In this document: piece after piece, positions 1 through 64,000 of the stretch
Layout of the letters: every line of letters begins with the position of its first letter
How positions within the stretch are numbered: the first letter of the stretch is position 1
NCBI RefSeq assembly: GCF_009914755.1
Contig: NC_060930.1
Length of the DNA: 64,000 bases
Source of the DNA: the human T2T-CHM13v2.0 reference genome, Homo sapiens
Direction: 5' to 3' (one strand)
The notes under the pieces: generated by a model
The model's database searches: none
The model's input: only the letters and a program-made list of their open reading frames with translations
What the model was told of the DNA's origin: nothing
Translations under genes and position numbers: made by a program

Positions 1-129
1 GCCAGACTAATCAAAGGCCTCAAAGAAATTAGGTATGTTTTATTAACAAATTAGATACTATATTAAAATAATGATTATGTACCATTGCCTTTGGTTTCCA
101 TTTATTTTTGCATCTCAGATGTCCTCTTG

Positions 130-1350
130 TCATTTTTTTCTTTCTAGACCAATCCTTGAAGATTTTAGCTTTTGGCTCATTTTCAAGCTATTCAAAATAA
201 TTCCTTGTCACAATTTTGGTAACTCCAGTATCCAAAAAGACAATTCTTCCAAAACCAAAACCTCAGCTCCTTGACTTCCTTTATTCACATAATCTCATCT
301 CTCTTCTTTCCTCTAGTTGTTCATTCTCATGGTCAACCCCTTCTAAAATCTCAATTTTAAGCATTTTACTTAACAATTGTTAGGTCTAATCATTTCACCT
401 TCCTCTCTGGAGGATTTCAAATCAAATAATCTTTCAATACATAAGAACCTACAATCAATTGATCCTATCAACTTTTCACTGTACCATACATATCCACCCT
501 CTTGTCTCCACCTTCCTTTTGATCCAGCTTAAACACCACGGTCACAATATTATAAAAATTAACTTGCATATAACATCAACTCCCTTGTGCCCTTCCTTGC
601 TTACTGTATTCTCTTGGCTTAAGCAAAACTCTGGTTAAACCCAACTCACCACTTACTCCTTGCCAACCCATGCACAGTGTAAGGTAGCTGGAGAAAAACA
701 TAAAACTTTGCTAACTCATCTCATGACCAGTAAATCACAATAACACTTATTTTCCTATTCCATTCACTCTTTGACAATTATTTCACATACTCTTATCTCC
801 TAAAAACTACCAAAGCTTTTACTATTCTAATTTTTAGTAGATGACCTTGTTTCCTACATCACTGAGAAAAAAAACCCACAAATGCCTACTCTATGTCTGT
901 GCCCATTTATTCTGTTTCCCCTTCTGTTACTTTAAATGCAGTGTCCATGCTCCTAGCAAAGGCTAATTCCACTACTTACTCACTAAATCCTATTCCCCTT
1001 ACATCTATTCATGACATTTACTCCAGCTCTTCCTCTCTACCATCAATTTTCCTTCTCTACTGCATCATTTCCATCCAAATATAAACATGTTTCCATTTCA
1101 CATTTCAAAAACAAAACACACTCACAAAAACAAACAAAAAGCATCTTTTGGTCCCCGTCTGCATTAGCTGCCATTCCTATTCCACCCATTACAGCAATAT
1201 TCCTAGAAAGAGCAGTTTCTAAAATCTTTCTTCTCACCGTCATTTAAACCGAATCCAATCAAAACTTTTGCCCTCACTTACTTAATCAAAACTACTCTTA
1301 TCAAGGTCAAGGTCATCACATCCGGAGGTCAATTCACATTGGTCATCTTT
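130..1350 (+). mobile_element. Degraded L2 LINE internal fragment
   Basis: C/T-rich sequence with L2-like motifs (ggttaaacccaactc, gctggagaaaaac, actactcttatcaaggtca). Boundaries approximate. Confidence 0.6.
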
Positions 1351-2634
1351 ATCACTATTTTTCCATGGTTTTAAAATTATTCACCTCCCCATGCTGACTG
1401 TGAACTCTTTGAGATGCTGTATATCATTTATTGTGCTATCTTGAATATTTAAAAAAATTCATTATATGTGTAACCCTTAAAATGTATCTGCTTAATGAAC
1501 AAACAACAAAATTTAACATCTGAAAATTGGAAATTCCAATGAGAGCACATCATTATTTACTAATCACAAATTCATGTAGAACCTTGTGTGAAAGTTCAGA
1601 TAAATTTCTGAGGCTTATTTTACCTCCAGTGATACTTTAGGAGAGTATTATGAGGAGATAGAACTAAAAATATGAAATTTTGAAAGCAGATATTCCAATA
1701 TTTTTATATATGAATTTTTTCATAAACCTTTTTACATTATATCATAACATATTTTATTGTAATTGAATCCTATAAAATGTATGAGTTACCCCTCCACAAA
1801 TTAGAAATAAAGTCTAAGGACTTACATTTTAAATAATTAAAAATAAAACCAAGGGGCATGACAGGGTGTGATTGTTCTAAAGGGTACTCTAAAAGTAAGT
1901 ATAGAAATAACTCATAATGATAGCTACACTACCTACTATATTTTACATTTTCTTTCACCAAACAAATTGCTAGGTCATTGTTCATAAGACACTTATATGT
2001 CAAATGAAGATGAAAGCCTTCTAGCTGTAGCTGAAGTTATTTTTTTTCAAAAATGTAATTGTTAGAATCTAGATCTTACCTCAGTTTCCAATGAAAATCA
2101 CCAATGGACATCATAAAATTAAATTACAGTTCATTCTTCTCCATTTGTATTTCCAACTACCGTGTACACAATTATAAAAAGAAATAAAGCTGCACGATTC
2201 TTAGGACCTATAACAATAACTCAGGAAAATAATGCGAAGAAATGGAACCATAAACATGTATTACAGCTTCCATGGAACAGCTTTTCAAAATTAAGTTTGA
2301 AAGTAGACAAAGCTTAGTATTTTGAGTCATCTATGACTCTCTTTTAACTCACAGCGGCTGAAGTGAAAGTGCGCAATATGTCAAATTAACTTGCTAAAAT
2401 TACTTTTCTCAACTTTACAATGCCCTTTAGGAACACTATTACTGAGAAGCTATTGTTGGCATTTACAGCATAAAACTTGATTTTGGAAGGCTGATATTGC
2501 AATAGCCTAAATATTACTAAATTGAAAACTGTATAGTACCAGTTATTTGATCATGCTACATGAAAAACTTAGTTTGTCAATGATCCACTTTTAGTTGAAA
2601 ACGAAAAAAAAAGCAGGGTTAGAGTTAGAATGAT

Positions 2635-2640
2635 TTTAAT
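2635..2640 (-). terminator. Candidate polyadenylation signal ATTAAA
   Basis: tttaat on the + strand. A U9 tract (2612-2604 on the minus strand) sits about 25-30 nt downstream, as expected for a downstream element. Confidence 0.5.
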
Positions 2641-3163
2641 GGTTGATTTATATTTAGATACAAGGAAAGAATAAAAAACAGTATCTACAATTAGAAAAAC
2701 TTATTGAAATAAACTCATGACTAAAAATGAATAATGTAATATATTCGTGTATTATCTTTCATATACTCATTGTGAGTTAAGATATAAAAAATAGACATTC
2801 ACATATTGTATTAATCTTACCGGTGCAGAGACATCTATTTAAATAAGACAAATCATAGTGTTAGCCATTTAAAATAATTTAGAAATGTATTCTCCTTTAT
2901 ATTTTCAAGTTCAGTACAAGTAAAATATATCACTAAGGAAAATGCATAACAAATAAGAGTAGAATGCTTATCAGTATGAAATAACCAATCTATCTCTTCA
3001 ATGAACCATGTAAAGACTTCATTTCAAACAAAGAATTATAAATTGATATGGGTATCAAAAGCAACTCCTAAAAAACAATTATGTCCAAGGACAACAGTTT
3101 TCCTACCACTTGCCATGGTAAATAGTATCATTGTTCTTCCACATGTAAAAGAAGCAGCTGTAG

Positions 3164-3638
<475 letters not shown>

Positions 3639-3895
3639 AGGACTAACTCTTAAACATGAATAAGAACTAAAAGTAAGCTAGATCTGATTCTATAATAACC
3701 TTACAAAACAACAAATTTACAAAAATGAATTCACAAATTGAGCTCATACCTACTTAAATATATCGTTATACTTCTCAGTATTTACAATATGTATATTCAC
3801 AAAGTAAATGTTGTTACAGACACAGAAAAACATCAAGCCCCCCTGCTGTGTTTAAAAATAAATAAAACCTAAATTTAAACCGTGTGTCTCATGAT

Positions 3896-4015
3896 CTATG
3901 TGCTCTGCAGTCTAATGTTCCGCATGTCTCTCAGCAGCACTGTTCGGTAGTTTTGTTCCAAAATTTCCATGTATTCAAAATAATCACTCACTCGAAACCC
4001 ATGCAGTGCTTCTTC
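3896..4015 (-). CDS. TBC1D32: TBC1D32 last exon, coding part (39 aa plus TAG)
   Basis: tttttggcAG|GAAGAA...ACA TAG. Translates [39 protein letters not shown]. Confidence 0.94.
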
Positions 4016-6789
4016 CTGCCAAAAATTACAAAGGGAAAATTATTTACTTGAGTAAGACACACAATTCCAAGTTAATGAATTTTAAATAATTGATATACCA
4101 TTTATTTTCAGCTATAGATGGGGTGGGCTGTTTATGTTGCCAGTAAATGTGTCATTGCTTTTTATTTAGTGAGCTGTGCATATATGTGACAGGAAGAAAC
4201 TATATGTCCCCCTTAAATAAAGTTTTCTATTTTCAAAACCAAAAATGATTTACAGCTACCAAAAAAACAAAAGCAGATAAGGAAATCTTTCTAATTTTAA
4301 ATATAGTATCATGTTATACAATGATTGTTCAAATTTGTAATTAGTAAAGACCCTAAAACTTATCTACCAAAGGATACTATAATAGTGCAAGAAATATCTG
4401 TTGTATAAGCTACTGTCCATAAAACCTCCAAGAATCTGCAATTACTAATGTTGGTACTATGCACATCTATACTAATTTGGAATTTAATGGTTAGTGTTCC
4501 AAACGAGACACTCAAGAATAAACAGTAAGAACACCCGTTTAACAGTTTAGAGTCTTTTAGGGAATTTTATGACCATTCCTTTTAGTACCTCCAAATACAA
4601 TCTACGCAGTACCTACACTCAAGGCAAAACAAAATATGCGAAGAAAAGTCATCTTTGATTCAGTGTAATTAATATTTATAATGTTAGGAGTTGCAGAGGT
4701 TACAAAAACTTTGGAAAATTCATGCCTTTCAGGAGTTTATAGTTTAAAGGCAAGAATTACTATAAGAAGAAGAAAAAAAAGCAACCCAAAAGAATAAAAG
4801 ACAATGCATATCATATACTAGATACTGTGTTAGAGGCAGTTTATACAGAAGAAACCTCAATATAGAAATAGCTAGGAAAACATTACACAATCTCGATGAG
4901 AACAGATGTTTTTAAAGGCTTCAGATATCACTTATCACTTATGGTTAGTAACCATTCACAGCTTGCATATAACTTGGGGTAACTTTATTCTTATTTTGCC
5001 ATCATTACCAAAAATCTACATAGTTTGAGGGAAAGGTTAGTTGGGACATTCTAAAAAATTAACGACTGATCTACAAGGCTGATATTACAGCTGAAGAAAT
5101 GAAATGGTGTTGTTATATACTTAATACCATTAAGGCTAGAACAAATACCTTCCAATGTAAGTATCTGAGCTCTAATCTCAAGATAATTGTGAAATTATTT
5201 CAATCCTTCTTTCACTTCTTCACTCATTCATTCTCTTATTATACGTAAGGTTCTTGATTAGCACTGAAGACACGAAGATGAGTGAGAAGAGCCCTGCCCT
5301 AAAATGTTGACAACTGAGGTGTATATCATGTCTCTGATTTTATGTATAAGTAACTGAGTCAAAGGGAATATTTTTATCCTATGAATAGCAGAAATACTTG
5401 GTCTTTGTAAATTCCTGTCCCATTAAAAATATTTCACTTTTTTCTTTGGGGAAAAAATAGGATCAGAGTAAGAACAATCCTACTGTTCAAGAACTCATTT
5501 TAAACAGTTATTGTTATAGTCGTGGAACAATTATGAATTTATCCATTCATTTCATTCAAATTATGTGTGACGTGGCTTTAACTACCTCTTCACTAAAACT
5601 ATACCTAAGATGGGGAGGGATTATGGTAATGTCTTATTCTAACCAGAGACTAAAGATCCAATGGCAGAAGAACTGTTTCAGGACATATTATTTTCAAAGG
5701 AATACTTATTGTTCATTAAATACGAATTATAATAGGAGATGACAGCACTTGAACAAAGCTCTAATAATTCATTTCTGGGCAAAAAATAAGCAATATCTAT
5801 TTAACATCTTTTAATTATTGTTTCACTTTAATAAAAACCACCTAGGGACAGCCACAGTTATAACTCAATTTAAATATATTTTTTCCTCAGAATGTATTTT
5901 TTGAAATCATGGTTTCCATTTTAAACATTAATTGTAAATGCCCTGATAACTACACCAAAGAGATACCCATAAAAATGACACATAAGGCTATTAACGTCTT
6001 ATTTCATAAGAGAAAAATTTTAATACACATTTAAAAAGGAGTGTTTTCAAATGATATAGTTCATTATTGAAAATCTGTAGGCAATTTTAGCTCTGAATAA
6101 AATTCCAAAATATCTACATTTTACATTTTGTCTTCAAAGTAGAACATTTTTTCATCTTATCCTAAATGTTCTCTAATGGCCTTTTTAGTGGATAACTTTT
6201 ACTTGTAATTATGACTATTTAGACTGCCAGCTTATCGTTCAAGTTGTAACAGACTAATTCCTCAGACTAGTGCTTCATTATAATTTCATCTATAGACCAA
6301 AGTATATCAAACTCTATATAAAATATAAATGCCTTGATTATTTAAGTAGCAGATGCATTAATTACATAAGGTAATAACACTATTCCACTTTATATTAACC
6401 GTATAGTATTTGCTCAAGAAATTTTTTTAATAGATTACTACTAGAATGATTTAAGTTTTAGTTAGGAAGTTCATTTTGAGCTTATTGCATTTCGTTTGTT
6501 GTATCTAATGCTAATCAACTGGTATGTTTTTAATAATTTGCTGCCTTCATTAATTCTGAGTTTCAAATGTTGAATCATCCAAAAGTATTAAAAATTCCCA
6601 TTCTAAACCACAATGTTGGATGTATTCAATATTATATAATATGGTATATACGTAGTTTCCCTCTTTGCTTTGTGTACAGAAGTCCAGTTTCAAATTTCAA
6701 ATATGCATTCATCTGTTTTCTTTTAACTATTGAGAGCATTTGATTTGGGACCACTGAATCTAGGACATTGATTAAAATATCAGACTAGT

Positions 6790-6975
6790 CAATGAAAAAC
6801 AACTTGATATAGTAAAAGGAACACGGGATTTGGATTCAGACCAAATGAAAGGGTTTGAATTCTCCTATGTTAGTTACTAGATGTATGAACTTGGGTAAGT
6901 TTATTGACTCTAAGCCTCAATTTTTCATGTGTTAAATGTAGACAATAATATCATATGATTGCTCTCTGGATTAAA
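6790..6975 (+). mobile_element. MIR fragment
   Basis: gggtttgaattctcc...ttactag...ttgggtaagtttattgactctaagcctcaatttttcat resembles the MIR core. Confidence 0.65.
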
Positions 6976-6999
6976 TATTCTGAAATCTGAACTTCTTAC

Positions 7000-7445
7000 C
7001 ATAGATTAGGGTATCTTATATGATTTGGTCCCTGTCTCATCTCTTACCTTTCTCATTCCTTCACCTTGTTCTGGTCACAGTGGTCTTCTTGACACTCTCT
7101 AAGTGAGCCAGCTCATTCCGACCTCTGAGATCTTGCACTTGCCTTCATTCCTATTTAAGGAGGCTTTTGCCTAGGAATTCTTTGTATGACTTTTTCTTTT
7201 GCTTCATTCAGGTAGCTGTTTACCCCATCAAGGGTGGTCTTGCCTGGCCTCTTTATCTAACTGGCACCTTAGACTCCTCCATGTTTGATTTCCTTATTAG
7301 AAATAGAATAAGGTCTACAATACTTAAGATATTATGTATTTGTTCATTTATTTGCCTTCCAGGAGAATTTAAGGTCAATGTGGGCAGAGTAGTTGGTTCA
7401 CGGTTGTTCCACAATAAATAGGTTAATAAGTCCATGAGTGAATGA
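7000..7445 (+). mobile_element. L2 3' end fragment
   Basis: C/T-rich L2 3' region ending in a tgagtgaatga-type tail. Confidence 0.6.
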
Positions 7446-8320
7446 GCAATACCTGTAAAGCTCTTTGCCCAGTGTGTGGCATACAATAAGCACTCAAGAT
7501 ATTCATAGTGGTCATAAATAATGAGAACACATTTTTATTAATGATGGTCTTTGAAATGGCTTGCCTACATTTTCTTGATCACACTACAGACATATGATGT
7601 TAGGCATGGGTTGGCCTATCATGGATTACTGACTCCAGTCTCTGCTCCTCAACCCCTTGCCAGGAATATAAGGGAGCCATTTATCTAAAATATTAGGATG
7701 TTACTGGCTTTTCTTGCAACTTCAAAAATGTGTCTATTTTGAAAAGAAAGCTATACCAATACCTTGAAAAGTTATTTGTATCAGTTGATGTTTGCAAAAA
7801 TACTGAAGATACTAATTTTTAGCAGAAATTTGTTTAGAACTCCTGCAAGCCATGTGAGCTTAAAATCTGAATTGAAGATAAGGCCTTTTGCAGTAGTAAA
7901 CAGATAAAAAGCACAAAAAGATCAAGTGTGCTAACATGGTATACCCTGGTTTATGAATTCAGGACCAAGTTTAGATATTCTCTGATATATTCTTTCCCAA
8001 ATATTTAATTATTAATGCCCTTGCAAAATGATGATTTTTAAAATATAATATAGCTCTTTATAAATTACAGAGAAAAAAGGGTAAGGTAAGTTACTTTGAG
8101 TGGGTTAAACTGGAAGAGTTGACTTTTATTAATAACACTATGAGACATATAGAATAAAAAATTACCACAAAAGGTACAGAACTTAACATATACTTAACAA
8201 AAGTTAAAGACTTGCATTAATGTCAAATCTCATATAGAAAGCTCTTGAGAGAAGGAGGATTTATGAATATAGTTCTGCTCTTTACCCTTACTAGAGATAA
8301 TCTTTTTGTGTGTTGTGTCT

Positions 8321-8446
8321 TACATATATATACACATATATATACACATATATATATACACATATACATACGTATATATATACACATATATACATATATA
8401 CGTATATATATACATATATACATACATATATATACATATATACACA

Positions 8447-8484
<38 letters not shown>

Positions 8485-8514
8485 CATATATATATGTGTA
8501 TATATATATATATA
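8321..8514. repeat. Compound (TA)n/(CA) microsatellite, about 190 bp of alternating purine-pyrimidine
   Basis: Directly visible tacatatatatacacatata... array; it produces the I/Y/H-rich spurious ORFs. Confidence 0.98.
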
Positions 8515-9264
8515 TTCTTCTTGATCAAAGTGATAGAAACATAACAACCGGTAAGCAATGTTTCTTCCACTATGTTCCTTCTGGGGTGTTCAGTAAAACT
8601 AGAAACTCCTGGATGCAGTCCCTTAAATTTTCGAATCCTTGGCATTGGCATTGGCATTCTGGATTCTGATTTACCAACCAACTCCAAAGGTCACAGTTTT
8701 ATGTATTTTAAAGGTTTTCAAGCTACTTAAGATTTTCTACTACAATCTGACAACTCATGCTTCTGCCAAATAAATTCTGATTTAACAGGTCTGGGAAGGA
8801 ATCTAAATACATTAATTTTCATAAGTACCCTAAGTGATTCTTAGGACCAGAGAGTTTATATAGTGTTTGTAATTCTGGATAGAATGTGAAGTTCTTACAG
8901 ATTCAGGACATAGTATGTGGTTCTTGAAGATTTAAACTCAGCTGAAGGGTACTTGGAAATATGTGATTGTACCAGAGACTTGACTTAGTCTTGGCTAGGT
9001 TAATGAGGGAATAGGTCCTGATCAGAAACAGTATAAGAGGGTATTTCTGACCAAGGTGTGAAGGTAATGTCATTGACAGGTATTACTATTACATGATATC
9101 TTAAGAAGTCTCAGGAGCTGGAGAAAAATGGGAGCAAAAGTACACCAAAGTGTAGGTATGCACTCAGAAAATTCTGTTTCCTTTGCTTGTATTCTCTACA
9201 TATCTTCTTCTGTTAACAAAGAAATAAGAAGAATCTAGTAGAGGGATGTAGCAACTTAATAACC

Positions 9265-9440
9265 GCTAAGTTTTTTTAAGTACTTACTATGTTCCAGATA
9301 ATGGTCTAAAAGTATTTTACAAATATCATCTCATTTAATTCTTCAACAACCCTATGTGATGAAGAAACAAGCATAAAAGTCTAAGCAATGTACTCGAGCT
9401 CACACAGTGAGTGGCAAAGTTAGAATTTGAAACCAGATAG
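9265..9440 (-). mobile_element. MIR fragment
   Basis: tacttactatgttccag...tctcatttaattcttcaacaaccctatg...agaatttgaaaccag. Confidence 0.7.
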
Positions 9441-11075
9441 AATCAAGTAATATAAGGACAATGCAGAAAACGTATCTGCAAAACACAGCTGACAGTGTAC
9501 TGAATACCTTTAAAATATTTGCTCAGATGGTGAACTGTTTTAAATATTATGTATACTTTTATCTTATAAAAGCTTAGTATTCAATCAGATTTTCTCAGTC
9601 CGATCTTCATTTCTCACCCTGTCAACATTCTCTGGTAATAGCAGCTGCAATAGCACCAACAAAAAATCCCTCTTGACAATTTACTGATTGAGTTGAAATT
9701 AATCTGATTTTTTCATAATTATAAATTGATTTTGTTACAATATGCAAGATTTAGTTGATGCATTTTAATTAAGTATTTTAAGGCTTCACAACCTGATTTT
9801 CACAGAAAGGCAATCTTTTTCTAGGCTGGTATGTCAGTGAAGTTTGTCCCCAGGTTGAATTCACAAACTAAAGCCAAGATTGCTGACAGCCTATTAGCAT
9901 GTTAGAGAAGAATACAACACAGCTCACTAAAACACTAGGACATCCACATATGAACTACTATTAAACTGTCACTAAACCTGTTTGTGTGTGTGTATGCGCG
10001 CTACAGATGAGTTGAAAGAATATCCCAGTTGCTGGGATATTACAGAATATTTACTTTGTTGGATGTTTTTCCCCTTGGAAATATCTACAGACTTTCTGAA
10101 CCATCATCTGTCACAGATAAAAATGTTTAGAATTCCGGGCCCAAGGACTGAGCTCTTTCTTCAGCATATCTTCAGAGGCTGCCTTCTAGCTCGGTACTAA
10201 TCCATTAATCACCACAGCATGAAAATGATGCAGTTAACTGCTCTAATATCCAGCCCACATTCTTGTTGTGTCTAAAAGGATACTGTGAAACAATCAGACA
10301 ATGTTTTGTTGATATCAACTTATACCCAAGGCGTTCATCTAATCTTTCAGTGGTCTAATCTGAAGAGGAAAAATAAGTTTTTCTTTCCCCCATAAACCAG
10401 TTCTGCCTATTAGTGTTCACACCACCTTCTGATCCAAGAAATTCCAACTTATCTTTTTAATATATTGATTTGGAATCATGAAGAGCTCTTTAGTGACCTA
10501 TTAGAAATGTAGGCAATAAGTCTATATCCTCAATTACCTCATTTAAAATCTTGAGCCTAAACCAAAGTGACTACAAATGGACTGATATTTTCTTGATACT
10601 GAATATTGCACACAGATTTTTATTTCTAAAACAATGCTTTTATCATGTCATTTTATCTCAATACATGAAATTTAAATCAGGAAAAGAATTGTGTATCTTC
10701 ACTTCCTCAATACAACTGATAATAACTGAAAGTATAACATATTTGTGGTTTTCAATATTTTGAAAATGAATTCTGTTAGGCCCGATTATTTGAACTCATT
10801 TATAACAGTCAGATGCTTGATCTATTTATTTTTATATACTTATTCAATTTCTTCTTAAAAATAGTTTTATGATAAAAGAAGTATGAGCTCATTCCTCAAA
10901 TATAAAATAAAGCCCACATAAATATTTACAACAAAAAGTAGAAGTATCTTGTTTTACTTTATCTTCATTCTTCTTGGAAGCAATCATTATTAAATATGTA
11001 GAGCGAGGGGATAATGTGATTAAATAATCTATACAAGAATATTATTATGGCTGTGGTATGCAGTTACATGGGGAA

Positions 11076-11379
<304 letters not shown>

Positions 11380-12269
11380 TATATAAAGAATTATTGATAA
11401 GTCTTTTTTCCCTCTGTACAAATCTGAGATTTTGAATAGGAAAGTGTAAAACATAATTTCCAAGGTTCAATCTCTATAGCTTCAGTTGAATGAGGAATTC
11501 TTAAATCATGTGAGTATTTTTGACAGGGGATGTTTCTAGGGTAGGCAAAATAAAATCAGTTCATTAATCAATACTTCATTATTGGTTATTATATGAATAA
11601 GTGAAAAATGCTGTACATATATACTTCACAGACAAGAGACTATTTCAGGGCCAAATGGAGTAGTTAAAGGGATATGTAAATACATATTTAAATAAACTAT
11701 ACCAGAGTTTATCTCACAAGAAAAATGAGTGCCCATTAAAAGAGAACAGTGAATTTTGACACCTACCCACTGAAAATAAAACAACAAAAAAAGTAAAGTT
11801 ATGGTATCTATCAAAAAAACATTTGTCCTAATCTCTCAGATAAATGAAAACAACAAGGGTAAAAAGTAAGGTTAGTTCTAGGACACACGCTAAAATTAAT
11901 TCCTTGCCTACATGTTCTTAGTTTGGATTTAAACCAACGCTATTCAAATTTTAGTAATTTAACAGAGGCTTAGGTCATAATCTCCTCTCCCCATTTAATC
12001 CTTTAGTTTTAAACTGACAGCATTATGCTGAAAACACAATGGAGAATGGTTTGGGAACATTTAAAGAGGTTAATATTTGCAAACTCTATTATAATTTTTC
12101 CCTCAAATAGTCAAAAGAGAGATGAAACTGTAAATCAACATTAATCAAATTTAAAGATGATGCTTTTGATAGGAAGAAAAATAAGTGGTAGGCACTTAAT
12201 GAATTTAGTAATGTTTGTTATTTGATGTGAATAAAACAAAGTTTATTCATCTTTCCCATTTATTTATTT

Positions 12270-12510
12270 ACATTATTTACTTACACAATCAACAAATATG
12301 TATTGAATACCTATTATCTACCAGGTATTGTTTGATATATTGTTGAAAATACATCAGTAAATGAAACAGACCAAGTCACAGTCCTTATAGAGCTTACACA
12401 TTTTACCAGAGAAGACAGACAAAAACACATATAAAATAATTTCGGATGGTGATAAAAACTGTGAGAAAAACTAAAGTAGGATAAGATGTTAGAGAATTAT
12501 GGGTTGGGGG
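12270..12510 (-). mobile_element. L2 3' end fragment
   Basis: caacaaatatgtattgaatacctattat...aaacagac...agagcttaca. Confidence 0.65.
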
Positions 12511-13061
12511 ATACAGACAGATAAGAGTACAGGAAAATTTCAGACTCTGAAATTCCTATAACTGACCACTATAGATGATGAAAACGTCCCTTACTGAAAA
12601 TGAACCTACATTTTGTATTCAACATAATTTCAATTTGCTTAACACTTCCTGTATTCCAAATCACCTCTTAGAGAGCATTCTTTTATTTTTCTATCTTAGT
12701 TTTTCCTCTACATGTGCAATCATTTTTCTCAGCATACTTTTTCATTAAGACTGTTTCTAATCTAGTGATATATATCGAAAGTTTAAAACCTTTTGAATTC
12801 TGAATTGATGAAATAAAAATGATAATTTGGCAATCTTAAATGATCAATGGTATTTATTTAAAGAAAAATATCGTTAAATGGAAAATAACCCTGGCAGGTA
12901 TTTAATGGTAAAAAATAAAATTAATTTACATAGAAACTGTTTGTTGACCTAGAGAAAGCCTAGCAAATGATGAATGTTGTTTTTAGTGTATACGTGTATA
13001 TGTGTTCCTGTGGGATGGCAAAGGTAGTAGGGATAAGGAAACATTTTAAGTTCAAAGATTC

Positions 13062-13356
13062 TTTTTTTTTTTTTTTGGAGACGAGTCTCACTCTGTCCCC
13101 CAGGCTGGAGTGCAGTGGTGCGATCTCGGCTCATGCAAGCTCCGCCTCCTGGGTTCACGCCATTCTCCTGCCTCAGCCTCCTGAGTAGCTGGGACTACAG
13201 GCGCCCGCCAACACAGCCAGCTAATTTTTTGTATTTTTGGTAGAGACGGGGTTTCACCGTGTTAGCCAGGATGGTCTCGATCTCCTGACCTTGTGATCCG
13301 CCCGTCTCGGCCTCCCAAAGTGCTGGGATTACAGGCGTGAGCCACTGTGCCCAGCC
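13062..13356 (-). mobile_element. AluY-type element with 16-bp TSD
   Basis: AluY-like gcaagctccgcctcctgggttcacgcc. TSD aagttcaaagattctt at 13048-13063 and 13357-13372. Confidence 0.97.
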
Positions 13357-13732
13357 AAGTTCAAAGATTCTTAACTGTAAACAAATAGCTAGATTTCCAC
13401 CAAAAAATGAACACTGGGATGTATTTATATCTCATGTACTTTCTAAAGTCCCCAACTTCCAAAATGACATTATTGTAATTGAGAAAGTAACTATATCTTT
13501 TTTAAAAATAGCACCACATTTGGTGATAACTTTTTAAAATGAGTGCTATGATAAAATAATCTTTCATGAAAATCTTTTATAAAAATGGAAGTTTAGAAAA
13601 ATATAAAAATATGAAAGCATAGGAAATTAATATATTAAATATATTTAAAAAGTATCAAACCAATAAATTAAACTTTTATTGACCAAATAGCCCATAGGAA
13701 TATTTTTACAATATTTCTTTTTTGGCATAGCA

Positions 13733-13935
13733 TGTGGGTTACAAAGTGTTGGATCCAGACAGCTTATTTCATATTCCAGTTCCACTTTAGCTATACGGTT
13801 TGGGGCAACTTAACTCTGTGCCTCAGTTTACTCATCTCTAAAATGGGGATGATAATAGTATCTACCTCTCACCATTGGTTTTTAGGATTAAATGAGTGCC
13901 TAGAAAAAGTATCTAATATTAAGCAACCAAAGTTA
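13733..13935 (+). mobile_element. MIR
   Basis: cttaactctgtgcctcagtttactcatctctaaaatggggatgataatagtatctacctc matches the MIR core. Confidence 0.85.
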
Positions 13936-13977
13936 GCTATTAACTCAACATTTTCCTCTCCATATAAACATACTTAC

Positions 13978-14166
13978 TTTTAGGAAAACTTGCAGATCTT
14001 GAGTCTGAGTGTGCTGTAGAATGTCTTGCTGTAAATGTTTGAATACAGCTATACAGATATACACTTGATAATCAGGACCAAGGAAAACACAAGTAGCAAT
14101 ATAATGGCAGATTTCTATCCAATCTAAGTAATTCCAAAAACACTGGGTTATCCATTGCAGGCAAAT
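13978..14166 (-). CDS. TBC1D32: TBC1D32 penultimate exon, 189 nt, phase 0-0, TBC-like C-terminal helices
   Basis: (t)12aaAG|ATTTGC...CTAAAA|GTaagt. Translates [63 protein letters not shown]. Confidence 0.94.
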
Positions 14167-14856
14167 CTTTAAAAAAAAAAAGTAGTAAGTTCATTAAAAA
14201 ATTTATAAAACCACATTTGACTTTTAAAAAACATTAACCAATAACTCATACAAAACCAGTGAAAAGCTTAGGGCTTAATCAAAATACAAAGACAGTCTTC
14301 ATAGATGCCTAAAAAGGATGCTTCTCCTATTTGCTTCAGTTGTGAAAAAAACTTTCATGGCCTTGGAATTCAGGCCTTAAGGGTAACTGATAGTGGTCAC
14401 ACTCCTCATATACCTATTACTCAATGCCTTTTTTATTCTTATTGTGCTCCTCTTACCCAAAACACCAATCTGCTCTCTACAGATAACAAATGCTAAGAGA
14501 CTATTTTAATTCAGAGATGGGAGTTTTTTTTTTCTATACTACCTACAACCACAGATGTATAATTATGCAGATGACAGATTGCTAAATGTTACATTAATGC
14601 AAATGGACTCTTCCTGAATCAGAAAACAATTTAAACCTAACGGAATTACATAACATAAAATCTGGGAGCTAATGCAGAGAATATTTTAAAAATGAGACTT
14701 TTACAAAAGGAATTTTTTTTCCTGTTTATTTTTTGAATAACATTTGTTCAGATTATAAAAGCAATGCGTGCCCACTGTGGAAAACAGGAAAGTTTCAGAA
14801 AAAACAATAGCAATGACACAGAGATTATAAATACTGGAAACATTTTGATACATCAA

Positions 14857-15316
14857 TGTTATGGGTAAAGTTGAGCCCCACTCAAAAGATATGTCAAAGC
14901 CCTAACCCCCAGAACCTCATAATACAACTTTATTCGAAAATAGGGTCTTTACAGACGTAATCAGGTTAAAATGAGGTCATTACGGTGAGCCCTAATCCAA
15001 TACGACTGGTGTCTTTATAAGAAGGGGAAATACAGTCACAAAGACAGGCAGACAAAAGGAAGACAATGAAAAGACACAAATGGAGAACACCATGTGAAGA
15101 AGCAATATGTATCTGCAAGCTAAGATTCTAAAGGCTGCTAGAAACCAGGAGAGAGGTAAGTAACAGTTCTTTCCTTAGCAACTATGGAGTGAACATAGCC
15201 TTGTTAACACTTTGATTATGGCCTTTTGGCTCCAGAACTGTGAGAAAATAAATTTCTGTTGTTTTTAGCCACCAAGTTCATGGTACTTTGTTACTATAGT
15301 CATAAGAAACAAACAC
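14857..15316 (+). mobile_element. MLT1-type (ERVL-MaLR) solo LTR
   Basis: tgttatggg...aaatgaggtcatta...ccctaatccaat...ccagaactgtgagaaaataaatttctgttgttt...aaacaaacaca. Confidence 0.85.
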
Positions 15317-15417
15317 AACTACTTTCCAATATTTTCATTTTCATTTATGATTTACAAATTACTTTACCTTCGACAAAAGATTCCCCTTATTGAATATCTC
15401 TTCTCCTTCAGTTTTAT

Positions 15418-15418
<1 letters not shown>

Positions 15419-15449
<31 letters not shown>
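15419..15449. repeat. Poly-T tract (~31 nt)
   Basis: Directly visible. Confidence 0.95.
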
Positions 15450-15450
<1 letters not shown>

Positions 15451-15664
15451 GAGATGTGGGGAGGAAAAGGGAAAAGATTTAATGGCTTATCTCAATTTGT
15501 CATAGGTATAGAGGATACAGATATACAAAATTTCCTTTTGTTTTCTATCATTTTGTTTTTCTAAAAACATATTCTTGAAAAGGTTCTAAAAGTTGTTTTT
15601 TATATCCTTGATTCAACCTTTTGGCATGCTGATCCTGCTTTTAACTGACTTGAACAAACTAACA

Positions 15665-16026
15665 CGTATTAGTTTGCTAGAACCACAGGCAGGGGGGGCT
15701 TAAACAATAAAAAATTATTTTCTCACTATTCTGGAAAAATCCAAGATCAAGCTATTGGCAGGGCTGGTTTCTTCTGAAGCCTCTCTGAGGCTTATAGATG
15801 GTTGTCTTTCCCTGTGTCTTCACATGGACTTCCCTTAGTACATGTCTGTGTCCCAATTTCCGCTTTAATAAAGACACTTGTGATATTGGATTACGGTCCA
15901 ACTTAATGACCTCATTTTAACTTAATTACTTCTTTAAAGGCCCTATTCAAATATAGTCACATTCTGAAGTAGTGGGGTTAGGATTTCAACAGGTGAGTTT
16001 TGAACAGACACAATTCAGCCTATACC
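15665..16026 (-). mobile_element. MLT1-type solo LTR, reverse orientation, internally deleted
   Basis: gtattagtttgctag...ggcttaaacaa...taatgacctcattttaactt...aattcagcctatac. Confidence 0.8.
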
Positions 16027-17302
16027 AGAGGGTATTATTGAATTTTTGTTTTCCAGACATTATTACTCATATCAATTATTAACCTTTAAATAAGGCTATT
16101 AATTCTGTTCTCAGGTGTTAAGAGTTTCCTTTACAACTATAATGTTCCCCTCCTGTTAAGTTCCAAAATCTTTCCAAAGAGCCCATAAGTTTTAACTCAA
16201 TATTAAATTAGAATATATCTATGAATACCCAATATTTGTCAACAGGCAGTATATATTAAATTCTCCTTGGTCCTACTTTACTGTTTACTTGGAATTAATA
16301 GGATGCATCTCCCAAATTGCAACATGGAGGGTAGGTTGGCATGCAGAGTACGTTACTAAATCTCCATTGCCCAGACCCCAATAAATCCCTGTAATATGGC
16401 TCTAGTGGACTGAGGAAGAAGTATCTCCTGCTCCCTCTCGACTAGGCAGACTGAAGCAGTCAGTAGTACTTTGACTAGAAGCAATAATTCCTTAATTGCC
16501 TGTTGCCCTGCTGCCAAGATTCTCTCTCTGTTCTTTGCTACAGCTATTAATGCCAATCAACTTAAGGCCATACTGTGTTAATGAAAATCTAGAGTCTCTG
16601 GATGGATAACGAAGGAGAAACAATTCGAGAATGAAAATAAATACAAACGATCTCCACAGCTAGAGAAAACAGTTCCCACTCAATTGTTAGTTTCAGGAGT
16701 GAATGGGAAGTTGATAAAGGTGTGGGGTCTCAGCTTCTGTCCACCATATGCATTGGTTAAAGGAAAGTCACCCTAGAATCTGCAACAGTTCATTATTATA
16801 CATAGTTTCTAATGCAGTTATAATTTTTTGGCATGTATATACATTCAAGCATTGTTTCCTGTACATTGTCTTTTTCTTCATTAAATGGATATAATACCTA
16901 TATTTTTCCATCACATGGGAGGGAAATTTCGAGGAGGAAAACTGAGAGACTGTAACAGAAAGTACTTTGAAAAAGTGCTATATAAATGTTATTTTATAAC
17001 AAAGGTATAGATGTTATTATTTAACAAATATTTTTTGACCACCTAATATGTACAAGGTAATATTATCATTTTTTATGTGAACAAAAGAAATTTATCCCAG
17101 TTTCACAAAGTTTACAATTAAAGGGGAGACATCCTTTTTAAACATATGACCCTCTTTGCTTGGTAGAAATTATATTGGCTTTACTATATTTGCAAGTACT
17201 TCAGACTTACATTGAAACAGCAGAATTCCAAAACACCATATCCCTGGAAGAATGCTGAGCTATGAGTCATAAATTTTAATCTCTGAGCAAGTAACTTCTG
17301 TA

Positions 17303-17592
17303 TTTTTTTTTTTGAGACAGTCTCACTCCATCACCCAGGCTGGAGTGCAGTGGTGCAATCTCAGCTCACTGCAACCTCTGCCTCCTGAGTTCAAATGATT
17401 CTCATGCCTCAGCCTCTTGAGTAGGTGGGATTACAGGTGTGTGCCAAGACCCCAGCTAATTTTTGTACTTTTAGTAGAGACAGGGTTTCACCATGTTGGT
17501 CAGGCTGGTCTCAAACTCCTGACCTCAAGTGATCCATCCATCTCAGCCTCCCAAAGTGGTGGGATTACCTGCATGAACCACCACACCTGGCC
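17303..17592 (-). mobile_element. Alu (S-type) with TSD
   Basis: TSD acttctgtattttt at 17294-17307 and 17593-17606. Confidence 0.96.
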
Positions 17593-18518
17593 ACTTCTGT
17601 ATTTTTATAAAGTTCTGCAAATCAACTGACAACCTAGAATTCTAATAGGACAGAAGAAATAGTATGTGTCCAAACAAACATGATGTAGTTTTTTCTTTAA
17701 CAATTATTATGGAATTTTTAAAAACATATATAAAGGAAGATAGAATAGTACATGAACTAGACAATTTCAAATTTTGCTTGGTTGATTTGTGTCTTAAGTT
17801 ACTTTTCTCCTATAGGTTCCCCTCCTTTCCTCCATCCCTTTCTCCTACTAAAGATGTTTCCTCCAACTGCATAATATTCCATTGTAGATAAACCACAATT
17901 TATTCAATCAAGCCCCATTCATGGACATTTGCAGTGTTTCTAGTCTTTAGATACTATAAAGAATACTATAATAACATATTTGTGGATACGTATTTTCAAA
18001 TTTTTTTCCCAGTGTATTCCTCGGTTAGAGCTCTACAAATGAGTCTGCTGTGTTAAACAATAAATAGACATGTAATTCTGCCAGAAAATGACAAATTACC
18101 ATTTATATGTCTCAAAAATACATTATTACATTTTCAAAAACGATCAGTTGAGTCTTTATATTCACTGGAAAAAAATGCTATTATCAATAGTAATGAAATG
18201 GGCTTATAAAGAAAGTGAAACAAATGAATTTTGTTTTATGGTAAACCACCATTCCATAAATAATATAGAACTAATTACACTTTAAGACATTTAAATAGCT
18301 TTTTAGGTTTGTAAGGAAGGAAAATCACTTGCACAATATGCATTGAAATCTACCACAGCTTTCCTAGGCAATTTTGTTCTTGAACCATACTTAACATTAT
18401 GCCAGAGGACATTAAGATGCCACACTGAGGTGCACATTATTTTATCTGAGGTAAATTATTCCTCCTTGTAACTAGAATTAAAAAACAATCTTCAAAGGTT
18501 CTCATAAGAACATTACAT

Positions 18519-21349
<2,831 letters not shown>

Positions 21350-21847
21350 CATTAAGTCAAAAAAGTTTGGTTAAAACAATTACCTACAGATGCTTGATTA
21401 AGCCAAAATAGGTATGATTTATAAATGATAAAGTTTTCTGATTCAAAGACACTATTTTTAACAACTCCTCTGGCTTCATCTGCTTTCATCATAGAAGAAG
21501 TACCAGTAAAGTAAGGAAGAAAACTAACTTTGGAATAAAAGTGGTTTCAAGTCCTTACACTATCGGAATGACCTCCGCAAGTCAATTCACTTCATTGATC
21601 GTGAATTTCTCCATGTGTCACACAATAAAGGTTAAAATTTTAAATGAAAAAAGAACCACTCTTTATACTATGAAGCAACATGAAAAACGTAAGACTATTT
21701 CTGTTGCACTTCTAGGCAAAACACTGTGTCAGAAAATCAAGGGACCTGAAGTGAGGCACATATATATCCATACCTTTAAAGATCTTCAACTAAAAAGAGC
21801 AAGACAAAGAATACAAATAATGCACATGTGTTTCTACTAAAAGAGGG

Positions 21848-21890
21848 GTACAGAAGCAGTGTACAAAGTGTGTACAAAGCAGTGTACAAA
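21848..21890. repeat. Short imperfect tandem repeat of gtgtacaaagca-like units
   Basis: gtacagaagcagtgtacaaagtgtgtacaaagcagtgtacaaa. Confidence 0.7.
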
Positions 21891-23146
21891 CACAGAGCAA
21901 AATCATCCACTTGTATATGATCCAGGATATTTCCATTTGGACATATATTAAAGGATAAGTACTGACAAGCAAAAATAACTCACAGGAAGGGAGAAGGTAT
22001 CATCTCAAGGCGCAACATCCAAAACATGAAGAGAGTGAAGACATACACATTTATAAAGACATATGCCTTTATAAATCTGACTCTGAACAAGGGCCATGCC
22101 CAGCATTCATATCCTGCTTTGCATTTGTATAATTTTACATTTTCAAAAAGCAATGTGTCACAAAAAAATAATGAAACAGTTTTCTATAATCCTGCTTTCA
22201 TAATAGGGGGAAAAAGAGCAAATGAGAAAATCCATGCAGGTTTTTATACTTTATATCCAGGGGATTATCTGTGTTAGCCTAATTGTTGACATAGTACAAT
22301 ATAATAATCAAAGATGTGCAGGATAGTGACTCCAAGGAATTATAAAAGATGAATCATTAAAGATACATGGTACTTCTTAAGCCAGGAAAATGAACAAAAT
22401 ACAGTAAGACTTTTTTTAACAGAAGATAAAATTGGTCATAAAGTTAATTAGAATATGTGATTTTCTGTTGCTCATTTAAAAATAATATATATTCAAATTT
22501 CTATTTTCTTTCCAAACTTAGTAATTACCAAAAGAAACTATACAACAAATATGCATTTCTTGCTACATTTAATTTTTTGTACTCTAGTTGAGCTTATTTT
22601 TACTTTAGAGATCTGTGTATTTCATTTAGCAATCTGCCTACAAATCCTTCACTAATCAACCAATTCCTCAGTGCCTAAAAATACACAACTTCAAAAAGCA
22701 CTGCTTCTAATTAGATCAAAATGAATAAGGTATGAAATTTGTATCCAAATAATTACTTAATCACATATACCCACTTAGTTACTTAAAAGCTGTTTTCATA
22801 TTTTATAATTAGCAATAAAATGGTAAATAATATCAACAGAGCAATGATACGATTTCTTAAGACAGATTAACTCACATGGGGAGTCATTAAAAGGACATTT
22901 TTACATTACCTTAAAAGAAAGAATAGCATTACTGTTTCAAAATAATGAAGTGGTTGTTATTAAATAAATCTGCTATTTGTATGTAGTTTCAAACTAATAC
23001 AAATATATAAAACTGATAAAGATATATCCAATTACTAGATGGATAGTCTCTTTTTAATCACTAAATTAATATAGCAGGGCTTGAGGTATAGCAAGGTTTT
23101 CCCATAGTCTTTGTTAGTCAAGTTTTAAATTAAAGAGTATATGGTA

Positions 23147-26864
<3,718 letters not shown>

Positions 26865-27289
26865 AAAGAGTATATGGTAGAGATTTATAAATTATTGGAT
26901 GCTTTAGACAATACACATTACACTAACGTAGATTAGAAAAGCAAAAGGGAACTCTCAGGAAGATACTGTTCCCAGTTGAGCTTTTTAGAAGAATAGAAAG
27001 AATTGATTATTGAGCTTATGGTAAATGTTTAAACAACTGCCTCTGACTAGACTTAAAAAATTTTGTGATTTAAAGTTCTAAAAAATGTTTTAGGTATATA
27101 TAGCAAGAGCAAAAATTGGCCAAGGAAGAGTATTCCTTTACACTACATGCAATTCATTGCTATATTTAAATTTCTTATTAACTTCAGAAAGTTTAAAATA
27201 GGAAGAATAATCTCATACAAATAAATTTAATAAATGATATAAAGTTTCTTCAAAATAAATATGAAAGCTCATATCATAATATCAAGAAA

Positions 27290-28640
27290 AACTACTGTCT
27301 AATTAAGTGGAAAAGATTCCCTATAGGATAAATCTAAGGAATGCAAGGATATTTTACTATTAAGAAGTCTATTACTGTATCACATAAAAATATCAAAGAA
27401 GTCCCAGGATCAACTTAATCTTAATCATAGAATATATTGGTGAAATTCAACACTATAATTTAATTAAAAGAAATGAGATAAAATTCAATACTTTAGAAAC
27501 CAAGACTGGAAGGATTCTTCTATAGCACTGATGTAGAATAATTCTCTCTAATAGACTCTACTTAACGATAACATGCTGGATAAATTCTCAATAATTCAAG
27601 TCTAAAACATATAAACAATTATGTAGAATTATTTTGGAAGAACTAGATAATTTAATAAAAATAAAATGAAACAAAGTACATTAACATTACAAAGATGGAG
27701 AAGATAAGTAAGTTGACACAAGTCTAGAAAAAATATAACAATGAATATAAAAAGATATATATTTAGTAATTATTAACCATAGGCAAAGAGAAAATAAAAT
27801 TGAAACAGATCTCAAACTACACTCACTGGCAATATCTGTAATGAGAAATGTACCATATCCATGTGGAAAAAGAAATGGTTTTACTAGATATGATACAGAA
27901 CAAACAAATGGAAAAGCTTACTATCTTCCTAGATAGACTGAGTATAATAACACAATTTTTCTCCAAGTAATTTATAATTTAACATAATAGCAATCTAAGT
28001 CTGATCCAAATTTAAATGGCCAGTTTAAATTGAGCAAACTCATCTCAAAGTATATGTAGTATATACAGAAATAGTTAATTAACTTTTTAGAGGAAAGTAG
28101 AAAGTAAATGATAGGCTTATTCTTACTCAACATTAAGACATAATACAAAGTTACAATAAGTAATATATAATTTAGGAATTGAAGCAATTTGGACAGTTGT
28201 TGCTACTTTAAAATATCTACAAATCAATAAGAAACACTCTAAGATAGGTGGGCAATTAATGACATTCAATTAGTTAACAAAATTATGGACATATCATTAA
28301 ACTTACTAATGTTCAAAGAAACACAAAATTTTTAAAAGGGTAACAATTTTCACCTATTAAATTAGTGATTATTTTTGAAAAAACCAAATACCCAAACATG
28401 AAGAATAGGGACAGTCTTCATTTCCGTTAGGAGAATAAAATCAAATTCATTTGATAATATGAGTCACGAGCCTTAAAACTATTAATAGTTACAACTTTAG
28501 ATGAAGTATCTCTGCTCTCTCAGACCCTGACCTAAAGATTTAATTCTAAAGAGAGATGAAGGTTTAAACCCTACAATATTAATTTTAGCCTAATTATAAC
28601 ATAGTGAAGCAACAATGCACACCTCCACCAACGAAGGACT
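27290..28640 (+). mobile_element. Highly degraded old L1M ORF2/3' fragment
   Basis: A-rich sequence with relic L1 motifs (ggaatgcaaggat..., aaattcaa, aaatcaataagaaa, ttcacctattaaattag). Boundaries approximate. Confidence 0.55.
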
Positions 28641-29148
28641 GGCTATACACAGAAAGAAGGATCTGTGGCTGTATATGACCACCAAGGTTGTGCACTGTGT
28701 AACTTGAGGCCCTAGAAAAAAACATTAAGCCTTCCTAGATCCCGACAGTAGAAACCAAGCTGAGGCATACAGGTTAATCCGCGGGGATTTTTTGTTAGAT
28801 AAGACACAGTATATCATATACAAAACAATGCTGGTAAGAATTCTTGCCCTCTGTTACCTCAGTTAATCACTGGCATTACAAAGCAAGTATTACCATCTCC
28901 ATTAAAAAGCCTACATGTCATACAGACTTTCAGAAGGTCTATGCCCTGAATAGCTGAAATTCTGTGAATGGTAGAAAGCATTATAAAGCAAACTTACATC
29001 ATAACAGGCCTGGGGAGAAAAGCTAGCTTGAGGATTTTAAATACACTTTTATTAATTTAAAGGTATTTCCTTATTTGATGAGAACACAGTTTTATTTGAA
29101 GACACTGAGATAAAGGAGTTGGAGAAATGCTACTCCCTTATGGATTAC

Positions 29149-29289
29149 CTGTGATGGTGCAAAACCAGACATGTGAAAAGCTGAAAACACAAGAGGCAAC
29201 TCAGCCTTCAGTAGCATTTCAATATAATGGGTGCTGCAAAAATATACTGGATGGATGCCAGATTCTACAGTGTCATTAGGAAGGTAACT
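29149..29289 (-). CDS. TBC1D32: TBC1D32 coding exon (3rd from last), 141 nt, phase 0-0
   Basis: ttttatgcAG|AGTTAC...TCACAG|GTaatc. Translates [47 protein letters not shown]; lies within track ORF 29092..29295. Confidence 0.93.
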
Positions 29290-32200
29290 CTGCATAAAAG
29301 AGAAAAATTAAAAATTTTATTAATTTTATTATTTAATAAATATAGATCATTTAAAATAATCCAACATACCTATTTTCCTTTTGCTGTAAATTGCTGCTTC
29401 AAAATTAATATGGTGGCATAACAAATCACTGTAAATAAAATTATGTAAAGTAAAAAGTCAGAATGTTAAACAGTGTTGAAAGAAGAAATTTTGATAAAGG
29501 CAGTGTTATATACCTTCCAAGACTCAGGAAAAAAGTTAATAATTTATAATCTTGGCAACTTAAATCCTTGTGGAAAGATGAGGAGGGCTGTTACATGAAA
29601 GAATAAATACACATATAAGTGAGTACACGAGTAATACTTTACATTTTAATACTAAGTGTACTGAAATATGCTTAATATTCTTGGCTTTGGCCAATGATTC
29701 TATAATGTCAAAGGATTTTAGCTTTGTCAGCTGTTGAAGATATTTGCATTGTACCCTTTACTATGTTGATATTAGCCTAAATCTGACCCTGAATTAATAA
29801 TAATTCAAATTGGGAATGATTTGAGAAACTCATCTCTAAAACTGGGAAAGAAGTGCACAAGGCATTCCCATCAAGGTTCTCAGGCCAACTATTTTGTATA
29901 AAATTTATGTTTATTTCCATATAATTTTATATTGATAGTTACTTATATATATGTGAATATATACACACATCTATATTTACAAACATATTGTTTATTTTTT
30001 CAATTTAGTTCTTAGGCACAATTTATCATTGCAAATGATCAATAATGTACTGTGTATTACTATAAAGCCAACATATACCCATAATAATTGTTTTTTAACA
30101 AAGAGTAATAAACCTGAAGATACAATTTTAGGTAAAGAAAAACTGTTCAACTAGCAATTATATCAACAAAAAAAGTTAATCAAATTAGATCTGAAGACTT
30201 TACATAGTTAAAAGACTGCCAAAAAGGCATCTTATCTTCTTGCTTTTACTGGACAAATCTTATTTTCAAACTTTTTAAATAAAGTTAATGCTTTTAAATT
30301 AAAACAAATTAAACTCATAGCAATTATATGAGTTGAAATACAGAAGATTTATGTAAAGCCTTATTGCTAATGCTAGGATGCTTTTAAGAATTTAGGTTTG
30401 AGTTATACACTAAAGTTTCTGAAATCAGCAAGTTGATTTACAGTGGTTTTTCGGTTTTATCATTCATCATAAATGACTTATTTCACATTGCAGAAATATA
30501 TATTTGTAGAAACATAAATATTTATGTAAATGTATATTTATGAAGGTTTCTCCAGGAGATACCTCACAGCACTTGAAAAAAACATTATTTTTGTGCATTA
30601 ATGAATGAAGCATAGCACAGTAAATGGATATCTTGTAGCCAACTTTATATCGATATGTAGAACAAAAAGAAAACTTTTTACTGAGTTGTTAAAATAATAA
30701 TATGGACTGAATGAGAAACAGTATCCATTGATTTATCTTCTTTTGTGAAATATTGCAATGTGTTTCACTAATGACTATTTGTAGAATGACTAAATCTAAT
30801 AGGCATATATGAAAACAAAAATCAACTCATAAGTGTATTTTAGTTTTTCCATGCAAACTTAGGTAATAATTTTCTGAATACATGTCTAATAGTAGCATAA
30901 GAGTTCTATGTATAGGAAATGATTCATATGCAGTGTCTTTTCTAGGCTACATTAGAAATACCTTTAGAGTAGGTCCATTAAGAGATAAAGACAATAGATT
31001 TATTAATTATATTTTCAAGGAAAATAAGTTATTGTTATGTAATGGACTCCCTGAATTGAGGTAAGAGTTCTTCTACTCTTATAAATTAGACTCTGTTGGA
31101 AGAAAGTTTGCCATACTTTGTGGTAACACAGCTCCTGATACCAAGCCTTGCATAGAATAGATGCTCAACATATTATTGACTGAATGCCAAGAAGAAAATA
31201 CACTAATGATTGCACACACAGACTGCACAGTATGCAATCATTAGTGTTTTTTCTTTTTGTCATAAAGTAAGCTCACTTATATAAAAAGTTTCATTAGTTG
31301 GTCTATTAATTACCATTTCATGCCTCTATTTTACAGTAAACATTGTTCATAAAACTAGATCAATAGTGAGAGCTCTAAGTCACATGAATATAATACGAGG
31401 TCTTCTGAATCATCAAATGATAAATTGTTTATTATACTTATAGAGTTTTGATGTAATTTGTTTATCACTCTCTGAAAGGACAGTAACTCTCTGTCCTGTT
31501 TACCACTCTCTGAAAAGACAGTCACCACTCTCTGAAAGGACAGTAACTCTTTATCATTCAGAATATTGGATTAATGGAACACATGCAGGACAACAGCATT
31601 TAGCATCATCTAATTAATAGTCTAATATATAAACTACGCTAAGACAAAGTGCAAAAAAATTGTCAATAAAGACATTGGCTTTGAGATCCTAGAAAGTGAC
31701 ATAACATGAAGCAAGGACTTTACAACAAAACACTCTTCAGAATACTGTATATTACTTTAGTGATTAATAATAAAAGATTTATGCTTAAAAAAAAACATAA
31801 CAGTCTTAGTTTTTTTTCTTCCATTATAGATCTTTTGGGGAGTCATTTTATTCCTGATATTAAGAAAAAAACTAGTTCTACTTTGCTATGAAAATTAAAT
31901 AGAAAGACCCCATTAGAAAGATTTGAAACTCTCCAATTCAAATGGATTCAGTCTAGTCTGGTCCAGTCTAGTCCTCCATCTTTCAGACTTTGTGGGCTAA
32001 GGATGTGCCACGCTTTACAGCAATGTTGTAGTTAACTTGTGCATCATGCATAGAGGTAAACAAAAAATTTTGCAGATTTTTTAAAACTTTGATTCTATAA
32101 TTCTAGATAATATCAATCTTTCTCCTCTCAGAAAAAAATGGGAAAACTGAATCGGCAAATATGATTAAGACTTATAGTCACATATAAGAAAGGGAAGGGG

Positions 32201-33106
32201 TTTTACACTAGACATCTTTCCTACAAGTGATTGGTCACATGGCTTACATTTGTTGATGTTCTACAAAGGGGTAACAAGTATGTCATGCCATTCTAATAAC
32301 TGTAAAATTTAAATGTAAATTTATACTTGAATACAATTAGAATTTTTAAATCCACGAACTTTCTGAACTAGGTAATTGTTATTTTAAGAAGAGTAAGGGA
32401 AGGCTTCTGTAGTGATTACCCTACATTATAACTATTGCATGAATTTCCTGTTGAACTATATTACTTCATTTGAGCATTACTTTAGCCTGATTTATCATAA
32501 GTGGAGTTTTGTTTGTATGTGCATGTAAAATACTCTGGTTTTTATTTCAGTTTAATTAGATTTCCTTTTTCATATGCTTTTACAGAGAAAGGAAATTTAT
32601 GATCACTACTTTAATTTATTCTTTGAAATTAGATATTTCTACTATGAAAATAATTTCCTGATTTTTTAAAATATATCATTTTATTAATGGCTTCAATGTT
32701 AACAACTGGCCAAACTCTGATTCTTGATCAAACTCCATAAAGAATAACTATTTCAACATTTACAAAGTTTTTTTCTTAGTAGCAAAGAATAATTGAAGAT
32801 AATTTAATTAAATCAATACATTAAAGGGTTCTTCCGGTGTAAATGATTTCAAAGGATAATTTTTCAAACTATTTTTATCTCATATGAGTAATATAGTCAT
32901 AGTTTATAAAATTTTAAGAACTTCAAATTAATTTTTCATTACTTCCTGTTTTGCTTATCCTAAGCTTATTTTTTTTTAAACCTTTTTAAGGTCATTTGTT
33001 TACAACATTCTTATGAATGCAGGGGATCTAATATCTTTCAAATACATTTTCTAGAGTAATAAAAGCTTACAGATCCTTACATATTTCTATTAAAATATTA
33101 ATTTAT

Positions 33107-33438
<332 letters not shown>

Positions 33439-33699
33439 TTATTGAGTGATTACTATGGGCCTATAGTTTGGGACACATCTATGAACAAAACAGAAAACTG
33501 TTTTCAAAGGACTTTCATTAAGTGTACAGATAGATAAATAAATATTAGGACTTGATATAGGCTATAAAAAAGGTAAAAAAATAGGACAGGGTAATGAGGT
33601 TGGGGTAAGTAGAATTGAGGAAATAGGTTGATTTCTTTTGAGGTTGATTACAATAATGTGAGGCTGAGCTAAAGAAGGTAGACAAGTTTGTACTATCAA

Positions 33700-35008
33700 C
33701 AGCTATAGCCAATGTGTCTGTCACCATGCTGCAGATTTGTTCATATTATCAAATTGCATAGAAACCATCACCACAATGTTTGAGACAATGGAACAAATGA
33801 AATAGAAAAGGTATCACTTTTAAATAATATATTAAGACTTACTGAATGTACTATCAAGTCAAGTGACATAGGGGAAATAGCAATTCAAAAGATTGTTAGT
33901 CAAAAACATTTATACTGTCGTATAAATGTAAGATATTAGTAGCAGCACTTAGCTAACAGTTCTAGATAGAATTCCTGTCGAGGAATCTTAACAGCATGTC
34001 ATCTGTTTTACAAAGAAGCATCAAAACAAACTACTGGTAATAAAACATTCAACTTGATGTATTTGTAATTGAAAAGAAAAAATGATGCTACGGAAGGCAC
34101 TGCATTAAGTCTTCACTGACAGTGTAGCTGCATCAGTAGAAAGGTGTCAAGGCTTTACATCAAGAGATCATTCCGAAAACCCCGAGCCAGTAATGTGTCA
34201 CTCCCTTCCATTCATATATTCCATATTCAATGATGCTATCAAAATGGTAAGTCAAATAAAATTCAAGCTGCTGGAGTCCTGCTTGTTTTCAGTTTTATAG
34301 AAAGAAATGCTATCAGAACACAAGATCATTGATGTTATGAAAAAAAGTACGATTTTATAGGCTCAAAGTATAAATGCAACTTTACAAAATTATGGTTCAA
34401 TATGATTCACTGGTGATGTTTAGATGGTGTCATAATCTGAACACTAAAGGCAGAACTGTTAAGACTAGTGGAATGTAGACATTACTTTAAAATATTTCAC
34501 AGAAGAATGAATGATTGGACACAAAATCCATACCCATTATCAAAAGATTTTCAACATTACATTTGAAAGTGAAAAAGAGAAAAGGCTGTTAGATTTTTTA
34601 AAATCTTCAAGTACAGTTTAAAGGAATAGAATTACTCAAATTCTGGTTAACAGCAGGAAAATAGTTCTACTGATTGCAGAAAAACTAGTGCATGCTTTTT
34701 TTGCCATTAGTTTCTCTGTGTTCATGGGAGGAAAATTTCTCATTATGGTGAAGAACAAGAATTGGATGATCTTTTTAAGTAACTGTATATAGCTACTTGA
34801 AGCATAACATTATAAAATTTTAATATTTATTGTATTCCATGATGAATTGATTTTATTTTCCTTATCACAAATATATATTGTAAAAAACACCTAATGAATA
34901 TTTTCATCTCCACATAGATACTTGCCAATCTCCTTAGTTTATCCTTGACTGTCATGTGATTTCACTGTCCAAATGCAACATGTCATGGAAAAGGTTTGAG
35001 AAACATTA
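33700..35008 (+). mobile_element. Decayed hAT/Charlie-like DNA transposon (transposase relic)
   Basis: Composition and motifs resemble a Charlie internal sequence, ending in gaaaaggtttgagaaacatt, a Charlie/MER5-type terminus. Family not certain. Confidence 0.5.
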
Positions 35009-35630
35009 GCATAGCTGATATTTTTGGCAGTTTCCCCTAGTTGGAAATCTTAACAGCAAGCAATAAACAAATAAATAAAATAAACATAAACATTATAAAT
35101 TGATTGAAGGATATACTTACCTCTAAAGTAACCTCTGAGATTGCATAAGACTAGTAAAATCTTTTAAAATACATTACGATACTTTAATAAACACTCAGTA
35201 TAGATTTACAAAATGTATATAATTTTCTATAGAAAATAGTTACAATATCTTCCTAATAAATGATTTTCTTATACCATAATCAGCCAGAGATTCTTTTTAA
35301 CCAAGCAACAATACAAAACACAAGTCAATAGTTCTCTTTTTAGGTGCAGAATTTAACTGATATATCTATCATTTTAATTTCATTATCATGTTTCTACTTC
35401 ATGAAAATGCTTCTAATATAAATCATTCAGTTACTATTAGGTAAGACACCAAGTATTTGAGAAAATATCAAATCTATATAATCAAAGAGAATTAGTCAAA
35501 AAACATTCAAGTAGAAAAATGAGTATAATTTATTACAAAGTCCTTCACAAATAAAATTATGCCCCAGTGAATGTAAGTATAATGTTCTTAAAATTTCAAA
35601 CCCTCCTTTAAAAACAGATTGAAGTCTTAC

Positions 35631-35785
35631 AGAAATATGTAGCCTTGGCAACCAAAGAAAAGCAGAAGTCAGAAGCCTGGAGAATTGATGAAGAAATTGG
35701 AATGTTTTTTCTTTGTCTCCCAACATTATCATGAACAGAGAAGATACAAACCAGTCATGGCCAGCATAATTCCCTTGCAGGCAGA
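35631..35785 (-). CDS. TBC1D32: TBC1D32 coding exon (4th from last), 155 nt, phase 1-0
   Basis: tttttcAG|TCTGCC...ATTTCT|GTaaga. Translates (L)[51 protein letters not shown]; overlaps track ORF 35496..35732. Confidence 0.93.
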
Positions 35786-36187
35786 CTGAAAAACACAGTT
35801 AAGAAAACTTTACAATATTTTGTAAGATAAAATATTAAAATTCTGTAAATAAAATAAAATGAATATATTAAATAAAAAGCAGACATTCTTATTCTGAATT
35901 TATGAAACTTAGTTTTTAAATATTCTTAGACATGTCTGAAAATACATTCTAATGTCTTTATTCAGTTTAAGATTCAATGAATGAGACTAAATATAATGAT
36001 TACAACTCAATTTAACAAAATTCATATTTAAAATACAGAATAAAATACTGTAAGAATATATCATAACAAATCACTAATATAGCTTAAAGTACTACTTTAC
36101 TATAAATGTGTCAAGGTATATCATCAAAGAATCATGAAAAATATGTGAAAAAAATTAAGCTATTGTGAATATACTCAAAAAGGATAT
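35786..36187 (-). other. U12-type (minor spliceosome) intron with AT-AG termini, 402 nt
   Basis: 5' splice site ATATCCTTT (36187-36179). U12 branch motif TTTTCTTAAC (35807-35798), with the branch A 13-14 nt from a terminal AG (35787-35786). The splice keeps the frame (C+TC = Leu). Confidence 0.9.
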
Positions 36188-36303
36188 GAAGAGAAGATTT
36201 TATGGAAGTTTGCTGCTGTTTCAGGAATCTCTCACAATGCTTTAAAACCCAGGTAAGATCATTTTCTGCACCATCTTTTAAGAGACTGAGGAATTTGCCA
36301 TAC
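36188..36303 (-). CDS. TBC1D32: TBC1D32 coding exon (5th from last), 116 nt, phase 2-1, ending at a U12-type AT donor
   Basis: taatatAG|GTATGG...TCTCTTC|ATATCCTTTT. Translates (R)[38 protein letters not shown](L). Confidence 0.9.
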
Positions 36304-36647
36304 CTATATTAAAAGCCCACAAAACATAAAACATATCAGGTCTTGCATTGAATGTTTTAAAATTACTTCTTTTAGCATAACTATGTTATACAGAGCACTT
36401 ATGAAAGATTAGCTCTCAATACATGTTTCTGATGATTATGATATATTTGGATTAACAGTATTCATCTGGCAAATACTGATAACTTTAAAGGAAGATGAAA
36501 CAGTAATGAGAGAACAACATGATGATATCCTGTAGATGAAACGTATAATATAAGCATTTTTTCCTGAACTTAATCTAAAACATGGAATGTTGACAGGTTA
36601 GTTTTACAAAATGTTGAGTCTAGAAGTACCTTTAGAGTTCAAACAGT

Positions 36648-37590
<943 letters not shown>

Positions 37591-38297
37591 ACAACATCAC
37601 AAAACATAATTAAGAGAATCATATGCCCTATGTGATACAGGCATGTAAGTTCAAATTATTAAAAAAATCACTTTCATCATGCTGTGAATTTATAAAAATA
37701 CCCAGCTTTTTAAACAAATCTTACACGTATCTTTTTAAAATTTGATTCTGAAGATGACCCTATAAGTAAAATGGGAATGTTAAAATCCCCATTTAATAAG
37801 CAAGAAAGGGAAGTTTCAAGGTTTCAGTCCTTAACTCTCTGTTCACTGTTTAGCTTACCTGTTTCTTTTCAAAATTACAACTTGAGTATTAAAAATTCAA
37901 ACTGCAATAAGTTTTTTAATTTTAACTTCTGCATCTGTCCTTCAGGTACTTTTGTACTCATCACCATGGAATTAATCATATTCTAGAAAATAGTATGACT
38001 GTGTTACCAACGTGCTGACTTTTACAATGTTATTTTTGTAAAAAACCTGGTAGTCATGAGGGCTTAAACACACTGTAATTGGCCTCTGGAATAACAATGA
38101 ACTGTAACTGATTTACCTAGAGAGGTAATTTAATCATGTGCCAATATCCTCAAAAACAAAGTCATTTTCCGAATGATAAACTCTGCATTTAAAGTATACA
38201 AAATAGTTGGTTGTTAAATTAAATACTACTGAGCACATATGAGGCAGATAAAACAAATTCTAGAAATGCACAAGGGAGCTATTTCCCTATAATATAC

Positions 38298-38367
38298 CTG
38301 ACAGTCATTTTAATGCCAAGCTGCTGCACAGATGAAAGACTTTCATTCTTCACATTTGCATCAGTAG
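38298..38367 (-). CDS. TBC1D32: TBC1D32 coding exon (6th from last), 70 nt, phase 1-2
   Basis: tgtctttAG|CTACTG...ACTGTCAG|GTatat. Translates (A)[22 protein letters not shown](R); phases match both neighbours. Confidence 0.9.
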
Positions 38368-40064
38368 CTAAAGACAACAGAAAACTGAGTTATAAAGTGC
38401 ATAAAAGTTTGCATAATAATCACATTTTAATTGAAAATTGATGAAAGCAATATTTTTACATATTTTAATGTGAATTTTGAAAACACTGATGAATTTATTC
38501 TTTTAGGAACTGTCAGTTACATTTTCAAAGGAATTAACAGAAAACTTTTTACAAATAACTTTTTCCCATAAAAAGCATTGGAAAACATATTAAATACATA
38601 ACAATAGTAGTTTTAAAACAATCTATTTTACTTGGCTCTCAGAATAAAAAGAGCCATTGACCCAAAAAGTGGTCTAGAAATACTACTTTCATCATGCAAT
38701 GCATACATAAAACTCTGAATTACAAATATATACAAGAATGGTTATTTCGTTCCTGATACTAATCTTTAAGTAATCAGTGTTCCACTTTTAATGTATGGTA
38801 ACGTATGAGGGTAGAATGAATGAATTTCTTCCTGCAGGCCAAGTTTTCTTTGCGAAGTAGTTGTTGTAATCATCTAACCAAAAGTGAAGAAAGGGTTAGT
38901 TATATTTTATACTGTAATATATCCAAACATTTCATAATGAATCACTTTTCATTTATTTCTTACAAATAAGATAGTGATTAGCTTGCTTATATTATCTACA
39001 AAGTCCATTTCAGAATAGAAATAGCATAGTACAGAGGACTGCAGGTGAGGCTGAAAGTCTGGATTAGTTCTTGAGAACAGTAGAGGACCAAACTAACAGT
39101 GAACCCTCAAAGGCACAACTAAATAGCATTCAGGGTCTAGCTGAAACTTTCAATTTCTGGCTGAGAAAACTGTAGCATGCATACATACACACAAACACAT
39201 GAACACACAGTGCATGCACACACAATTAAGAGACTCATCACATAGTTATCTAGTGGTAGAGAAGACCAAAACCTAGGTTTTCAGAATATCATGAAGTTTT
39301 TTTTTTTTTTCCTTCATTACACATTGGTGTTTCTCATACTATCAGTATAATCTATTTCACTTCCAGGCTCATTCATCCCCTTAGTAAATCATCTCTGATA
39401 TAGTAAGTATGGAACACCATGCAAGAAGCTATGAGGGATAAAAGATAAATCATACCCTAAAAACCTGTCCAAGTAGTGTCAGAGATCAAATGTATATAGA
39501 TAACTCTGATAAAGGTATTTTAAAGCCCTATATGAAATAGGAATGATACAGATAAAGTGTTACATGAATTCAGAAGATGAAAAGATTATGTCTAGCTAGG
39601 AAGAAGTGGTATTTAAGTTGAACCTTAACATATAGATCTGTGTGCCTATAGTAATACTAATGTTTTTTCTCTTCTGGAAAGTATGATATAGATAGATATC
39701 TTACTGGTAAAGGATGAGTGTGCAGTGGGTGGAGAAAGGTGTTAAGAATGGGCATTCCCATCATGATGTGTTCCACAGACCACAGTGGATTCTATCAGGA
39801 AACACTGACCTAGCACATCAGTGAAGAATGTAATAAAGTTATGCAGCAAGGTGAGAGGAGTTGTCCAAAGGAATTGGATGTGTTAAATAGTTCTTCCCTG
39901 TGAAAGAAAAGAGTTCTTACATAGTGGTCTAGTTGTGAGGCCTGAGATGAGTCCTTTCACTTTCCTAGAGTTGTACAAATAATTTCCAAAGTCTAGACCC
40001 TCTCTAAAACTTTATGACAGTGTATCTTCAGAGTAAAAAATTAACTCTGAACATTTCAACAGAT

Positions 40065-40230
40065 AATGGTTCTAAACTATGGTGGTTCATCTTCTGAGGG
40101 ACTTTTTAAAACTAAAGATAAATAGACTCGACTCCAGACTACTAAATAAGATTGCCAAGAGGGAATGTCCAGTCATTTGTATTTTTAAAGGCCTCTACAG
40201 CTTATTTGTTATACAATAAAGTTGAGATTT
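40065..40230. mobile_element. MER5-type hAT MITE
   Basis: atggttctaaact...ccagactactaaat...ttgtatttttaaag...aaagttgaga. Confidence 0.55.
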
Positions 40231-40547
40231 ACATTTGAAGGAATAAAAGTTAAATTTAGATAGAGTTACAATTGGACAGTTATACAACACTATCCAAATT
40301 TCACTTTAATGTAGTGTAGCAAATTCTCAAAAAAGCTTTTAAATGAGAATATATGGAGGTGTTGGCATACCAAAACAAACATCGAACATCCATTTTAAAA
40401 AATCACTGATGTGAAAGAGATGTATATAACTTTGGTATGAACAAAACTATGCAGATAAAAATATGCAAGGAATAAAAACTTCCCCAAAGCAGCAATGAAG
40501 ACATCAGAAAATGGGTTAGGGGCATATATTTAAAAAGGGGCTTCAAG

Positions 40548-40872
<325 letters not shown>

Positions 40873-43800
40873 TTATATTTGATATACAGTATCAATATAC
40901 AATAAATCACTGTATATCATTGATACACAATGATAACTTAGCAAGCAAATTTTATATTCCAAATACATCTCAGACAACAAAAGTTAGGTGGAAGAAACTT
41001 TTATTATACAAAACTCTGGACTACATTAACTTATAAAGCAGGAACTGAAATCTCAAAAATAAAATCGATGGGGAAAAATGAATAAGTAAAATTAAATAAT
41101 TTTAAAAATGGACGTCTTCAGAGGATTTTGATCCATATGCATGGCTGGTAACGAGTAATTAATTGATCTAGGAAAAACAGTGTGTAGGATACATAACACA
41201 TACTTAATAAACAATGAATGAATGAATGAGTAAATGAATGAACCAACATCCAATGAATAGCAACAAAAGAAATTATACTTTAAATATCAAACTAGAAGCA
41301 AGATGGAGAAGAAAACAGACATAGACTTAAAAATATTTTCTGTATATTAAAATCAAGTAACACATAGAAGAGATAGCTCCCACTCCCTGAAGTCACTGTG
41401 AAAAGAATAATGAAAAGAATAATGTATGATGCTGTACATGCTAATGACATGTATAGCATCATACTTACCCACTTACTAACAATGCTTAATTCAATCTAAG
41501 CTAGAGTTAATCATTAAATTATTCAAAATAACCAATACTGTTAACTATAAATGCAATAGTTTCAAAATAAAATGAGTTGACAAAATTTATGTCACATGAA
41601 CTGATATCACTCAGTGTGGGTCATGCATTCTGTTCTGTTTTTGGTTTGCAAAGCTAGCACATACAACAGCAGTAGAAGAAATTAAATCTATTCTGCCTGG
41701 CACCTAATAGTATGGAAAAAAATAAATTTTCAGAAGAGTAAAGAATTTCTCCACTGGAGGACAAATCCATGGTTGGAGAGGCAGTTACTGGTTGGCTGCT
41801 TACTGACTCTCCTAATGCCCTCCCTTACCTGTCCTAACTTAAGAAAACTCTTACTACCCAAAGGAATCAACGGACTACATTTCTTCCTCCCTGCTTCCTT
41901 TCCCAAAGTCAGTCTGTAAGTTCTGTTGCTTCTTTTCTAATATGTAATTGTATCCATGCATTTTATTCAGTTCTTACTACCACAGAATTCAGTACCTTGT
42001 GACCAGTCTACTGTACATGTCTCAGCCTCCTAATTGATGTAGTCAGTGTAATTTGGGAAAAATAGCATTTCCATGTCTTGATTATGCAATTACCCCTGCC
42101 TGGAAGACTTTTCCCCTCTTCTCTTGCTTATTTCCATTCTAATATCCCAGGAGGCAGCACAAGTACTACGCCTGCTCTCTATTAACGCTTCCTCCTCTTA
42201 TTTTCCATGATGGCACCAATTTGACACTGATGTCATTTTCTACTGGACACCTGTGGCCCTTAAAATAAAACCCTTCATTGACAATTACCAAATTCAAATA
42301 GCATATTAAAAAGCACATTGTCTGAAACCAAGTAGCCAGCTGAAAAACTGTTTCTTTTATTTTCTACCTTACTATATGCTGCAATTTGTTTAATTCCTAA
42401 TTTTAGGTATATGTCCTATTTTTCCTTCCTGAGGAAAGGTTCATATTAAATATCTCTTTGCAATTATCACACACTGTGCTTTACTCACAAACGTTTCATA
42501 AATGTAAGATAGAAGAGAGCATTTTTGCTTTTCAAAGAAAATATAAAAGGTGTTTAAGAATATTTAATTAAATTTAAAACTATATTTTAATAATCAAAAG
42601 GTGAAACAAGCAAAATGTTGATTTTTTTTCTAACATTTTGATTAACTAGCATTACGAAGAGAAAAGAAATAAAAATACACATCACCCTGAAAGGGCCATT
42701 TAATTTATCATTTCAAAGAAGCAATTACACTAGAAAAAAATTCCCAACTTGTTCCAGGGAATTGAACCAACAAAAAGGAAATGTCTGTTAAGATATGGAA
42801 AGATACCTATATGAATTTACAAACTGCAAATGTGCAGAAGTTTATCTGTTTGTTCTTTCCTCTTTCTTTAAAGGGATAAACAGCCAAACTAATTTGATTT
42901 TTCCAGATTTGCAAATTTTATAATGGATTGAAATCCTGAGGGAGCTAACAACAGATGGATGATTGTGTAATTCTAATTTCAACTACCTTAGGGTTTAGAA
43001 GGCTGTCTGTCATTTCTTAAAAGATAATCAATTTCTCATTTCCAGAAACCTAAAAAAACATTGAATACATCTATCCAGTATTTGTTTTAAAACATTTTAT
43101 ATCAAAACAATTTTTAATTTAAAGCAAATACAGTGAAATTCTATAATAAAAAAATCATTGTTCCACCAGCCAAAAAAATACTTGATAAAGGATGAGAATA
43201 CCTAAAGCCTTGGGAAGAAAACAATGTACTAGCAACAAGCTCAGTATATCAAAATAATAAATATTAAACAATCAATCAACAGAAAGTCACTTCATTTTTT
43301 GGCTTTACTATAAGACTGGTGAATAGCTTCAGCTGGAACCTTTAAGGAATTTAAATCCGCATTCAGGGTTTATCTGCCTAGCTAATACATTCAACAAAGC
43401 CGACATCTGAGATCTCACTCGGCATAATTTAGAAACATAACAGAGGGCAGTAACGCATGCACACTGAGCAATCAGTTTTGCTGAATATTTAGGTAATATA
43501 TACAATATAATTTTAATTTTAGATTTTCTACAGAAAATATGGTCCAATAAAGCAATGTGAAAAAGAGAGCTATACGAATTGGAGATTATTATGCTTAAGT
43601 CTAAAGAAATGCCCACTTTGGTCATGCAAATTTCCATGACTATCACACTTCTTACTCATTTCCTATTACTTCCCAACTTAACCATTAATAGCTGTATGTT
43701 TTTCACATAAATTTTTATGTTCATTCATAAGTTCATAATTTTCTTCACAAATGCTTTCCTTTAAAATCTCTTCCCAATTTATGTTTTCTTTCCTCTATGC

Positions 43801-45039
43801 CTCAATTTCCTCATTTTAAATATGATGATTATGTCTAGTTCAGAGAACAGTTATAGGGTTGAATGACACAAGGTATATCAAGTGCCTCAACATAATACCT
43901 AATTTAAAAGAGGTGATCAATAGATATCAATTCCTTTCACCTACCTTAACTTTCGTTTAATAGTATCTTGTATTTTCTTCTCATTTCTTTGTTTTAATTC
44001 TCTTAAGTCTCTTTTACCCCTTTCCCAGGTTTGCATTAGATATCATTATGTGTAAATAAATATAGGGTCATCTGTATATTCACATGTATCTAATTATGTG
44101 AATTGTTAGATATTTAGAATTGTTACAGAACTATAATACGTTTCTTTGAATATAGATGTGAATATAGTATGTGTATATATATATAATTAAATCTCATATT
44201 GAAGATACAAAGGAGTTTGACACCTAATGTAACAATTTAGCCATATACAATATAATAAAACTATCAAAATGGTAGTTTAAAGTGAATGCAGTAGGAGCAG
44301 AGAAGAGAGAATCCTGCTTAGGAATAAGAGAGGTTACATTCTAGCTGAAACTTTACAGGTGAGTCGGGCATTATCATGTGGATGTCATGGAGAGGGAAGC
44401 ATCCATCTAGAAGGAACAACAGGAGCAAAAATTTAGTGAGGCAAATGCGCAGAATGTGTTTGGGCAGTTAATGGTAATAAGGCTAGAAAGATATGTCTAA
44501 CTTGAATAAATAACACATATTTGAATGATGGTTTCTTCAGCAAAAGAAGAAATCATATCACCCTTACAGGAAAGATGATCTGTTATCAGTAGTATATGCT
44601 AACTCTACTTTCTTCACTGTCTCTTTATTCACTGCCCCTTAAGTATTGGATATTCATCCGTGGAAAACTTCATTTCTGTACTCCATTTTTTTCCTTTACA
44701 CAGTTACTATTATCGAATAATCTTTGTAAGGTACAGGTGAATCAAGTAAAGTTTCTGCTCAGAAATCTTAAATGGTTTACTCTATTGCCTATTAAATTAA
44801 GACACTAATTGACACATTTTATAAAGCCTTCCTCCATCATTCTTTTATCCATTCTTTCCTTTATTTGACAAACATTTATTGACGTTATTGTTCTAGGTGC
44901 AGAGAATGAAATGATAGGTAAAACACAAAAACAACCCTAAAGAAATTTACAGGAATGAGAAGAATTAGACACTAAGTCAGAATTTGAGAAAGAAATTACA
45001 ATGAGATGTATTGGCTTTATATACCAAGCTGATGGCTTA

Positions 45040-45930
45040 GTAATTTGTATTTGTAGCCCACACTTTTCCTCTAAACTCGATTCACATGTCCAGAATGTAT
45101 AAAGCATATTTACTTGAATGTCCAACAAGTATCTCAAACAACAAAAAAGCCAGCACCTAATCTCCCCTTCCTTTCCTATTCTTCCTCTCAATGTACAATC
45201 ATTCCATCCTCCTAGTAACTCAGAAAAATAGCCTGTTGTCCTCCTTGACTTCTTTCTTTCTCTCATACCCCACATTCAATCTGTTAACCAATTCTGTTGG
45301 CCCTATCTTTAAAATATATCCAGAATCCAAAAACTTCTCACCGTCTCCATTACTTACATCCTCATCTCAGCCATTCCTGTTTTTCAATAGCCTCTTAACT
45401 CATTTCCCTGCTTCAGTCGTTTCTCTTCCTTCAGTCATTTCTCAACACCACAGCCACAATGCTCTTATAAAATGCAAATTAGGATGTCATGCCTATGTTC
45501 AAAACCCTGCAATGACTTTCAAGATCCTGTATCATGCTCTCCTATCTGACTTTTAACACCACCAATTCCTCTCCTTTACTCCTTTCTAGCCATATTAGTC
45601 TCCTTTGTGGCCATTTGTTAGCACTCTCTTGCCCTGAAAATACCCATATATCTTGCCTGCACATCCCCTGCTGAACTGTGGTAAAAAAAAAAGAAAAATG
45701 CATCATCAATAAAACTTTATATGAAAACTATTTAATACTTTAATCTTCACTCCTAACTAAAACTTCCCAGATCCTTTTTCTGTTGTGTATTTCCTCATTT
45801 ATCATTACACCTTTTAACTTACTGAATATTCTACTTATTTTCTGTCTTCCCACTAGAAAGTAAACTCCATGAGCAGAAGACTTTTTCTGTCACAGTGTCA
45901 GTACCTAATACAGGATAATTTGTTGCATAA
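45040..45930 (+). mobile_element. L2 3' fragment
   Basis: ttacttgaatgtccaacaagtatctcaaac...aaaatatatccagaatc...ctagaaagtaaactccatgag. Confidence 0.75.
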
Positions 45931-46224
45931 TGAACACATGTGTGTCTGGGACAGGGGGTAGTTGGGAGTGATGTGAAGAGTTTAGTGTTCTGCATGGAAA
46001 GAAAGTATGATGCTTGAGAAAAGGAAGGGGCAGGATAATGTAAGATCATGGGTACCATGATAATAAGCTGAGACTTTATGCTATGGTCAATGGTGAGAAA
46101 TGGCAGAGGAATGAGTGGGTTAGATTTACATGTCAAAGATCACTCTGAGAGCAGTGTAAAGAGCACCTTTGAAAAAGAACCAGACTCCAAGTAGAGATAT
46201 CAACTAAAAAGGTTATTATGACAA

Positions 46225-49045
46225 CTTCTCTTGTTACAGATCTTAATGGAAGAGCTTTCTATTTTTCCTCACTCAGTATGATGTTAGCTGTGAGTTTATC
46301 ACATATGGGCTTTACTGTGTTGAGGTATGTTCCTTCTATACCCAATTTGTTAACAGTTTTTTATTATAAATGATGTTGAATTGTATCAAATGCATTTTCA
46401 GCATCTATTGAAATGATTCTACAGTTTTTCCCTGGATGATCTATCCTTGGCCAAAAGTAGAGTGAAGTCCTCTACAGCTGTATTGCAGTTAATCTCTCAC
46501 ATAAAGTCTAGCAATATTTGTTTTATGAATCTGGGTGCTCCAGTGTTAGGTGCATGTATATTTATTACTGTTATATCCTCTCACTGAAGTGATCCCTTTA
46601 CCATTATATAATGACCTTTTTGGTCTCTTTTTATAGTCTTTGCCTTAAAGTCTATTTCATCTGATATAAGTATAGTTACTCCTATCCTTTTATGGCTGCC
46701 ATTGGCATAAAATATCTTTTTCCATTACTTCATTTTCAGTCTATGTGAGTCTTGATAAGTGGAGTGAGTTTCTTGTAGAAAGTATATAGTTAGGTCCTGT
46801 TTTGATATTCAGCCATTTTGTATCTTTCAATAGAAAAATTCAGTCTGTTTACATTCAATGTTACTATTAATAATAACCATTTTAATACTTGTTTACTAGT
46901 TATTGTGTGACTCCTCTCTTCCTCTATCCTTTCTTACTACCTTCTTTTGCATTTATTTTTTTCTGCTAGTATTTTTTTTGGGTATCTATTATAGGTTTTT
47001 TTTTGTTTGTGTTTACCATGAGGCTTACAAAGCCTTCCTATAGTTATTATGATGTTATTTTAAAAAGATAACTTGATTGCAAAAACAAACAAAAAAAACT
47101 ATACACATTAATTCCTTTCTACCACCATTTTGAATTTTTGACTTCACAATTTATATTATTTATATTGCCTATCCCTTAAAAAATTGTTGTAGTTATCAGT
47201 TTTTAATAGTTTGTCTTTTAGTCTTCTTAGTAAAGATTAAGTGGTTAACATACCATGACTAAATATTAGTGCAATAATCATGTTAGCATCCTTTTCCTTC
47301 CATTTTAAAACTCCCTTTAGCACTTCTTGTATGTAGGTCTGAAAGTGATAAGTTCCCTCAACATTTGTTTGTCTGGGAAAGTCTTATTCTCCTTCATTTC
47401 TTAAGGATAGCTTTCCTGGATATGGTATTCTTGGTTTACATGTTTTTATTTTTTACTTTTTTTTCCCAACATTTTGAGTATATTGTCCTACTCATTCTTG
47501 TCCTGTAAAGTATCTGTTGTCAGGCATATTGGAGCTCCCTAATATATTATTTGCTTATTTTCTCTCACTGTTTTCAGGATCTTCTCTTTGTCTTTGACTT
47601 TTGAGAGTTTGATTATAATATGTATTGGGGTATTCTTATTTGAGTGGAATCTAATTGTTGACCTTTGACCTTCTTGTATCTAGTCATCTGTACATTTTTC
47701 CAGGTTTGGAAATATTTCTGTTATTTTTCCTGGAATAAACTTTCTAGCCCTTGTCTTTCTCAGTTCTCTCTTTAATTACAATAACTCAAATCTTTGTTTT
47801 TTTGATGTTGTTATATATCCTATAAGCTTTCTTTATTCCTTTTCATCATTTTTTCTCCTCAGACTATGTATTTTCAAATTGTCTTCAAGCTCACTGATTT
47901 TTTTTCTTCTGTGTGATCAATTCTGCTGTTGATGCTCTTTATTACATTTTTTCATTTTCCTTTCAATCATTGTATTTTTCAGTTCCAGGATTTCTGGTTA
48001 ATTTTTAAGAATGATTTCAATCTCTCTATTAAATTTCTCTGATAAGTTTCTGAATTGATCTTAGTGTTTTCTTGAAGTATGTTGAACTTCCTTAAAACAA
48101 TTTAGAAATCTTTGTGAGATCACACATCTCTGTCATTTTATGATTGGTCTTCGGCATCTCATTTTGTCCATTTGGTGAGGTCGTATTTCCATGAATGTTC
48201 TTAATACTTGTGGACACCCGATGATATCTACATGCTGCAGAATTATGTATTTATTTTACTCTTTGCAGTCTAGCTTTATTTGTGCCTATCTTTCTAGAGG
48301 GCCTTCCAGGGATTCTAAGCAGACTAAGCAGACTGAGCCTGCGACTATTGTACCCATCTAGAGAACATTCTAAGCCCAGGCTTGCTGCATGTTTTGCAAG
48401 GCCTGAGATTGACATAGCTTTCCAGCCCAGAAAGACATGGGGAAGATCCAAAGAGAGCACTGGAGCTATGCAGGAACTCTGGCCAGGAATCAGAGTCCAG
48501 ATGACTGTAAGCCCCAGATAGGTGCGCTTCCCAGCAGGTCTCTGTATAAGGAAGACTGGAGTTGAGACTAGGCCCCTCGGTATCTCCTGTAGGAAGGAGG
48601 CTGATAGGCTATCTCGTTGGCTCAGACAGGGATGTGTAAGCCAGCAGGTCTCTGCACAAGTGGGGGTAGTTCCTCAGTTGCAACGGGGGGGTCAGAGCTG
48701 ATACTACGCTCCTCAAGATCTGCTGTGAGATGGAGCCTCATGTGCCTATCATGCTGGCTCAGACGTGCACACATCTCCTAGCAGGTCCCTGCACTGAAAA
48801 GACAGCTCCCCAACTGCTGTAGAAGAGACTAGAGCTGATACTAGTACCCTAGGGATCTGCTATGAGATAGAAGCTGGAGAGACATGTCTCAGCTCAGAGG
48901 TGTACATGTCACCCAGTAATTCCCTGCACAGTTAAGATTGCAGCAGAAGAAGCCAGGGCTGAGACTGGGCCCTCTGAGTATCTGCTGTGGGACACAGGCT
49001 AGCATGCCCATCACACCGACCCAGACAAATGCATGTATCTTTTGT
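46225..49045 (-). mobile_element. Old L1M/L1MA-type element (5' UTR, ORF1 and start of ORF2, internally deleted), sense to TBC1D32
   Basis: Reverse L1 motifs (ttcagcatctattgaaatgat; atgaatctgggtgctccagtgttaggtgcat; gatccctttaccattatataatgacc) and a GC-richer 5' region with monomer repeats. Confidence 0.8.
48520..49040 (-). repeat. About four diverged 110-137 bp tandem monomers in the L1M 5' UTR
   Basis: Recurrent ccagcaggtc(t/c)ctg at 48531, 48641, ~48778 and ~48913, with recurrent gctgaga/gatactag, atctgctgtg and ggctcaga blocks. Confidence 0.8.
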
Positions 49046-49502
49046 GAGACATAGTGAGTTTGAGGGATTCTGTGGCATATCCAGGTGATGTTTACTTACT
49101 AGGCCACTGGAAATACAAGAATAAAGCCTATAGTAGATCTTTGAGTGAACGATGTAAATTTTGAAATCATCAATATATGAGAGATAGGTAAAACAGTATA
49201 AGCAGAGGAGACCACTAGGGAATAAATGATAGAATCAGAAGAATAGAAGACATTGCTTAAGGCAAAACAACTTTTAGTGGATAGAGAGAGAAAAAGAAAG
49301 CTCAAGAAAGAATCACAGAGTTACAAGGAAACCTAGACATTTACAAAGAAAAGAGGCTTAATGATATCTGGAATGTATATGGCACCAAGTAAGAGATTGT
49401 TAGGATGAGAAAACTGCCTATCTGTAATATCATTACACATCTCCATTAATTATCTAGTTACATACTGAGTCTTTTTCAAACTTCACAATGTTTAAAATGT
49501 AC

Positions 49503-49586
49503 CTGTATACTCCACTGAAGGGAAGTAGCATTCAGATGGGCTTTCAGTGAGATGAAGCACAAATTTTTCAAGTAATTCTATTAAGG
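49503..49586 (-). CDS. TBC1D32: TBC1D32 coding exon (7th from last), 84 nt, phase 1-1
   Basis: tttattacAG|CCTTAA...TATACAG|GTacat. Translates (A)[27 protein letters not shown](A). Confidence 0.9.
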
Positions 49587-51929
49587 CTGTAATAAACAAA
49601 GGAATAATTAGGATATTAAAGGTCAGAATAATATGTGACAATGCATCCTTAAATCACAGAACTAGTAGGTAAAAGTCATCTGAACTTCACAGATACACTC
49701 TAAGGGAGTTCAATTCAAATGCGTACTGTTTTAGTATTCATAACACTGTTTCTGATGCAAATTAAACTTTAATAGCTTAGCTAAGAACCTAGTCAATATA
49801 AAACTGAAAAAGGATCATCTGTTTTCTTTAGATCCTCTAAGAATTATTTCAGAATTTGCTAAATGATTTCAAAACTGAAAAAAAAAATCACTAATTATGC
49901 TATAATACCTTACCTTTGTTCTTTATGCATAACAAAAAAAAAGTATTAGTGGGTTCTAAGGCTAGGATCAATGCATAGCTCATTCAAAATCAGGACATAT
50001 TATATGTTTTATATGCTTTGCAACTGACGGTATCTATTCAAGGCAACCAATATCAAAAGAAGGCTTGACCTATCTGGCTTGGAAGTGATAAAATGGTTAT
50101 TTTCTAGGCTGGTTTGATAATGCCACTAGGCTTGCATCTAATACCCCTGAAATGGATATAAACAGGTACAATATAATTAATATGCAACCCAGAGTTTGTT
50201 GTGGTTTTGAGTTTTTTGTTGTTGTTGTTGACAATAAATAAATTTGTAGAGTCAATGTTATGCTTTAAATAACAAGTACACTTTACTCACTATGTAAAAT
50301 TGTCCCTTAATTATATCCAGGATATTAACTCTAACCTATATTAACTAAATGAACCCTATTCCACAAACAAGTACATTTTAAGAATATAATTCTTGGAGAA
50401 CAATTAGTGTTCAACAGGTGAAAAGTCCAAAATCAAAGAGGAATAACATATGCTTTTCAGCAATTGTAGCTGACAAGCTCTATCTCATAATATTTTAATG
50501 GCTTAGGACAAAAATGAAATGATTTTATTCATTGAACTCTATTCATATGATGATTTCAAAGTTGAATAAGTATTAAAAGTATAAGAATCCAATTGTCAAG
50601 GGTCAGAAAGGACATCAGTATTGTAAGCTATTTATGTTTATAGTTGCTTAGACTGGTTCTATCTTCATGTGTAGACACAAATTTTGCCATATTTATAAAA
50701 ATGTTTCAAGTCTCTCTTCTATGAATTAACAAATTAAATAGCCCTCAGGTGAGAGCATTTCAATTCTATGTGTACAAACTTCTTTCTTTATAAATCACTT
50801 AATACTGTCTCGAGATTATAAATTTTACAGAAAGAACAATGTCTTGATGAAGTTCAGATATAATCATTCTTAGTTTAATGATAATAATTTAAGATGCAAG
50901 ATATACATTAGTAACAAAGGTTATACAGAAAGACACTTTTATAACTCCAAACATAATGTAATTATTTTTACTTTGGCACAACCATGTTTGCTACACGCTA
51001 TGTATTTAAGTAAAGTGCTTGAGTTAATGGGAAAAGACAAAGCATATTGCTAAGCAATTCTTTGAATCCTGTGCCTGAGATTAGGTCAGAAATACAGAAA
51101 ATTCATTACATCTGTGAGGGAACTACACACAAAATAATCTGATACTTAAGAGTCACATGACCAACTTCATACGTAGCAAGCCACACTATTTTCTGGCAAG
51201 TACTGATATTCAAATATAATGTTATTGGATCAGTACATTAGAGGATTACGGAGGAACAAATTCTATATTGCATAGGTAAAAATGACATTACTAAAGTACT
51301 CCAAGAAGGTTCTAGATTTCTACTGATGCCTATTTATTCATTTTGCCCAGCAACCCTTATGAACAGCAACATATATTTTCAGGTATTTTGAGGGATAGGC
51401 TGTACTCATGTAACAATGCTAAAAATTGATCTATATGTGGTCATTGAACCTATGACTCTTATCTCAGTACATCTTTCTAACCAATTGTAAGTGTAGCTGA
51501 ACTACATAATTACTAGAGTGGCTACTTATCTCAGTATGACCAACAGCCTCACTGTCAACCCACTGAAAATTCCATTAACACAAGGAAATTAATTCATGTC
51601 ACAAAACAATCCTTAATTATAAAACAAATTAATTCTAGGATGTTACTGTCCAGAAAGTAAACTATAGAATATTGTTCCTCTAAAGTAAATTTTTACATTT
51701 TAAATGACAGATCTGGAATTTCTATAGAGGGTTTTAAATTATGGGCCTTCTCCCTTTAATCACATCTATTTCCTGGGGTAGGAATACGACATGAATAGTC
51801 TATAAAACCAAAATTTATAATATTTATATACTAAGAAGAACACGTGGGTTTTCTGCTGAGAAAAAACTAAGGCAGACTGTTCAAGGATACTTGGGTATTG
51901 ATTCTACTTTCTCCTTGGGCTTTGCCATC

Positions 51930-52301
51930 TGCTATGGTCTGAAGGTCGGTATCCCTGAAAATTTCTTACGTTAAAATCCAATACATATCCAAACAGATAG
52001 TACTCAGAAGTTTTGCCTTTGGGAAGTGAGCAAGTCATGAGGGCTCTGTCCTCATGAAAGGAATTAGTGCCCTTATAATAGAGGCTGAAGGGAGCTGTCC
52101 TTCCCTGTATTTCACCATGTGAGGATGTAGTAAGAAGGCACCATCTTTGAAGTAGAGAGCAATTCCTTACAAGACACTGAATCTGCTCTTGCCTTGATCT
52201 TGGTGTTCCCTGCCTCCAGAACTGTAAGAAATAATTTTCTAATGATTATAAATTACCCAACCTCAAGTATTTTGCTTTGGCAGCCTGAAGAAACTAAGAT
52301 A
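51930..52301 (+). mobile_element. MLT1A/MST-type MaLR solo LTR
   Basis: tgctatggtctgaa...ttagtgcccttata...ccagaactgtaagaaataa...aactaagata. 5-bp TSD-like flanks ccatc and tcatc. Confidence 0.85.
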
Positions 52302-52339
52302 TCATCATAACAATAACTGATTCCAAAACTAGGACAGCT

Positions 52340-52590
52340 CTATGCTTTGAGTACCCATACAACCATTCTGTTTTTCACTTTCAGTATAGTATTCAAGAAA
52401 TTACACTTTATTATAAGATAGTTTTGTGTTAGATTTTGCCCAGCCATAGGATAACTTAAGTATTCTGAGCACATTTAAGCTAGGCTAGGTTAAGCTATGA
52501 TATTCAGTAGGTTAGGTATGTTAAACGCATTTTCAACTTATGATGCATTTATTAGGATGTAGCTTCATTGTAAGTTGAAAAGCATCTGTA
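52340..52590. mobile_element. Tigger4/MER46-type DNA transposon fragment
   Basis: gtacccatacaaccattctgtttttcactttcagt...ggctaggttaagctatgat...taagttgaaaagcatctgTA. Confidence 0.8.
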
Positions 52591-53324
52591 TAATATTGTA
52601 CTGAGTGAAATGTCCAATAAAATAGTATAGTTTATATTGACTGATTTTGATTAAAAATAAAAAGTGATAATATATGAAGGATGAAATTACAGGCAAATTT
52701 TAGCTCTTTATTTTGCTTATTTATAATTTCTGATTTTCCTAAAATAAACATGTTAGATAATTGTCCAGTTGCTAAATGATGAATACTTAAAGTAGTGGCA
52801 GAAGATATGAATGAGAAAGAACAAATTAGAGACAGACTTAGGAATAGCATCTGTAAGACTTGATGACTAAGAGGACAGGTATCATTCAGGGGATAAAAGG
52901 AAGAAGTCAAGGAAAATTAAGTTTCTCCTTTCAATGATTGAGTAGATACTATTGGTAATAATCAGAAAAGAGAAAGCAACAGGAAGAACATACTTCATTT
53001 TATACTCTCGATGGTATCTCACACAGGAAAAACCTAAAAATTGGGAGCACTAAAATTTAAACAAAGGGGACAACAGGATTAAATTACAAGAGCAAAATAA
53101 AAAGAAACTTAAATATAACCAAAGGTAAATTAGAAATCACAAAAACATATCCCTTTTTTAAAAAGAAGACTCTTATATAAGAAGACTTTTTATAATTATG
53201 AGTAATTATGTGGAATCACCTAATGCTCATTGCTAGAGACGAGATTTTGCCCCAACACTATAGCCCATAAAAAGGAACCAAAAACTTTTAGACTCTATTT
53301 TTAAGAGTATCAAAGTAATGAATA

Positions 53325-53616
53325 GGCAGGGCGCGGTGGCTCATGCCTGTAATCTCAGCATTTTGGGAGGCTGAGGCGGGTGGATCACCTGAGATCAGGA
53401 GTTTGAGACCAGTCTGGTCAACATGGTGAAACCCCGTCTCTACTAAAAATACAAAAATTAACTAGGTGTCGTGACATGCGCCTGTAATCCCAGCTACTCA
53501 GGAGGCTGAAGCAGGAGAATCGCCTGAACCCAGGAGGCGGAGGTTGTAGTGAGCCAAGATCGCACCATGGCACTCCAGCCTGGACGACAGAGCAAGACTC
53601 TGTCTCAAAAACTAAA
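53325..53616 (+). mobile_element. Alu (S-type) with 14-bp TSD
   Basis: TSD caaagtaat(g/a)aata at 53311-53324 and 53617-53630. Confidence 0.97.
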
Positions 53617-54751
53617 CAAAGTAATAAATAACTGAGGTCCAGAATTGTGGAAAGTGCCCTAAGATACCCAGATTCCAAAGAGAACACAGTTTTAATGGTA
53701 ATGTTCTACATGTTTGTCCTGTTTCAGAGGAATGAGTAAGAGTTAAACAGCTGATACTTCTCTTTTGTCTTACTATCCCTGTTAGAGATAAACTCAGAAC
53801 GACATACGAATTTAGTTCCTGTATTTAAACTGAACATCATTCCAGTCTGCTGCTTTCTTAATTTGTTGTGCAAATTAAGAGTTTATATTAAACTGTGCAG
53901 CCCACCATTTATATTAAATATTCTCTATTATTCAATCAATGGTAAATATATACTTAGAATAGATATTTTATAAATATCTGGGGGGATAAAACATAGTTTA
54001 ACTGCTCACTTTATACTCAAACTTTGGAGAACAACATTTGATTTCTTAGCCATAAATATATAACATTATTCTCTGGAAATATTTCTCCAAGAACTAACAA
54101 TATAAAAACTTTTCTATGAAAACTATAAAGCATTGCTGATAAAGTACACAATACCTTTTAAATTACGGTTTTCAGGAAATCTAGCTTATATTGACATTAG
54201 AACTTTTTTCTAAGCACTTCTTTTTACATTATTCAAAATAAATATGTTAATTTAAAAAATGATGATTTCAGAAAACAAATGCGCAAGTAGATAACTGAAT
54301 ACAAATAAACTTGTTTGCTAATTTAGAAAACATAGCTGTTCCCTTAAAACAAAATTTCCTTAGGAGTCACTAAATTTACTTCCATGAATATAAAAGTGAT
54401 TCAGAATAACAATGTTGATTAAAAAATCAATAAAATTTCTAAAAAATATAACAATATGTCATATTCAGGTAAAAACTGAATATGAAAAAAAAAACCAAGC
54501 AAATTGCTACCTAGTCTAGTTTTGCTCACCAAGACTGTTTAGACAGTTCCAAAAAGAAAAAAACAATGCTTAGTAGTGTCTCATATTTTAATTTGTGTTC
54601 TCTCAGGATCCCAATTTTCTCAGAAATCAGCAAACTTCTGGATTTAGCATTATGTTTTCTACATATGCCAATACTAATCTTTAAGAACCACAGATTCTAT
54701 TAATATAATTTTCATACATAAGAAAACCCACAATGGAAACAATGTACTTAC

Positions 54752-54877
54752 CCTCTCCACTGATTATATCAGGTTTGGCTTTCATCATTTTGCAAAATTG
54801 TCTTTGGCAGTTTTCTATCCATTCAGTTTGTTTATCAGATATTTTGAGGCATAATAAAAGCTTGTCAAGATCATTGT
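54752..54877 (-). CDS. TBC1D32: TBC1D32 coding exon (8th from last), 126 nt, phase 1-1
   Basis: Minus strand ctgattAG|ACAATG...GGAGAGG|GTaagt. Translates (x)[41 protein letters not shown](A) and joins in frame to the next exon. Confidence 0.92.
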
Positions 54878-55348
54878 CTAATCAGAAAGATAACATACTA
54901 TTATAATAAGACATGCTAGATATACTGAAAAATTATTAATGTTAACTATGTAAACAGTTGAAAATTCCATATGGAATACATATGGCTTTCAAAGGAAAAC
55001 AGATATTCTTCTGTAATTACATCTTATACCATCAATTGTTTGTTACATGTATTAAAAGTTGACAACAATGAATTACTGAATTATTAAAAGCTCATAAAAT
55101 GGATTGTGATTTGTAACCATAATTCTTGAATAGTCTTTTTCTTATATGAATATGGCTCATTACTGAGTATCTGTTTTAATAGACAGCGTGAACCTTAAAA
55201 TTTCACTATGTGGACTGACAGGAACACTACACTCATTCCTCATGTACTTTCAGATACAATTTTTTATTCACTTCTTTAAAAAGCAAAAAGAAAGCATAAG
55301 TGTAAAAAATCTTTAGTCAATCATTTATTCATCTTGGAAAAAATATGC

Positions 55349-55801
55349 TGCTGAAGGGGTTAAAACATGCTATTCTGGCATATTGATTATTTAAATTAAA
55401 GACACTGAAAAACAGCAAGTGCAAGATCACGTTGAGCTTCGTGTTGTTTCTCTATAAAGAAAATGAAATTCTCATGTGAAAGACACTCTCTATACTAGAA
55501 GAAAAGACAACATATTTACCTTCAAGGATGAGAAGTTGAGACCAGAGAATACTTTGCAAACCTTATTAAAATGACTTATCTTTTAAGCCTCCCACATAAT
55601 TTAGTCACATTTTCACAGTTTATTATTCTTTGTTCAACTCAGTATATAGGTAACTGCTTCTTTGAGTCTTCATTTCCCTATGAGAACTCTCATGCCATGT
55701 AAAACTTGTATTATGCTTTTCTCCTGTTAATCTGTTATTTCAGTTTAATTCTCAGATTCTGCTGGGACCCAAAGAGGATGGAGGTAGAGATTTTCTGCAC
55801 A
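55349..55801 (+). mobile_element. ERV1-class solo LTR (MER34/MER39-like group)
   Basis: TG...CA bounded. ggcatattgattattt near the 5' end, tatgcttttctcctgttaatctg near the 3' end. Confidence 0.6.
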
Positions 55802-58469
55802 TAAACTGAAGATAATGAATAGAGCTAAAGAAAGTATTTATGGCTAAAATGTAACTTTTCTTCTAAGTGAACTCATTAATACATAGCAGATTCCATTTAA
55901 TTACATAGCTTTAAAGGTACTTATACCCATGAGATTTTATTTTTAAAAAATCAACGAATAATATAGTAAATGAATAGTTAAGTGTTGTTAAAAAAGATAT
56001 ATGCATATGTATTCATATACACATATACATATGTAAAAATTCAAAGGTGACGAAAGAGGCAAAGATGTTCTCTTATTTTCTAGAATAAAATGGGAGAACC
56101 AGTAGCCAGATTAATTCATACCTTTTTCTTTACCACTTCTCTTGAAAGAGATTTTGATAAAAAGAGAACAAGAACCTTTTGAAATTATAGGGTTAAAGGC
56201 TTAATTGTTTCTGCTCTAAATTATGGTATGGGAAGATTAACACTACAAAATCATCTACCTAAGCTCTATTTTAGGTTAATTAACCCCACCAGCAAGATAC
56301 TAGTGGTAAACGTGATACTTGAGAGGGTTTCAGCTAACAATGTCTTACTTTTTTCTTAAAGAAAATTATAATGATGAAAACAAGTCTTTATTGTTCCAGG
56401 TTTTAAAAATCAAAGAAGCTTTCCAGCATAATACAACTATTTAAATTTAACTTTTCAGCCCAATTTTTATAAAATTCCATTTACTATATACAGAAGTCCT
56501 CCTGTGTGGATATAATAATCAAGACAATATCACTGCCCTCATGAAATGCACATGTCATATAAAGCATATGCATGTATATGTGTGTATATACATGTAAACA
56601 AACAGAAAATAATACTGTAATCAAGGTATGTCATTCCTGTGATGTAAAATTTCAGTGTTATTTAGCCCTAAGAAAACTGCTACGTATTGCTGCATGATCC
56701 TCATGATTATCATATATAAAATCAGATTTATGTAAGTATTTCCCTATTTGACATTTACGTCAGAAAAACCCTTTTTATACCAAAGCTACATACATACTCT
56801 CTCATACAAACACATGAATACACAGATACATACACCAAACACATGTGGACTCACATAAATACACACATAAAGCAAAAAGCTCTTTTGTTGAAAGCATATG
56901 TAATTCTGCTATTCAGTACTAATCTATTTTATTTGAATACCAAGACTACAATGATACGTTTCACAAATAGCCTCTGTCAGAAGCAATAACTAGAGAAAAA
57001 TTATCAAGCATTAAATCAAAAGAGAAAATGATTCTTTTTAATAAAAACACTTAAAACTATAAACTCATAAAATTTCAACACAGCTAATAATTTTACTGAA
57101 AATTATGTTATTGCTAACAAAAAAGTTTTAATGTTAAATGTATCTTGACAAGAATTAGGTAAAGACTTAATTCGACATTATTGAAATTGAATTTTTATTG
57201 TTTTCATTTAAAATATCCACATTACATATTGCCAAGAATAAAATATCTACAGTCTAATAAGAAACACTAGTGACACATGATTGCAAAGATAATGCAGTTT
57301 TTTCATCTTTGTTTCCTCCTGTTTTCTTCTTCTACTCATGTGTAACTCCATCTTTTACCTCCTTCAAACAAAGGATGTTACTACCTCCTTCAGAGGACAT
57401 CCATATAGCCCTTTCATAGGCTATCTGTTATTTATAAATCTGTTTTCTTTTTACTCCTCCCTCCTCTTGCTCTCCATTCTCTCTCCTTTCACACTTGCTA
57501 TTCTGTTTTGCTTTCTCATCATCTCATTCTAAGGAAAAGAACACAAGGCACTATAATTGTAAACAGCACCGAGGCAGCAGATGTGGTATGCGCCTGAATC
57601 TACCAGTTGGTAGACAGCCTGAAGGACCCAGTTTAGATAGCTGGAAATTGGATTTGAGGCAATAAAGAAATGCTGAGCTGAAAACAGGCTGACTAAAAGA
57701 CTATTAGAGAGACAGCTTTGTACCCTGCATTATACTTCTGGCTACTCTTCCCCCAGCCACCATTGAGAGTATATGCTTTACAATTTGCATTACTCAAAGT
57801 TAAAAATATGAAATGATGTGATATGATATTAACTGAAAAACATGTATATCTGTGATATTACTGAGTTTGAGGGGAACAATAAATAATTCATTTATCTTCT
57901 CCAAATTTGGGACCAACTGAGAAGCCAATAGGTATAGATAAACAGAGTTCAAAGTTATCAGTGTTAGTATATAAACAGCTAAATTAAGCATCATTGCTTG
58001 CATCTACTGCCACATGGCCTTCTAGATGTCTTCCCTGAACTGAATACCATAAATCTATTCAGCCATAGGCAGACAGAGACAAAGGCCCCCCTGACTGTTC
58101 TTGCTAGAAAAAGTGCAAAAATAATCTAAAGACTGGCTAAATTAAAAGTGCAGCCTACAAGTAGGCTAGCCCATGACCTTCTATTCCTTCTTCCAGATTC
58201 ACTTATCAGCCATTCCTCTTAACTTATGCAGAATGAGTAAGGAAGTCCAGGGAGAGGCCAGTGGTATTACTCCAGCAAAGGCCCTTTGATATGGAGACAT
58301 GAGGTAAGGGAAAATGAAAGCTCCTCCATAATAGATATTTTATATGACAATTCTAAATTAGTGACTGTGAGTGTAATATGAAAAATACATAGAATTCCAT
58401 ATTTCCCAAAATTTATATATGGAACATTTCTATATTTATAATCAGGAAAAAAAGAATATTAAAAAAAGT

Positions 58470-59900
58470 TTTCCTTCTGGCCACGATGGAGGAACTAGGA
58501 ATAGACTTGCCTTCTGCTGTAAATAACCAGACTGGATAAAATATATCAAATAACTGTTTTCAGACATTAGCCAATGGGCAGTGCAGGACTGTAATGTCTG
58601 AGAAAAGGGAAACCAATGAGGTGAGCTTTATGGTTGTCCACTTTCTTCCTGGAGGTTTTGCTGAATTAAGGAGACAGGTGTCAGATTTCAAAGAGATTAA
58701 AGAGGCTAAAATTTGTGGATTAGAATACTGGAGAGAAAGAGCTCTAGCAAACTGGCTAACTATTTGTCAAGTTGGCTGCTGATTAATCAGCTGTGGAAAC
58801 TAAGGGTGAAATTTCACAAGGCTGAGAAAGCAACAGCTGGGGGTTATAAACTGAATAATTCCCAGAGCACACCTAGAGTTACAAGATGTCCAAGTTCCAA
58901 ACAGAATGGAGAGTACTAGTTAACTACCTGGGTTTTCCACAGAGGTCCCAGAAAGGTCACACCTTGGTAACAGGTAAAATTAGTCTTAAAGTAAGGCAAT
59001 TATACATCCACCCTAACAAAAAAATGGAAGCCCTGACAGTCAAGCTGATCCACAAGCAACTTAGATGCCCACCAAAAAAATGTCCACCACTCCTTAAGGA
59101 AAGGCAACAAAATTTAGCACTCAATGTAAAGCTAATAATGTCTAATGCCCCCCAAAACTCCCCTAACATGAATAAAAAGAAAGAATGTGACTCATAACTT
59201 GCAGATACATCAATTAACAGATTAATAGACACAGATTCACAAAAGATTGAAATTATCAAGGACATAAGAGCAATTATTTTTAGGGATTTAAAGAAAACAC
59301 AAACCAAAAGTAGATGTTTAAACAAACTGTGGTTTTTCAATACTGCCATCTCAGTAAAAAGAGACAAGTGAATGGGACATGTAACAACCTGGGTCAATCT
59401 CAAAAACATGATGCTAAGAGAAAGGAAACAGGTACAAAGAATGTATCCTATGTAATTCTATTTGTATGAAATGCTGGAACAGGAAAAACTAATCTTATAG
59501 CAGTGGTTCTCAAGTGGACATGGTTTTGCTCCCCAGGGAACATTTGGCAGTGTCTATAGACATTTCTGATTGTCACAACTGAGAAGAGAGAGGGAGAGTT
59601 TTATTGGCATCAAGTGGATTGGAGCCAGGGAGGCTGCTAAAAATCCCACAATGCACAGGAAAATCCCCCCCTGGCAAAGAAAAGCAAATTACCCAAAATA
59701 TTAATAGTGCTAAGACTGAGAAGCCCTGACTTATAGTAACGAAAAAAATTAATGGTAGTATGCAAGTGGGTGGAGAGAAGCTGACTGCAAAAGACAAAGG
59801 GAATTAATGTGAGATCATGAGAAAATGTTCTATATTTGATTATGGTGGTGGCGATCTGTGTATGAATATTTCTAAAAATTCAAACTCCTTTCTTAAAACA
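58470..59900 (+). mobile_element. Old L1MC/ME-type fragments (5' region joined to 3' region), interrupted by MER20
   Basis: cttctggccacgatgg...aactgttttcagacatt 5'-like start; tcaatctcaaaaacatgatgctaagagaaagg and gaaaatgttctatatttgattatggtggtgg 3' motifs. Confidence 0.6.
59501..59728 (+). mobile_element. MER20 hAT MITE with 8-bp TSD
   Basis: TIRs cagtggttctca and tgagaagccctg. TSD (t/a)cttatag at 59493-59500 and 59729-59736. Confidence 0.92.
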
Positions 59901-61913
59901 GATGTATTCTGTTGTATATAGAAATTTTATTATATACACATGTGTATGTAAACAAGTATGTGTATGTAAACAAGTATGTGTATAATTGAAGGTTACTTAA
60001 GTGATTGAAATTAAGCATACTAGTACGTTACTAAAATATGAGCAGTTATAGTTCATAATTAGTTATAAAGTCTATATCAGAACTCACTAAGATTTAATTA
60101 AAAGTATATGCATGTGTAAAATGATTCACTTACAAGAACTCTAATGACTATATTATGGTAAAGTGTTTTAAAGTATACATTTTTAAAATCCTCATTAATA
60201 TGTCCTGATAAGAGGTTCTGACTGCTTTCTGAATGAAATACAGGCTCCTGTAATGAAATGAACATTCACTTCTTAAGACTAAATAAGAAAGTAATTTATA
60301 TTTTCTAGGTGATTAAATATAATAATCCCTTTTAAACTCACAATGCTTTATTTTTATAGCAACCATGTCTACATTCCTCTAAAAGTGCAGTATTATTTCT
60401 AGAGACAGAATATAATAAATGATGTCTCAGTATATCCATTCTATATCCAGTTATGATGAAGTCACCATGGAAAACTACCAGTTTGTTTTCCCAAGAAAGG
60501 TTTGATTTATCTAATGAGTAAGGTAGAGAAAGAAATAGTCTTCTTCTCTATATTCTTTAAGACCACTATGATTTATAGACAACTATGAAAAATTGGAAGA
60601 AGGTAAAAAAAAAAAAAAACAACTACTTTATTCTCTGTCCTTACCACCACTGAGGAAAAGGAAAACAAAAAAGAACACATCAAGTTTCATGTTTAAAAAA
60701 TCGATTGATAGTTGAAAATATTTCAAAAACTCTAAAATTCTTTGTTATGGTAAGCATTATAATCTTTTTATATTTGGGGATATTATATAATTATTTTCTC
60801 AGGTCATACAGGAAAAAAGAGTATATTAAAAATGTAAGATTATTATAGATGATGTAGAAAGAGAGACTATACAGAAAGAACTTCTGTATAGTTCTTTCAT
60901 TTCAAGGGGAGGGAGACAGTAATGTCGACATAAATATAAAGGAAAACATGCAATCTACACAGAAAAAGTTTAATAATTACTTTCTAGGATGTCAGTCAGT
61001 AATTTTGAGTGCCCATTTTTGAAATAACAACTGACATTTCTAAAGGGAGAAAAAGTAAAATAAAGACTTTATAAACTAGCAAGAGATTCCTAGGCTTAAT
61101 TTAGATAGCCAACATTGTATTATCCTGAAGTTTATTTTTGTGTTTCTACTTACTTTCTCTTCCTCCATTTAGATTAATGCAGTCAGCATTTCACTTTACT
61201 CTTACCATAATAAGCAAGGAAAAACATTGGAGTGGTCCCTGAGAAGCAATTCTACAGAAAACTAATACAAAGAATTTATACATCATTCCATCTATAAATT
61301 TGGGAGTATCCAAATTCTGACAAGTCTCTATTTTGTGTGAACAACTGTGGATTAAGGTATGTCATCCATATCTTACATAGATTATTCCTTATTTTGGATT
61401 TATCATCCCACGTTTGCTTTTCATTAATATTTGATAACTAAGCACTTACTATGGGAGAAATCGGTGGAAATAAACAAATGAAGAATTAGTCTTCCCTTGT
61501 CATCTTACTGCACCTGCACTAGTAGAAGATCTATTTTCTCTGCTATAGATAGATATGACAGTAAAAATACATGAAAACTAAGTTTTACTTATCAAAAGAA
61601 AATACTTATTCTGATTTTCTAGTCATCTCAATAGCTGCAGCTCAAGATTTACTACAGAGGGGAAAAACCATAATCTCAGTCATACTACCACTTCCCTCAG
61701 TTCATAGGTTGATGTCAAATAAAAGTCAATTACCTTTATCTGCAGAAAATAAATCTTAATTCCAAGGTTAGAAACAATAAGAAAAGAAAAAAGCATGAGA
61801 AAATGCCTGACTTGACATAAAGGCCTAGATAAATATTTGATAAAAGACTATATCAACAAAAAGTATTTATAGACTATATGTGTAAGACAGAATACAAAAG
61901 GCTTTTAAAATAA

Positions 61914-62327
<414 letters not shown>

Positions 62328-64000
62328 TGATTGGGGGGAATTAGTAATCCTAAATTTTAGATAATTCATCACACTTGCAAAGGCAATCCAGTCCAGTCAT
62401 TCGTTAAATAGGCAATTTTCATTATTTTATCAAAATGCAATTGCAATTACAGTCCATCTCATTCTCCCCTTTTCTCTCTTAAAAAGTTTATTTCCACATA
62501 CTATGCAGGTAATATTCCAATTTTAAATCTTTACTATTAGAATTGGAGAATGGATTGTCATCAATTTGTAAATGAAATGGCAATAATTCATCAGAGACAT
62601 GAACGGAGACTTAATTTCTGAAAAGGCAGAAAGTATCAGCAAGAATCAACACCAGTGAATAAGGATATATATCCAATAAGAACAAGAAAAATTGTTAAAC
62701 AAAATCAGTATAGATTAATGAAAACTATCTTGCTAAATTAAGGATATTGTTCTAGTGAAAAAAATAGACATTTGTAGTTAAGAAGGCTAAATTTCAACAT
62801 CTTTTAATGCAAAAAAAACCTTAATATCAGCATAAGGTGATAAAATATGTAGGCATCCTAAGATTATAATTATAAAACCCAAGAACTTTTTTACTCACTC
62901 ACTGAACGCTGCATAGCTCCAGAGACACAGAATATGGTATTCTTGTTCTTTGGCCCCATCTCTGATTTAGAAATGTTATCTATCATTAGTTTTGTTATTA
63001 ACCAAAATGCATTGCAACAATTTTCTAACTGTTCTATAAACAGTACTTTGCAGCTATAAAATATTCAAAATAAACTTTATATATAGTAATACCTACAAAA
63101 GGAATACCTTTTCCATTCCCCAAAATATTAATGCATTAACATTGCCAGGGGTTTGTATTTTCACTTGTCTACTTTTATAAAATGCCAAAACTATGCAAAT
63201 AATACAGATGCAATATAGTGGCTTAGCATCATGGTCTTTACCTAAGAGCATAATATGGTTTTCAAGGACATTTGACTCATACATAGAACCCAATGATTCA
63301 AGACATATTTTATACTGAATTCATTCAGAGCTGAAAATTTACAAATGATGAAAAACAAGTTCTAACTAGAATTCGCTTCTGTTTTATATAATATATACCT
63401 CCCCCCACCCTGATCTCATTTAATTTGTAGTAAAAAAAATTACATCAGGTTGGGGCAAAAAAAAAAAAAGATACTATAGAGGGATATTTATATTTTACAT
63501 ATTATTAACTTTAAAATGATCTGTTTTCTCATAGAGGAATAATATCATCTGAAACTATCTGGCTAAAAGTATTGGAATGATCTGACTGTAAAGATTTTAA
63601 TATTATTTGGTATATTACATTAAAAGGAATGATTATAACCATATAACTTACTCTTTTATATAGTATTTGAAAAAGAATATTTTACCAGGCAGAAAATCAA
63701 TTTCCTATCAGATAAGCAGAAATGTGATGGAGAAGGTAGTCAAGTAAGATACTGAAGCTATAAAAGACTAAATTTGAAGTAATCGCAGACTAAAAGGCTG
63801 TACATTTTTTAGTTATTTTTTTCAATTGTGAAAAAATAGGATGTAATGCTAACAATGCACACCTTTTATGTGCCATAAAAATGTAAAGTACCACTTGCTA
63901 AATGATGAAATAACTATAATAAAGGTGTCTACTTCATGAATAATATATATGGAAGTCTAACTCAAGAAGCTTTCTAACTGCAAACTTTTGCATACTCTAG

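What the first reader, a model, noticed from the sequence alone, without database searches (positions are those of the whole stretch)
35786..36187. Minor-spliceosome (U12) intron with rare AT-AG termini in TBC1D32
Seen: the exon at 36303-36188 ends at ...TCTTCTCTTC|ATATCCTTTTT, a perfect U12 5' splice-site consensus (RTATCCTTT) beginning with AT. The other end reads TTTTCTTAAC-tgtgtttttc-AG|, a U12 branch motif with its A 13-14 nt from an AG, and there is no AC between the branch motif and the exon. Joining AT to AG gives C+TC = Leu and an unbroken frame (KSSL-L-CLQGNY). Established: U12 introns are mostly GT-AG or AT-AC, and AT-AG is a rare subtype; TBC1D32 is a cilia/Hedgehog gene. Inference: this intron may be inefficiently spliced and rate-limiting, making TBC1D32 a candidate mediator of ciliopathy-like features in minor-spliceosome disorders. 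It may also be an intermediate between AT-AC and GT-AG. It may already be catalogued.
Basis: partly seen in the sequence, partly recalled or inferred. Interest (0 to 1): 0.8.

Follow-up and report, generated by a model that had tools for sequence, protein, structure and literature searches.

The report
Known U12 AT-AG intron in TBC1D32
Intron 28 of the human cilia gene TBC1D32 is a genuine minor-spliceosome (U12-type) intron with the uncommon AT-AG ends, but it is already listed in published minor-intron catalogues and its retention has already been measured in minor-spliceosome-deficient cells.

Summary
On the minus strand, the 402-nt intron 36187..35786 starts with ATATCCTTT and ends with TTTCTTAAC, 10 nt, then AG. 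The branch A lies 13-14 nt from the 3' end, and the join keeps the reading frame. Each motif alone occurs at chance frequency in the window. Their placement exactly at two annotated exon edges is not chance.

The intron is not new:
- MIDB (Olthof 2019 supplement) lists it, together with a mouse Tbc1d32 minor intron that also begins with AT.
- De Wolf 2021 supplements list it as a U12 A-type AT_AG intron. Retention rises in CENATAC-mutant patient cells (PSI 0.13 to 0.40, padj 0.007) and after CENATAC depletion in HeLa (0.19 to 0.76-0.82, low read counts).
- Khatri 2023 supplements place TBC1D32 in their cilium-related and ciliopathy tables of U12 genes. Retention in RNU4ATAC-patient fibroblasts changed by only 0.9 PSI points.

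The idea that AT-AG is an intermediate between AT-AC and GT-AG dates from 2006. Verdict: real, ordinary and already catalogued. No main text I searched discusses this intron individually.

The parts
36188..36303 (-). Upstream coding exon. It is exon 28 of 32, counted from the hub's table.
   Evidence: Hub annotation. It is in frame and ends ...TCTTCTCTTC.
36179..36187 (-). U12-type 5' splice site ATATCCTTT, intron positions +1 to +9.
   Evidence: It matches RTATCCTTT 9 of 9 (consensus). Published scores are 0.932 and 97.9.
35786..36187 (-). The U12-type A-type (AT-AG) intron: 402 nt, 20% G+C, phase 1.
   Evidence: It has the same length and flanking strings as the published hg38 entry chr6:121112660-121113061.
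36132..36134 (-). First in-frame stop codon (TGA) if the intron is retained, at intron nt 54-56.
   Evidence: Three exon junctions lie downstream, so nonsense-mediated decay is expected (inference). Published mRNA log2 fold changes of -2.39 and -2.25 after CENATAC depletion are consistent with this.
35798..35806 (-). U12 branch-point motif TTTCTTAAC. The likely branch A is 35799, with 35800 as the alternative.
   Evidence: It matches TTCCTTRAY 8 of 9. Published bp_seq is TTTCTTAAC with score 0.942. The distance to the 3' end is 13-14 nt, against a published optimum of 11-13.
35786..35788 (-). 3' splice site CAG.
   Evidence: A C before the AG is reported as typical of animal AT-AG minor introns.
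35631..35785 (-). Downstream coding exon (exon 29 of 32).
   Evidence: Hub annotation. It is in frame.

Best explanation
Intron 28 of TBC1D32 is a constitutive U12-type intron of the A-type (AT-AN) subclass, with AT-AG termini, removed by the minor spliceosome.

Mechanism, from established knowledge of this pathway. The U11/U12 di-snRNP recognises the ATATCCTTT donor and the TTTCTTAAC branch site together. The branch A lies about 13 nt from the 3' end. U4atac/U6atac.U5 then joins, and A-type introns depend especially on the tri-snRNP factor CENATAC. The terminal G in place of C is tolerated because the last base of AT-starting U12 introns is flexible.

Splicing appears somewhat inefficient. 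When the intron is retained, an in-frame TGA at intron nt 54 truncates the protein and should trigger nonsense-mediated decay.

Shown here: the sequence anatomy, the reading frame, and the stop codon on retention. Shown in published tables: the U12 scores, the response to CENATAC loss, and an AT-starting minor intron in mouse Tbc1d32. Inferred: which A is the branch point, the decay of retained transcripts, and all snRNP contacts.
For: Sequence:
- Donor 9 of 9 and branch motif 8 of 9 against the consensus. Branch A is 13-14 nt from the AG. The junction is unique and in frame.

Catalogues:
- MIDB lists human chr6:121112660-121113061 (402 nt, minus strand) and mouse Tbc1d32 chr10:56049018-56049761, with MIG status 'Both'. 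The mouse 5'SS is TCC|ATATCCTTT and the mouse BPS is AGTTCCTTAACC.
- De Wolf 2021 lists it in the 'U12 A-type' sheet as AT_AG.

Function, from published tables:
- CENATAC-mutant MVA lymphoblasts: PSI 0.126 to 0.400, log2FC 2.19, padj 6.9e-3.
- HeLa CENATAC depletion: PSI 0.189 (control), 0.761 (24 h), 0.818 (48 h); p 1.1e-8 and 2.4e-10; mRNA log2FC -2.39 and -2.25.
[quoted passage not shown] None of 85 major AT-AC-like introns responded.
- ZRSR2-mutant MDS: PSI 0 to 0.072, nominal p 0.039.
Against: - The HeLa values have no adjusted p-value and rest on a mean of 9 spanning and 24 intron reads. The intron is therefore not in the paper's 24 h or 48 h significant sets, only in the 'MVA' set.
- I read the A-type row with the column header of the neighbouring G-type sheet. 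The 34 fields match, but I did not see the A-type header itself.
- The ZRSR2 data have a base mean of 2.6 reads and no adjusted p.
- RNU4ATAC (TALS) fibroblasts show PSI 0 in 5 of 5 controls and 0, 2.1, 0, 1.0 and 1.3 in 5 patients, a dPSI of 0.9. Loss of U4atac function gave almost no measurable retention in that low-expressing cell type. I assigned that row to the TALS sheet by its column count and position, not by seeing the sheet boundary.
- The branch motif has one mismatch to the consensus.
- No junction reads were examined here.
Confidence: 0.95

Rival explanations
1. The +1 A of the donor is edited A-to-I in the pre-mRNA. The spliceosome would then see a GT-AG U12 intron, and the AT-AG termini would exist only at the DNA level.
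For: Parada 2014 reports A>G mismatches at the donor of two U12-like AT-AG introns, NUP210 and CRYZL1.
Against: - 0 of 14 inverted-repeat pairs found within 34800-37600 cover the donor.
- The 200 nt around the donor fold worse than shuffled sequence: z = +2.5, and 199 of 200 shuffles fold at least as well. The donor is unpaired in the centroid structure. There is therefore no sign of the duplex that ADAR needs.
- The intron behaves like an A-type intron on CENATAC loss.
- No reads were inspected here, so this rival is not excluded.
Confidence: 0.03
2. It is a major-spliceosome (U2-type) intron with non-canonical AT-AG ends.
For: - The 3' end TGTGTTTTTCAG looks like an acceptable, if short, U2-type acceptor.
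- U2-type AT-AC introns exist (passages).
Against: - The donor TTC|ATATCC shares almost nothing with the U2-type donor pattern, as I recall that pattern. It is a perfect U12 donor.
- Two published scorings class the intron as minor.
- None of 85 major AT-AC-like introns responded to CENATAC depletion, whereas this one did.
Confidence: 0.01
3. The annotated junction is an alignment or annotation artefact, and the real intron uses nearby GT and AG sites.
For: Non-canonical introns are a known source of misannotation.
Against: - Within 60 nt of the donor there are three GTs. The only one inside the intron is TGA|GTATAT at 36174, which would add 13 nt and break the frame with the annotated acceptor.
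- Only the annotated join was tested, and it gives an open frame.
- The bases flanking both ends differ, so the junction cannot slide.
- Published data report intron-spanning reads for exactly these coordinates.
Confidence: 0.01

Closest known systems
Human U12-type AT-AG introns conserved as AT-AG in mouse: NUP210, USP21, RAPGEFL1 and INPP5B (Sheth 2006, Table 3)
   Same: They have an AT-starting U12 donor, a U12 branch motif close to the 3' end, and a terminal AG. USP21, INPP5B and RAPGEFL1 sit in the same 'U12 A-type' table as TBC1D32. RAPGEFL1 has the identical branch string TTTCTTAAC.
   Different: TBC1D32 is not among the eight human AT-AG genes of Sheth's Table 3. For TBC1D32 I could confirm only the AT start in mouse, not the 3' dinucleotide.
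Canonical U12 AT-AC introns, for example ATG9A (de Wolf 2021 table)
   Same: ATG9A has the same donor core ATATCCTTT, the identical branch string TTTCTTAAC and the same branch score of 0.942. Both are retained in CENATAC-mutant cells.
   Different: The last base is C in ATG9A and G in TBC1D32.
Subtype-switching U12 introns: XPO4, ACTR10 and SCN10A, which are AT-AG in human and GT-AG in mouse (Sheth 2006; Parada 2014)
   Same: They have AT-AG termini and have been discussed as possible intermediates between AT-AC and GT-AG.
   Different: In those genes the mouse donor is GT. In Tbc1d32 the mouse donor is also AT. Any change in TBC1D32 would therefore be at the 3' end, if there was a change at all.

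Membership tests
U12-type (minor-spliceosome) intron | 5' splice site matching RTATCCTTT from intron position +1 | tested here: met
   ATATCCTTT at 36187..36179, 9 of 9 (consensus).
U12-type (minor-spliceosome) intron | Branch-point motif matching TTCCTTRAY | tested here: met
   TTTCTTAAC at 35806..35798, 8 of 9. Published branch scores are 0.942 and 88.8.
U12-type (minor-spliceosome) intron | Short distance from branch A to the 3' splice site (optimum 11-13 nt) | tested here: met
   13 nt from A35799 or 14 nt from A35800 to G35786. The optimum is quoted.
U12-type (minor-spliceosome) intron | No distinct polypyrimidine tract upstream of the 3' splice site | tested here: inconclusive
   The 10 nt between the motif and the AG (TGTGTTTTTC) include a 6-nt pyrimidine run (TTTTTC). 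The space is too short to judge.
U12-type (minor-spliceosome) intron | Splicing depends on minor-spliceosome components | not testable with these tools
   Published tables only. There is a clear response to CENATAC loss, a nominal response to ZRSR2 mutation and a dPSI of 0.9 in RNU4ATAC fibroblasts.
U12-type (minor-spliceosome) intron | Intron position and class conserved in orthologues | tested here: inconclusive
   MIDB lists a minor intron in mouse Tbc1d32 with an ATATCCTTT donor and a TTCCTTAAC branch motif. Bocquet 2023 states that Xenopus tbc1d32 has the same exon/intron structure.
A-type (AT-AN) minor intron, AT-AG subtype | Terminal dinucleotides AT and AG, with a unique junction placement | tested here: met
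   Listed as AT_AG / AT-AG.
A-to-I edited AT-AG splice site | Donor embedded in a double-stranded RNA that ADAR can edit | tested here: not met
   0 of 14 inverted-repeat pairs cover the donor. The local fold has z = +2.5. Editing itself could not be tested.
U2-type AT-AC-like intron | Donor resembling the U2-type pattern, and splicing independent of minor-spliceosome factors | tested here: not met
   The donor is a perfect U12 motif. Published retention rises on CENATAC loss, while 0 of 85 major AT-AC-like introns responded.

The most novel reading that the evidence does not exclude
TBC1D32 may be one of the transcripts most sensitive to loss of A-type minor splicing. In HeLa cells depleted of CENATAC, retention rose from 0.19 to about 0.8 and mRNA fell about five-fold. 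TBC1D32 variants cause retinitis pigmentosa. Loss of TBC1D32 through retention of this AT-AG intron could therefore contribute to the mild maculopathy of CENATAC-mutant patients. It could also contribute to the retinal abnormalities reported in RNU4ATAC syndromes. In my searches, no paper holds both 'TBC1D32' and 'minor intron' in its main text. The papers found do not concern this intron, judging by title and abstract.
Probability: 0.08. Interest if true: 0.5.

Novelty: already known. Interest (0 to 1): 0.12.

Why it matters
The finding adds little. The intron, its class, its AT-AG termini, its scores and its behaviour in three minor-spliceosome-deficient settings are already in published supplementary tables. 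The gene is also already in published tables of cilium-related and ciliopathy U12 genes.

What remains open is narrow. First, whether the terminal G is ancestral or a lineage-specific change from C. Second, whether the strong CENATAC dependence has consequences for TBC1D32 dosage in retina or other ciliated tissues.

Tried and rejected
- An Rfam scan of 35000-37000 at E up to 1 found no RNA family on either strand.
- Only one ORF of 40 aa or more overlaps the intron (43 aa, 35755..35886, minus strand). It crosses the acceptor and I take it for chance.
- There is no tandem repeat inside the intron. The one weak row lies at 36321-36335, outside it.
- The A-to-I editing rival found no structural support.
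- A count of 'AT_AG' cells in the de Wolf files (51 in file 1, 41 in file 2) mixes minor and major sheets. I did not use it as the number of U12 AT-AG introns. The only clean figure I saw is 11 human U12 AT-AG introns in Sheth 2006.
- The supplements of Olthof 2020 (disease-linked minor-intron genes) hold no TBC1D32 entry in 4 files.
- Bocquet 2023 has 0 occurrences of 'splice', 'intron 28', 'exon 28', 'exon 29' or 'non-canonical'.
- Vertebrate orthologue alignment was not possible. None of the sequence collections on hand holds vertebrate genomes.
bioRxiv supplements are closed, so tables of the Larue/Roy preprint and the 2026 zebrafish preprint that might bear on conservation or on tbc1d32 in zebrafish were not seen.

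Full report
**1. What is in the sequence**

Read on the minus strand, the annotated exon 36303..36188 ends ...TCTTCTCTTC and is followed at once by ATATCCTTTTTGAG. The intron runs to ...GTTTTCTTAACTGTGTTTTTCAG, and the next exon (35785..35631) starts TCTGCC.

Joining the eight annotated coding parts of the window gives a single open frame that ends at the annotated stop. The intron is 402 nt, 20% G+C and phase 1. The other 6 of the 7 introns in the window are GT-AG.

The bases on either side of both ends differ, so the junction cannot be slid to other dinucleotides.

Between the branch motif and the exon there is no AC other than the motif's own last two bases. The next AC ends at 35754, inside the exon.

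By the hub's table, this is intron 28 of the 32-exon transcript.

**2. Is it more than chance?**

The motifs taken alone are not unusual in this AT-rich window:
- ATATCCTTT: 3 matches against 1.78 expected.
- RTATCCTT: 12 against 7.47.
- TTCTTAAC: 4 against 5.07.

What is unusual is the register. Only 1 of the 12 RTATCCTT matches begins at the first base after an annotated exon. The same intron carries the branch motif with its A 13-14 nt from the acceptor. From the background rates, I estimate about 3e-9 for both in register at one given intron. This figure is my arithmetic, not a tool result.

**3. What it is**

The donor matches the U12 consensus RTATCCTTT 9 of 9. The branch motif matches TTCCTTRAY 8 of 9 (consensus strings from the U12DB paper). 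The branch-to-3'-end distance lies at the edge of the published optimum of 11-13 nt. The C before the terminal AG fits what a pan-eukaryotic survey reports for animal AT-AG minor introns.

Nothing else is in the interval:
- No Rfam family on either strand.
- No tandem repeat inside the intron.
- One 43-aa ORF that I take for chance.

**4. It is already catalogued and already measured**

Three papers carry this exact intron (hg38 chr6:121112660-121113061, minus strand, 402 nt) in supplementary tables.

(a) Olthof 2019 (MIDB), supplements only. It lists the human intron and a mouse Tbc1d32 minor intron, with MIG status 'Both'. Human 5'SS and BPS scores are 97.9 and 88.8. Mouse scores are 94.5 and 87.6. 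The mouse donor also starts with AT, and the mouse branch motif is TTCCTTAAC.

(b) De Wolf 2021 (abstract, passages and supplements). It lists the intron under 'U12 A-type' as AT_AG, with donor score 0.932, branch score 0.942 and flanking strings identical to the window. The measurements are:
- Lymphoblasts of CENATAC-mutant patients: retention rises from PSI 0.126 to 0.400, padj 6.9e-3. The intron is one of three A-type introns in the 'MVA only' group of Dataset EV4.
- HeLa after CENATAC depletion: PSI goes 0.189 to 0.761 (24 h) and 0.818 (48 h), with nominal p of 1.1e-8 and 2.4e-10 and mRNA log2 changes of -2.39 and -2.25. No adjusted p is given and read counts are low, at 9 spanning and 24 intron reads. 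I read that row using the header of the neighbouring G-type sheet.
- ZRSR2-mutant MDS samples: PSI goes 0 to 0.072, p 0.039, base mean 2.6.

(c) Khatri 2023 (abstract, passages and supplements).
- TBC1D32 is listed as a U12 gene under 'non-motile cilium assembly' and 'cilium assembly'. It is flagged as a ciliopathy (OFDS) gene in the supplementary tables.
- The paper counts 86 cilium-related and 23 ciliopathy-related U12 genes.
- The TALS fibroblast table shows PSI 0 in all 5 controls and 0, 2.1, 0, 1.0 and 1.3 in 5 patients, a dPSI of 0.9 (row, header).
- An expression row suggests very low expression there. I did not see that table's header.

**5. How it most likely works**

This is a constitutive minor-spliceosome intron of the A-type subclass.

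[quoted passage not shown] None of 85 major AT-AC-like introns responded. Affected introns had higher basal retention (medians 0.115-0.130) than unaffected ones (0.081). TBC1D32's basal values of 0.13-0.19 fit the 'less efficiently spliced' group.

If the intron is retained, the frame runs into a TGA at intron nt 54-56 (36134..36132). Three exon junctions lie downstream, so nonsense-mediated decay is expected. The fall in mRNA after CENATAC depletion is consistent with that, but does not prove it.

**6. Rivals**

- **A-to-I editing of the first A.** This is reported for two other U12-like AT-AG introns. It finds no structural support here. No inverted repeat covers the donor (0 of 14 pairs), and the local RNA folds worse than shuffled sequence (z = +2.5). 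It cannot be excluded without reads.
- **A U2-type reading.** The donor sequence and the CENATAC response contradict it.
- **A misplaced junction.** The frame contradicts it, as does the lack of an in-frame GT alternative. So do the published spanning reads.

**7.

- 'Inefficiently spliced' is partly borne out, on thin read counts.
- 'Candidate mediator of ciliopathy-like features' is already implicit in Khatri 2023's gene tables. The only RNU4ATAC data I saw do not favour it (dPSI 0.9). A 2026 preprint from the same group nominates TMEM107 and RFX7 (abstract only).
- 'Intermediate between AT-AC and GT-AG' is stated in Sheth 2006 (passages) and in the Turunen review (passages). In Sheth's table of human AT-AG U12 introns, TBC1D32 is not among the eight genes named. 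For TBC1D32 the mouse donor is also AT, so any change would be at the last base. I could not read the mouse 3' end or any other vertebrate.

**8. What is not in print, as far as my searches reach**

- No paper in the searched library holds both 'TBC1D32' and 'minor intron' in its main text.
- 'TBC1D32' with 'U12' gives 5 papers, none about this intron by title or abstract (listing only).
- 'C6orf170' with 'U12' gives 1 unrelated preprint (listing only).
- The main TBC1D32 retinal-disease paper does not mention splicing of this intron.

The intron therefore appears only in supplementary tables. Nobody seems to have singled it out.

**9. Verdict**

The feature is a known member of a known class. 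Interest is low.

The boldest reading still open is that this intron makes TBC1D32 dosage unusually dependent on CENATAC and A-type splicing, with consequences in the retina. The patients' mild maculopathy and TBC1D32's role in retinitis pigmentosa are what suggest it. I give it under 10%.

Noticed in passing
window 62661-62784, minus strand: Two ATATCCTT copies (62747..62740 and 62668..62661) and one TTCTTAAC (62784..62777) lie within 125 nt. They are downstream of an alternative-transcript exon (62961..62899). The branch-like motif comes before the donor-like motifs, and none sits at an annotated exon edge. I take this for chance in AT-rich sequence.
   Followed up: partly
window 35774, minus strand: An AG lies 12 nt inside exon 29 (CCTGCAAG|GGA), 25 nt from the branch A. 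It would give an in-frame 12-nt deletion if used as a cryptic acceptor. It is not annotated, and the de Wolf tables report no alternative splicing event for this intron.
   Followed up: no
window 35786-36187: The intron length (402 nt) is a multiple of three, so retention does not shift the frame. Retention still truncates the protein, because an in-frame TGA lies at intron nt 54-56.
   Followed up: yes
window 35107-35114, minus strand: Another ATATCCTT lies about 520 nt into the next (GT-AG) intron. It is part of a weak inverted repeat (I4) and is not at an exon edge.
   Followed up: no
window 36088-36287, minus strand: The RNA around the U12 donor is predicted to be less structured than shuffled sequence of the same dinucleotide content (z = +2.5). 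This would leave the donor accessible.
   Followed up: partly
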